From: Octopus vulgaris | Taxonomy: Eukaryota | Direction: 5' to 3' | Length of the DNA stretch: 64,000 nucleotides | NCBI GenBank assembly: GCA_951406725.2 | Contig: OX597823.1 | Span: forward strand, 47,864,001-47,928,000 | Shown here: positions 1-64,000 of the stretch, in pieces | Layout: each line of letters begins with the position of its first letter | How positions within the stretch are numbered: position 1 is the first letter of the stretch | The notes under the pieces: generated by a model | Told to the model about the DNA's origin: nothing | The model's input: the letters and a program-made list of their open reading frames with translations, nothing else | The model's database searches: none | Program-made: the position numbers and the translations under genes

Positions 1-335
1 TTACATCTCCCTAATGGATGGAGAACGATATAATGTAATCGAATGCACCCTACAGTACAGAAGAAACCATACCAAGTTGCATAATACGTTACAGTGTTAT
101 AATAAGTACATCTCGTTTCTGTGAGTGGTAGGATGGTGTTGGTACACTGTCTTCTCTTTCATTTATTTAAAATTATACTAAACATGTACCAAGGAATTCC
201 TTACGTAGATCTTGCGACTAAAGGGCAGTACCACGGATTACGCCTGGAAGTCATATGTAGTGAACGTGCTCTCAAGGCACACTACTAAGGACAAGGTTTG
301 GATAGTACACTTTTAATTCTCTTATATAAACTTAA

Positions 336-378
<43 letters not shown>

Positions 379-381
<3 letters not shown>

Positions 382-690
382 GTTGTGAGTGTTTATTGGG
401 CGAAAACACCTAAAGCTCCACGAGGCTCCGGCAGGGGATGGTGGTAATCCCTGCTGTACTCTTTCACCACAACTTTCTCTCACTCTTACTTCCTGTTTCT
501 GTTGTACTTGTATATCAAAGGGCCGGCCTTGTCACTCTCTGTGTCATGCTGAATATCTCCGAGAACTACGTTAAGGGTACACGTGTCTGTGGAGTGCTCA
601 GCCACTTACACGTTAATTTCACGAGCAGGCTGTTCCGTTGATCGGATCAACCGGAACCCTCGTCGTCGTAACCGACGGAGTGCTTCCCAT
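379..690 (+). mobile_element. SINE, family D (tRNA-Arg-like head family), 5'-truncated
   Basis: Closely matches the body of the full-length copy at 55958-56338. Confidence 0.85.
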
Positions 691-698
691 ATATGATG

Positions 699-950
699 GA
701 CTCTCCCTCGAAGACGACGTATGAGCGTTCAGCTTTTTGCCGAACGACCAGCATAAATGATTTGCTTATAGTGATCAAATGTTCATGTGCCGCGCATTAG
801 CTCCCTCTCTACATCAAATCGACGTTGTCTGAAAAGGTGCACTGTGTGCCACGCGTCAGGTGTCGAAATGATTGTAGAGCAACGAGAGATGAAGTGTTTT
901 GCTCAAGAACACACGGCACTACGTGGTCTAGGAATTGAAATCATGATCGC
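699..950 (-). mobile_element. SINE-like repeat
   Basis: Second copy at 9885-10170; minus strand carries TTCTTGAGCAAAACACTTCAT, also seen in other SINEs here. Confidence 0.65.
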
Positions 951-1180
951 TATATATGTCTGTGTGCGTGTGTGTGTGTCTGTATGTAAGTATTTATGTA
1001 TGTTGTTTGTATGTATGTGTGTATGTAACAATCGTACGCACATGTATGAATGCATGCATGTATGTATGTACGTACGTACGTGTGCTGGTATACATGTATG
1101 TACGTACGTATGAATGTATGTACGTATTTATATGTATGTATGTATGTATGTATGTACGTACGTACGTATGTATATATAGC
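950..1180. repeat. (TG)n/(TATG)n microsatellite
   Basis: Direct reading. Confidence 0.9.
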
Positions 1181-1514
1181 TAATGTGTAGGGGAAACTTC
1201 GTTGATTCATATATTCTATGTGTATACAAAAGATCTACCTGTGTGCATACATATATTAATGCTTGTTTTTGTAATGCTTTATCTATATAAAAACACACAT
1301 TATTTGAAGCACCCATTCGATACTTTCAAGTAGAGCATCATATTTATTTTATTCCTACGTGAAAAAGATCAGCTGTAACTTCGACCGTTCAGACTATACA
1401 TTGCAGTCAAAGTGCCTGACGAAAGCAACTAAGCCGAAACTTCGAAATCCCTGAGTCAAACTTTTCCTTATAAAAATGTGAACTTTTCCTTATAAAAAAA
1501 ATCGGTGCATGTAA

Positions 1515-1516
<2 letters not shown>

Positions 1517-1592
<76 letters not shown>

Positions 1593-1610
1593 CCTACCTA
1601 TCTATCTATC
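1517..1610. repeat. (TCTA)n microsatellite
   Basis: Direct reading. Confidence 0.95.
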
Positions 1611-1890
1611 ACCTTGGGCAAGTGTCTTCAACTCTAGCCTTGTGAGTAGATTTGGTTGACGGAAACTGAAAGAAGCCCGTCGTATATATATGTGTGCGTG
1701 TATGTTTGTCCTCCCATCATCGCCTGACAACCGATGTTGGTGTGTTCACGTCCCCGTAACTTAGCGGTTCGCCAAAATGGAACGATAGAATAAGTACTAG
1801 GCTTACAAAGAATAAGTGCTAGGGTCAATTTGTTCAACTAAATGCGGTGCTCCAGCATGGCCGCAGTCAAATGACTGAAACAAATAAAAG
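1611..1890 (+). mobile_element. SINE family A (tRNA-derived, CR1-type 3' tail), 5'-truncated
   Basis: ACCTTGGGCAAGTG core; 3' tail GCGGTGCTCCAGCATGGCCGCAGTCAAATGACTGAAAC. Confidence 0.85.
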
Positions 1891-1898
1891 AAAGAAAG

Positions 1899-1933
<35 letters not shown>

Positions 1934-1934
1934 G

Positions 1935-2165
1935 GCCCAGGAGTGGCTGTGTGGTAAGTAGCTTGCTTACCAACCACTCAGTTCCGGGTTCAGTCCCACT
2001 GCGTGGAACCTAGGGCAAGTGTCTTCTACTATAGCCTCGGGCTGACCAAAACCTTGTGAGTGGATTTGGTAGTCGAAAAATAAGTCTTGGGGTCGATTTG
2101 CTCGACTAAAAGGCGGTGCTCCAGCATGGCCGCAGTCAAACGACTGAAACAAATAAAAGAAAGAA
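1935..2165 (+). mobile_element. SINE family A, internally deleted
   Basis: A box TGGCTGTGTGG, B box GGTTCAGTCC, same 3' tail; contains the empty target GTAAGTAGCTTGCTTACC. Confidence 0.85.
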
Positions 2166-2225
2166 AAAGAAATATACATATATATATATTTGTGTGTGTG
2201 TACATGCATGCGTGCGTATATATGT

Positions 2226-2285
<60 letters not shown>

Positions 2286-3206
2286 AAAGGAAACCGACAT
2301 ATACACGCACAACATACACAAACACACTTTCATACGCAGTGTGAGGTGCATGCGCACTTGTAACCAAAGACGTGTAGATGCGTGATTATGACTCCGTTGA
2401 TATCTGACGCTAATCAATCAGCTAATAAAGAAACTATTTTACTTTATCAGAGAAATGCCAAGAAAATATTCTCAGAAATTTTTCTAGCAACAAATGTATA
2501 TCTTATTAGCATATTCAGTTTGTTTCTATATTCAGTTGACAAAACGTATGATTAATGTTAACCCTTTCTTGTTTTCAAATTTCTCGTTATTCAATGTTAA
2601 ATTCTTTCTACCTTTACATAATTGTGTACAACAAAGTATTCTGTATAAATCTATCGACAGTGAAGTATATGTTTCTGGTTCGAATAACCAGGTTTCCTGC
2701 ACTGAGCGAGCATTGTGAAGAGCCACAAAGGGTATGTCATCATATCGTACATCTTGTAAACTATTGAATATGTTATGGTTCAAATCAACATGTTAGAGAG
2801 ATGATTAAGTACTTAAAGTTGCCTAAACGACATCACAAACATCAAAACAAGATGAAGATTACACTAACTTCACACAAATCTTTAGCTATCTAAGTGACCT
2901 CACAATATATTTAACTGATAAATTTGCCATCTCCGAAAACCTAAATATATAAACTTTAAATTCGATTGTCTCCTAAGCGACAAAGGTCGGTAGTGGCTTG
3001 AAAACCTTTTGAAATCCAGGATAATTTATAGCTTTTTTTTTTCAGACAAATTTTACCAGTAGAGTGTCATCATAACAACAATATTGAATTTAAAATTCTC
3101 TAAGTAAAAACAAACAGGTTTTAAATTAACTTCACACCCACATTCACACACAAACCCCGACATCCGAAACTCGGAGTTTTATCATGGCTACCTGATAATT
3201 GTCACA

Positions 3207-3249
<43 letters not shown>

Positions 3250-3419
3250 ACTACACTCACGGAGTGGTTGGCGTTAGGAAGGGCTTCCAGCTGTAGAAAC
3301 ACTGCCAAATCAGACTGGAGCCTGGTGCAGCCTCCATAGCTTACCAGACCCCGGTCGAACCGTCCAACCCATGCTAGCATGGAAAACGGACGTTAAATGA
3401 TGATGATGATGATGATGAT
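3250..3419 (+). mobile_element. SINE family B 3' part with (TGA)n tail
   Basis: GTTGGCGTTAGGAAGGGC...CATGCTAGCATGGAAAACGGACGTTAAA(TGA)n; other copies at 23377-23850 and 54865-55260. Confidence 0.8.
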
Positions 3420-3759
3420 TGTTACACATTCATATCTATGTGTTACGTATGCCAAACTACATCCCCACTCTTGACACTATTTTGTTAGTGAACAGTACAA
3501 CTGTGTGTAAAGTATATTATGTATCACTACGCTGAACGTCGAGTTCGTGTAACATGTAAAGCAAATAAACACGTAACAATAACAATGGTTTTCATTTGGT
3601 TGTCTTTCCCATTAGAACCCGAACCACGCATAACATGGTGGCAGCGATAAATAATTAAACGAAAACTGTGCCTTTACAACAAATCAGAAACGCAACGAAC
3701 CAGGAGAGTAACAAACAAAACATCGCTTCGTCTTAGGACAACAAACACGACGATCCAAG

Positions 3760-4059
3760 ATGGCGACCCCCGCCGCCGTACAGATGAATCTACATCCGAT
3801 TATGGATTGGGACTCCGATGATATTTTGGAAGCATTTAAAAAGTTTAAACAGAAAACTCAACTAGCTTTCAAAAGTTTCCTGAAAGGCACAACTGACGAT
3901 GAGAAGGTAAGCTATATCCTTTTGTAGTCAGGTAATAAAGGAATAGACTTATTCAATAGCTGGGATATGTCAGAATCGGACTGCAATAACCCAGACACAC
4001 TTCTTGAGAAATTTGAAAGGCACCTAGAGCCCAGGTCGAACCATAGAATTCACAGATAC
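3760..4059 (+). pseudogene. gag: Gypsy gag N-terminal fragment
   Basis: MATPAAVQMNLHPIMDWDSDDILEAFKKFKQK...KVSYILL*SGNKGIDLFNSW...EKFERHLEPRSNHRIHRY; premature TAG at 3925. Confidence 0.75.
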
Positions 4060-4061
4060 TT

Positions 4062-4385
4062 GGAGGACAACATGTGCATACTCAAGATCCCATAACTAAA
4101 ACATGGATCCCAGCACAGGTTGTCAGTAGAGCTGAAACTCCAAGATCATATACAATAGAAACGGAATCTGGTAGGCAGCTGAGACGCAACAGGGCCCACA
4201 TCCGCCCAACACCAGAGCTGTCGAGGACAACGTGTACAACGCCTGCTGCATTAGTGACAACACCCACAGAATCATCACCCCAACGTGCACCAACCACCTA
4301 TCAGCAACCCAACAACACACCTCAGACACCGGTGCGAAGCACAAGATCCACCAGATGGAGAAAGAACATTCTGCCACCGGCTTGA
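4062..4385 (+). pseudogene. Gypsy integrase C-terminal fragment
   Basis: GQHVHTQDPITKTWIPAQVVSRAETPRSYTIETESGRQLRRNRAHIRPT, typical of Mag-type pol ends. Confidence 0.75.
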
Positions 4386-4646
4386 TACCGTTAAAGAAAA
4401 AAAAGGGAAAATGAAAAGAGAAGATATAATGTAATCTACAAATGCACGGTCCTTCACCTATTACACAATTATACAGCCATATGCATAGGATTATAAAAAT
4501 AGGATCACATGCGGTCGTATCGTGTAGGAGATACGGTCGCACGTGGTCATATTCTTAATGAAATATTACAGACCATATAATACATACAGCGGCAATAGAA
4601 CACAAGTGGAATGACAACAAGATTTCTTTTTGAGATATATACATTA

Positions 4647-4652
4647 TTTATT
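4647..4652 (-). terminator. Candidate polyadenylation signal AATAAA
   Basis: On the minus strand it is followed by CA about 15 nt later and then TTGTTGT. Confidence 0.45.
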
Positions 4653-5354
4653 TCACATATTTTACAATCATGCTGATGTTGGAAGTTTGTAAGTGTTAGC
4701 ATGTTTTTGTGTCCGTGTGTTCGTGAGCGCGACAGAGCAAATCAGGTGAAAGTGATTGACGTAGAAAAGTTACCCGATGGTGGGGGCAGCGAATATAGTA
4801 GGCTTCTTGTGTTGTTTGTATCGACATAGCAACAGATAGCAGCAGATGGCTTAAGGTAGTTCTTAGAAGAACTAGAACCCAAGACAGATAATTTATTTAC
4901 CGTTTATGAGGTACACGGAGTGTAAGAGTTCCATATCAAGATGTTGCGTCTCGTAGTTGAGATTAATTGAATCACTTGTTGTGTTTTATCTTTCTCTTGA
5001 TATGAATATACTTCCAGATATATTAACTGTAGCCGTTTTTCCCGTGGTGAGATTTTCACCTAACCGCTAGAGTTGAATCTATAGTTGTCTTGTGTACAAA
5101 TTAAACCTTCGTAGATAGAGACGATGGTTGGCGATGAGTTGTGTCTGTCGCTTGCTTTTTGTTGCGTCTTCATTATATATTCTGCTTGGTTATTTTTCTC
5201 TAGTTATAGATATCCTGTAACCGTCCCTTTCGTGGTGATATTTTCACACTAACAGTATGAGATGAATCTGTAACATCTTGTGTACAAGCTAAATCTTCGT
5301 GGATAGTTATGCTTGGTGATCGCCTGCCTTTCGAACCGGAACATGGTTGGTATG

Positions 5355-5553
5355 CTCTGTGTGGTCAGAGGTCCGCCCTGAAAAGGACTGTAACCTAAGA
5401 CGAGCGCTGTGGTCAGAGGTTTAGCTCTGAAAAGAGCTAAAAACCTAAGACGAGCTCTGTGGTCAGAGGTTTAGCTCTGAAAAGAACTAAAAACCTAAGA
5501 CGAGCTCTGTGGTCAGAGGTTTAGCTCTGAAAAGAACTAAAAACCTATGACGA
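5355..5553 (-). repeat. Four ~50-bp tandem hairpin repeats with histone-stem-loop-like tips
   Basis: Minus strand reads AG(C/T)TCT-TTTC-AGAGCT three times and GTCCT-TTTC-AGGGC once. Confidence 0.9.
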
Positions 5554-5572
5554 AAAGTGTCTGAGAACACCT

Positions 5573-5690
5573 CTTTATATAAGGTTTATGTGGCTCAAAC
5601 GAACTTCAGAAATGAAAAGCTGTGATTGGGTGCTTGGAACAAATGGCGCGAAAATAAGCGGAGGTAAATCGCGTCACGTGACAACCAATC
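5573..5690 (-). promoter_or_regulatory. Candidate Pol II promoter (TATA, two CCAAT, E2F, E-box)
   Basis: TATATAAAG 5573-5581; CCAAT 5625-5629 and 5685-5689; TTTCGCGC 5646-5653; TCACGTGA 5674-5681. Confidence 0.55.
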
Positions 5691-5807
5691 GGATTAGTGT
5701 TTACAACAACGTTAAACTAGCCGAAAATGTTCGTAATCTCGAACGAGATTATTCTTAATACTCTTCTCAAACAGTGAAGATAGCAATGAGGGAAACGATA
5801 TTGCTAC

Positions 5808-6170
5808 AGGATCAACAAAAAATTTTAAGCAACGATATGCCACTCATCGCTACTCTTTTAGATACGATAAACATAGTAATTCTACAACACTCACCAACCA
5901 CATACATCATCTCAAAAATGCAAATATACCCTATACTCTATCGTGGTCCATACTGGACTCGGGACTTCCCTACCGAGGTCAACGCTCAATCTGCAAGCTT
6001 TGCCTAAAGGAGGCTCTCCAAATATCAAAGCACAACTCTCCAACACTGCTTAATAAATATAACGAGGTACTAAGCACATGAAACCACCGCATTATCACAC
6101 ATTTAAATTCTACCACAAATCCAAATGCCAGAATTACCATACAGCACATTTCCGCAATACTCCTTAGGTA
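5808..6170 (+). pseudogene. Penelope-like element GIY-YIG endonuclease C-terminal fragment (Neptune-like)
   Basis: GSTKNFKQRYATHRYSF...STTLTNHIHHLK...WSIL...ICKLCLKEALQI...LLNKYNEVLST*NH. Confidence 0.8.
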
Positions 6171-7207
6171 ATCCCAATAACCTATAAATTTACACTCTAA
6201 CACATAATCCCTATCTAGTTTCTCACATATACAACCATCTGATTATATTCGTATGTAAATGTACACATCCATGCGCGCGTATATATGTCGAGTGAGGGTA
6301 TGCGTATATGCATGCATGTGAGTATATGTAAACATACGTACACATGCAAGGTATATATACCTGCATATGCAGGCGCGATGATACATGCAAATGAGCGTGT
6401 ATGAGTGCATACGCATGCAAATGAGGATTGTATATGTATCTTATCTGATACATACATGTATATGCATCTTCACATATATATTTTCTCAGATTACTAAGCA
6501 CTGAACTGCTATTTCCTTAATTCTTCATATATTTGTCCCACAATTAGACTACTACTACTACTACTACTACTACTACACATTGGTCATTCCTTTACCTCTT
6601 AACCCCCCATTCCTCTATCTTTTACACTAAAATACCTTTCTCTCTCTGTCCCCACTCCTACTTTCAAATTATCTCCACTGACCACAGACTGATCTATCTT
6701 ATTTTTCTTTTTACTTTTTTTTTATTCCCTTTATTCCTATCTTCAGGGTCTTTATTCTTAATTTTACTAATCTTCTCTCTTCTTTCTCTTTCATTCTTTC
6801 TTTCTCTCCTCTTTTTCTCTTCCTTTCTTTTTTCTCTCTTCCTGTTTTCAATTTAACCATACTAGTACACTCCTTCTCGGTCATTTTAAATAAAAACCTT
6901 TGACTCTGCAAACACTGTATATAAAATTCCTTATTGGGAATGACCAAATTTAAAAATCTGCTGGATCTCATAAGGGAATCTTATATTACTTATAAACTCT
7001 ATATTTGGAAGGACTCATATTAAACTCTGTTGGACTTTTGGATTTTACTCAAAGGATATTGGAATACTGCATATATACCATTATGCCTATAGAACGGATT
7101 TACAACTTCAATACTCATACATATCTTACATCTATTTTCTTTCCTCCACCTCACTCTTTATTTTGTATCACATCTAAATTAACTATGACTAAATTTTCCT
7201 CTCACAC

Positions 7208-7260
7208 CATCTCCGATGAAGGGATATTATTAATTAATATCCTGGAAACAGCTGTAAGAC
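7208..7260 (+). ncRNA. Penelope-type minimal hammerhead ribozyme motif
   Basis: TCT-CCGATGA-stem II (GGATATT/AATATCC)-GAAA-CAGCTG-TA-AGA, downstream of the GIY-YIG fragment; core has C in place of U4. Confidence 0.65.
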
Positions 7261-7330
7261 CTATCTATAAATGCTCTAATATCTATACAGCCTTGGTTAC
7301 TTTTATCTTATTACGCAAAAAAATTCTTAT

Positions 7331-7408
<78 letters not shown>

Positions 7409-7513
7409 AGAAAAAGGTGAGTCATAATTTTGGATAATTCTTTATTATATGCCATATTTCGGGGGCTTTTTGCTTCTTTTTCTCAATATACAATATATGT
7501 ACAACACTTCAAA

Positions 7514-7566
<53 letters not shown>

Positions 7567-7615
7567 GAATATTAGGGAATAAATCCAAACTTATAGTGGT
7601 TTTGTCTCTAATTTA

Positions 7616-7646
<31 letters not shown>

Positions 7647-7649
7647 TAC

Positions 7650-7850
7650 GGAGATGTACTCGCATAGCAAGTAATTTGATCTGAGATCGTGTGCTGAAAC
7701 GAAAACAATTGCAGCGTGGAAGGTGTTTATAAGCCATTTAAGAAACACACAAAAGCCGTTCGATTCACTTCAACATTTAAGTTTAATTTGTCAAAATATT
7801 TTCGTCGCTAAAATCCGCGACCTGTTCACTGACAAAGTCCGTGCTGCATC
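7650..7850. repeat. Dispersed repeat with hammerhead-like motif on minus strand
   Basis: Same family forms the palindrome at 62856-63130; minus strand reads TGTCA-GTGAACAG-GTCGC..GCGAC-GAAA-ATATTT-TGACA. Confidence 0.6.
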
Positions 7851-7857
7851 TCAGCAC

Positions 7858-7928
<71 letters not shown>

Positions 7929-7932
7929 CAAA

Positions 7933-8170
7933 GTATGGGAGTTTAGTTCAGAGGTGATCCAAACGATAAGGTACGCTAAGTAAGTTCTATAAAGGATTAC
8001 TGGGGCTCCAAGGTTATAGCCGGCACGGTAGTTATGGAGTCATTGCAGCAGTTATATAACTGTTATACTGGATAGTAAACATTAAGGCAAGGCAAACATC
8101 TCAAGTCGTATATAATGATATCGTATACGACTTGAGATGTTTGCCTTGCCTTAATGTTTACTGCCCTGTT
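7933..8170. repeat. Dispersed repeat with terminal palindrome (8073-8162)
   Basis: Other copies at 52328-52580 and 63198-63275. Confidence 0.7.
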
Positions 8171-8284
8171 TTACAATTAGATATTTATATATCACGTGAT
8201 CACGTGACCGACCAGTCCATCAGATGTAGTTACACATTGCTGGTCACAATGCGTTCGCATTGTTTTAGCCTTCGAATGACGCCA

Positions 8285-8430
8285 AGAGTGGGAGAAAGAG
8301 TGGTGAAAGAGTACAGCAGGGATCACCACCCCCTGCCGGAGCCTCGTGGAGCTTTTAGGTGTTTTCGCTCAATAAACACTCACAACGCCCGGTCTGGGAA
8401 TCGAAACCGCGATCCTACGACTGCGAGTCC
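8285..8430 (-). mobile_element. SINE family D fragment
   Basis: Reverse complement matches about 55990-56130. Confidence 0.75.
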
Positions 8431-8433
8431 ACA

Positions 8434-8488
<55 letters not shown>

Positions 8489-8489
8489 T

Positions 8490-9570
8490 ATTTATTTATT
8501 TTATTTTATTTTATTTTATCTAGTTTCAGCTCACGAGCTGTGGCCATGCTGGGGCACCGCCATTTGGTGTCGCTACATGATTTTACTTCACGAATGCTTT
8601 TTAGCAATTGCCATTTGGTGCATGAGACAGTTCGATGCAGCTGCCCTCATCTGCACCTCCTGCCGTGAAGTTGGTTCATCTGGGACACCTGACAGGAAGA
8701 GATTCAGTTTTATTTTAAAGACATCTGCATTCACCCCATGCAGGTCTCTCAGGTCCTTTGGGAGGATATTGAAGAGCTGTGGGCCTCTGAAGCCCAGGCT
8801 ATCACAGTATCTTGCCCTACATCTTGATGGCAAATTTGGAGTCCTTGGCACTATGCAGTGGCGCCCAGTTCTAGTATTTGTGTAACTCTCGATGCCAAAG
8901 CTTGGGACAAGTCCTTCTAGGATCTTCCAGATGTATATTATGGTATATCTTTCTCGCCTACGCTCTAAGGAATAGAGTCTTAATCTCTTGAGTCTTTCCC
9001 AGTAGCTTATATGCTGTTCAGAGGCTATCTTCTTCGTGCAGCTTCGTTGGATCGCCTCAAGTTCTGTGATTAACTTGACACTGGATGGTGACCATAGCTG
9101 AGAGCAATAGTAAAGTGGCTTAGGACAAGTGTCCTCCAGAGGACCATCATGGTTTCCTGGTCTCTTGTTCTAAGGGTTCTAAGAATCCATCCGGTCAGCC
9201 GCCTACATTTCATTGCCAATTTAGCAACATGCACATGAAAGGTTGCATCATCACTCGTGTAAATACCCAGGTCTCGCACTGATTGTGCCTCTGGGATTGC
9301 AATCCCTCCAGGTCCAGTGTATTTATTGGGTATTGCATTTAGTTTTGCATGCTGATAGCATAAAGCTTGAAACTTTTTAGCATTGAACTGCATGCTATTC
9401 TTTTCAGCCCATTTGTATATTTTGTCCAGCTCACATTGCAGGTACATAGTGTCTTCAGGGTTCTGTATTGCCTGTGAAACTTTTGTATCATCTGCATAAC
9501 TTGTGATCGTGGCTCTCTGCGTGGCTGAGGGCATGTCTGAGAGGGCCATTATGAACAGTAGTGGTCCCAT
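8490..9570 (-). mobile_element. CR1-clade LINE, 5'-truncated RT and C-terminus with 3' tail
   Basis: GPLLF...SYADDTKV...RDLGI; FKIKLNLFLSGVPDEP; (TAAAA)n tail; frameshifted. Confidence 0.9.
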
Positions 9571-9760
9571 TCTGTCCGAATTTTGAATAAAGAAAACAAG
9601 TGATCAAATGTTATATTTAATTGAAATTTAATCATCAATGCACTTTCCCTGATTATCTATGACTTCCTTCCATCTATTTACAAGCGTTTTAATCCCATTG
9701 GTTTCAAAGCGAAGAACTCTGAAATGTCAGTTGCGACCTCCTCCTGGCTTGTGAAAGCAT
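9571..9760 (-). mobile_element. mariner transposase C-terminal remnant
   Basis: ...DISEFFALKP / GIKTLVNRWKEVIDNQGKCIDD*. Confidence 0.7.
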
Positions 9761-9884
9761 TGGCCGTGAAACTCCACTGGCAAAAACTTGGGCGCTAAAC
9801 TCTGCTGGGAAAACCTTGGTCGCAAAACTGTTGGCAAAACCTTGGTGGTAAAACTGGCAAAACGTGTTTCATATTTATATAATA

Positions 9885-10170
9885 GACTCTCCCGTCGAAG
9901 TCGACGTATGAGCGTTCAGCTTTTGGCCGAACGCCCTGCACAAATGATTTGATTACAGTGATCAAATGTTCGGACCGTACATTAGCTCACTCCCTCCATC
10001 GACGTTGTCTGGACAGGTTCACTATGTACCGTGCATCAGGTGTGGAAGTAATCGCAGAGCAAAGTGAGATTAAGTGCTTCCCTCAAGAGCACAACGCATT
10101 ACGTAGTACAGGAATTGAAATCACGATCGCTAGGTCAATTCTGCAACATCCTACCCACAATGCCATGCGC
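9885..10170 (-). mobile_element. SINE-like repeat
   Basis: Homologous to 699-950. Confidence 0.65.
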
Positions 10171-10243
10171 ATATATAAGTGTGTGTATACAGTATATATG
10201 TATTCCTAGTCAACATATGATCTTTAACAAAAAATACTTGCTC

Positions 10244-10640
10244 GAGTGGCTGTGTGGCAAGTAGCTTGCTTACGAACCCCATTGTTCCGGGTTCAGTCCC
10301 ACTGCGTGGCACCTCGGGCAAGTGCCTTCTACTATAGCCTCGGGCCGACCAAAGCCTTGTGAGTGGATTTGGTAGACGGAAACTGAAAGAAGCCCGTCGT
10401 ATATAGGTATATATATATGTGTGTGTGTGTGTTTGTATGTCTGTGTTTGTTTTCCCCCAACATCGCTTGACAACCGATGCTGGTGTGTTTACGTCCCCGT
10501 AACTTGGCGGTTCGGTAAAAGACACCGATAGAATAAGTACTAGGCTTACAAAGAATAAGTCCTGGGGTCGATTTGCTCGACCAAAGGCGGGGCTCCAGCA
10601 TGGCAGCAGTCAAATGACTGAAACAAGTAAAAGAGTAAAA
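10244..10640 (+). mobile_element. SINE family A, near full length
   Basis: A and B boxes, core and 3' tail present. Confidence 0.9.
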
Positions 10641-11342
10641 GTGTCACATTGTGTGATTGAACCCTCGAATCAAGTTTACAAAGGAAACATTTTAACCACC
10701 GAGCCATGCGTTTCTTATTTTAGTAAACGAAACTTATGCTTTTTATTCAGACATTTACACTCACTTTCCTATACATGAATCAAATAGAATTATGTTAAAG
10801 TAATTGTTTTCACAGCTGGATGCCCTTCCTATCGTTAATCATTCAACTGAGAAGTATTAGTGAAAACACGTTTTCTTTTCTTTCTTTGTCAGGCATCTTA
10901 AACCAAAACAAAGGCATGTGCCTCGTTCGTATACGCAACACAATGGCAAAATTTGAACTTCTAACCTCGATGTCAGTGCACGGACACTCCCAACTCCCAT
11001 TTCTAAATTTTTTGCCTATTCGTATTATTTCTATATTATTATTTAATTTCATGTAACTACACATATGCATTTCTTACTTCTCTCTCTCTCTCTTCCTTTC
11101 ATACACGCACACACACATACGCTGTATATAGACTCATACGCATAAACATATAATTCTGTGAACGTGCTATAAGTAAAGACAGTGCAATAGGCGCTGACCT
11201 TTAGTTTGAACACGGTTATTAATCAGTTGTGTATGTTCTACACATACATATATAAACACGACGCAAAAGCACATACATAAATGTGTGTGTACATGTAAAC
11301 ATACACACACACACACATATATACATTGGGGTCTCTATATAC

Positions 11343-11698
11343 TCTTTTCAGGTATTTGACTGCGGCCATACAGGAGCACCGCCTTTGGTCGAGTAAATCA
11401 ACGCCAGGATTTATTCTTTGTAAGCCTAGTGCTTATTCTATCGGTCTCTTATGCCGAACCGCTAAGTTACGGGGACGTAAACACACCAGCATCGGTTGTC
11501 AAGCGATGTTGGGGGGACAAACACAGACACAGACTCACACATATACACGACGGGCTTCTTTCAGTTTCCGTCTACCAAATCCACTTACAAGGCTTTGGTC
11601 GGGCCGAGTATAGCAGAAGACACTTGCCCAAGGTGCCACGCAGTGGGACTGAACCTGGAACCATGTGGTTGGTGAGCAAGCTACTTACCACGCAGCCA
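11343..11698 (-). mobile_element. SINE family A
   Basis: Reverse complement of family A. Confidence 0.9.
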
Positions 11699-11877
11699 AC
11701 ATAATTCGTTTCGGAGCCCTATTTTAGAACCAAATTGTTCGTTACAGGAGTAATTGACATACATAGAAATAGGAGTAATCCATTCCAAGTCACAGCCAAA
11801 CCTTTTATAAACGTATGGAAACAAAAATGCTTTATTTGTTCATCTTTCGATAGCAAATACGTAAATATATGCATAAA

Positions 11878-11915
11878 GGCGCAGGAGTGGCTGTGTGGTA
11901 AGTAGCTTGCTAACC
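11878..11915 (+). mobile_element. SINE family A head interrupted at the target site
   Basis: GGCGCAGGAGTGGCTGTGTGGTAAGTAGCTTGCTAACC followed by unrelated sequence. Confidence 0.9.
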
Positions 11916-13472
11916 TCTGACGTGTTCGGACGTGTTTTTTGGCAGCTGCCAGCTGTCACGTCTCAGGACGTGAAATATTGAATTTTTGAGACTCGACTAA
12001 AGGTAGGCATTTTGTATTTTTGCGGGCTAAGTGAATTTTATTGCTTGCATTTAATGTTTTGTAGCATTTAATATTTTTTAGCGGGTAATAGACTCTACTT
12101 TGCTCCGGAGATGTATTTTTTCTGCCTGTTGTCGAGTTTAAAGTCTCACTTTGCAGTGAGAATTGTGTTTTTTTGAGGAGGCATAGCCCCACCTCAAAAA
12201 TTAACGTGTGTAATTGCCTTTGTCTTCGGATATACCAACGGAGTACCAAGAACATTAACACAAGTGGATTACTAGTGGCCTGGAATACCTTTTTGGCCGG
12301 GAAAAAATAAGAAAAAATAATAATAACAATTCCTTATAATAACAATAATAACAAGAGTCTGATTGGGAGGGGTCAAAGGCTACTTTGACTCTATGGACCC
12401 AGTCAGCCAAGAGTCTGGTTTTGCCGGACTTTTTGAGGATGGCCGGGTCCAAGTATCCGGTGATGCTTCAGGGACGACCCCCAAGTGTCACCTGTGCCTG
12501 GAGCCTGGACATATCAAGAGGAAGTGTCCCGGAGGCCGTGGTGCTGCCCCGGAGCATGAAAAGGAAAAGGTACCCGCCGCTCTCTCATTGGAGGGGGAGA
12601 CGGTGGAAGTCGTGGAGGAAGTAGCCTCCACGAAAAGAAAAAAACAGGTGAGCAACAATGGTTGCTCACCAAAGAACGTACAGACGGAGGAGGAGGATAG
12701 CGACCCCCTGCGTCTGCCGAAGGAGCCCCCCGGGCTAGCAGCCTCAAAAAAAAAGAGGAAAAAGAGAATAAGAGGTCGGACGACTGACGTTTCTGTGTCG
12801 CCGACGGAGCCGCGGGTGGGATGTGTGCCACCCGCGGACAGGGTTTCGTCAGTGGGAAATGTGCCACTGACGGATCAGTGTGAGGTCCCTTCCTGTGAAG
12901 AGGAGTTGTTTCTCCTCCTTTACCACAAGGGAGGGAAGGTGGAAAAGTTTTTGAATGGCTTGGGTGACCGAGAACGCAAGGACACGGTCGGCTCAAGGAG
13001 TCCGTTATGGCCTCCGCGGGTAGCTGCGGAGGTAGTAACGGAAAACATTTTGTCAAGGGTCGCAGAGATCTTTGAGAGGAAACATTTTACTTTTCTCTTT
13101 GCAGGCCTCGACTTGTCGTCGCAGAGTTGTCTGCAGGCGGCAAGACAATTTGCTTCGGGGACCTGACAGGGAGAATTTTTGTGAAATCATGTACTGCCCT
13201 TGTGGCAAAAGAAATGAAAAAAAAAGGAACTTTGTAAGAGGTTTTAGTGCCTCCTTCGAGTAAGAGGTTTGCAACCTCATGTCGATTTACTGAAACTAAA
13301 GAAAATTGAACTTATTGAAAAAAAGAACAATGTCTTAGAGAAGCGGAAGTCGGTGGGCGCTTTCGTCTTCTCCCATCATCATCTTCACTTCATCACCATC
13401 ATTCATTAATGTCTATGTCCAGCCCGTAGCTACTATCTGTGTACTGCCCTTGTGGCAAATTAAATGAAATAA
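11916..13472 (+). mobile_element. Tx1/L1-like non-autonomous non-LTR element, copy 1 (ORF1 C-terminal part only)
   Basis: Flanked by AGTAGCTTGCTAACC at 11901-11915 and 13473-13487; zinc knuckle; AATAAA-like 3' end. Confidence 0.75.
12363..13166 (+). pseudogene. ORF1p (gag-like) fragment with CCHC zinc knuckle
   Basis: PKCHLCLEPGHIKRKC; N-terminus deleted; frameshift near 12470-12480; basic KKKRKKR tract. Confidence 0.75.
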
Positions 13473-13487
13473 AGTAGCTTGCTAACC

Positions 13488-15485
13488 TCTGACGTGTTTT
13501 TTTTTGGCGGAGAGTTCTTGCTGCTTGATGTCACGTCTTTCGTCGTAAAATATTGAATTTTGAGGCTCGACTACAGGTAGGCGTTTGTTGTATTTTTTTG
13601 AGGGCTTAGTGGAGTTTGTTGCTCTGTATTTAATATTTTTTGGTGAGTAATAGACTCCACTCTACTCCAGACATTTTCCTGCCTGTGGTCGAGCGTAAAG
13701 ACTCACTTTGCAGTGAGAATTGTGTTTTTGAGGAGGCGTAGTCCCTCCGCAAAAATTAATTTGTTTGCTTCTGAAATTGTCTTTGTGTTTTCCACTGGAT
13801 TTACCACGGAGTACCAAGGTAGAAAGGACTAATTGTGCTGCGGTTGGATTTATTTTACCATTGTGAGAATTTGGCGGGGGGGCGTATTCGTCTTCGATAA
13901 ATTGAATGTATATTTTTCTCACCTAATTATGAGAACTGTATTGTGCCTTGAAGAACTTTAAGAATTGTGAGAACTGCTATATAGGGGAGTGTTTTGCCTC
14001 CGAAGTTTGAACAATCTTTACCAATTTTATACCAATTTTTGTGGGAGTTGTGTTCCAGTTGCGGTGTTCCGGGTTCAATTTAGGCCGGGAGTACCGAATG
14101 GCCAGAAGATTTTTTGCTGTGTTATTGACTTTCTTTTGAACTTTATTTGATTTTCTCCTTTTTGTTTGTGACTTTCTGTTGATTTCTTCCCTTCTGTTGA
14201 TGTCTTCCCTTCTGTTGTGCTTCCTCCTTTTTTGTATCTTTCTCACTTTTTTAAAAAACCTATCGTGAACTTTATTTGGACTTTGAACTTTTTTCACATG
14301 GCAAAGAAAAATGAAGCCACTGCTTTGGAGTGGAAGGTTGTCCCACCCAAGCAGTGGATTAAAGATCTTGAGAAGAGGACGGTGGTACTACGAACCTATT
14401 CTAGGTCGCGTGGAGCCATCGCCCTCTTCGACAAGAGCATAATAGAAAAAGAGTTGGCAAACCACCTGCCAACTATAAAGTTTATTTCTCGGGGGACCAA
14501 ATTTGCAAAGGTGTGGTTTCTGTTTGGTACCCCCGAGGAAGCTAGCAGATTTGCTAGCGAGCCCCTTGAGGGTGAGGAAGTTTTGTTCCTCCCCTCGTAT
14601 TGTGGAAGAAAAATAAAAAGAGCCTGGGTGTGCAGGCTGCCCCCGGGCACGGAGGCGGGATGGATCGAGGAGACCATCCAACGAGGCCTGGGAGATAGTG
14701 GGCCCAGGCTTTTGAGTGTAAAAATTACTCTCGCGGTCGACTGGGAGAGGTCAAAGGCAACTTTGACCCTGTGGACCCCGGTGGCCGTGGGAGAGATGAT
14801 ATTCCCAGACTTCCTGAGAATGGCCGAGCACAGGTGCCCGGTGATACTCGAGGGACGCCCCCCCCAAGTGTCACCTGTGCCTGGACATATCAAAAGGAAC
14901 TGTCCCGGGGGCCGTGGTGGTGCCCCGGAGCATGGAAGGGAAAAGGTGCCCGCCGCCCCCTCATTGGAGGGGGAGACGGTGGAAGTCGTGGAGGAGGTTG
15001 CCTCCACGAAAAGAAAGAGACAGGTGAGCAACAATGGTTGCTCACCAAAGAATACTCAGGCGGCGGAGGGGGATAGTGACCCCCCCATGTCTGCCGACGG
15101 AGCCCCCTGGGCTAGCAGCCTCTAAAAAAGGAGGAAAAAGAGAAATAGAGTTCGGGCGGCTGATGTCCCTGGGTCGCCGACGGAGCCGCAGGTGGGATGT
15201 GTGCCACCTGCGGACAGGGCCCCGTCAGTGGGAAGTGTGCCACTAACGGAGCAGTATGACGTCCCTTCCCGTGAAGAGGAGATGTTTGTCCTCCTTTATC
15301 ACGAGGGAGGGACGGTTAGTAAATTTCTGGACGGCTTGGGCGACCGAGGACTTGTGTGCTCGTTCTACTCAAGCTGTCCGAATTGGCCTCAGCAGGTGGC
15401 TGCGGAAGCGGTTACCATTAATGTCTACGTCCAGCCCGCAAAGCTACATCTGTGTAATGCCCCTGTGACAAATTAGATAAAATAA
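13488..15485 (+). mobile_element. Tx1/L1-like non-autonomous element, copy 2 (5'UTR, ORF1, 3' tail)
   Basis: 5' end homologous to copy 1 (TCTGACGTG...); shared 3' tail CATTAATGTCTA..CCAGCCCG..AAATAAA; followed by target AGTAGCTTGCTTACC 15486-15500. Confidence 0.8.
14298..15416 (+). pseudogene. ORF1p, near full length, with indels at the zinc knuckle and later frameshifts
   Basis: MAKKNEATALEWKVVPPKQWIKDLEKRTVVLRTY...FLRMAEHRCPVILEGRPP..PGHIKRNC; homologous to copy 1. Confidence 0.75.
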
Positions 15486-15500
15486 AGTAGCTTGCTTACC

Positions 15501-15870
15501 TGTCTAGTGGTTAGACGTTTTTGTTTACGGTGAGTCGAACATTGAATTGTTTTTCTGTTGGAATTATTTATTGCTGAACATTGTGGAACTGTTAAAACTG
15601 TTAACTTTTGTGCTTTTTCCCGGTGACGGGAAAAAGAAATAATTTGTGTAAAACTATTTTTCTGTTGTGAACTGTTGGAATTTTTTAAATTGTTAAAGCT
15701 GTTGTCGGCTGTATATTTTGTGCGGTGGCAACGGAAAATGTCGAATTACAGAAAGAAAAGCTCTCAGAGCTTTTTGGAAGAATGAAAAAGGAGGTGGGTA
15801 ATATAAAAATATCACCCTCACCTTGTGTAGAAAAATTTAAAAGAAGGACAGTTGTTTTTAAAACATACTT
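15501..15870 (+). mobile_element. Third, diverged element 5' end (5'UTR and ORF1 start), truncated
   Basis: From GTG 15725 reads ATENVELQKEKLSELFGRMKKEVGNIKISPSPCVEKFKRRTVVFKTY, matching KRTVVLRTY in copy 2. Confidence 0.6.
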
Positions 15871-16204
15871 TTATATTGTCGTCGGAAGCATCTGATAGCG
15901 TGTCTGTGATTAGGTCTCTGACGCTGAGCGAAAGAATCCCACTCAATACGATGTGCAATCTCTGTCGAGCCGATTGAATGATAGTGGGGCAGAGTGATGT
16001 GACTCATCTTCGGCGGGAAAAACATAGCACACGTCTAGAAGAAGGGGAAAAGAGCTGGACGTGACCAAAAACCAGACAATACACATCCAAGAAAATTCCA
16101 CACGTGGTCGTGAGCAAACAGAATAACGTCCTCCAACGAGAAAAAATGTCAGACAAGAATAAAAGAAAATGCTAAGTCGTACCTGACAAAGGAAAAAAAA
16201 TTGT

Positions 16205-16992
16205 CGGCATAGTTTCGGTTGTAGTAGCACAGATTTCCGTCGATTTCCGTAAAAAACATTTATTTTTTTACATAAGTAATGAGAGCGAAAGAGACTAAGA
16301 GGAAGCGATTTTACGACGAGAAGGTTTCACTTTGAAGTCGGCCTGTGTGTGTTTGATGGGGTGTGGGAGACAGACAGTATGTTGTGTAAGTGAAGTGCTT
16401 CTGTTAGTGTGTGCGAAGAGACAGACATACATATACACATACACCGAGTACATACATACATACATACACACACACACATACATAGATACATACACACACA
16501 CACATACATACATACATACACACACACATACTTACACACACACACACATACATACATACACACACACACATACATGCAGACATACATATACACATACACC
16601 GAGTAAAAAATTACGATGAATCGGCCATACATACATACATACACACACACATACTTACACACACACATACATAGATACATGCATACATACATATACACAT
16701 ACATGCATACATACATATACACATACACCGAGTAAAAAATCAGTTATCTCTCTCTTTCACACATTACTCTCTCTGTCTCTTCGCACACACTAACAGAAGC
16801 ACTTCACTTACACAACATACTGTCTGTCTCCCACACCCCATCAAACACACACAGGCCGATTTCAAAGTGAAACCTTCTCGTCATAAAATCGCTTCCTCTT
16901 AGTCTCTTTCGCTCTCATTACTTATGTAAAAAAATAAAAGTTTTTTACGGAAATCGACGGAAATCTGCGCTACGACATGCGAAACTTCGCCA
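16205..16992. repeat. About 220-bp inverted repeat pair enclosing CA/CATA microsatellite (fold-back or MITE-like)
   Basis: 16205-16424 is a near-perfect reverse complement of 16773-16992. Confidence 0.85.
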
Positions 16993-18445
16993 AATTGTCA
17001 TGTAGTGAAATATGGATTTCACAACAGAAAAGGGTCACGTGTGTCGAACACACAGACAGTTGTTTAGCAACTATCGAACACACGAACACAGTTCAACGTA
17101 ACGTTGCCATTAGGAGAAAATTACACGTGGAGAAAAATAGTCGTAACAGCTATCAAAGAAATATTCCACGGAGAAATTCCACACGTTGAGCAGTTTTAAG
17201 TTGGGGTCGACTCAAGTTATGCATTTCTTCTCGTAAAACATCGTCGCGCCATTTCTGGTTCAGGGAGAACCTTTCCCGCTTAGAGATGGCGTAGAAACCT
17301 TCTCATAACCCAGAGGTATGTCCTTTTTTCTGACCGGATTCACTACTTTAGCGAGTTGGCCACTAGTGTAGGAGAATTTGACCGCTGAAAAAATTCATAG
17401 CTTTCCACACATTATAGAGCTGATAATGTAGAGGCAATCATGAAGATGAACGTCGTGAATCATATAGCAGGCAATGGCTGTTGAGCAAAAGCTGTAAATC
17501 TTTTTACTCGGAGTCACCACTTTAGCGAGGGACCGTGGATGCGTGTTATATGTCGGGGTCATCACTTTAGCGAGGGATGTCGCTAATGAAAACGTCAATA
17601 CTTTAATAACTGGACCGAGTCATTAATCCAACGGCTGTGAAATGCTCCTGGTGCAGTAAGTGACAACATCACTCGTGTCCGTGCGTGAACAACTTCGTGT
17701 CCAAGGTTTTATTCAGATGCATAATATACGAACTCATACAGTGAGTACACAATATTCAATAAAGTTATATGGGATGAAGAAAAAGGCTCTGAACATCTTG
17801 CCATGTTCGACGATGACAATGAGAAAATAAAGGGAATTCAACTACAAATTTACAATAGCGAGTTGCTGGTAGGAAATGAATATCGAATTCATGTGCTTGG
17901 CTCTTTCTCCGATCTTGTCCTTGTCGTGACGTAGAGAAAAAGAAAGTTCAATTGGAATACGCTCTTAAGTAGGCGATATGCTTCTAGCGCCTTCCTGTGT
18001 GTCGTTTATTAGTTACACGTTGTATCCTAGCAAAGGGGCAGCTAATCATGTTCACTTGGAATATTCTAAAACATTCGACAGGAGAGATGACTGTCGTTGA
18101 CTCTCAAGGGATACTTTGCGGGCTTGCGAACCTGCCTCAAATAGCGTTGCCTACAAACTGTATACATTCCCCCAGCACTTATATGCATGCTTGCTCTACT
18201 CGTAGTTTGCTGTTCAAATTTCAGTTCATTGGTGAAATATTTTCTTCAATATAACTATTCTTTATACAATTAGTTCCTTTAATGTACCGTTTGTATATGC
18301 TCCCCGAGTTTATTCGTGACTTGTTCTTCGAATTTCAAATCGGTAAGCGAATAGGCTTCCATTCACTTTTACGCATGCTCATGGTTTACTGGCCAAATTT
18401 CAGATTGTTATGCGAGTTTAATTTCCTTCTGAAAAACCGTGGTTT

Positions 18446-18526
18446 AGGTAAAGAATACGCACACCACCCATTTTCGGAGTAACAAAAACCCTAACCTTAA
18501 ACACTGGGTGTGCGTATTCCTTACCT
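18446..18526. mobile_element. Tiny MITE-like element with about 20-bp inverted repeats
   Basis: AGGTAAAGAATACGCACACC...GGTGTGCGTATTCCTTACCT with internal AACCCTAACC. Confidence 0.55.
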
Positions 18527-18702
18527 TCGCCCAAACTCGTTGATTATTCAAGTTATTCGTTTAGAAAACCCTTCGTATATTGATACACCCAATATGTGTG
18601 TATGTGTACACTAGTATGTGATAAGCAGAATAACTCAGTGGCCAGTTGCATGATTATGAAAAACAAAGACAAAGTGAGTAGAGATGTATCCAATGGTATG
18701 AA

Positions 18703-18931
18703 GGCGGCGAGCTGGCAGAAACGTTAGCACGCCGGGCGAAATGCTTAGCAGTATTTCGTCTGTCGTTACGTTCTGAGTTCAAATTCCATCGAGGTCGACT
18801 TTGCCTTTCATCCTTTCGGGGTCGATAAATAAAGTACCAGTTTCGCACTGGGGTTCATGTAATCGACTTAATCCCTTTGTCTGTCCTTGTTTGTCCCCTC
18901 TATATTTAGCCCCTTGTGGGCAATAAAGAAA
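18703..18931 (+). mobile_element. SINE family C with 13-bp TSD
   Basis: GGCGGCGAGCTGGCAGAA...GAGTTCAAATTCC; TATCCAATGGTAT on both sides. Confidence 0.9.
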
Positions 18932-19367
18932 TGCATATCCAATGGTATACCACATGAATTCTTGATTTATCAAAATTCTCTCTCCTCGGAGATAAATAGA
19001 TGGATGGATAGATAGATATAGGATTTCTATGTAACAATATATATTTTTTTTTCAGAAATATCTTGCGCATGAAGTTTGGCACATGTATACAAAGAACACA
19101 AATGGAGCTTAAAATGTACGACAGCTGTTTCGGTAACCTCATTTGTGTTCGTTTTTATATTTACGCAGCTTCTAGAACCAGCCCTGAGTCAGATCTCCTG
19201 CTTAAATTAGGTTTAGTACTTACATATTTACAGTATCCTAGGAGTAGATGACACCTTCATAGTTACTTTACCCTATGTTATTGTACCTAACCATTGTTGG
19301 CATCCTACGTGTTGATGTGCCTAGATTCTAATGAATCCTGTAGCTAATCTCTATCTCCCTCTTTTTC

Positions 19368-19399
<32 letters not shown>

Positions 19400-19824
19400 T
19401 ATATATATATATGTGTGTGTGTGTATATTTATATCCAGTTACACGATAATGGACCGATGTCGAAAGATATAAATTTTTAATGGGCATTTTATGAGATTAA
19501 AGCAATTGCACAAATGAAAAGAATTGGATGTAGATAGGAGTCTTCAATTTTTACTGTTAATATTTGCTATTTCTGTAGCCAAAATCTGCGTATAACTGAA
19601 ACTTAATTCGACATTATTTCAATTAAAGTCTTATAACGTCTGTAGTTTTCCGGAAAATATCTAATAAATAAAAGAAATGTTTAACGATATTTGTACGCAC
19701 CTTAAAGCTAAACGGAGCATTAAGTCAAATAATTTTAAGTTTCTCTCTCTCCCATTCTCTTTCTTACATATACATATCTTCCTTTCTATTTATATCTGTG
19801 TGTGTGTGTGTGTGTGTGTGTGTA

Positions 19825-20500
19825 GTGAAGGCATGTGGCATAGTGCTTAGGGGTTTTGAGCTCACGATTGAAAGGTCGTGAGTTCGATTCCCGGCCGCTC
19901 GTTGTGCCTTTGAGCAAGACACTTTATTTTACGTTGCTCCAGTCTGCCCAGCTGGTAGAAATGAGTAGCACCTGTATTTCAAAGTGCCAGGCCTTGTCAC
20001 ACTCTGTGTCACGCTGAATTTCCCTCTGAACTACGTTAAGTGTACGTGTGTCCGTGAAGTGTTCAGCCACTTGCACTCTAATTTCACGAGCAGGTTGTTC
20101 CGTTGATCGGATCAAATGGAACCCTTGTCGTTGTGATGGATGGAGTGCCCGACGGACCGGCGTCCCGTCCGGGTGGGGAATTTCTACGCCACTGAAACCG
20201 AGGCACATGGCCTAGTGGTTAGAGCAGCGGACTCGCGGTCGAAGGATCGAGGGTTCGAACCTCAGACCGGGTGATGTGTGTGTTTATGAGCGAAACACCT
20301 AAGCTCCACGCGGCTCCGGCAGAAAGTAATGGCGAACTTCTGCTGACTCTTTCACCACAACTTTCTCTCACTCTTTCCTCCTGCATCTTGCAGCTCACCT
20401 GCGACGGACCGGCGTCCCGTCCAGGTGGGGAACCTATACGCCAAGGGAACCGGGAAACCGGCCCTATGATCCAAGTGTGGCTCGAGAAGCAACAAACAAC
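19825..20500 (+). mobile_element. Two adjacent tRNA-derived SINEs (family D variants)
   Basis: Two tRNA heads (B boxes GTTCGATTCC near 19882 and GGTTCGAACC near 20252) with different bodies. Confidence 0.8.
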
Positions 20501-20628
20501 AAATTTTATGACTTTCTCATCATCATTATTATCATAAGACATGGTAGGAAATCAATTTTCCACCATGTGTAATATTCTAAAAATATTTCATAGGGGAAGG
20601 GATACAAAAGAAGTCTTTCCATATTTAC

Positions 20629-20686
<58 letters not shown>

Positions 20687-21952
20687 ATGGACGAAAAATA
20701 AAAAAAAAGATAAGGTAGGATGAAGTATTTGTACTTGATCTAGATTATAAGACAGTCGGGATGGCGACGATGGTGGAATTTTTGTGTGGAATGTTATAGC
20801 TGATACGAATGGATATAGAAACATAACAATTCATTTGCTGGTGAATCTTTGCCAAGCATCTGGTTGACATTTTGTGAACAGGTATCTAGAATACCCGTGT
20901 GTCGAAGCTGTTTCGTTCATCCCAGTTGTGTTGGCAGGACTGTAATGCTAGTCGCACAGGTGCTTTGTTTATGGACGGCAGCTGTTTAAATTGAATGGTC
21001 TTTTTTTTCCTCCAAAAAATAGATATGGACTATTGTCAATATCTAAAACTTGTAGCTACCTTAAGAGAGATAGCAGCGTATCTATGAGAACATAGTCAGG
21101 TTCTAGAGTTAGCGGGAGCGAGAATATAAAAATAAAGGTGTCATGACACATACAAAGAATTTTTGTCTTCTATTACGTAAGATATTTTATTAGTTACAGT
21201 ATACGTAATAATATTCTACATTCATTAATTTCATTAGTAACTAAAGAATTAAAAAAAGAACTAGCTGAAAAAGTGCCAATTTTTGAAAAATGTGCTTGGC
21301 GGGAACGGCCGCTCTCCTTGCCTTCTCTCTCTCCTATTAGCTACCCCACCGAGAAGAGGGTATTGATTTTCCTTGACTTTCTTAATGCTCTTGAAAGAGA
21401 ATGGTTAAGATGTCAGTATTGAAGGGTGTTTTAGGGGTGTACATTTATAAAGTTATTTGCAAGTCTTGTCCAATGTATCTAGATTGCACGTGTTGACATC
21501 TGTGAAAGAAGATACTTTATTAAATAAAAAGAGATGCCGTTATCGTAGAGGGCGAGCGTATATAACTTGATGTGACAGTTAAGTTCTTTACATATATAAG
21601 AGTATCAAAAAGAATCAAATTTTACTGCATACGAGGTTCGATAAATGCAAACAAGAAAGATCACTGCATACTATCATAAGAGAGCTTTTACATTAAACAC
21701 TCGAATCGAGAGACGAAATACGAGTAGTACCCTTAAGTAGGTAATTTTGCCGGAGGTTTTCATGTCAAACAGTTTGGAATTTTACTAATGTCAGGAACAA
21801 CAGTATTGCTTCTGTTAAAGTTCTCGAAAGCAAAAGACTACTTATGTATGACTCATAAAAGCTAGTTCTAACGCAACAAAAGTAGCATCGGTATTTGGTA
21901 AAAATAAAAAAAAAGGAAAAAGAACACAATTAAAAGAAGGTAATGAATGGTT

Positions 21953-22740
21953 AGGCGCGGCTATGTGGTAAGAAGCTTTGCTTCTCGACCACATGGTTCC
22001 GGGTTCAGTTCCATTGTGCAGGGCCTTAGGCAAGTATCTTTTACTATTGCCTTTGGCCGACCAAAGCCTTGTGAGTGGATTTGGTAGACGGAAACTGAAA
22101 GAAGCCCGTCATATGTGTGCGTGTGTACATATATAAATAACGTGTACATGTATAGGCGCTGGCGTGGCTGTGTGATAAGAAGCTTGTTTCCCAACCACAT
22201 GGTTCCGGGTTCAGTCCCACTGTGTAACATCTTGAGCAAGTGTCTTCTACTATAGCCTTGTGAGTGGATTTGGTAGACGGAAACTGAAAGAAGCCCGTCA
22301 TATGTGTGCGTGTGTACATATATAAATAACGTGTACATGTATAGGCGCTGGCGTAGCTGTGTGGTAAGAAGCTTGTTTCCCAACCACATGGTTCCGGGTT
22401 CAGTCCCGCTGTGTAACATCTTGAGTAAGTGTCTTCTACTATAGCCTCGGGTTCACCAAAACCTTGTGAGTGGGTTAGGTAGATGGAAACTGAAAGAAGC
22501 CAGTCGTATATATGTATGTATGTGCGTGTGTCTTTGTGTCTCTGTCCCCTTCACTGCTTGACAACCGATGTTGGTGAGTTTACGTCCCCGTAAATTAGCA
22601 GTTCAGCGAAAGATATGATAGAATAAGTACAAGGCTTAAAAAAAAGTCCTGATGTTGATCTGTTTGACTAAAAACCTTTCAAGACGGTGCTCCAGCATGG
22701 CCACAGTCAAATGATTGAAACAAGTAGAATAACGAAAGAA
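21953..22740 (+). mobile_element. SINE family A with tandemly triplicated 5' half
   Basis: Three heads at about 21953, 22155 and 22343; one 3' tail. Confidence 0.85.
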
Positions 22741-22774
22741 TAATAGGGTCGATAATAGTTCTTTTACTCTTTAT

Positions 22775-23120
22775 CTTTTACTAGTTTCAGTCATTTGACT
22801 GCGGCCATGCTGGAGCACCGCCTTTAGTCGAACGAATCAACCTCAGGACTTATTCCTTGTAAGCCTAGTACTTATCCTATCGGTCTCTTTTGCCGAACCA
22901 TTAAGTCACGGAGATGTAAACACACCAACTCCAGTTGTCAAGCGGTGGTGGTGGTGGTGGTTCAAACACACGCACACACATACACACACAACGGGCTTCT
23001 TTTACAGTTTCCATCTACCAAATCCACTCACAAGGCTATAGAAGAAACCAAATGTGCCCCGCAGTGTGACTGAATCCGAAATCGTGCGGTTGGGAAGCAA
23101 GTTTCTTACCACACATTCGT
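22775..23120 (-). mobile_element. SINE family A
   Basis: Reverse complement; tail-to-tail with the preceding copy. Confidence 0.85.
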
Positions 23121-23319
23121 GTCAGGCCTTCAGTTGCATATGTAATATCTGGGTTTGGTAGTAACAGGAATGGGTTAGCAGAAACATTATCTGTCGTTGT
23201 GAAGAAGTGGGCTGGGTTCACTACTAAAAACTGAATCATGAATGTGATGAGCCCCAACAACTGAAAAAGACTGAGTTGAACACACTTAATTGGATGTGCA
23301 ACATAAATTTAGTTGATAG

Positions 23320-24185
23320 CAGGGATGTGCACCCTGGGTAGGCAAGGTAGGTAATGCCTACCCTGAATAAAATAGATCATCATCATCGTTTAACGTCCGA
23401 CTTCCATGCTAGAATGGGTTGGACGATTTGACTGAGGTCTGGCAAACCAGATGGCTGCACCAGACTCCAATCTGATCTGGCAGAGTTTCTACAGCTGGAT
23501 GCCAACCACTCCAAGAGTGTAGTGGATGCTTTTACGTGTCACTGGCACGAGGGCCAGTCAGGCGGTACTGGCAACGACCACGCTCAAATGGTGCTTTTTA
23601 TGTGCCACCTGCACAGGAGCCAGTCCAGCGGCACTGGCAACGACTTCGCTCGAATATTTTTTCGCAAACCACCGGCACAAGTACCAGTAAGGTGACGCAG
23701 GTAACGATCACGTTCGAATGGTGCTTTTTACGTGCTACCGGCACGGAGGCCAGCTTGTTGCTCTGGCAACAATCACACTCGTATGGTACTCTTAGCGCTC
23801 CACGAGTATGGATGCCAGCCATCGAATTTGATTTCGATTTCACTTGCCTCGATTTTCCTTTTATGACAAAATATGCACCTAATTCAGTAAAATCATGAAG
23901 GTTACTCTGATTACTATGCATAAAATACAAATTTCTTTTTGTCATTAGTTAGGCATAATTTGCCCTTGCCTTTCAATGTCAGTATTAAAGCTATGCCTAG
24001 AACTGCTGTAGCACACGTACAGTGTACATTCCTACAACAATGTTTTCTTTACGCGTTATAAAGGCAGAAGTAAATCTGCCTGCAACTAAGTCACGCGCCT
24101 GTGATTCGCTTATTTTGTTTCTGTGTTTTAGAACATAAACATCACCAACTGCCTACCCTGAGTAATTACTGATAGCACATGCCTG
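23320..24185. mobile_element. hAT-like non-autonomous DNA transposon with nested SINE B (23377-23850, minus)
   Basis: TIR CAGGGATGTGC / GCACATGCCTG; 8-bp TSD GTTGATAG / GTAGATAG; subterminal TGCCTACCCTG repeats. Confidence 0.75.
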
Positions 24186-24249
24186 GTAGATAGGCTGAGT
24201 ATAGGTGTGTTTAGAAAGCAGCTGGATATAGATGGGTGTAATTATGCGA

Positions 24250-24610
24250 TAAGATGTTTGTTTCACAACTACGTGACTCTGGATTCAGTTCCACTGTGTG
24301 GTAACTTGGACAAGTGTCTTCTACAATAGGTTTGGGCCGACAAAAGCCTTGTGAGTAGATACGGAAAGAAACCCGTCATATATATATATATATCATGTGT
24401 GTGTTTGTCCCCACCACCGCTTGTCAACTGGTGTTGGTGTGTATAAGTCCCCGTAACTTAGCGGTTAGGCAAAACAGACTAATAGAATAAGTGCCAGATT
24501 TAAATAAAAATAGTAAGTACTAGGGTTGATGTGTTCGACTCGAAATTTTCAAGGAGGTGCTCTAGCATGGCCACAGTCTAAATGACTGAAGCAAGTAAGA
24601 GATAAAAGAT
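24250..24610 (+). mobile_element. SINE family A, diverged
   Basis: Core and 3' tail. Confidence 0.8.
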
Positions 24611-25789
24611 AAAGCATAATAAATATAACTGAGGTTGATGATAGGTGGTTAGACAAGAGCTGGAAATGGTCATAAATGCAAGGTAGAGCAGTGCTATGGG
24701 TTGATAATAAGGGGAGGTACTCAAAGTCGTAATAGATAAAATATGATTCAGCTGAAAGTTGCAAAATCAGGTCTGAAGATTTTGGTCTCACTAGCGTAAT
24801 GATATTCTTTGTACATTTGAAGTTCATCTAGCCCGTGACTGTTAAACGGTAAAATGGATGATAAAAACAAAGAGGAAAATGATGAAGATTATCAATAATC
24901 GACTGAGGAGATACTTTGTGCCAATTTTGTTTTTATAACATTTAATAACTATTCCTTTATAGTATGCTCTATTTGCCGTAATCATCTTCGTAAGATTGCC
25001 GCCTTTTCAGACACATATATTAAACAGCTCTCTGTACAACAACCCCAGTGATTCCCAGAAAAAAAATTCCTGTTATCTCATTATTGCGAAGCAGCATCAG
25101 AAATGATTAAATCTATGACAGGGTAAGAAATTTGGGCCATTAAACAGTAGAAATGAAGATCTTTCTGCTTTTTATTTCTTCCCTCTTCCCTCTATCCCCT
25201 CCCCGTTTCTGTCCCTGTCTAATAAAAGCCATGTAACATCAGCAATAGCACCAACAATAGTGCTAATGGAAATACAATAACAATGAGAAGAATATGAAAC
25301 AACGTAGAATCCTAAATCAGATACGTTTTTCCCATTGGTTGTTATTATCCACAAGCAGCTGGTGTTTGCTGCTTTAGAAACTTTGATAGCACGTTATTAA
25401 TCAATAGATTCTTTCACCATTAAGACATCGGTTGTTTCTTTTATCCGTGATGCCAGACCAACAACAAGACCTGACATCAGACAGTGGAATGGCTTTCAAA
25501 GCTCAGCTGTAAAGGCGTCGATAGACAACGACAAATGCTGTATCATTACAGCAACCATGGCACAGACGACATACACAACAAACCTATAAGAGATCATGCA
25601 GGTTTTATACACCAATAATAATAATAATAATGATGATAATAATAATGAAAGTCTTCTATCTTCCTATCACTTTCATTTTTTCTTCCTTTCTTTCGTCATT
25701 TCTCTCATTCCTTTTCCCTTTTCTTTTGTTCGTGATAATAGCGAGTTTGTTTCTTGTAAATCTACCGCCATCACTATTTGATCACCACC

Positions 25790-25825
<36 letters not shown>

Positions 25826-26229
25826 TTACTTTTACTTATTTGGTTGACACCGTTGTGTTATGGAAAGTATATTGTTAAGTGAAACAGCATCAAATACGTT
25901 GCTGGCACTTGTTTTATTGATCCCAGACTGTATGGAGCTTAAAGTTGACTCCGACAAGATTTGAACTCAAAATTGTTGAATAATAGAATGCAGTTGAAGC
26001 CAAGCACTATCTCTTCTGGGACTTCACTCTCCTCCTCCTCCTCCAACTACAACTGCTACCTCATATAAAAAATAACCCTTTTTTTTTTTTTGTTATAGAC
26101 ACAAGGCCTGAAATATAGTGACCCCCTGTTCCTTTCCTGACTGGTACTTATTTCTTAGAACCCCGCTTCCCAGAAAGATGAAAGACAAAGTCAACCTCGG
26201 GAGAATTTGAACTCAGAACGCAATAATAC

Positions 26230-27180
26230 ACCATACAGAACTACTGTGACTGTGCACAAGTTTATTGCCGAAATTTTGTTTCTGGCATTCAGCTTTGAAG
26301 CCAATATTTTTCTCATTTGCCACATGTACTCTTTCTTTGACATCTTTGAGTTTAATTCCATCTATCACAAGGATTCTCAGGTATTTATATCCGGATTCAG
26401 GTTCACTTGTCTTCATCATTCCATCACTTGGCAAACATATACCTTCTGTCCTGACAGGCTTTTCTCATCTTGTCACCATCGTAGCACGTTTTGAAAGTCC
26501 AAACTCCATCTTGATTTCAGTCAAGAAAATACACACGGACTGGACTAGACTGTCCAGTTCTTCCTCACTTTTAGATAACACCTTCAAGCCATCAATGAAT
26601 AGCATGGGTAATTAAGTTTTCCCTTATCACTTCCCAGATCATACCCCAACTTTGTCTTCTGCAGTATTTCATTTAAGGGGATCATTCTCATCACAAAGAT
26701 CAGTGGGGATACACTGTCCTCCAGGAAGATTACTCTCTTGATTTTCACTGCTTCTAATACCTGATTCCCTGCTGTCAATTCAGTTCTCCAATATTTCATA
26801 CTGTTCCATATAAGGCATCCCATGTTTTCTGCTACTCCATACATACATTTTCATAGTTCTTCTTATCTAAGACTGTGGTATTATATTGTACGCTTTACAA
26901 TAATAAATCTATGCCATGCTTAGGTTTGTGTGTCTTCTCTAGCAGTTTCTGAGAATTAGTTTCTCAATTAACAGCTGATCTTTCATTGCCCTGCTCCTAT
27001 TTTGGCACCCTTTCTGTTCAATAGGTAGCAGCCCACTTCTTTCTAAGTATCCATACAATTCAACAGCCAAAGCACCTGACAATAGTTTCTACATTAGAGG
27101 AAGATACATTATAAGTCGAAAGTTGGATATAATATTACCCTTTTCAAGATCCTTGGTACATAATAATGTCTTTCCCATTC
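26230..27180 (-). mobile_element. R4/Dong-like non-LTR reverse transcriptase fragment
   Basis: KIKRVIFLEDSVSPLIFV..MIPL (degraded RGIFQGDSLSPL); GYKYLRIL; many stops. Confidence 0.75.
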
Positions 27181-27392
27181 GCATTTCTGAGTGTTGAGTA
27201 CCATGTTCACGATTCTCACCAAGAGAAAAGTGATCTTGGTTGATTCTGTATCCTCATCCGTTCATTTCTCAGGAGCTAGCTCCCGATTCCTTGTTCAACC
27301 GCCTTCATCCACTTGCAATTTATCACCATCAATGTGGCTAAGGATTCTCATCTACCCAATTATTATTATTATCATTATTATTATTATTATTA

Positions 27393-27424
<32 letters not shown>

Positions 27425-27429
27425 GAGTG

Positions 27430-27885
27430 AGAAAGCAGCGCATGTCATCAAAGTGACACTGGGGTACAAATACACGAAGCCCAGTATACCCATTATGACT
27501 ACCCATCTGATAAGGGTACACCAGATACATACATCACAACCAGATAAACAGTGCATGACCTTTTCTTCTGGTTGAGTAGCCCATCCAGCTCAAAAGGTCC
27601 CTGAATAAGGGTTGTTTAAGGATATTGAATGAAACACCCATGTTTCCAGTGCTGAATTATTCAAACCCCAAAGAATTCCTCTCAGCACATGACTATGATG
27701 CTTCCTCACTATTTCTGCTCAACTGGTTATGGTCAAACAACTGACAAGCAAATCTGGGGTACTGAACAGAATACTTGCTGTAGCCCATCTTTTACACCAT
27801 GGCAAAATATGTACATGATAACACTTTCAATCGGTTAAGATCAGAAGCCATGAGAGCCACTACCTGGTACTGCATCAGGGCATTA
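27430..27885. mobile_element. Putative non-autonomous retroposed segment flanked by (TAT)n
   Basis: Non-microsatellite insert between TAT/TGT runs; no ORF. Confidence 0.4.
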
Positions 27886-27909
27886 TTATTATTGTTGTTG
27901 TTGTTGTTA

Positions 27910-28025
27910 TGGTGGTGAGCTGGCAGAAATGTTAGCCTGCCGGGCGAAACGCTTAGTGGTATTTCGTCTGTCTTTACGTTCTGAGTTCAAATTCCGCTGG
28001 AGTTGACTTTTCCTTTCATCCTTTT
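27910..28025 (+). mobile_element. SINE family C 5' part
   Basis: Matches 18703-18815. Confidence 0.8.
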
Positions 28026-29444
28026 TATATCTTTGCAACAGTTTTACAGTCTCTACAACTTCCATGTGATGTCCATCCTCGCAAGTGGATAGATGATATT
28101 CATAGAAGCGAAGCTTCAGGGTAGTCATCACCTGGGAACAAGGACCAGGCAATCTTGTCCACCAGTTCATTGACTGCTTCTGGTGATTCTTTCATAACAG
28201 TAGCCTCCAATCCTTGATATTGTTGTTTGTTTCTCTACTGCTTTTCACTTTTATCTCCTCCTCTGTAATTCCAGCTCCTCAGGACAGAAAAAAGTCAAAT
28301 GGCTCTTACTGCCACATATATAGCAGCTGGGCCTTTGTCCTTAAGCTGTAGTCAAAATGATTTTGAACAAGGTCATAAAGACTTGCAAATCCATGCTGAA
28401 CCCTTCCGATTCACATATTGTTTCTCATTACTTTCACACCTACTCTACAAATGTAATAACGAAACCAGAGTAAATTCCCAAGCCAATCTCCTTCACTATC
28501 ACTCATGAATTGCACTGACCCATGTACTGCAGTGCAAAACTATATTCAGGTGTGTAAGACACTGTACATGCCTATAGCCTCATCTCGGTGTCAGACTTGA
28601 AAACTAGGCAGATAGTCCTTTATATTCTACCACAATCGAAGAAAGCTACAACCCTCCGTAGATTGGTGGTTAAAACCTCCTTTAAAAGTTCTTTTGAGAG
28701 CAATTGAAGACCTATTTCCCGAATAAAGGGTCATAAGTAAAGAAACATTTGATTAGGTCACATATGTGAGCAGCATTATCTTCTTCGTCGTTTCAGTTGT
28801 ATTCAAACATTTTTGTGTTGCTGATAATGGAAGCCAAGAAGGATTTTTTTTTTTGCGTTTGTTATTTTCTGTTAGAATTTTAGTTCATATGGTTAGTGTG
28901 TGTCTTGATGTGAAGCGTATAATATGCTGGTGATAATTGATTTCTTTGTGTCTTAAAGTACAAATCTCCACGTTTTTCTATTTACATGACTTCTGTTCCT
29001 TTTTTTTTTGTGGGTGTGTATGTCTTAGTTACCAAGTTTTGAAATGTCTAACAGCAGAAAAAAATGTTAACAAACTAAACTTTTTTTCTTCCAAACAGAA
29101 ACAAAAGAATTTAAAGAATAAAAGTCCACCTCAAAAATACAGTTCACGCAAAAAACACTATTCTGCTTAGCATGTAATCCGATGGAATTTTCCGAAATCT
29201 CACGCACGGTACGTGGCACGTCTTGCCAAAGTAAAACAATGTACACTCTAGAGTGAAATGAACCAGGTAAAACAAGTAATGAAATTCTTGTATTTTGTCT
29301 GGACACAAAGGGCTCACACATACAAAGCAGTAAACTTTGAAAACAGCGAAGGCTAAAATATGTGTGGGTCTGGACCAAATCACATAAAGATGGGGGAGGG
29401 GGTAAAGCTCTTATATAAGAGACAAAAGATTTGATAAACCTTTA

Positions 29445-29830
29445 AAGCTTGCTTTCCAACCACATGGTTCTGGGTTCAGTCTCATTACATGGCACCTTGG
29501 GCAACTGTCTTCTAAAGCCTTGGGCCAACCAAAGTTTTGAGAGTAGATTTGGTAAGACAGAAACTGAAAGAAGCTCATCGTATATATGAGTGAGTGTGTG
29601 TGTGTGTGTATGTGCATATGTGTGCATGTGTGTGTGTGTGTGTCCTTGTGTCTGTGTTTGTCTCCCAACACCGCTTGAAAACCGAAACTTAGTGGTTTCG
29701 GCAAAAGAGACTAGAGAATAAGTACCAGGATTATAAAAAAAAAAAAAAATTCCAGGGTCAATTCGCTTGACTAAAATTCTTCGAGGTGGTGCCCCAGCAT
29801 GGCTGCAGTCTAAGGACTGAAACAAATAAA
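29445..29830 (+). mobile_element. SINE family A
   Basis: Core and 3' tail. Confidence 0.8.
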
Positions 29831-30650
29831 AGATAACAGATATAAAACCAAGTATAATGATGATAAAATAAAAGAGCAAAAGAAATTAACGTCAACTGCT
29901 CACACAAGTATGAGTATCCTCTGGTTTGGTTGGATCAAAACGTTCCATGGCACTTCTCACCAACTACGTATTATATTCTTCTTCGAGGTTTGCTAAAATT
30001 TCCAGTAAGTACATCATGAGATTATTAATTTTCGAAAGGAACTGCATATTCTGGATAGAAATATTTCATTCATTTATATATCTCTCTAGTGACTTGACCA
30101 ATAACTCTGCTAAGACACTGGAGAAATTAAACTAATTAAACTGCATTATCTCTTGTTACGTCCACATACTTGCAGACCAAATGGGCTTCTAGCTTAAAGA
30201 CTAACTCAGACAGTCCCTTGTTACTTCTTTTGGTAACTGTGAAACCGGACAAGTCTCAGAGATCAGGCCTTTTCCCACTTTTTCTAGAATCTTTCTAAAA
30301 GATTTGGCTTTTTTGTTGTTGATTTTATTTATTTTAAATTTTGTTTCCCTTTTCTCTTTTTCTCTTCTACAAGGGTCTGCCAGTCCCCTTCATGCTACAT
30401 ATTGTTCCCGTACTCAAGAGTGGATAGGCAAATAATGTTAAGAGGAGGACTTCGGCGTCATCGATCTCTCAGATCAGACACTAGGTAACATCCTGTAATC
30501 TCTTGACTGAGAGAGAATATTTCGGCATCATTCACTTTTGAAATCGAAATTCTTTCAGGGTCAATAAAATAAGTACCAGTTGAACGCTGAGGTCTATATA
30601 ATCGACTTACCACTCCCCCAAATTTTCTGGCCTCATGTCAAAATTTGAGA

Positions 30651-30707
<57 letters not shown>

Positions 30708-30729
30708 GTAGTAGTAGTAGTAGTAGTAG

Positions 30730-31410
30730 TATTTACATTTAATCTGCATATTTGTACAGTCACTTGCCAAGACACACCCAGTGTCCTGGGGCAAGTGAAG
30801 GATAAGAGATGTTACAGAGTAACCAAAAGCTTGGAGAAGGGAAGTAGTGAAATATCTTCATGTAATACAACACAGGCATTTAAATGGATAAGGTTTTCTA
30901 AGGATATAGGCAGTACTTGTCAGTACAATCTTTTGGATTTCTCTGAGACATGGTTCTCCAAGGATCTTATCTAGATGTTTCTGATATCCCTTTTTTTATC
31001 ATACCTAGGGCACCTACAATAACAGGAACAGTTTTTGTTTTAAGATGCCACATTTTTTATATTTCAATTTCCAGGTCCTTATATTTACTTAATTTGTCAA
31101 ATTCCTTGACAGATATATTTTTATCAGTGGGAACACTTATATCTATCAGTCTACAAGTATTTTCTTCTCTGTCTTTTAATAATTACATCTGGCTGATTAG
31201 CCTGGATTGTTCTGTCAGTGTTGACGGGACAATCCCAGAGGATAGTAACATTTTTACCATTAATGGCTGACTCAGGATGATGTTCATACCAGTAAGCAGG
31301 GGTGCTGATGTTGTAGTGTTTACATATTTTCCAGTGTAAATACTGTCCTACCCTATCGTGGCAATTTTGTACTCATTTGGTGTCAGCACAGGCCATCCTG
31401 AGACAAAATG
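30730..31410 (-). mobile_element. R4/Dong-like 3' end with restriction-like endonuclease domain
   Basis: HDRVGQYLHWKICKHY...WYEHHP...ILWD..V.TDRTIQANQPD..LIDISVP..KLSKYKDLEIEI..VPVIVGALG; ends at the (TAA)n/(TAC)n run. Confidence 0.8.
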
Positions 31411-32024
31411 TTACTAAACGTTTTGCCCAGTGTACTAGCAATTCTGACAGCTCGCTGCCCCATAGAACACAGATGTTGATGAGAAAATCCAACACTGAAT
31501 AAAATTTGCCAATGCAAACTTTGGTCTCATGAAGAAAGACTATTATTTGAAAATCCCTTGATGAGATCGACAACCAAATTTATGATCTATTAGACATTAC
31601 TTATCCCCACCCTCCTAAATGCTTTCAAAATCTGGACGGTTGATAGGCAGTGTCATGAAAAGTTGGTCATATTCTACCAGATCGCCACCTTTGGCCTCAG
31701 AAAAATTAAATGTCATTACCAAATACTACAAGGTATTTTATCTGTCATTTTATCAAATCTACCCAACCACCAAAGAGATATGGCCAAGTTGTGGAAATTT
31801 CAATTAAAAAATATGAGAAGATAAGGTTATGAATGTTAAAGAGTTTATATTTTTGCTACACTGGTTTCTTTCCAGGTTAGGTGTAAAATTAAAAAGATCG
31901 CTTTCAAATGTGGTTTCATGTTCAGTCCCACTGCATGGTACTTTGGACAAGTGTCTTCAAATATAGTCTCAGACTGACTTCAAGTGAGTGAACTTTGTAG
32001 ACAGAAACTATGTGAAAGCCCACA

Positions 32025-32062
<38 letters not shown>

Positions 32063-32354
32063 AAACTCCATTTAATTGAACAATGCAACCATTACATCAA
32101 TTTAAAAGCAGAGCAATTCTCAGCTGCATAAAGACATAGAATTTAATTAAATTAAAACAGATGGACACATTAGTATACAGTGTTCAATTAAATGGAGTTG
32201 CTTGAAACGATCGTACTGCATTACCTCTGGATATCCTTCTTGCTTATTTTGATTTTAATCACCTTATTTTGAAATTATATGGATAATACAGTACTAAATT
32301 CTGGTGCCTCAACTTAAGTACCATATTCATCTGAATCTATATCTATATCTATAT

Positions 32355-32398
<44 letters not shown>

Positions 32399-32399
32399 A

Positions 32400-32685
32400 T
32401 GAAGGCACAAAGTTTAGTAGTTAGGTCTTGAGTTCAATTCCCGATGGTGTTTTGTGTCCTTGAGCCCTTTATTTCATGTTGCTCCAGTCCACTCAGCTGG
32501 CAAAAATGAGTTGTACCTGTTTTTCAATGGGCTAGCCTTGTTACGTTCTGTATTACACTGAATCTCCCTGAGAACTATGTTAAGTGTTTGCATGTCTATT
32601 GAGTGGTCAACCACTTACAAGTTAATTTCACGAGTAGGCTGTTCCGTTGATCAGATCAACACTCATCATCATAACTGATGGAGTG
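32400..32685 (+). mobile_element. SINE family D variant, diverged
   Basis: Similar to 19825-20150. Confidence 0.7.
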
Positions 32686-32791
32686 TGGGTTAGTTTTGTA
32701 TATATATATATATATATTGTGTGTGTATGTATAACTGTATATATATTTATGTGTGTATGTATATATATATATACATATATATATATATGGA

Positions 32792-32832
<41 letters not shown>

Positions 32833-33630
32833 GTATGTATATGCATATGGATGTATCCTCTCTCTCTCTTCTATCTTTTCTCTTGTCAAAGAAGAAAATA
32901 TTTCTCCATTGTTTGCTATTTTACCCACGTTCTGGTCTAATGACCCTCCATGTTTGTTTTCATTCGATTTCCTAGTATGTCTCCACTGCCCTGTTTTTGT
33001 TTCCTACTTTGACCCTCCATAAATCCCAAATTTTATTTTGGTACTTATGGGAGCAACTGTCTTCAAAGACTCATATTGTCATTCAATGCTTGAAATGAGG
33101 AGTAGATGGACAGCCAACAACTGATGAAAGGACGTTCTTTGTGTCACTTGTTCTGTTTTCAATTTGTTTCTCTCGTTGTTTGCGTATTGAACTCATTTGT
33201 TTTCGTATTTCATGTTGTTTACAGTTGGTGACATCCTGTACCCATATATGCATGTGTATATTTATATATTATTCATTTTTATACTTTTTGTGATCTAGTT
33301 ATATGTTTTATAAAAATATATTTTATTTTTTATTTATGATTTGGTTTATGTCTATCATTGTTTGAGTTGCATAATAGTGTTTTTTTCTCTAATTTATATC
33401 ATATTATATATATATATATATATATACATACACACACACACATGTATATATACATACACACACATGTATGCATATTTCTTTGTGCTTGGTTTGTTCCCCA
33501 CTACCACTTGTCAAATGGTGTTGGTTTGTGCATGTTCCTGTCACTTAGCAGTTCAGCAATAGAGATCCTTATAATATGTAGCTGACTCAAAATAAATATG
33601 TAAATAAATAAACACACACATACACACATA

Positions 33631-33842
33631 CAGGATGGCCCAAAAGTAGGTTTACAGTTATCATGTAGGCACTTTAAATTTCTTTAAAAAAATTTTATTA
33701 CATTTAAATTTCTATCTTACAATTAACTAAATTAGCTTAGAATAAAGGTTTCATACATTTTTATAATTAAGATCTAAACTGTCGATATACGAATACGAAA
33801 GAGATAGTTGAATAACTGTAAACCTACTTTTGGGCCACCCCG
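33631..33842. mobile_element. Tc1/mariner-type MITE
   Basis: About 30-bp TIR CAGGATGGCCCAAAAGTAGGTTTACAGTTA; TA on the left flank. Confidence 0.8.
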
Positions 33843-34279
33843 TGTATATGTACAAGAGTCAATTTATTCGACTAAGCCCTCCAAGGCAATGACCCAGCAT
33901 GGTCGCAGCCCAATGACCAAAACAATTAAAAGAATAAAAATTAAAAGATAATGACTACTTAGAGTAGCTTGCAACACTTGTTAATATCTTGCTATGAATT
34001 TATAATTCACATATCCTGAAATAATAACCACTACCACCATCATCATCATCATCACCACCGTTTCTCACTGACCACAGGCTATGTCTTTAATGGGGTCTTA
34101 AAATATGAGAGGAGAATAAAGAACACAGTTCTAAACACTAGCCGTCTTAGTTCTAAACTGATCTGGTGCTGACTGTATAGTAAAAGACTCGGGAACACCT
34201 CATTATATGAACGTGCCCTAAAGAGCCAATTGGTTAATGACCATTCCAATTAATTAATGAGATTTCGTTAAGCATTTAT

Positions 34280-34318
34280 TGCTGGTGCTATTGTTACTGG
34301 TGTTTCTGTTATTGTTGG

Positions 34319-34350
<32 letters not shown>

Positions 34351-34770
34351 GTGGGGGTGGGGGTGACAGTGATGTTGGTGGTGGTAGTGACAATGATGGT
34401 GGTGTTGGTGTTGTTGTTGGTGGTGGTGGTGCTGAAGACGATACTTATTGCTGCAGCTGCTGTTTAGATGCTGTTGCAAATTCCATCACCACCACCAACA
34501 CCCCACCGCTGCCACCATTGGAATCACTAGCACCACCGCTTTTCCTGCTATTCCTGCTTCTGCTGCTGATGGTGCTGATGATGCTGCTGATGCTGGTCTT
34601 GAAGTTATCACAACAGCCACAACCACCACCACCACCATTGTCACCACCACCACCACCACCACTATAACCTCCATATCCATTGCTGCTGCTGTTCATGTTG
34701 TTGTTGCTGCTGCTGTTGCTACTGCTGCTGTTCTTGAAGTTATCGCCATCACTACAACGACAGCATGAAC
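34280..34770. repeat. Degenerate triplet low-complexity tract
   Basis: GAT/GGT/CAC/GCT runs. Confidence 0.85.
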
Positions 34771-34885
34771 AATAACATGGGAATAATCAATGTTAATTAA
34801 GCTCGGTATTATTCCATTGATTTCTGTTTTTCTCAATTTCCCTCTCCACAACATCAAACAATTTGTTTATTTTTATTTTTATTTC

Positions 34886-34958
<73 letters not shown>

Positions 34959-34967
34959 GTGTATGTA

Positions 34968-35006
<39 letters not shown>

Positions 35007-35237
35007 ATATGTATGGATATATGATGTATATGTTGTTGTTGTTTTATAATTTTTGTTTTGTTTTTGGCTTTTTTTTTATATCTGTTTCGTTTCATTTTCT
35101 TTGTCATTCCTCTTTTGCCTCCCACCTTCTCCTGGCGTTTCCTTCCTCACAGACAAGTTGCCTTCATCATGCCAAAGAAGCTTACCTTTGCAGCACGGAC
35201 ACAGACATAAATGGATGTCGCCACACACACACACACA

Positions 35238-35313
<76 letters not shown>

Positions 35314-35584
35314 CATGAATATGTATATTCACTATCTCAGAGTTGAAGAAAGGCAATTTTTGATGGCATTGCACTTTCTGAAAACTAACCCATAGACAGA
35401 ATTGTCTAGGCTATTTCTGCAAGCATATGCTGTAAAAGCAATGCTTACTAATGTGTCTTATGCCTTCCATCTTTTACCTTTTACTTATTTCAGTAATTAG
35501 ACTGTGGCCATGCTGGGGCACCACCTTGAAGAATCTTTAGTCAAATGAATTAATCCCTGCATTTATTTATTTATTTTTTTATTT

Positions 35585-35877
35585 ATGTGCCCTTTTCAAG
35601 CCTAGCTAGGCTCATGGGCCCGGTTTCCTGGTTTCTGTGGCATATGTGTTCCCCCCAGCTGGACGGGACACCAGTCCATCACAGCGGTACTCAAGAAGCA
35701 GGAAGAAAGAGTGAAAGAAAGTTGGGGTGAAAGAGTACAACAGGGGTCGCCCCCCACCTGCCAGAGCCTCATGGGGCCTTAGGTGTTTACGCTCAATAAA
35801 CACACACAACGCCCGGTCTGAGAATCGAAACCGCGATCCTCCGACTGCAAGTCCGCTGCCCTAACCACTGGGCCATT
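35585..35877 (-). mobile_element. SINE family D variant
   Basis: tRNA head on the minus strand; tail similar to 48480-48585. Confidence 0.8.
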
Positions 35878-36164
35878 TTATTTTTTAAACCTGGTACTTA
35901 CTCTATCACACTCTCCTGCTGAACCACTAAGTCATGGTTGTCAATCAGTGTTGGGAGACAAACACACACACACACACATTTAAAAACATATAATAAATGC
36001 ACAAATGAATGAAAAGCAAACTCAGAATGGCATGCTGAAAAACATAGTAAATGCACAGATGAAAGCAGAACAGACACAAAAGGTTACCAACTCCACATCA
36101 GTTATTGACCAGAAAATCAAACATCATTTCACACCTTTAACAATAATATTGCTTCCCTTCTAAG

Positions 36165-36375
36165 TCGGCAAGCTGGCAGAAACGTTAGCACTCCAGTCTT
36201 AGCAGTATTTCGTCAGACTTTACGTTCTGAGTTCAAATTCCACCAAGGTCTACTTTGCCTTTCATTCTTTCGGAGTTGATATATTAAGTAACAGTTGTGT
36301 ACTGGGGTCGATCTAATTGATTGGCCCCCTCCCTAAAAATTTTGGGCCTCGTGCCTAGAGCAGAAAAGATATTTT
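36165..36375 (+). mobile_element. SINE family C variant
   Basis: GCTGGCAGAAACGTTAGC...GAGTTCAAATTCC. Confidence 0.75.
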
Positions 36376-37314
36376 GTTTTCCTTCTGGTAACACCTGGTA
36401 AAATGCTGCCAGGAAGTGGGACCAAAACAAAATGAGAACAGACAAACAATAAATGGATAAACAAACAATACAGAAGTGGACACATGTAAATGAATAAATG
36501 TAATCCAAGACACGTATATATATTTATATATATACCACAATATAGAGAGCTAAAATGCTGCGTTAGTCATCCACTTCAAAGGGAAGACGAATAAATCAAT
36601 GATTATATTTTCACCTACACTCTTTAACATCTTTCTTTCAGTTATACTGAGATCAAATCTAGATCAGTAAATGAACTTGAACAAGCAAAAGAAGCAACTG
36701 TTAGGGTAATTCCAATGGAAGAACTACAGGCAATAACTGAAATCTTCTGCATGTGAGAGCTGCGAAGCACAGCACAGAAGCATCTCTGTGGTTGAGAAGC
36801 TTGCTTCCTACCCATATAGTTCAATCCCACAGCATGGTGCCTTGGGCTTGCGTCCAAGGTTCAATCCCACAGCATGGTACTTTGGACATGCGTCCAAAGT
36901 TTGATCCAACAGCATGGTACCTTGGATATGTGTCCAATGTACCATACTGTGGGGCCAACCAAAATCTTGTGCACCTAGGTCTGAGCTAAATCTTGAGAGT
37001 CGATTTGGTAAATAAATACCAGTTGAGCACTGGTGTTGATGTTTTCAACTAGCTCCCTCTTGCAAAATTTCAGATCTTGTTCCAACAGCAGAAAATATCA
37101 TTATGCAGGAAGAATCATTGAGCACATCAGACAAAATGCTTAGCGATATTTTTTCCTGCTCTTTCGCTTCAAGTTCAAATTCTACTGAAGTAGACTTTGT
37201 CATTCATCCTTTCTGGGTTGAAAACATAAGATACTAGTTGATTACAAGCTTGTAATCAACTAGCTCCCAGCCCCAAATTCCAGGCCTCGTGCCTAAATAA
37301 TTATAATTATTACT

Positions 37315-37702
37315 ATCATCCTCATCATCATCATGATCATTATTTTATTTACCTCACATTTGGTTAAAATGACATCATCATCATTATTTTATTTACCTCG
37401 CCTTCAGTTACAAATTGCTATTATCATCATCATCGTCATCATTATTTTATTTACCTCACCTTTGGTTAAAAATTGCTATTATCATCATCATCATCATCAT
37501 CATTATTTTATTTACCTCACCTTTGGTTAAAAATTGCTATTATCATCATCATCATCGTCATCATTATTTTTTTTACCTCACCTTTGGTTAAAAATTGCTA
37601 TTAACATCGTCATTATTTTATTTACCTCACCTTTGGTTAAAAATTGCTATTATCATCATCATTGTCATCATTATTTTATTTACCTCACCTTTGGTTAAAA
37701 TG
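37315..37702. repeat. Minisatellite, about 7 units of 45-60 bp
   Basis: (CAT)n-TATTTTATTTACCTCACCTTTGGTTAAAAATTGCTAT. Confidence 0.9.
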
Positions 37703-39529
37703 ACTTCACATATCCAAGCACTTACATAATTTATCTCATAGCTTGCTTATTGTGTTAAACGTTAATTTTAGGGATTTGTTGTATCATATTGTCTGCCCCA
37801 CCATTTTTTAGTCTATTGAAACATCAAAAAAAAAAGTCTTGATGCAGTCACTCCCCACACGATACTAGAAACGGTAGCCAAATCTTGCTCAAATCACATT
37901 ATGTTATTTTAAATGTGGAAGACATTAAAAGGTGTATGCCTGAAAAATGTCAGGGTGGTCATGAATGGAACATCTTCGATCATTATTCTACTTAATCAAG
38001 TCTGATCTCTGACTAAACAACAGCAACGAGCACTAATGATTGGATTCTCTGCATGGACACACTACATGTTGGAAATAACAGCGAAATCTCATTCAGGTCA
38101 AACCAAACTTCCTTTTAAAATATGGAAGGTCATATTGCATAATGCAATGTGACTTTCCATTTTTCTGTAAAACAGAACCAGTGAGACAGTCGGCCACATT
38201 CTGAAAAAGCCTTTTGATCTTCATAAGTCAGAACTGATCTAAATCTAAACAACAGCAACAACAACAACAACAACAACAACAACGAGTCCTAAAGTGTCAG
38301 TTGAATTGTATTCATGTCTAGCATGAAAGACATAAATGAACAGTGGTGTGTTGGTACTGAAGAACTCAGTTAGTTGGTCCTACTGTCTTGCAGATATACA
38401 ATGGATTACATGGAACCATTGTTCTGTTAGTTGTACTGTTAACATTTATTGATAACGTTATATATGGTTCATGACTTTTCTGCTTATGTAGGATTTCAAA
38501 TATTGATTATATCAATGTGCTTTATGAAACGCACAGAAATATTAAGAGAGAGAGAGAGATAGAACTGTGACGTGGAGACCCTGTGGGTAGGCTGGATCAA
38601 TGTCGTGTTGTTTATAGACAGAAAGGGAAAGAGAGAGAAAGGAAGAAACATTGAGTAGAAGACAAAGAGTCTGTGAGAAAGAGAGAGAGAGAGTATAAGT
38701 AATGTGTGTGTATAAATGCTGGTCTGTTTCTGGATGTGTGTGTGTATGTACGTGGACTTGTGTAAAAAAACATGAATTGTTAATGTTTCTAAACATTTTC
38801 ATGTGTGTGGGTGTGTGTGTGTATGTGTGTATGAGCAAACATTTGATTACATAAGTAAACAAACACTGTGTATGAATGTATGTAATTGCATATGTATGTG
38901 TGTGTGTATATATGTATACATATATATATATATGTCTATATATATGCATATATAAGTTTATGCATATGTTTCTATATATATATGTATGTGTGTGTGTGTG
39001 TGTATGTGAGAGAGACAGCGATCATACCACTGAAGGGGGTTAAACTTTCCTGTATGAATGAATACTCGGTGTTTTTCTTTCGTGGACATGTATGCTCATA
39101 TCAACATGTGCAATAGGCATCTGTCTTTGTATAACAAACGTATACATGCAAGCATGCATGTAAGTGTGAGTGCGTGTGTTCATGTAGGTGTGTGTACATA
39201 AGTCAGGGTACATAAAACTTCAATGTCTCTATCAATTTTAGACATTATTCATTGTTTGTGGTTCGATATTCCTGTATGAAGACATTATTACATGAAACTG
39301 CAGATATGAAAGACAATTTTTTGATTAAGTGAGCCCAAATACTAGATTTGAGTATTCTTTCATTAATTTAACAATTTCAGTCATTGGATTGCGGCCATGC
39401 TGGGGTACCACTGTATAATCCATGTCGACCCCAGCCCCAAGCATTTATTATAGCCTGGTATTTATCTCATTATGTTATAAGTATTGAGTGGCTAATAAAG
39501 AGACTTTTTTCACATAATGCTGCTTTTAA

Positions 39530-39749
39530 CCCTTTCGTTACTGTATTTATTTTGAAATGCTCTGTGTTTCTTTCAATTACTTCAAATATAACAAAGAATT
39601 TAGTAAAATAACTTAGTTATCATTAAGCTAGTGTTAGGAACATAAAGTGTGACTAAGGTTTGGTGGAAGATTTTAATTCAAAACTCATGAAAACAAGATA
39701 TTTGTACTCAGAGCCAGAGCTGGTTTCAGCCGGGTTGGTAACAAAAGGG
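39530..39749. mobile_element. piggyBac-type MITE
   Basis: TTAA-CCCTTTCGTTAC...GTAACAAAAGGG-TTAA. Confidence 0.8.
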
Positions 39750-39983
39750 TTAAATGTTGTATCAACCACATAAACACACATACAAGTACATATGTACACA
39801 AGCATATACATATTTATACATCACACTTAGGTGTGTGTGTGTGACCATGTGTAAATGTGTGTGTGAGGGGATATGGTGTGTGTGTTGTAGTTTACTCGTA
39901 GCATTATCTAGAAAATAGATATGTTACAAGTGAATTCAATGCAGATAGAATGTTAGATATATAAAATAACAGTAATAACAAAG

Positions 39984-40315
39984 GTATTGAAACGTTACCT
40001 TTGATATATTTAATTAGTGCTGATATTTCGAGTTAGAACTCCTTTTCAAGAGTTTTAAACAAGAAAGAGGAAAATTGTTGGATCCTTGTGTGTGATAATG
40101 GAATTACTATGCGTTTAAATGTGTCGATTTTGTGTAGCTGCACATTTTTATGCCTTTAAACATGTGTAATTCCATTATCACACACAAGGATTCGACTTTC
40201 CAGTGACTTTTGCACATGATTTATATATATATCTCATTCTTTAAAACCTTTGGAAAGCATTTCTAACTCAAAATATTAACACTAATTGAATATTTCAAAG
40301 GTAACATTTCAATAT
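39984..40315. repeat. Diverged fold-back palindrome
   Basis: Arms are reverse-complementary around about 40135. Confidence 0.75.
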
Positions 40316-40995
40316 TTTTATTTTTTGTTATTCTTTTTACTCGTTTCAGTTATTTGACTGCAGCCATGATGGAGCACCATCTTTAGTTGAACAAATCGAC
40401 CCCAGGACTTTTGCTCAACCGCTAGATTACAGTGATGCAAATACATCCACATCGGTTGACAAGCAATGGTGGGAGGACAAACACAGACACACACGCACAC
40501 ATACACACACACACATACACACACAAATATAAACATATATACAATCCAGTCATCTTTCACACGGAATTTCATCTTTTTCTAAACCATGACACTGAAGCGA
40601 CTTTATATATAACGGAACTGTGATTATATATATCAGAAAAAATATATAAGTCAAAACAATTAAATGGTTTTTACAATTATTTATGTTATATAATATTGTG
40701 TTATATTATATTCATAGTATTTAAAGTAATATTGTAATATAAATAAATTATTGGATTGTCAATAGTATATCTCTATATTTAATTTATCTTTATATGTGTG
40801 TATATATATATATATATATACACGATGATGATGATGATGACACACACACAACAGGCTTATTCCAGTTGCTATCTACCAAATCCACTCATAAGGTGCCATG
40901 AAGTGGGATTGAACCTGGAACCATGTGGATGGGGAACAAGCTTTTTACCACACAGTCATATCTATATATGTTTATATATATATATATATATGTTC

Positions 40996-41049
<54 letters not shown>

Positions 41050-42399
41050 TATTTACAGTGCTAAGTCTTTCTACAATGCATCCTCAATGCATCAAGCAAA
41101 CTACAACACTTGTAGGTGTGTATATGTTATTAGCACATTTATTTTTCTACACACACACACATGTCTGCATAGATATATATTTGTGAGTACAGTATGCATC
41201 TATTTTACCTCCCTTGAGTTTTCAGGGCTTTATTTTTTTACAGTGCGTGTGCAGAAGGTGACTGTCACTTTTGCCATGTACACCTTCTTTTCTTAACCCA
41301 TATTGTGATTAGAAGTACACATTTAAAGAATTCTTGTTTGAAGCATTTCATTTCCCATTTTAAAAATCAGTATAATTACAAATGTAGTTTGCCCCTTCTT
41401 CAATTCAAACTTTGTCCTTTTTAACATCCTTTTATTATTATAATTTTTCTTCCTCAGTCATCTCTTTTCAAATATCTGACAATTTCAATATTTTTTATCG
41501 TTTTCATCACACAGTTTCCCCATCACCATTTCTGTTTTCATGCTTCAGTTATTGAAGTATTGTGAATAATTATCAAACAATATTATTTTATTCCATTTCA
41601 GTGTTTGTTGTCTTTTGCTATTAAATTATTACTAGATTATCTTTTTCAGTGCATATCTCATTATACATAGAGGAATTAGGCTTCTCAAAGCCAGAGAGGA
41701 GAAAGCTGATTTGAAGCCTATAGTTCCAAGCCATCACTGGAACTGTAAAACTCTATAAAACTTTCCAGAAGTTTATCATTCAAGTATATATGAGCATGTC
41801 TAGACATGCAACTATATGCGTGAGAATATATATACAAAACAAGACATACAAATCTGCATGTATACATTCATCCATCCATACATACATACAAAAATAGCCT
41901 GTTGATGTTTCTAACAATTCAGTGAAGGATCCTTGGTTCTAGGTTAGGAACTGGCTTCTCTGTTGGCAAGAATCTTGAAATAAAATAAAACTGAAAAATC
42001 ACAGACACACACAAATACATGTGTGTGTTGTTCTAATGTTGTCTCATAGCTGTAAGGCCTTTATTTTATATGTATATTTATATTTATACTAACTGCCTGT
42101 ATCCAACTTATTTTTATCAGCATCTTTTACACTCTCTCGTTTATTCCTGTTGCTGTTTACGCCACCAAAATAAACAATATTATCATTAAAGGCATGAAAT
42201 TGTTATAATTAAAGAACATGTCCATGTTGGTGTGTGAATTTTCCATGTGTTCCTTTGTCATCCTTAAGTGCAATTTTTAAATCTTATTTTATGTATGCGT
42301 GCGCGTGTGTGTTTGTGTGTGTGTGTGTGTGTGTGTTTGTGTGTGTGTGTTATGCTGAACAATTAACACTCTTGCTTTCTGCATTCTGTGTTCTTATTT

Positions 42400-42632
42400 C
42401 TTATTTCTTTACTACACACAAGGGGCTACACACAGAGGGGACATACAAGGACAAACAAACAGATTAAGCCAATAACATCGACCCCAGTGCATAACTGGTA
42501 CTTATTTAATCGACCCCGAAAGGATGAAAGGCAAAGTCAACTTCGGAGGAATTTGAACTCAGAACGTAGCAGCAGACGAAATACCGCTAAGCATTTCGCC
42601 CGGCGTGCTAACGTTTCTGCCAGCTTGCCGCC
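42400..42632 (-). mobile_element. SINE family C
   Basis: Reverse complement of 18703-18931. Confidence 0.9.
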
Positions 42633-43653
42633 TGTGTTCTGTATATTTGTTGGCCATTTCCAGTATACACCTCCTATTCTACTTCACATTCTATACTTCA
42701 GTATATTTCATCACCAAAATATTGCATAAATTTTAATTATTGCAAATTCTCTTCCTGCATTGGTTACTCAATATGCTAGAAATAGTCATTACATTCCTAT
42801 CAAATCAAAATACTATCCAACTCTGTGCATTGTAAATGCACAGGAAGATGACTCAGTTGTCATGCTACAAGCTAGAAACAGCAGTCACTTCATCTAAAAA
42901 TCCACACGTAAAACCTAAAATAAGATTACCAATGGTTTTCTTAAACTGAAGTTATCTCAAGCATTCCGTTCCTCCCCTCCCCTCCACCCCTCGGTCAGTA
43001 CTGAAAGAAGAAATACATTCTTCTGTGAATAATAAAAAAATAAAGCAAAAACTCCTGTGAAAATCAAATAATCATAAAACATTTCGTTTCACTCGGTCGT
43101 TACTATAACAACAATAATTTATTTGTTAATGAAATATTTTTATTTAGAAAATGTACTTTTTGTCTTCATTCTTCCCAACACAGATACGTCATCACAGACA
43201 TCTTCTTTTCATCATCCTCATCATCATCATCATCATCATCATCAACAAGAACAAGAACAACAGCAACACATGGCAGCAATATCACGTCTTCACACTGCAC
43301 CATGGCATCAATTCATTATTTTGATAAGAGTACACACACACTTGTCCATAACTCATTTGTCGATAAATTACATAGATTGCATCGGAATACTTATAACATT
43401 TTGAACCAATATTGAAATACTCTACATCAAATTTCATACTTAAAAGTGTCTCTGCATTCACTTGTGCTACGAAGTACCAAACACACATATATGGGTTCAG
43501 TTGTAATAACAGGAACCAAAACCAGGAGAAGGTTAAGACAGCTAATAAAAGCAATTGAAAATGGTAAATGAAATTGATACAGGTGTAACTATTATCTTAA
43601 CCATTTGCCAAACAAGTCCATGAATCCTTTCTATATATATATATGCATATATA

Positions 43654-44049
43654 TCTTTATATATAAAATTGAAGTTGTGTGTCTGTCTCCTACGATTTAG
43701 ATTCCTAACTACTCCCACATTTTGCGGTGCAGTGTAACAAAAAGCGGGTATCCTATAGTCGTGATTCATATCGAGCCCTTCTGGGTATTAGTGCACGTCT
43801 ACGATGAGTCTACGATTTAAAAAAAAAATTACCATCATTTTGTCCCATTTTTTAATGCATTTTTTTGCTATTATATAAGGGAAGTAACTCTCTAAAAATG
43901 TATTATTAAATCTCAGAACGTAAAAAGCTACAGTAACAGCCCCCTTTGTGGTTAGCCATATGGAGATGGCTATTATACTTTACATCTCTAAAAATGCTTA
44001 TATAGTTATTTCCCTTACAAACCCGAGCAACGCCGGACAATACTGCTAG
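43654..44049 (+). mobile_element. Non-autonomous Helitron
   Basis: 5' TC; 3' imperfect hairpin CCCGAGCAACGCCGG then CTAG; inserted between A and T. Confidence 0.8.
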
Positions 44050-44065
44050 TATATATATATATATA

Positions 44066-44259
44066 TATATATTTAGTGAGGGAAGAAATGGAGCTGAACG
44101 AAGATTTTACAAAATTCATTTTTATTATTTTCTACACATGTTTCAAAGGCTGCAAATTCCCTAGGGAATTTGCAACCTTTGAAACATGTGTAGAAAATAA
44201 TAAAAAGGAATTTTGTAAAATCTTCGTTCAGCTCCATTTCTTCCCTCACTAAATATATA
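44066..44259. repeat. Near-perfect 190-bp palindrome, probably a Penelope pLTR inversion
   Basis: Centre TTCCCT|AGGGAA; arm contains GAAAC-ATGT-GTA, a hammerhead stem III-like motif. Confidence 0.85.
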
Positions 44260-44402
44260 AAACTTCAATTATCCGCACTAAGGCACGGTTGCGATACCCC
44301 ATGGTCGTAACCTCAACCGTGATTTTTCTGTTGTGATTTTTGCTACCCAGGTATCGGTTATAATTTGAATAATCCGTAACAAGATAATTCATTTATCCAT
44401 TT

Positions 44403-44438
<36 letters not shown>

Positions 44439-44773
44439 CAAATTAGTTTTTCACCACATTTCTTAAAAATTGTGGGAGAGGCCTTGGTCTCGGGACCACT
44501 CATGTCTAGAAAACTGGGGTTGGGGGTTGGTTGCTATACCATTGAGGTAGACTTAAAAAGTCACAAAAGCACTGGCTTTTGAGTAGTTTTAACTCCTATT
44601 TTTAGCAAAAGCAGTGCTAGCCAGTACCCTCTGTCACTTTTGTGACCTCTATTAATATATATTTATGTGTGTGCGTGTGTGTGTTTGTGTGTATATATAT
44701 ATATATGTATGTATATATGTATGTATATATATATAAATATATATATGTATGTATGTATGTATGTATATATAAA

Positions 44774-44806
<33 letters not shown>

Positions 44807-44870
44807 ATATAAATATATATATGTATGTATGTATATATATATATATATGTATGTATATATATATGTATGT

Positions 44871-45175
44871 GGAGGCACATGGCCTAGTGGTTAGAGCAGT
44901 AGACTCGCGGTCGAGGGATCGTGGGTTCGAATCTTGGACCAGGCGATGTGTGTGTTTATGAGTGAAACACCTAAGCCCCACGTGGCTCTGGCAGAAGGTA
45001 ATGACGAACTTCTGCTGACTCTTTTGCCACAACTTTCTCTCTCTTTTTCCTCCTGCATCTTGCAGCTCACCTGCAGCAAATGGCATCCTGTCCAGGTGGG
45101 GAACCTATAAACCAAGGAAACCGAGAAACTAGCCCTTATGAGCCAGGCATGGCTCGAGAAGGAACAAACAACAAC
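44871..45175 (+). mobile_element. SINE family D variant
   Basis: Similar to 20200-20500. Confidence 0.85.
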
Positions 45176-45183
45176 AATGTATA

Positions 45184-45585
45184 TGCATAAACTTAGAAAC
45201 ATTAGTAATGAAATTAGAGAAACTACTAGAATTCAACAATGGAATAACAGCTTCAGAACATTAATAATTATAATAAGGCTAAATTTATCCAGTTTGATAT
45301 TATAGACTTTTATCCCTCTATATCTAGATTACTGCTTAAAAAAGCTATTGAATTTGCTAAACCATAGGTTGATATTGATCTTATGGGCCTAGATATTATT
45401 AGACATGCGAGGAAAACACTACTATTCACTAAAGGGTTAGCACGGGTAAAAAACAGTCACATAATGACAAACTATTTGATGTATCTATGGGCTTATATGA
45501 TAGTGCTGACGCCTGTGATCTTGTGGGTCTGCTTATATTAAATACATTGAGATATAAGTACCCATCTCATGACTTTTGTCTATAC
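45184..45585 (+). pseudogene. Penelope (Neptune-like) reverse transcriptase fragment
   Basis: FIQFDIIDFYPSI; RKTLLF; LFDVSMGLYDSADACDLVGLLIL. Confidence 0.85.
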
Positions 45586-46204
45586 TCAATCTAGACAGAT
45601 GCCGGAACACCGACAAAAGTATAACAGTCACAATTGAGGCCAATGAAAGAAATTTGAGTAATTTTATAGAATTAAGGAAGCTATACTCATACACAGACTA
45701 GGGCCCCAAATTAACAACAGGCTGGAGGCTGGTAATCAATACATTATTTAGATACATCTGGATGCGTGTAGGTTCATTTTTGATAACATGCTAATCTGTA
45801 GTTTTTAACAAAAAAAAAAAAAGAAGAGAAGAGAAAAAAAGAAGGGAGAAAAGAAGCTGCATGTATAATACATAACTTAGAAGCAGCGCTACGGATGTGA
45901 CAACACACACGAGATTGAGACATGGCCAACCTCACACACTTATCATTAGGAATTCCAGAAGGAGCATCGTGAGACCACTGCTGAAACGCTTTCAAAAAAT
46001 AACAAAGAAAAGCCATTAGAAAACCAATTATAGCAGCGACTCCATCTAAGAATATCTGGAGAAGGAATATTATTCCGAAACATCATATCAGACTATGGAT
46101 GACTAAATTACAGCAGGTAAATAGCCCATTGTCTGTATTATAGTGCATTGTTGTACCATTCAAAACTTTTTATTCTTTACGAAAAAATATTGTTTATAGT
46201 TTTT

Positions 46205-46590
46205 TTTATTTGCATGTAATAATGTTCGTCCTTCGGGTTCGAAGATGACCATTGACATTATTTGGTGGAATTGCTGCTATGAGACCGGAGGTGGCTGGTG
46301 AGGCCAATCCGGGCAAGGAAGCCCCTCCCACAGGTGGGGCAGAACTGGGTAGGGGCTGTGCTATTGGTGCAGGTGGCTCTGGCTTTCCGCATCTGGCGTT
46401 TCTGTTCTGCTGACTGAATCCGTCTCTCCTCGGCTGTCTTTGCTCCTGTGGTTTATCTGGCGCTCGTGCCTTCGGTAAGCAGTCCACGTCTCGCAGCCGT
46501 ATAGTAGGGTGGTAAGCACGACTGCCCAGTAGACTTTCAGCTTGGTGTTGAGGCTGATTCCTCTCCGCTCCCAGACTTTCTTTCGCAGTC
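46205..46590 (-). mobile_element. RTE (BovB-like) LINE 3' fragment, internally deleted
   Basis: VWERRGISLNTKLKVYWAVVLTTLLYGCETWTAYRRH joined to CPTCGRGFLARIGLTSHLRSH (C2H2). Confidence 0.85.
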
Positions 46591-46624
46591 AGGGTAAGTT
46601 TATAAGGCTGTAGTAGTCAGCAGT

Positions 46625-47340
46625 TTAGTAGTTCAAATAGAAAGACAGGGATGAATGCTCACACACTCTTATATGTATGTCTGTTAAGAAAAGCCACTTG
46701 TTAGAAATTGAAGCCATACAGTGTGTGTGGAAGCAGCCGAAAACTGACCACTGATTTCTCTTAGAGTTCCTATTTATAACTTTGGGAAAAACTGAACGTG
46801 TGTTCGAGAACAAAGCAATATAATATGTCTTATCTATCATAATCTCCAAATGACCATAGAATTCTAACTCAAACAAAGGAACCAAGATAAGTTTGACAGA
46901 TGACCTCATAAATTTCTGAGTACTAACATCGAGAAACAAAGAAAAAGATCTCATAAGAGAATCTAGGTTAAGGTTTCGATTCTTGGCTATGATTCCATGA
47001 AACGATCTCTTACACATTGCTATGTTCAGCAACAGTGCATACAAATGTTGGCATATTTTCATTCATTACATTATACACATTACATTGGAATGCTTTCAAG
47101 AATCCCAGCACATATTTTCAAAACTTCTCTTTCACAGGATTTAGCATACACTTCCTTACTAATGTCTGAACAAGGCCTACAGGTGTAGTAGGATGAGAGA
47201 ACAACTCAGGCTGCTGTTCACAGAACACAAAGACTGCTCAAAGGCAGAAAAACAAGAGCTTTCATGATGCAAATATCAATGGCTGCTTCAGACGAAATCC
47301 ACTCAGGCTCTGTCCAAATATCGAGACGATCAATGATTTT
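46625..47340 (-). mobile_element. Heavily degraded L1/Tx1-like ORF2 remnant
   Basis: SRYLDR and SD-like endonuclease motif remnants only. Confidence 0.3.
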
Positions 47341-47899
47341 AGAGAAGATAGAATTCAAATAAACAGTATGACAAAAATAAATTAGAAATGCTCTAATTGC
47401 GATGCATTTACTTAGTTAAAGGAAAGAAAGAAAGAAAGAAAGAAAGAACGAAAGAGCTACCACAGACAGTGTCAGATTTGAGATGTAATAACAGATAAGT
47501 GCATTCAACATCTATTCTTCGTTTACTTCCCAAGCTTAAGAAACCCTATATTTCAACCAACTGCTGTTGTGTTGAATTCAGACCTAATATTTTAACTTTC
47601 ACAGCAACAGATTCCACAGGCACTAAAAGGCAGAATCACAATAGATGTATATACACATGAAATACAATGATATATATATACATATGTATATACAAAGGAA
47701 ACAGAATCAAGTCTTTGTTTGATGGTCTTCACATTTAATTCATCCCTCAATCAACAACCACTATTTGCTAAATATACATTTATGACAGCATATTAACTAT
47801 TCGATCAATGAAATAGTAATACAAAACAGACTACACTTGGATGTCATGGGATCTCTTTATTTTATTTATATGTACATGTGATGTTTGCATGCATGTGCA

Positions 47900-48230
47900 A
47901 CTGGCTGGAAGTGAGGGACATCCAAGCTGCTGTTACAGCATCCTTCTGGGAGCAAGATACTCTGATGCAAACCCTACAATTTCACATGGTTACTGGTCAT
48001 CTTGTTCGGCCTCTCACTAGGTATTATTCACAGACTCAGACTGGTACTCTTATAGTATGAGCATTTATCACTACAGGTATTTCTTTATGATGATCTTATT
48101 TATCGTTTGTCATTCTATCTACTGAAACTCCTACAGTAATGAAAGAGTTGCAATATATGCAGACCTGACCAGTTGGAAGCACACAATTACAAAGCAGAAG
48201 GACTGAACAGTCATCTGGGAGGTCATGGAT
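47900..48230 (+). mobile_element. Degraded Gypsy pol remnant
   Basis: DIQAA...DTLMQTL...VMKEL pattern resembles the region upstream of integrase. Confidence 0.3.
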
Positions 48231-48332
48231 AGAAAGTCAAAAAATACCATTGACAATGAGGAAGCACAGAGAGACAGCAATCAACTTTGAAGATCGAGCA
48301 ATCATTATATATGTATGCACATATGTATGTGT

Positions 48333-48585
48333 GGAGGCACGTGGTTTAGTGGTTAGGGTGTCAGCACCATGATCGTAATATTGTGGTTTCAATTCCTGGA
48401 CCGGGCGACGCATTGTGTTCTTGAGCAAAACACTTCATTTCATGTTGCTCCAGTCCACTCAGCTGGCAAAAATGAGTAACACTGTGATGGACTGGGGTCC
48501 TGTCCAGCTGGGGAACGCATACGCCATTGAAACTGGGAAACTGGGCCCATGAGCCTGGCTAGGCTTTAAAAAGGGCGCATTTATT
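48333..48585 (+). mobile_element. tRNA-derived SINE (CORE-like body)
   Basis: tRNA head, TTCTTGAGCAAAACACTT core, tail shared with 35585. Confidence 0.8.
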
Positions 48586-48735
48586 TTTATTTTTACATAT
48601 GTATGTATATATGTATGTATGCATGTATGTATGCATGTATGTATTACATACGCACATACGTATGTATTATATTGGACTGCTACATATAAATAGTCAATAG
48701 ACAACATATTCTTATTTTAAAATAGTGTACATTTA

Positions 48736-48990
48736 AACACAAGAGAAAACTACCTTTTAACAGGTAATTTCTACATGCTAGAAGAAGCATCCAAAACGGC
48801 CAAAACCACAATTTAATAGCAATTTTCAAAGGAGATGAAAAATAAAAACATTTACCTTGTTATTTTTACGCGGTTATACCATGGTTTCAAATTTCTTTAG
48901 CAAATACTATTATCGTGGTTTTGCCCGTTTTGGCTGCTTGTTCTAGCATGTAAAAATTACCTGTTAAAGGGTAGTTTTCTCTTGTGTTTA
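48736..48990. repeat. Fold-back palindrome
   Basis: AAACACAAGAGAAAACTACC... / ...GGTAGTTTTCTCTTGTGTTT. Confidence 0.8.
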
Positions 48991-50509
48991 TATATATATA
49001 TATATATAATCACGTGGAGAGGAGTGTTACACTCATGATCACGAGGTCGAGTTTTCTATTCCCAAGCTGGCAGCATATTGCGTTCTTGAGCAAACCACTT
49101 CATTTTACATTGCTCCATTTCACTCAGCTGTAAATGGATAACCCTGCAATGGACTAGCTCGCCTAACCAGCCGGGTGCCATCATTCAGAAGCTAAAACGA
49201 TGCAAGGTGCATTATGATGAGCAAGATAAAATGACATCTGATAGTCTGGTCTATCACGTGATATATTTACACGCATGCACATATACATACACACACATAT
49301 ATACATACATATATACACACATACATACATACATGAATACACACACACACACACACATACACGCACAAACATACAAACATGCATACATACATACATACAT
49401 ACATACATACATACATACACACATACATATGTTGAACTGTTCATACCAACACATTTTCTTTCTTTTTTCCATATTTTACATCTCAGTCCTTTCAGTTGAA
49501 GAGTGTAAGCTTGAAACATCAAAGACTATTCCATTTTTTCCGAGCATCAAACTAATACACCTGCTTGCTGTTCTATCACCTGTCTTAGTCTTTTGTTTTC
49601 TGTAAATTTGAATCATACATACATGCATACATGCATACATACATACATACATACATACATACATACATACATACATACATACATACATACATACACGCAT
49701 GCATGCATGCCTGCATACACACAGTGAGAACTGTTCTAGTTAATGGAGATTCCGGTGGTCATTGAAAGTAGCAAGAAACTGACAACAAATTGTTTTTATG
49801 GAAAGAAATTTTAAAATAAACTATTGTGTATTTTAATGCATGCTTATTTGTGCAACTAACTGTCATCAAGCAATGTCGGCATCACTACCACCACCACTAC
49901 CACCACCACCACCATCACCACCACCACTACAACCATCATCATCATCATCGTCATCACTATTATCACTTAACATTAGAAGCTCTTATTTTCTCTTATTTCT
50001 TTTTCTAGTTTTCTTTATTTCTCTCTCTCTCTTCCTCTCTTTTACATAAATGCTAATCTCCTCACTCGCTCTCTTTCCCTTCCTCTCTCTCTCATTCTGT
50101 ATCCTTTTCCACTCACTATTATCAAAGCCAGCCTCATCATCATCGCCTCTGCCACCACCACATCCATAATTAGTAACTGTTTCAATTTTTATCTTATTTG
50201 AATTGCTTCCCTTAGTATGACATAAAAGTAGGCAAGTAGGTAGGATCGTACTATTGTATAATGTGAAATAGAAATGAATTTCACTTACTTTCAGAGAATA
50301 GACTGCCTATTGCAAGAAACCTAAAGTAATGTCAGCACTAAAAAAGAAAAATCAACAAATAATTCAAGCCATGAGTGATTAGAAATTTGTTACAGCTTAA
50401 TGTGAAAGCCTCTATATGACTGCTCGACTGACTAGAAATAACAGCCAATACTTTTATATGCCATCTACTGGAAAGAAATATTGAGTAATGTAAACTTAGA
50501 TATGCTATG

Positions 50510-50567
50510 TCAAAAAAAGAGAAAAAAAGGAAGAAAGAAAGAAAGAAAAGACGGAAGGAAGGAAGAC

Positions 50568-50598
<31 letters not shown>

Positions 50599-50820
50599 AT
50601 GAATGAAAGAAAGAAAGGAAGGAAGAAAGAAAGAAAGAAAGAAAGAAAGGAAGAACAAAAAAGAATGAAAGAAAGAAGGAAAGAACTAATGAATGAATGA
50701 ATGAAAGGAATGAAGGAGGAAGGAAAGAATGAATGAATGAATGAAGGAAGAAAGGAAGGAAGGAAGAAAGACAGAAAGAAAGACAGAAAGAGCAAAAGGA
50801 AGGAAGACAGAAAAGAATAA
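50510..50820. repeat. (GAAA)/(GGAA)/(GAAT) purine-rich tract
   Basis: Direct reading. Confidence 0.9.
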
Positions 50821-52276
50821 TAGTTTTGGCTTGAAAATCTTTGATCCTAGGTGTACTCAATTAATGTAGGTTTAGAGGTAAGCAGCAATACTAACAATAT
50901 TGCTACTCATACCACTGCTATTGTTTTCTTCACCTCTGCTATCACCTCCAATTACAGTAATGTCAGGTATACTGATCTTGTGCCTATTGTCTAATTGCAG
51001 AAGAAAGATCAGAACGAGTTTGAAGACATCAAGAACAGTGAAACTGGAGGATCAATGTCCTGGCAAGGTTATCTAAGTTGATAAGAATGACATGAAACTA
51101 TTGACACACAAAAAAGCTATCTTATTTATCATATTTAATAATTATTTTCAGTGGAGGTTAGTGTCCTTAGGAAGGGTTTAGTAAGCATGCTCTGGATATA
51201 GAATAAAGGACCTGCTCATAATTATAGATTGAATCAATGTCTTTTATTAGCTTGCAGGAGTGGAAGAAGTGCAAGTATTGGTTAGGTGCAGGTATGGCTG
51301 TGGCTGTGTGGTTAAGAAGCTTGCATACTAACTAAGCATGTGGCCAGGTTCAATTCCAATATGTGGCATGTGGGCTTTGTGAATGGATACACTAAGGAAA
51401 CAAGAAGAAACTGAAAGAAACCAGTTCCAGGTTCCAGGTTCAGTCCCACTGCATGGCTCCTCAAATGAGTGTCTTCTACTATTGCTTCAGGCTGCCCAAA
51501 GCCTTATGAATGTATTTGGTAGATAGAAACGGAAAAAAACCCATTCATCATCATCATCATCATCATCGTTTAGCATCCGTTTTCCATGCTAGCATGGGTT
51601 GTATATATATTTATATATATATATAAGTTGACCCCACTGGAATTTGAACTCAGGATGTAAAGATGGTCAAAATGCTGCTAAGTATTTTCCACTGCATGCT
51701 AATGATTCTGCCAGTTCACTGTCTTATTAATATATATATATATATATATTACTGTTTGTTTTTATGCTTAGCTGTAACAAAAAACAAAGACCAATTTTAC
51801 CTTAATCTGAAGGGTTACACCAATTTTATAAAGTACAAATTTATAATTCTTTGCCACATGAAAAGTACTCATGCCAGTGTTATGTTGTAGCACATGTGCT
51901 GGTGTCACGCTAAAAGCACCCAGCACACACTGTGAAGTGGTTGGCATTAGGAAGGGCATCAGCTATAGAAACCATGACAACTCAGACTGGAACCCGGTGC
52001 AGCTCTCTCACTGCCAGCTTTAGCCAAACCATCCAACTCATTCTTTCGCGTCTTTCAGTCATTTGACTGCAACCATGCTGGAGCACTGCATTAAAGGGTT
52101 GTTAGTTGAAGAAATCGACCCCAGGACTTATTCTTTGTAATCCTAGTACTTATTCTATCATTCTCTTTTGTCAAACTACTAAGTTATGAGGACATAAACT
52201 CACCAGCATCAGCTGTCAAATGATGGTGGGGGTACAAACACACACGCACAAATACATACATATATACATACATATA

Positions 52277-52318
<42 letters not shown>

Positions 52319-52795
52319 TACACAAAATATGGGGGTTTAGTTCACAAGTAATCTAAATGACTAGGTATGCTGGGTAAGTGCTGTAATGGATTACTAGGGC
52401 TCCAAAGTTATACCTGAGACAGTAGATATGGAGCCATTGTAGATTTCCAATATGGCAGATATATAATTGTTAAAGTGGACAACAAACATCAAAGCAAGAC
52501 AAACAACTCAAGTCATATACGTTATTATTATATATGACTTGAGGTGTATGTCTTGCCTTAACATTTGTTGTCCTCTTTGACAATTATATACATACATATA
52601 CACACACATACATATATATGCATATATACATATATATATATAAATATATATACATATATATATATGTATATATATATGCGCGTGTGTCTGTGTGTATATA
52701 TATATATATATATCATTTGCCATGATAGAATCACTAGCCACTACACATTCTTTATTTTCTCTCTTTATTTGCTCTCCTTGTTTCTTTCTGTGTTC

Positions 52796-52832
52796 CTTTC
52801 TGTGGAAGAGCGTAGGCTGGAAACGTTAAAGA
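52796..52832 (+). ncRNA. Degenerate hammerhead-like motif in a dispersed repeat (related copy at 49490-49525)
   Basis: CTTT-CTGTGGAAGA-GC GTAG GC-TG-GAAACGTT-AAAG; non-canonical core. Confidence 0.35.
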
Positions 52833-52932
52833 CTTTTTCACTTCCCAAGAGTTAAACTTATACATCTGTTTGTTGTCTACACCACCTGTCTTCGTCTTTT
52901 TGGGTTTTTTTTCATGAATTCTCCTTATATGT

Positions 52933-52972
<40 letters not shown>

Positions 52973-53708
52973 GACGGTCTTCTTTCGGTTTCTGTCTACC
53001 CAATCCACTCTCAAAGCTTTGGTCGGCCCAACAACTATAGCAGAAGATACCTACCCAAGGTGTCACGCAGTGGGACTGAATCCAGAACCATGTGGTTAGT
53101 AAGCAAGCTTCTTACTACACAGCCATGCTTGTGCCTATAGCAAAATCGAAAACGGGTGCTAAAGGATGATGATGATGATGATGATGATGATGTTGAAGGA
53201 TAGTATTGGCAGTAGCTTCAAGTTTCACCCAGCCAGGCCAACATCAAACTGTGATGCATTGAGTTAATCTTGGCTTTATATAGTTTCTGTTGAGATGGAA
53301 TTTTTCTGGTGTTTGTGGGTTTCAGTTGAATGGTAATTAGATTTTAAGGTGAGTATTGATGGAGAAGTGTCGTGGAGAAATTTTCATTGATTAAATTTGG
53401 GGTTATGTTATTGCGCATAATTTTTTCATGCTTGTAGAACTTTGTAAACAGGTGTGTGTATATATATATATATATAGAGGTGTGACAGTTCAGGATGTGG
53501 GACTGTCTTTTAGTGGTTAAGAAGAAGAAAATACATAGGTACAGGAGATTTTGGTCAGCTGATATATCATTAGTTTTGGCTATTTTTTATTTTATTGGAT
53601 TTAATCCTTTGCCTTGGCAATGTAAAGTTCAAAGTTCATAGTTTAGTCTAGAATTTAAAAACTTGGTAATTGGGTGTTATGTGTGTGTGTGTGTGTGCAT
53701 GTGTGTGT

Positions 53709-53742
<34 letters not shown>

Positions 53743-53795
53743 TGTAGTTGTAGTAGTAGTAGTAGTAGTAGTAGTTGCTGCTGCTTTCTCATAAA

Positions 53796-54086
53796 TGACA
53801 GTCCCATAAAAGGGAAGAATGCTACTGCTATTTAGCCCTAGGAAACACTGTTTCCTGTTGGATTTGACACATTTCCTGTGTTTCAAAGTGGAGACAAACA
53901 CCTCCACCCAGCAAAACCAGCATCCAGAGACTAGTTTCAGATGCTGGTTTTGCTGGGTGGGGGTGCTTGTCTCCACTTTGAAAACATTAGGACACAGGAA
54001 ATGTCTCAAGTCCAACAGGTCCAACAGGAAACGGTGTTTCCCAGGGCTAAATAACAGTAGCCTTCTTCCCTTTTATGGGACTGTCA
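53796..54086. repeat. Fold-back palindrome, about 290 bp
   Basis: TGACAGTCCCATAAAAGGGAAG... / ...CTTCCCTTTTATGGGACTGTCA. Confidence 0.9.
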
Positions 54087-54239
54087 CATTAAGTTGATGA
54101 CATGCTATCACTTTATCGTGCTGCTACTGCATAAATCTCTCTGAGAGATTTTGAAACATATCATATATACACACACACACACAAATGCAAAGAAAAGGAA
54201 TGTAGTCAGGATTTTGAGGAAAACTATTTACTTGGTGCT

Positions 54240-54570
54240 TTCATCCCTGTCAGGGATTCATCGTGAATAATTTCTTATAGAAAATTCATACCTTTTATCT
54301 ACATGTGAGTTAGTTGAAAAAAATCTTGAGTTGAATTTGCTTTCTTGGTTTTTGAGAAAAGGATGTTTTGGGAATGGTTATTTGAGATGTTCTTTGTGAA
54401 AATGATGAAAAACATCTCAAATAACCATTCCCAAAACATTTTCCTTCCAAACACTGAGAAAATAAATTAAGCACCAGATTTTTTTTTCTTTAACTAGCTT
54501 ACATATATATATAAAAGGAATAAATTTTTTTTATAAGAAATCATTCATGAAGTGTCCTTGAAAGGGACGA
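54240..54570. repeat. Diverged fold-back palindrome
   Basis: ATGTTTTGGGAATGGTTATTTGAGATGTT / AACATCTCAAATAACCATTCCCAAAACAT. Confidence 0.75.
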
Positions 54571-54864
54571 ATGCACTAAATAAACAGTTTTATCCAAATT
54601 CTGTCTACATTCTTTTTTCTTGATATATAAAATCTGCACACCACTTCAAACAACCTATACACAAACAGACACACACACACACACACACATGCACGCACAC
54701 ACATATGCATATACATATGTATATATATGCATATATATGCATATGTGTGTGTGTTTGTGTGTGTGCATTTATATATATATAATATCAACAATAATAATAA
54801 AGATTATTACAAAGTAGCATAGCATTACCTTTAATTCTTTCATTGGACACTAAACTCTGCTTAC

Positions 54865-55260
54865 AAAGACCTGTTGAAGCAAGTGAAATCGAAATTGAAT
54901 AAAATTCGATGACTGGCACCCGTGCTAGTGGTGTGTAACAATGCTGGTAGCATGTGAAAAAACATTCGAGTGAGATCGTTGCCAGTGCTGCTGGACTGGC
55001 TTCTATGCAGGTGGCACGTAAAAAGCACCATTTGAGCGTGGCCGCTGCCAGTACCGCTTGACTAGCTCTCGTGCCGGTGGCACGTAAAAGCACCCACTAC
55101 ACTCTCGGAGTGGTTGGCATTAGGAAGAGCATCCAGCTGTAGAAACTCTGCCAGATCAGATTGGAGCCTGGCGCAGCCATCTGGTTCGCCAGTCCTCAGA
55201 CAAATCGTCCAACCCATGCTAGCATGGAAAGCAGACGTTAAACGATGATGATCATGATGA
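54865..55260 (+). mobile_element. SINE family B
   Basis: Internal GGTGGCACGTAAAAAGCACC repeats; (TGA)n tail. Confidence 0.85.
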
Positions 55261-55436
55261 TATGTACAGCTTCAAATAGACCTACACATGTTTCAACTGC
55301 ACCGATTAGTAACTGTTGCAATTGCAACCCTACAATAATACCAGTACAGTTTTGTCAGTGTCTCTACCGAATGTCTTTTGATTCAATCATTAAAACTTTT
55401 TCATTTATCTACTCTGAATTGTGTGTGTATTTACAG

Positions 55437-55486
<50 letters not shown>

Positions 55487-55489
<3 letters not shown>

Positions 55490-55915
55490 AAGGCGTGGCT
55501 GTGTGGTAAAAAGCTTGCTTCCCAACCACGTGTTTTCAGGTTCAGTCCCATTGCATGACACATTAGGCAAGTGTCTTCTATTATAGCCCCAGGCCGACCA
55601 AAGCCTTGCGAGTGGATTTGGTAAACGGAAACTAAAAGAAGCCCATCATATATATACATATGTGTGTCTATGTGTATGTGTGTTTTGTGCCTGTGTTTGC
55701 CCCCCCACCACCGCCACCACGTCTATTTGACAACTGATGCTGGTGTGTTTACATCTCTGTAATTTAGTGGTTAGCAAAAGAGACCAATAGAATAAGAATC
55801 AGGCTTTGAAAAAATTAAGTACTGGAATCAATACATTCGGCTAAAAATTCTTCAAAGTAGTGTCCCAGCATGGTCGCAGCCCAGTGTCTGAAACAAGTAA
55901 AAAGAAAACAAAAAG
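55487..55915 (+). mobile_element. SINE family A
   Basis: Full head, core and tail. Confidence 0.85.
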
Positions 55916-55957
55916 ATATGCATATGTGCGTGTGTGTATATGATATATATATATAGT

Positions 55958-56338
55958 GGAGGCGCAATGGCCCAATGGTTAGGGCAGCGGACTCGCGGTC
56001 ATAGGATCACGGTTTCGATTCCCAGACCGGGCGTTGTGAGTGTTTATTGAGCGAAAACACCTAAAGTTCCACGCGTTCCGGCAAGGGATGGTGGTGATCC
56101 CTGCTGTACTCTTTCACCACAACTTTCTCTCACTCTTACTTCCTGTTTCTGTTGTACCTGTATTTCAAGGGGCCGGCCTTGTCACTCTCTGTGTCACGCT
56201 GAATATCCCCGAGAACTACATTAAAGGTACACGTGTCTGTGGAGTGCTCAGCCACTTACACGTTAATTTCACGAGCAGGCTGTTCCGTTGATTCGGATCA
56301 ACCGGAACCCTCGTCGTCACAACCGACGGAGTGGTTCC
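55958..56338 (+). mobile_element. SINE family D, full length
   Basis: tRNA-Arg-like head TGGCCCAATGGTTAGGGCAGCGGACTCGCGG...GTTTCGATTCCC. Confidence 0.9.
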
Positions 56339-56387
56339 ATATATATATAATACACATACACACACACGCACACACATACACACATAT

Positions 56388-56441
<54 letters not shown>

Positions 56442-56522
56442 CACACACATGCACACACATATATACATATATACATATATACATAATTCCAAAGGAAATC
56501 AGCCATTTTACCTTCGTCAGGC

Positions 56523-56559
<37 letters not shown>

Positions 56560-56793
56560 TTAATAGTAATGGTAAGACAACAAAAGAATGAATAAGACCT
56601 CGATTGTATGTAAATAGAGGAATTTACCTTTTTCTATATATATAGATAATATAGGACATTCAGTAAATTGTCATAATAATACTCAGAGTTTCAAATACCG
56701 GGGCAGAGAATTTCTAGGCATTTTTCATCAGTTATTAAGACAAGAACGCCATGGAAAAATAAAAGTAAAAGATATAAAATATAAAACATATAA

Positions 56794-56829
<36 letters not shown>

Positions 56830-56849
56830 TAAAACTTAGATAAACTTAG

Positions 56850-57500
56850 ATATGTTTCGACCAAAGATTGGTCCAGGCCATGTCTAACTTAATAGCAGCA
56901 CCTGATAGGATTATTTGAATCCTGTTTAAGTCAAGTTTTGTTTATGGTCCATTCAAGTAGTGAGTTTTTGTTGGGTTAGTTGTTTCCAATTATGGGTGGC
57001 TTATCTGGTATTCCTTGAAGGAATCTATCCAGACTCCGTTTAAAGTTGATGGGATCCTTTTCCTCTTTGATCTCTTTCGGGACAATGTTAAATAGGGCAG
57101 GGCCTGTTGAGGAAAAGGAATTATGTTGCAGTGTACATGTATGCTATGATCTTGAATTGGGAAGGGGACGTATGGCCCTTGGTCCCAGTCTTGGATGAAC
57201 CTTGAAGCTAATGTTCTGGTGGTTTGGGCAAAGTTGGCGGTATATTCTCCACATCATACAAATGATGTACCGCTCATGGCGACGCTGGAGAGAGTAGAGT
57301 TTCAAGGCTTTAAGGCGATCCCAATAATCGAGAGCAATTCGTTTAGTGAGTGCCCTCTGGGGTGATTCAATCCTCGAGATGTTTTGTCTTGTATGGGGAG
57401 ACCACAGTGGGCAGCAGTATTCGAGGTGTGGCCGTACAAAGGAGGAGAAAAGTGGTATGATGACACCTTGTTCTCTGGACCGGAAAGTTATATTCAATAA
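56850..57500 (-). mobile_element. CR1-clade LINE 3' fragment (second family)
   Basis: LFSSFVRPHLEYCCPLWSPH...QRALTKRI..LDYWDRLKALKLYSLQRRHERY. Confidence 0.85.
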
Positions 57501-58058
57501 TTTTGTCAAAAATGGAGAAGAGAATTTGTTAGAATATATAAGAGAATTTTAATTCATGCTGACAATCATTTCATACAGAGATATATATTTAATTGGAGCT
57601 AAAATTTCTAATCTCCTTACTCATCTATAGAAACCTTTTTTACTTATATTTTCAAATAACTGTTATAGCCTTTAGTTTTAGTTAATACCTAACTGGACTC
57701 ACATCTCTTTTTCTCATAAGGATAAATATGAATCTCCTAGATTCTGTTCTGCTATTTCCTTTCTCAAGTTCTTTGTAAGAATTTTGTTTTTACTTCTTGC
57801 ACTGAAGAGTACAGTGATACATAATTAATTAATTTAATTGATTTAATTTAATTCAATTCAATTATGAATTTGCATCATTTTAAATCTCTGTACAAAACAA
57901 TCTGCATGAATTAAAATTCTCGTATATATTTTAACAACTTCTCTTTTTCATTTTTAACTAAATTCTTGACTTTTATGGGCTTTCTTTCCATAAATTCGCA
58001 ACACATCATATACAAGTATTATTTTCATATTCGCAAATTTACACCTACACACACATAC

Positions 58059-58105
<47 letters not shown>

Positions 58106-58557
58106 TACATATATGGATGTATAAATGTATTTCTATATATGTGTGTGTGTGTAGATAGATATATAGATAGATATATGCATGTGAGTTTATATATGCTTGT
58201 GTCTCCTTGTCTTGACTTTACCTCACAGTTGTAAAGCATTTGTTGTCCCTGTCATACAAGCAATGCCATCCATTTCCAGTCTTCTGCAAAAACATGTCTG
58301 GCCATGGGGAAATACTGTGTTGCTTGAAATCACATGAGGATCAGTGACAAGAAGGACATCCAGCCATATAAAATCTTCTTTGATAAGTTCCATCCAATGC
58401 ATGCAAGCATGGGAAAGAGATCATTAAAATGTTGATGATGAGGATTTGATAACTGATATCAGAGTTGCTTTTGTTTAGATCAAGATCAAACATTAATCAA
58501 GCAAGCCTATGATTAAATGTATTCTTGCTGATAACAAGTGATTTGAAAGAGATCTAG

Positions 58558-59260
58558 GAAGGCATAGCTGTGTGGTGAGAAGTTTGCTTCCCAAACCACA
58601 TGGATCCAAGTTCAGTCCCACTGCGTGGCATCTTGGTTAAGCATCTTCTATTATAGCCTTGGGCCAACCAAAGCCTTGCGAAAGGATTCGGAAGATGAAA
58701 ACTGACTGTCATTTGAGTGTGTGTTTGTGCATGCGTGTGTGGTGTGGTGTGTGTGTGTGTGCGTGCATGCATGTGTGGTGTGGTGTGTGTGTATCTGTGT
58801 CTTTGAGCCTGCGTTTGTCTCCCAATACCTATTTCTTTACTACCCACAAGGGGCTAAGCACAGAGGGGACAAACAAGGACAGACACATGGATTAAGTCGA
58901 TTACATCGACTCCAGTGCGTAACTGGTACTTAGTTAATCGACCCCGAAAGGATGAAAGGCAAAGTCGACCTCGGTGGAATTTGAACTCAGAATGTAATGG
59001 CAGACAAAATACCGCTAAGCATTTCGCCCGACGTTTTAACGATTCTGCCAGCTCGCCACCTTACTTGACAACTGGTGTTGGTGTGTCTATGTCCCCATAA
59101 CTTAACAGTTTGGCAAAAGAGACTGATAGAATAAATATCAGGCTTAAAATACATAAGTACTGGAATCAATACATTCAACTAAAAAATTCTTCAAGGCAGT
59201 GCCCCAGCATGGCTGCAGTCTAACAAATGAAAAAAAGAAAACAACTAAAGATAAAAAGAG
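58558..59260 (+). mobile_element. SINE family A with nested antisense SINE C (about 58830-59060)
   Basis: Family A halves flank the reverse-complement family C copy. Confidence 0.85.
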
Positions 59261-59612
59261 TATTTCAAGCATGTGTATTGACCTTGTGGTTGCTTCCATA
59301 AATATGTGACTGCTGGTATAATAGTTACGAGAATTTACTTAAAACTGTTAATATATCTGAAGCATCACGAGCATTTGTAATGAATTGTAATATATTGCAA
59401 ATAGGTTAATTAATGAGCAATAATTACATTTATGAAATAGTTATTAAATGATATTCATTTGTGGACAGAGCAAGTGTTAATGATGTGGGACACCCATTTC
59501 TGACATTTTGGTTAATAGTTTTAAATCTCCGAGAATGTATTGGCACTTTAATACAACCAAAGCACATTGTTTAATATATGCATGCTCGTTTATCTAAACA
59601 ATAAATCATCTT

Positions 59613-59645
<33 letters not shown>

Positions 59646-59765
59646 GTTTCATGTTGACTTTTCCTTGTTTGTATGGAGCTGACAATATTTGTTGAAGCAG
59701 ATATTCTTAGATATTCTTCAAGTGGACATTTTTCTTGTCACCAACCCTCACCTGCCAATTCCTAG

Positions 59766-59982
59766 TTAGTTCGCCACCATCAATTCACCGAAGGGAAAAT
59801 TCACTGCCATCAATTCACTATGAAGAAAGTTCACCATGAGGAAAGTTCACTGTGAGAAAAGTTTACGAAGAAAATATATCCATTAATAGATAAAAACTAT
59901 TGTTTATTGAAAAACAAAAAAGGCAATGAATTGATGATGGTTAACTTTCCTTGTAGTGAATTGATGATGGTGAATTTACCAG
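59766..59982. mobile_element. MITE-like element with arrays of subterminal repeats
   Basis: (A)ATTCAC / AGTTCAC repeats on the left, GTGAATT / ATGAATTG repeats on the right. Confidence 0.55.
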
Positions 59983-60129
59983 ATAGATCACCTGTCAGAT
60001 ACGTTTTTTGAAAGAATACTGGAAAAGCACAAAATTGCTTGTTTAACAATGATGCTCATTTACAATGATCATGAGATGTCTAGACAAGGGTACACACTAG
60101 CATATACACTGAACAAAGCCCATTTTGTG

Positions 60130-60160
<31 letters not shown>

Positions 60161-61151
60161 ATGTATATATTTGTGTGTTTGTGTTTACGTCACCATAACT
60201 TAGCGGTTCAGCAAAACGAGTTCAATAGAATAAATACTAGGCTTACAAAGAATAAGTACTGGGGTTGATTTGTTCGACTAAAGGTGGTGCTCCAGCATGG
60301 CTGCAGTCAAATAATTGAAACAAATAAAAGAATATATATATATATATATATATGCTTGTGTATATTGCTCTTCAACAATGCATCAAGTTGGGTTCCTTAA
60401 CTCCAGAGGGTATCTTAATTCACTTATTAGGGGTGGATAGAATAAATATCATAACTGAAATATCTACAACTCTATGCCTGATAAAATCCTTTAAGGGTGG
60501 TGCTACAGCATGACCTCAGTCCAGTGACTGAAACCAATAAAGAACAGTGGAATCTCGATGCTTTCATACATTTGTCAAACCAACTTTATGCGGCCAGTTT
60601 TTGAAGAACATTTATAAAAGTGCAGAATTTGCACAAATCTAAGCAACTTACACCAGCATGAAAAATGTTAATATAAAAGAAGTGAAAATAAGATTTAGTT
60701 TATGAAACTATCTGAAATTATAAATTTATGAAGGTGGAAAAAAAAAAGAACAAAAAAAAAAAGAAAAAAAAAAAAGAAAAAGTCTTTTAAATGAGAGAAG
60801 TGAAAAGCCCTTTGAATAAGAACTAGGAAAACAACTGGATCGTTCAATTGAACTGGCAGATCTATATTAATGTGTCTGCATGACATTTCAGTCAACTGGA
60901 ATTTTCAGTAACTTTAGACTTATATTGCAAAATTGTAAAATATTTTCATAGTTTTGTATTTCATTTTAGTAATATGAGATTATCAAATCACATGCGTACA
61001 TATGGACACGCTAACACACACAGACATGAACACACACACAGACACACACACACACATAACCACACATACACATGCACACGGACACAGACTCACATATTAC
61101 AGATATATAAATATATATGTATGATTGATATGCATATATGTATATGTGTGT

Positions 61152-61195
<44 letters not shown>

Positions 61196-61240
61196 GTATG
61201 TACATATGCATATATGTATGTGTGTATTTATATATATATT

Positions 61241-61292
<52 letters not shown>

Positions 61293-61832
61293 CATTTATA
61301 TATATATACACACACACACACGCACACATATACATATATACATAATCATGCATACATACATGTACGTATATACACATCTACATCACATCCACACGTACAC
61401 ACATACACATTACACACTCATCCACAGACATAACGTCATAAATACACATATAATTTCCAAATTTCATTTTTTTTTTTACGTCCCTGTACATAATTCTTCA
61501 GATTCAAGAAAAATGATGCAAAATATTTTTCAACTTTTTGATTAATTTCAAATTTAATGTATTGATTTTATATTTAAGGTTAGACAGTATATTTTTTAAC
61601 TCTCCCAATAAACACTTGTGGCAAAGAGACAAGATGTCTATTTCCATATTATCTGCATTTACATGTGTGTGTTGTGTAGTAGTTGCGACCACATTATAAA
61701 GTGTTCCATCATAGCTTTGCCTCTGATCATTATAGAACTTAAGGAGCACGCATGTATGTCTGTAGAAAGATGAAAAGGGTAAAACGTTTCAACAGATGAA
61801 GTATGAGAATGTAAATTTATGCGTAGTTGGTT

Positions 61833-61872
61833 CATCATCATCATCGTCATCATCATCATCATCTTCATCATT

Positions 61873-61903
<31 letters not shown>

Positions 61904-62057
61904 ACTTCATCATCATCATCATCATCATCATCACCATCATCACCATCATCACCATCATCATCATTGTCATCATCTTCATCATCATCATCATCATCATCTT
62001 CATCATCATCATCACCATCATCACCATCATCATCATCATCGTCGTCGTCGTCGTCAT
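61833..62057. repeat. (CAT)n microsatellite, expanded tail of a minus-strand SINE B
   Basis: Followed by TTTAATGTCCATTTTCTATGCTGGCATGGG, the reverse complement of the SINE B end. Confidence 0.9.
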
Positions 62058-62827
62058 CCTTTAATGTCCATTTTCTATGCTGGCATGGGTCGGCTGGTTT
62101 GACCAGAGTTGACAAGCTGGAGAGCCACATGAGGTTCCAGTCTGATTTGGCTTTGGTTTCTATGGTTGGATGCCCTTTCTAACAGCAACCACCGTACTGT
62201 ATCAGTTGGTCCTGTAATGAAGAAGTTAGTCTTGTGATTATACTGTTTGTTCCAGGTTTTGATCGAACCCACAGTATGGCACTGTAGGCAAAAATGATTT
62301 CTTTTATTGTAGCCGTGGATTAACCAATGCCTTGTGAGCGAAATTTGATAAAAATTACATGGAAACCTTTTACATGTATATATTCATGCACACATTCATA
62401 CACACACAAACATACACATGTATATCATCATCATCATCATCATCATCCTCACCACCACCACCACCACCACCATCTTCATTCTCATCATCATTTGATGTCT
62501 GTTTCCCATGCTGGCATTGGTTGGACAGCTTAACAGGAAATGGCAAGGCCAGGGGCTGCACAAGCTTCCAGAGTCTGTTTGGCTTGGTTTCTACAGCTGG
62601 ATGCCTTTACTTGTACAAACCATTTTCCATATGCTCAGTGCTTCTTATGTGGCATCATCACTAGTACTCTTTACGAGGCACCAGCATCAGTGCTTTTTAC
62701 ATGGCACCAGGACCAGCAATTCTTATGTGGTACCAACACCAACACCAACACCAATGCTTTTTTATATGGCACTTTGGTATTAGGATACCAATTCTGTTGT
62801 GTTGGGGAGGTCTTCTTGAGTACGTAA

Positions 62828-62855
<28 letters not shown>

Positions 62856-62859
<4 letters not shown>

Positions 62860-63130
62860 CAATTGCAGCATGGAAGGTGTTTATAAGCCATTTAAAAACA
62901 CACAAAAACTGTTAGATTCATTTCAACATTTAAATTTAATTTGCCAAAATATTTTCATCACTTTGAGACCGCAACCTATTCACTGACAAAATTACTTGTC
63001 AGTGAACAGGTCGTGGCCTCAAAGCAAAGAAAATATTTTGGCAAATAAAGTATAAATGTTGTGGTGAATCTAACATGTTTTGTGTGTTTTTAAATGGCTA
63101 ATAAATACCTTCCACGCTACAATTGTTTTT
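62856..63130. repeat. Fold-back palindrome of the repeat family at 7650-7850
   Basis: Centre near 62992: TTCACTGACAA..TTGTCAGTGAA. Confidence 0.85.
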
Positions 63131-63157
63131 GTTTCAGCACACAATCTCAGATCAGGT

Positions 63158-63198
<41 letters not shown>

Positions 63199-63392
63199 AT
63201 GGAGGTTTAGTTCACTGATGATCTAAATGAATAGGTACACTGGTCAAGTGCTGTAACGGATTATCGGGGGTTCGAAGCTTTGAACTGAGATAGGAGATAG
63301 GAATTCATTTTAAGCTTCCAATTTAGTAGATATATATTTGTGAAATGCCTCTGTGTTTGTTGCCCTCTTTCACAAATAAATAAATATATATG

Positions 63393-63458
<66 letters not shown>

Positions 63459-64000
63459 AAAGAAGGTTTGAAAATGCAATTTTAAAAGGTGTTTATTCAC
63501 TTGACCGGTTTCACTTTTTTAGAAAAAGATTGTCAAAAGTAAAATGTAAAAGCTTTGTTGTGTTAAGTACTGGTTGTCACAAAATATTACAATACATATA
63601 TACATTCTTTGATAATAATAATAATAATAAGAAGAAGAAGAAGAAGAAAAATATTGAAACAGTTTACAAGGAAAAATCTTGAGAAAATATTAAAAAGTTC
63701 ATTGAAAATATTAAGATTTCATTAAAAATCATGTTTGCTTGAAAGTATCTATATATATACACAGAAAATTATAAGTTCAAAAAGATCATATTTTGGTGGT
63801 ATATATATATATATACAGAAGGAGATATATTTAGGAGTTTACAAAGAATTTGAAATAAACTGACCTGTTTTACCATTTTTCATTTTCTGTGAAGCTAAAT
63901 AAAGGCTGATTACTATTTTAAGGGACAGTGTGAGAGGTTGGTTTGGGTGGGTGGAAGGAGGCACAATGTGGAATTGAAAGGAAATTTTTGTTGTTTCTCT

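Follow-up and report, generated by a model that had tools for sequence, protein, structure and literature searches.

A stretch of 64,000 nt from the Octopus vulgaris genome (the window; assembly GCA_951406725.2, contig OX597823.1, positions 47,864,001 to 47,928,000) carries on its minus strand a 1,317-bp segment at 4492..5808, with the ends TGTAG...TTTTATA that are also found in other copies. The segment is almost certainly a long terminal repeat (LTR), here a solo LTR of a non-coding CsRn1-type family, and is bounded by a 4-bp target-site duplication with its upstream copy at 5809..5812 and its downstream copy at 4488..4491. The insertion interrupts a GIY-YIG-like coding fragment on the plus strand (5809..6081; Atlas matches 0.92-0.94). 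These matches belong to one cluster with Pfam GIY-YIG in 26% of its members, and a Pfam scan of the interrupted fragment itself was blank; the fragment is presumably of Penelope type. Contigs joining 4486 to 5808, the empty insertion site, exist. Fragments resembling the start of a gypsy gag and the end of an integrase adjoin the insertion at 3650-4385 (by eye; Pfam blank).

The earlier note had described the segment as a cell-cycle-type promoter feeding into four histone-like stem-loops, and all the motifs that it named were found on the minus strand where it had placed them. The promoter words ATTGG (5689), TCACGTGA (5681), TTTCGCGC (5653), CCAAT (5629) and the TATA word TATATAAAG (5581) form a predicted U3 promoter at 5573..5689, with the correction that the first 'CCAAT' is reverse-oriented. 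Across 31 LTR starts, the reverse CCAAT is found in 24, TCACGTGA in 28, TTTCGCGC in 25, CCAAT in 27 and TATA in 28, and the promoter words are alike in the LTRs of coding relatives. The match to the E2F-type word TTTCGCGC is no evidence of cell-cycle regulation.

The four hairpin repeats of about 50 nt correspond to a 50-nt repeat of 3.9 copies (5360..5553, minus strand) with cores at 5538-5523, 5488-5473, 5438-5423 and 5389-5374, each unit having a histone-like core of 6 bp and a 4-nt loop atop a longer bulged stem. The two modules given as about 90 nt measure about 92 nt each (5306-5215 and 5118-5027, spanning 5027..5306 on the minus strand), are 76% alike and lie within a block of about 670 nt that is absent from the coding relatives' LTRs; a shorter joined form (4878 to 5549) was seen in contigs of two sequencing runs. 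The AATAAA at 4652-4647, with a GT-rich stretch after it, is the predicted poly(A) signal near the R/U5 border; all 24 copies that contain the upstream anchor have it. To these the analysis adds a fifth hairpin (core 4873-4858, minus strand), identical in sequence to the single hairpin in several coding relatives' LTRs, a second AATAAA at 4897, the true ends at 5808 and 4492, and the 4-bp duplication. The statement that no minus-strand ORF reaches 60 aa holds, the longest ATG frame being 51 aa, with stop-to-stop frames of up to 73 aa. A transcription start near 5550 and a poly(A) site near 4630 are predictions from sequence. The array folds with a z of -7.56, a value inflated by tandem repetition, and none of 200 shuffles equalled it. 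Under a strict histone-core rule the LTR has 5 matches; shuffled sequences average 0.003, and 1 of 300 shuffles contains any.

The LTR is covered by contigs of four sequencing runs presumed to be RNA. In one of them (X2) a contig of depth 283 stops at 4633, and in another (X8) there are contig ends at 4640 and 4628, all shortly beyond the AATAAA; a contig of X3 continues past it, and X1 is flat. Contig variants in these runs match the coding subfamily, and no poly(A) loose ends were found among the contig ends shown. The contigs are at most a weak hint of expression and were set aside.

The non-coding family and its coding relatives

Copies were searched for in 2.8 Gb of genome (227 contigs) with positions 4450-5900 as the query. 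The search gave 995 candidates, and most of the 79 matches in the 40 that were scored end at the same two points as the window unit. Among the 30 loci fetched, a few of which are segmental duplicates, 25 of 27 delimited copies have an exact 4-bp duplication and the other two have one mismatch. Near copies are 92-96% identical to the window LTR. The proposal that the unit is mobile is thus borne out by shared ends and 4-bp duplications in dispersed copies, and the promoter words, AATAAA and hairpins are kept across copies.

In two-LTR copies (for example L008, L014, L105, L109 and L136) the LTR pairs are 93-99.6% alike and enclose 180-210 bp in most cases and 84 bp in one; some form tandem arrays. 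The internal region begins with TGGTGACCC or TGGTGACTC, a tRNA-Trp-type primer site, and ends in a purine-rich tract, and the total length of L008 and L014 is 2.2-2.3 kb. Since the same sequence is paired around a primer site and purine tract elsewhere, the window copy is a solo LTR, which would have formed by LTR-LTR recombination. A promoter and a poly(A) signal without an ORF are the look of any LTR. The term 'noncoding RNA cassette' in the earlier note is therefore not the best description of a segment that is an LTR, an outcome that the note itself had named as speaking against it. The family, called family A here, may already carry a name in a repeat catalogue.

Both genomic copies and the longer coding versions anticipated by the earlier note were found. 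The coding relatives were reached through loci having only the primer side, and are 6.0-6.2 kb long with LTRs of about 820 bp; four of five tested have a 4-bp duplication. They encode a DUF7041 Gag with a CX2HX9CX3C (CHCC) motif, reverse transcriptase (RT), RNase H and integrase in the order PR-RT-RH-IN. The Gag motif is present in L120, L122, L134, L137 and L143, and the window family has no Gag. The coding relatives have LTR pairs that are 96.6-100% alike, and those of their frames that were examined are split. Their LTRs end in TTACA rather than the TTTTATA of the window copy, match the window LTR in three blocks at 69-77%, and have one hairpin, about 35 nt behind the TATA word, against five in the window LTR. 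One further locus, L164, has 93% RT identity and a near-identical CHCC motif, yet a different LTR without the hairpin. A-type RT is joined to unrelated LTRs in L164, L163 and L145, which suggests LTR exchange within the family.

By these sequence features the window family derives from a CsRn1-type Ty3/gypsy element and is itself non-coding. The assignment to the clade was made from the primer site, duplication, motif and ends, and the RT tree contains no named CsRn1 reference. As far as the available part of PMC2582038 describes CsRn1, PwRn1 and AgCR, the clade shares with the octopus elements the tRNA-Trp-type primer site TGGTGACCC, the 4-bp duplication and TGT...ATA or ...ACA ends, and with the coding relatives the CHCC Gag motif and the PR-RT-RH-IN order. 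The clade LTRs listed there measure 146-381 bp, whereas those here are 0.8 kb in coding and 1.1-1.45 kb in non-coding elements, and that part of the paper mentions no histone-like hairpins in LTRs.

A gag-pol at C20:30.97 and 31.32 Mb was considered as the partner and rejected, being a nested unrelated gypsy element with its own 240-bp LTR and a different primer site. A gypsy family without the hairpin (L067-L096, L323, L324) is very young, with LTRs of 240 bp and about 80 RT copies that are 92-100% identical.

Conservation of the hairpin

An exact pattern of the core plus 3' flank with the loop TNTN gave 318 genomic matches and 0 in the control. Over about 325 genomic units, which derive from few source variants, perhaps ten, the stem pair G2-C15 and loop positions U1 and U3 are nearly invariant; the other two loop positions (2 and 4) are variable, and stem pairs covary. 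Genome-wide, loop position 1 is other than T in 3 units and position 3 in 4, nearly all of them isolated cases; C and T are both common at position 2, where 13 units have a purine; and position 4 takes C, A, T and G among the first 100 of the 318 matches. Stem position 4 switches between T-A and C-G and is unpaired in 2 units, and not one unit in the genome has both G2 and C15 replaced.

When 41 distinct cores from all families were compared, 89% of cells were paired and 12 double-sided changes were counted against 4.8 in shuffled data, the cores having been selected by a scan that allows at most two departures from the structure, which favours it, and six off-register or spurious rows having been excluded. 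These data indicate that the hairpin is very probably a selected RNA structure. G2-C15 and loop U3 are described as diagnostic letters of histone stem-loops (10.64898/2026.10.14.759114, in part), and all five window hairpins have both the second-pair G-C and the loop U3. The number of units is one in coding LTRs, at most five in the surveyed non-coding copies and eight in one tandem array; a single hairpin would have been amplified into an array in the non-coding branch.

Comparison with host histone stem-loops

The host genome encodes an SLBP RNA-binding domain at C8:59.84 Mb, and 37 of 42 distinct host histone gene ends have a stem-loop. The metazoan histone 3' stem-loop (RF00032) and the LTR hairpins share a 6-bp stem, a 4-nt loop, G2-C15, a top U-A pair, loop U1 and U3, a pyrimidine 5' arm and the loop variants of the host genes; each of the host loops TTTC, TTTT, TTTA, TCTA and TATA also occurs in LTR hairpins. 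The differences lie around this core. The bottom pair is G-C in all 37 host stem-loops, but mostly A-U in the LTR cores and broken in 16 of 41 rows. Adenine at -3 in the 5' flank is found in 50 of 56 host sites and in none of the five window hairpins, whose 3' flanks are predicted to be mostly paired. According to the available parts of PMC10388802 and PMC3884669, the 5' adenines are needed for wild-type binding, and the second pair matters too. A host-type downstream word follows 36 of 56 host sites, none of the five window hairpins and 1 of 6 tested family B hairpins (see below). Family A hairpins also differ from the histone element in forming arrays, in having no histone ORF and, in the window, no host-type downstream word, and in lying about 720 nt before an AATAAA.

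Rfam reported nothing at gathering level in the window, and no Histone3 match at E up to 10 over 4300-6000; on 5340-5560 alone, a partial Histone3 match of 12.7 bits (E 1.5, cut-off 34) fell on the third hairpin. RF00032 hairpins are expected 25-60 nt after a histone stop codon, at the 3' end of the RNA; the window hairpins instead lie close behind TATA, with no ORF upstream. Judged on sequence, the window hairpins resemble the histone stem-loop core at most and are not RF00032 members. The likeness to histone stem-loops claimed earlier therefore stands for the core letters, which are conserved and recur in two other lineages, and fails for the 5' adenines, which family A lacks, and for the host-type downstream word, which follows none of the five window hairpins.

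Derivation of the A-U bottom pair from an H1-type stem-loop was considered and dropped, as the three host H1 genes with a stem-loop have G-C. Three H1-like genes (L277, L280, L282) have no stem-loop within 160 nt of the stop and are possibly replication-independent. For host U7, the best Rfam score of 28.7 bits was below the cut-off, and a pattern search gave 158 matches against 276 in the control.

Recurrence in other CsRn1-like lineages

From 150 RT matches, 40 further CsRn1-like octopus loci were fetched. A second family, family B, has RT 66-69% identical and a 589-bp LTR, with four or five hairpins lying after the AATAAA and before the primer site. Its hairpins have ATAAC or ACCAC in front and unpaired flanks, as in histone mRNAs, and reach 21.9 bits with Rfam Histone3, below the cut-off of 34 (E 0.099 when corrected for the whole of Rfam). 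Of 95 tandem-hairpin matches in the genome, 92 lie in family B; the control gave 24. The family B and window LTRs can be aligned over the hairpin only, 17 nt. Family B loci include L146, L147, L148, L152 and L167, and a run of more than 10 units lies at C28:14.599 Mb. Five other octopus CsRn1-like LTR types have no hairpin, and one of these sits on an A-type RT.

A metagenome survey covered 80 loci, 59 of them with an LTR-side zone, 72 kb in total, in which 4 strict sense matches and 0 antisense matches were found. Two of them, L240:5226 and L250:6181, were dropped as coding and read as a shared peptide. In L246 (RT 47%), a tandem hairpin pair with AAAC in front lies in the putative 3' LTR, which is unalignable outside the hairpins, and scores 24.6 bits with Histone3, also below the cut-off of 34 (E 0.011 after all-family correction); the hairpin is absent in 58 of the 59 loci with an LTR-side zone. 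Family B and L246 thus both have histone-like, unpaired A/C-rich flanks with 5' adenines. In L248 and L250, degenerate repeats lie upstream of the promoter words. CsRn1-like metagenome LTRs with histone-like hairpins were noted at L246:3480-4464, L248:6429-6848 and L250:5538-5955; L250 has an imperfect hairpin followed by AAAGAGCTG, which we take to resemble the vertebrate histone downstream element. The strict rule found nothing on either strand of 20 gypsy loci outside the CsRn1 type (200 kb), and viral contigs gave neither an RT relative nor a tandem-hairpin match.

In a quick tree of 102 of 104 RT rows, family A, family B and L246 stand apart, with hairpin-less lineages between them, and the position of the hairpin inside the LTR differs between families. 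LTR exchange between A and B within one genome may have occurred. It is conceivable, though short of probable, that LTRs of CsRn1-type elements gained SLBP-binding histone stem-loops on several occasions and multiplied them, in three or more lineages and in more than a single animal host. The elements would thereby have coupled the export, stability or translation of their RNA to the pathway of histone mRNA in oocytes, early embryos or dividing cells.

Proposed role and alternative explanations

In the reading proposed here, which is given an even chance, the hairpins are an accessory RNA protein-binding site in the ends of the element's RNA, likely for SLBP. A near-identical Gag and Pol that dispense with the hairpin, together with distant lineages that share the histone-core letters, point to a host factor, and among host factors SLBP would fit the pattern best. 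With a Pol II start near 5550 and polyadenylation near 4630, the hairpins would fall in R; transcription from TATA at 5581 to AATAAA at 4652 would give an R of about 920 nt, so that the array would be present in both the 5' end and the 3' tail of the element RNA. Gag and Pol would come in trans from a coding relative, and at times of plentiful SLBP its binding would help the element RNA to be exported, stabilised or translated. SLBP acts in the export and translation of histone mRNA (PMC3763545, in part). Direct histone-type 3' cleavage would be less likely than such a role, since no host-type downstream word follows the window hairpins. SLBP as the binder is a probable assignment for the two families with canonical flanks (B and L246) and a tentative one, rather doubtful than not, for the window family.

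The hairpin could instead be a signal internal to the element, for packaging or dimerisation by its own Gag or as a TAR-like 5' stem, its histone likeness being convergent and the non-coding branch having amplified it to compete for particles. The hairpins do closely follow the predicted start, on a longer stem with bulges, their number rises from one copy in coding LTRs to the arrays of the non-coding ones, and family A flanks differ from histone flanks, all of which would suit such a signal. This explanation is nevertheless unlikely, if deserving of some weight, because L164, with its closely related RT and near-identical CHCC motif, has a hairpin-less LTR, so this Gag seems not to need the hairpin; moreover, distant Gags (RT 47-69%) would have to converge on SLBP's own letters. 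That the palindromes act as DNA, as repeated sites for transcription factors or other DNA-binding proteins, is quite improbable: mismatches are G-U wobbles on the sense strand only, stem pairs covary, and matches at octopus loci number 27 sense against 6 antisense, albeit in repeated copies. The observations in its favour are the similar repeats upstream of CCAAT- or TATA-like words in L248 and L250 and one in L246, the insertion of several Tx1-like families at the hairpin, and TTCTAAGAA in the fifth hairpin, which we take to resemble a STAT site.

A hairpin without selected function, its likeness a product of chance and tandem duplication, has very little probability. The strict rule has a background of about 1 match per 70-125 kb, two of the four LTR-side metagenome matches are coding sequence, and families A and B share one genome and may have one origin; against this stand the covariation, the fixed loop positions, the arrays in three lineages and the Histone3 scores of B and L246, which are significant after the all-Rfam correction. 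The window copy has intact promoter words and AATAAA, and a solo LTR can transcribe its own R, which would allow it to be an independent noncoding RNA gene of the host whose product soaks up SLBP in S phase. Such a gene is, however, the least credible of these explanations and highly improbable, as the window copy is one among very many dispersed copies (40 scored of the 995 candidates, with the near copies described above), nothing distinguishes it from the others, and the other two families have more canonical hairpins.

Relation to known systems

TRIMs (Cassandra, Helenus, Ajax), as far as described in the available part of PMC10886601, likewise have two LTRs around a short non-coding interior that holds a primer site and a purine tract; they also occur in tandem arrays, leave many solo LTRs and have an RNA-gene-like motif inside the LTR. 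They total less than 1 kb, whereas the elements here are about 2.2-2.9 kb and thus exceed the TRIM length, and they borrowed a Pol III promoter, in contrast to the predicted Pol II words and putative protein-binding hairpin here; a further difference is that the family A LTR is homologous to that of its coding partner. Histone-processing factors are reported to act on retroelement or viral RNA: U7 snRNA acts on human LTR12 RNA through U7-complementary motifs and represses it (PMC11417402, in part), and SLBP on the SARS-CoV-2 frameshift RNA (PMC12166091, in part). The SARS-CoV-2 site is a frameshift stem-loop, and no histone-type array of hairpins in an LTR is mentioned in either abstract.

No description of histone stem-loops in LTRs was found in the titles and abstract openings of the papers listed. 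The word 'histone' is absent in PMC10886601 and PMC13282606 and occurs in one unrelated place in PMC3601003. The element is thus of a known kind, with a recurrent RNA motif that is apparently undescribed.

SLBP and the stem-loop are regarded as dedicated to replication-dependent histone mRNAs. If the proposed role is correct, the conserved and amplified hairpins would amount to a new kind of dependence of LTR elements on the host and give them a means of timing by cell cycle or germline, and hundreds of dispersed copies could put such hairpins into host transcripts. If SLBP does not bind, the segment would be a solo LTR like any other, its conserved hairpin serving a different function.

Tx1-like insertions and other features of the window

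About 12 nt before the family A hairpin core lies a shared end point of Tx1-like non-LTR elements without poly(A), which belong to at least three families. Such ends were found in L343 (C4:112.47 Mb), L344 (C4:97.26 Mb), L345 (C10:99.36 Mb), L346 (C10:100.29 Mb) and L033/L034 (C20:30.97 Mb), and ends near the hairpin show 16-19-bp duplications reaching the loop. A Tx1-like family that strictly targets histone stem-loops was considered and rejected: of the 30 ends of one such family, 3 are at the LTR hairpin, the query among them, and six ends adjoining histone genes miss the stem-loop, so that the hairpin is a hot spot and not a strict target. Some of the ends at the hairpin may be 3' transductions. 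In the C29 histone cluster (L357, L359, L360, L378-L380), Tx1-like 3' ends are repeated with the cluster units and lie off the stem-loops.

Elsewhere in the window, a non-LTR reverse transcriptase-like frame lies at 8588-9603 on the minus strand, and two Tx1-like first-ORF frames lie at 12363-13166 and 14172-15125 on the plus strand, all recognised by eye. A 220-nt inverted repeat (16206-16425 and 16772-16991), 96% complementary, flanks a microsatellite.

Follow-up and report, generated by a model that had tools for sequence, protein, structure and literature searches.

Dewa and Mutsu are sequence-specific elements of the L1/Tx1 type that reside in multicopy targets of the small-RNA or repeat type. 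Keno, Kibi, and Koshi are further sequence-specific L1/Tx1-type elements with multicopy small-RNA-type or repeat targets (PMC4494074), and other members of the Tx1 clade insert into transposons, such as the Xenopus Tx1 in Tx1D, the crocodilian Tx1-Mar in Mariner-N4_AMi, Tx1-9_AMi in Harbinger, and Tx1-8_Crp and Tx1-4_AMi in LTR elements, with SINEU as passengers (Kojima, 2015, PMC4494074). In this clade, ORF1 is described as being of the RRM + CCHC type rather than the Transposase_22 type (PMC5203782). HAL1 (half-L1), known from mammals, is described as a derivative of L1 (PMC5753468). Target-like RNA has been discussed in other site-specific elements: the R2 RNA starts in the upstream 28S sequence, and the target sequence at its 5' end is proposed to anneal, with uniform 5' junctions (Eickbush, 2013, PMC3774820), and for the APE-type site-specific LINEs SART1Bm and R1Bm, annealing between a short target-like RNA sequence and the nicked target has been proposed (PMC7265360).

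Here, in a window of 64,000 nucleotides of Octopus vulgaris DNA (the whole stretch analysed), we describe an array that we read, with a probability of about 0.8, as a stack of independent non-LTR insertions at one base of a high-copy SINE head, whose ORF1-only copies probably owe their mobility to the ORF2 enzyme of an autonomous L1/Tx1-type relative with the same site and tail end. The system extends what is known of Tx1 targeting of transposons and of HAL1-like passengers. As in the transposon-targeting Tx1 elements, so far as the cited account describes them, an APE-RT LINE has its preferred site in a multicopy transposon, and non-autonomous passengers share the target, often in tandem. In contrast to those elements, the target is a putatively tRNA-derived SINE hit at one exact base, the upstream repeat is partly borne by the element, and the tail is antisense to the site; the passengers are 2-kb protein-coding elements and not snRNA-headed SINEs. 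The described targets of Keno, Kibi, Koshi, Dewa, and Mutsu are host genes or microsatellites, whereas the target here is itself mobile, has more than 60,000 copies, and differs in site sequence between subfamilies. SINEs usually exploit LINEs; here the roles are reversed, and a LINE and a long-lived half-LINE clade use a SINE as an expanding and apparently harmless landing pad. We found no SINE-targeting LINE in the literature searched, including a term look-up in two octopus repeat papers; an earlier description elsewhere, for instance in Repbase, is possible.

In the window, the 15-mer of the site has six matches at ≤2 mismatches, against 0.09 expected. An earlier note on this DNA had located it at 11901–11915, at 13473–13487 and, as an A/T variant, at 15486–15500, which is borne out; the stretch common to the array sites amounts to 16 bases (11900–11915 in the first; Table 1). 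As that note also described, each array site has a SINE head or an AATAAA tail on its left and the 5' end of a new element on its right, and uninterrupted SINE copies display the site (matches at 1957, 10260, and, on the minus strand, 11671). Copies 1 and 2 have in common their 5' UTR (74% over 324), the 3' part of ORF1 (82% over 677), and the tail (87% over 86), as had been claimed, although the knuckle attributed to both is disrupted in copy 2. The ORF1 of copy 1 lacks its first ~150 codons and keeps the knuckle (zf-CCHC E 0.013, below the cut-off), and full-length relatives of this copy measure about 2.0–2.1 kb. The ORF1 of copy 2 retains its N-terminus and has a premature stop at 15123–15125; the prediction of its RRM-like domains draws on the fold of the intact relative L136. 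Copy 3 had been taken as ORF1-only, like the other two, and as recognisable only as protein. It is indeed unlike copies 1 and 2 in DNA, but it comes from an ORF1+ORF2 family (relatives with ORF2: L133, L210, L211, L212, L215, and L216) and its DNA is 82–90% identical to that of L133, so that ORF1-only describes just part of the array. On its 3' side, ORF2, the tail, a fourth site, and the downstream SINE half are all absent from the window, and the array is open at its right-hand end.

Table 1. Features of the array and of the empty sites (positions in the window).
Feature	Position	Strand	Remarks
Empty site in uninterrupted SINE copy	1956..1971	+	
Empty site in uninterrupted SINE copy	10259..10274	+	
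Empty site in uninterrupted SINE copy	11671..11685	-	
SINE head, 5' part, tRNA-like, A-box side	11878..11899	+	truncated at site; 93% to intact SINE heads
Target site, copy one, 16 bases, A variant	11900..11915	+	
Copy 1, ORF1-only element with internal deletion	11916..13471	+	relatives L183, L136
ORF1 remnant in copy 1, CCHC knuckle present, RRM-like part deleted	12363..13166	+	
Tail motif AGCTACT, copy 1	13428..13434	+	reverse complement of target-site start
Tail stem, 4 bp, 5-base loop, copy 1	13445..13457	+	common to autonomous and ORF1-only elements
Target site, copy two, A variant	13472..13487	+	directly 3' of AATA; no poly(A)
Copy 2, ORF1-only element, 2.0 kb	13488..15484	+	other subfamily than copy 1
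ORF1 of copy 2	14298..15476	+	two predicted RRM-like domains; knuckle disrupted
Tail motif AAGCTAC, copy 2	15441..15447	+	antisense to site
Target site, copy three, T variant	15485..15500	+	
Copy 3, 5' fragment, internally deleted, older ORF1+ORF2 family	15501..15869 (end approximate)	+	truncated by another repeat

Across the genome, we counted 1,096 exact tail+site junctions (0 with a reversed control) and 29,995 + 30,313, i.e., about 60,300, empty sites. When the tail was searched without the site, 28 of the 29 other copies among the best 30 of 513 candidates ended at the site. Reading 86 junctions of C1 in context, the other half of the SINE came next in 70, a known next element in 13, and other sequence in 3, and one of the 86 (L179) is not an element tail. 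The genome-wide junctions bear out the proposal that several lineages insert site-specifically into a high-copy SINE, and they do not show the random flanks that the earlier note had named as counter-evidence. The elements have a fixed 3' end, variable 5' truncation, and target duplications of 6–16 bases, as expected of non-LTR (TPRT) elements, and a fixed position in a multicopy target, as in sequence-specific Tx1 elements; unlike in typical L1, the 3' ends carry no poly(A).

The full-length relative with an APE-RT ORF2 that had been predicted exists: L121, with the same site and tail end, reads in order SINE head, site, 5.45-kb element, tail, site, and SINE body. Its ORF1 is open and contains a zf-CCHC at the cut-off, and its ORF2 of 1,133 aa has Exo_endo_phos (PF03372), RVT_1 (PF00078), and zf-RVT (PF13966) domains above the cut-off, which is the APE endonuclease, RT, and C-terminal zinc finger arrangement of the L1/Tx1 group. 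The closest solved relative of this ORF2 is the human L1 ORF2p (E 8e-67; R2, E 6e-20). The ORF1 is of the RRM + CCHC type of the Tx1 clade; the structure model of an ORF1-only relative (pLDDT 91.6) has tandem-RRM proteins as its top matches (E 5e-5, at a low TM of 0.3–0.4). Judging from these domains, the autonomous element is Tx1-like and presumably a member of the clade. Homologue searches and a cluster look-up returned no named Tx1 reference among the matches, and a metagenome scan gave distant relatives only (best segments 23–40%).

Full-length ORF1-only units of 1.9–2.3 kb, without ORF2, lie between target duplications (L136, L141, L147, L181, and others) and have open frames of 420–426 aa. 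They are, like HAL1, non-autonomous LINE derivatives coding ORF1 only; unlike HAL1, their ORF1 is of the RRM/CCHC type, their insertion is site-specific, and they make up a single long-lived lineage. HAL1 proper derives from mammalian L1 with a Transposase_22 ORF1, whereas the ORF1s of the system give no Transposase_22 match, so that these elements are not HAL1 proper. In quick trees (L177 is present twice in one), a branch with 100% support and about 2 changes per column separates them from the autonomous ORF1, to which their own is 30% identical. Between 11 copies, dN/dS was 0.06–0.36 in 51 of the 52 computable pairs and 0.53 in the remaining, close pair. On sequence grounds, these elements are a separate old lineage with an ORF1 under purifying selection. 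They have in common with the autonomous elements the site, the last ~45 bases of the tail, and the hairpin, and beyond these ~45 bases no DNA shared by the two was detectable with blastn. The ORF1-only elements were likely moved in trans by the autonomous ORF2.

The 15-mer had been interpreted as a target duplication, which holds in part, as in the young family the last bases of this repeat on the upstream side likely come with the element. In this young autonomous family, the T variant was found in 0/76 full-length 5' junctions and in 23/83 3' junctions (P 6e-8), and among 52 paired loci, 11 have A upstream and T downstream and none the reverse. Because the 5' junctions are uniform and the 3' junctions mixed, the last 6–8 bases of the upstream repeat likely arrive with the element RNA. 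An extra T at the 5' join occurs in 8/11 mismatched vs 8/41 matched loci (P 0.002); this form is found in other families too, and 17 of 23 such sites are element joins. The upstream variant is not constant in two older families, where some copies have A and others T; therefore, the evidence for RNA delivery concerns the young family only. Most 5'-truncated copies have a duplication of 6–11 bases only. Since two of them (L139 and L180) repeat 15–16 bases, the cut may lie 16 bases on, with later trimming.

In the mechanism that we propose, deduced from the junctions as regards trans mobilisation, nick positions, and RNA ends, the APE endonuclease would nick the bottom strand where the site has its left edge, in a TT/A step, and reverse transcription would begin exactly at AATAAA, without poly(A), aided by the antisense motif of the tail, which would pair with the read-through RNA, with the top strand once freed, or with one after the other. 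Cutting or trimming of the top strand would follow 6–16 bases further on. The element RNA would begin within the upstream repeat, and annealing of the cDNA end to the target would rebuild the full site before each full-length copy, so that further elements of any lineage could stack, while each SINE copy hit is probably disabled. Every passenger would supply itself with an RNA-binding ORF1 protein, and this would account for the selection on passenger ORF1. The annealing of target sequence at the RNA 5' end resembles that proposed for R2, although R2 has a restriction-like nuclease and an HDV-like ribozyme, whereas here the carried stretch is 6–8 bases and the element 5' end gave no Rfam ribozyme match beyond simple-repeat noise. 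In SART1Bm and R1Bm, as described, complementarity is between the RNA and the primer (bottom) strand, and here it is between the motif and the top strand or read-through RNA.

The travelling of those 6–8 bases with the young family would also suit a terminal repeat encoded by the element, LTR-like or from recombinase-type integration. This reading, to which we give next to no credence, is refuted by the downstream repeat, which varies with the SINE variant at the locus (A, T, or GAAG form), and by 5' truncation, since truncated copies lack the full upstream repeat; moreover, the ORF2 of L121 is an APE-RT protein in which no integrase or recombinase domain was found. Spread as SINE passengers or composite duplications, with arrays formed by unequal crossing-over, is quite improbable as a general account, even though the units of a 7-unit single-family array on C1 are 0–7.6 differences per kb apart vs 6–30 to dispersed copies, and near-identical duplicates account for some loci on C13, C28, and C31. 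Against it, 5'-truncated copies, from 25 bases to several kb long, have the same end base although the SINE copies that they occupy differ and their flanks are unrelated; the lineages that meet in mixed arrays differ by up to 70% in protein; and downstream sites retain locus-specific SINE mutations. For dispersed copies and mixed arrays, duplication is already largely refuted; it stands as a secondary process in long homogeneous arrays. The earlier statement that the array is not a simple tandem duplication accordingly applies to the mixed array of the window, while long single-family arrays elsewhere seem to be in part the product of local duplication; an age proxy gave no order of arrival of elements within arrays. 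The tRNA likeness of the SINE head, together with known non-LTR elements that target tRNA genes (PMC8869645), raises the prospect that a tRNA gene was the ancestral target and the SINE is hit as a look-alike only. We consider this unlikely, as the site is in 0 of 30 listed tRNA genes (Lys, Glu, Ala, Thr, Arg, and Cys types sampled), none of the junctions read has a tRNA gene flank, and the elements track SINE subfamily variants.

The tail contains an antisense copy of 6–9 bases of the site, which switches along with the site of the SINE subfamily in at least three lineages, and the motif changes at 2–3 places on the ORF1 tree. Scored against the site variant, the tail motif gave counts of 50/0 and 2/16 in ORF1-only elements and 21/0 and 0/3 in autonomous ones, in a table whose rows share ancestry, so that P values overstate the case, and for which 47 of 147 junctions were not anchorable and 8 fell outside. 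The tail stem has all 4 pairs in 39 of the 48 tails with a locatable 3' arm and appears in the fold prediction as well. The RNA ends of the elements likely help to choose and rebuild the landing site. More tentatively, and with the odds clearly against this full form, targeting could be RNA-assisted: the RNA would bear the antisense motif (tail) and the sense site (read-through), both of which would be swapped onto the nicked SINE, one to each strand, a one-base tail change would retarget the LINE and its passengers to a new SINE subfamily, and the RNA 5' end would rebuild the site. The LINE community would then track the SINE through evolution via RNA, not protein alone. At not quite even odds, site choice is instead wholly encoded in protein (the endonuclease), to which known Tx1 specificity is mainly ascribed in the account cited (PMC4494074); the motif would close a hairpin with the read-through or be a relic, and the covariation would come from the succession of element and SINE subfamilies in time. 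Predicted folds do pair the motif with read-through RNA (folding of tail plus read-through was no better than shuffles, z 0.27, -0.78, and -0.97), two insertions are antisense-mismatched (L365 and L379), and most elements at GAAG sites are long-branch rows of older appearance. Nevertheless, the same compensating change in two unrelated tail contexts and 2–3 ORF1-only branches needs selection on pairing, and a second SINE with a similar tail end lacking the motif ends at the site in 3/75 cases only, though it may use another LINE. How the 5' junction forms and whether RNA–target pairing contributes to site choice are testable questions: about 75 young full-length copies, open frames, and natural variants of the target permit a direct test of LINE integration, and, should the tail motif guide insertion, an APE-type retrotransposon would contain a small programmable element.

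The SINE heads gave no match to the Rfam tRNA model. They align to the tRNA-Lys and tRNA-Ala genes of the genome (best z 5.7 over shuffles); in the tRNA-Lys alignment, the B-box region matches, and the site falls just 3' of the D-arm. Octopus SINEs named in the literature consulted are OK, OR1, and OR2. That the target SINE itself carries the LINE's tail was rejected, the blastn overlap being the 30-base head only. A SINE other than the target does carry such a tail.

The array stands as first described from the sequence, with a SINE head followed by three retroelement copies, each behind the site (the recurring 15-mer plus one base). Allowing up to two mismatches, the 15-mer has six matches in the window against 0.09 expected: the three array sites and three within uninterrupted SINEs. 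Copies 1 and 2 are 74-87% identical over parts of the 5' UTR, ORF1 and the tail (the 3' end, closing with AATAAA), as claimed earlier; both are decayed, however: the CCHC knuckle also claimed for both is disrupted in copy 2, which has an early stop as well, and in copy 1 the front of ORF1 is missing. Similarly, the term ORF1-only suits these two copies but not copy 3, which belongs to an older ORF2-bearing family also found on the site (82-90% DNA identity to L133, a locus elsewhere in the genome), with ORF2 pieces in six of nine relatives read. Copy 3 is cut short by another repeat; to its right, no ORF2, tail or SINE remainder was found in the window, and the array end is not closed.

Features of the array and its surroundings (window coordinates)
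Feature	Position	Remark
SINE head	11878-11899	
Site, first copy	11900-11915	
Copy 1	11916-13471	then site
Tail hairpin region, second, internal copy	13190-13223	within copy 1; 91%
Copy 2	13488-15484	then site
Copy 3	15501 to about 15869	
Dispersed repeat ending copy 3	15868-16199	79-84% to several loci
Foldback element just past truncated copy 3	16211-16986	215-base arms, 97% identical, around CA/TA repeats
Second SINE family	18905 (+); 5143 and 21571 (minus-strand count)	also loci L007, L350
Perfect long hairpin	8072-8164	Rfam matches below cut-off; probably a miniature inverted repeat

The SINE-targeting element system is real and well supported. In the 2.8 Gb genome searched, AATAAA joined exactly to the site occurs 1,096 times (control, 0), bearing out the SINE as landing pad. 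Empty sites number 29,995 for the A variant and 30,313 for the T variant, and for a third SINE form, GAAG, 4,764 were counted, next to 329 junction matches that include false ones; occupancy is roughly 2% and 6%, rough values because the search patterns differ in length. Flanks were not random in a tail-only query: among the best 30 of 513 candidates, 28 of the 29 loci outside the window end at the site. On contig C1, where 86 of 87 junctions were read in 10-kb context (one match was not an element tail), the 15-mer is indeed joined to SINE halves, the other half coming next in 70, a known next element in 13 and other sequence in three. The 5'-truncated copies, from about 25 bases upward, have the same end base and unrelated flanks and were therefore inserted independently. 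Very short site insertions (L164, L171, L180, L199, L139; 25-65 bases of tail, one with an inversion) show how little gets copied in aborted events. At L170 and L192, the site bounds short composites in which SINE head/body and an element tail are combined, perhaps chimeric passengers, and intact SINEs lie within ORF1-only elements at L007, L008 and L138, with nesting in both directions. The SINE head appears tRNA-like by alignment (tRNA-Lys, z 5.7, the site just past the D-arm) and not by Rfam, where it had no tRNA match; insertion would cost the SINE its promoter.

The search for a full-length APE-RT relative found locus L121 on the same site, in the order SINE head, site, 5.45 kb, tail, site, SINE body. 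Its ORF1 is open, as is a 1,133-aa ORF2 with APE endonuclease, RT and zf-RVT domains, for which human L1 ORF2p is the best relative of solved structure. The young autonomous family of L121 has at least 76 full-length 5' ends directly behind the site. For the proteins of the system, the nearest named sequences come from Octopus sinensis (66% to ORF1) and Argonauta hians (61% to ORF2). Young autonomous, older ORF2-bearing and ORF1-only elements thus all use one site, in agreement with the proposal of at least two lineages, and arrays mixing autonomous and ORF1-only elements occur (L130, L135, L210). An ORF1 that combines RRM and CCHC, as found here, is linked to Tx1 in non-mammalian animals by PMC5203782; by this type the partner would be Tx1-like and a putative member of the Tx1 clade.

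Complete ORF1-only units measure 1.9-2.3 kb and have many different 5' ends. Over 193 residues, their ORF1 has 30% identity to that of autonomous elements, and a quick tree separates the 44 ORF1-only rows from the 8 with ORF2 by a long, fully supported branch; dS between subfamilies is often >1 and dN/dS mostly 0.06-0.36. Therefore, this is an old lineage needing its own ORF1, and its members did not arise by repeated deletion from the present LINE. The only DNA common to both is the last ~45 bases, which include a 4-bp hairpin (fully paired in 39 of 48 tails) and join AATAAA straight to the site without poly(A); because of this common end, we infer that the LINE mobilises ORF1-only elements in trans. 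Among families, many 5' ends are unrelated and rich in GCGCATGCGC, CTTCCGG and TGACGT, which we take to be polymerase II promoter motifs, suggesting repeated promoter replacement.

The site's first bases recur in the tails as their reverse complement, AGCTAC(TT), with AGCTTC in its place where the site reads GAAGC. Tail and site show an exact antisense match of at least 7 bases at 71 of 120 junctions; two controls gave 7 and 0. Tail motif against site variant gives 50/0 and 2/16 for ORF1-only and 21/0 and 0/3 for autonomous elements (of 147 junctions, 47 are unanchored and 8 outside the table); since these rows are related and partly picked by their site, the weight lies on about 3-4 independent events, not on P values. 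The GAAG-form tail implies 2-3 changes on the ORF1-only tree and one in the autonomous tail, where the motif differs in context and position. The motif may pair with read-through RNA or with the top strand that the nick releases; folding of tail plus read-through RNA was no better than shuffles overall. A second SINE family, whose tail end is similar but lacks this motif, ends at the site in 3 of 75 cases. RNA-assisted targeting by tail motif and element RNA is a tentative and rather doubtful proposal.

The upstream repeat is not a plain target site duplication in the young family, where the A variant stands at 76/76 5' junctions and T at 23/83 3' junctions (P 6e-8). Most truncated copies repeat only 6-11 bases, and two repeat 15-16. 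Of 52 loci with both ends, 11 pair an upstream A with a downstream T, and the opposite pairing is absent; both variants occur upstream in two older families, so the rule is demonstrated in the young family alone. An extra T at the 5' join marks 28 of 76 young-family junctions (8/11 loci with a mismatching T-variant target vs 8/41 others) and recurs in each of the two sub-lineages as well as in further families. In the young family, the upstream repeat is composite, the simplest reading being RNA-delivered last bases: element RNA would start within the site, 6-8 bases in, and the end of its cDNA would anneal to the target, rebuilding the full site ahead of each full-length copy. The window series A, A, T fits such a start. 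Comparable annealing through carried upstream 28S sequence has been proposed for R2 (PMC3774820).

Among known Tx1 elements are some whose targets are DNA transposons or LTR elements and whose passengers share the target (PMC4494074), whereas the target here is a SINE; HAL1 elements are likewise ORF1-only (PMC5753468), whereas these passengers form a site-specific half-LINE clade; and RNA-target annealing has been proposed for SART1 and R1 (PMC7265360), whereas here the tail is antisense to the target. The literature searched, Repbase and several primary papers being outside its scope, gave no account of a SINE as target, of such a clade or of such a tail, nor did the parts seen of two octopus repeat papers (PMC13282606, PMC8967140).

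Array length is no measure of the number of insertions, since one single-family array of 7 units is in part the product of local duplication. At C1:223.69-223.71 Mb (L130, L131, L201), one SINE holds seven ORF1-only units and one autonomous element; two adjacent units show no substitution differences, a sign of local duplication. The 3' end of the second abundant SINE family resembles the autonomous 3' UTR; this SINE often lies head to tail within its own body, and a variant of its tail is complementary to the sequence of its own junction, perhaps reflecting the same pairing principle.
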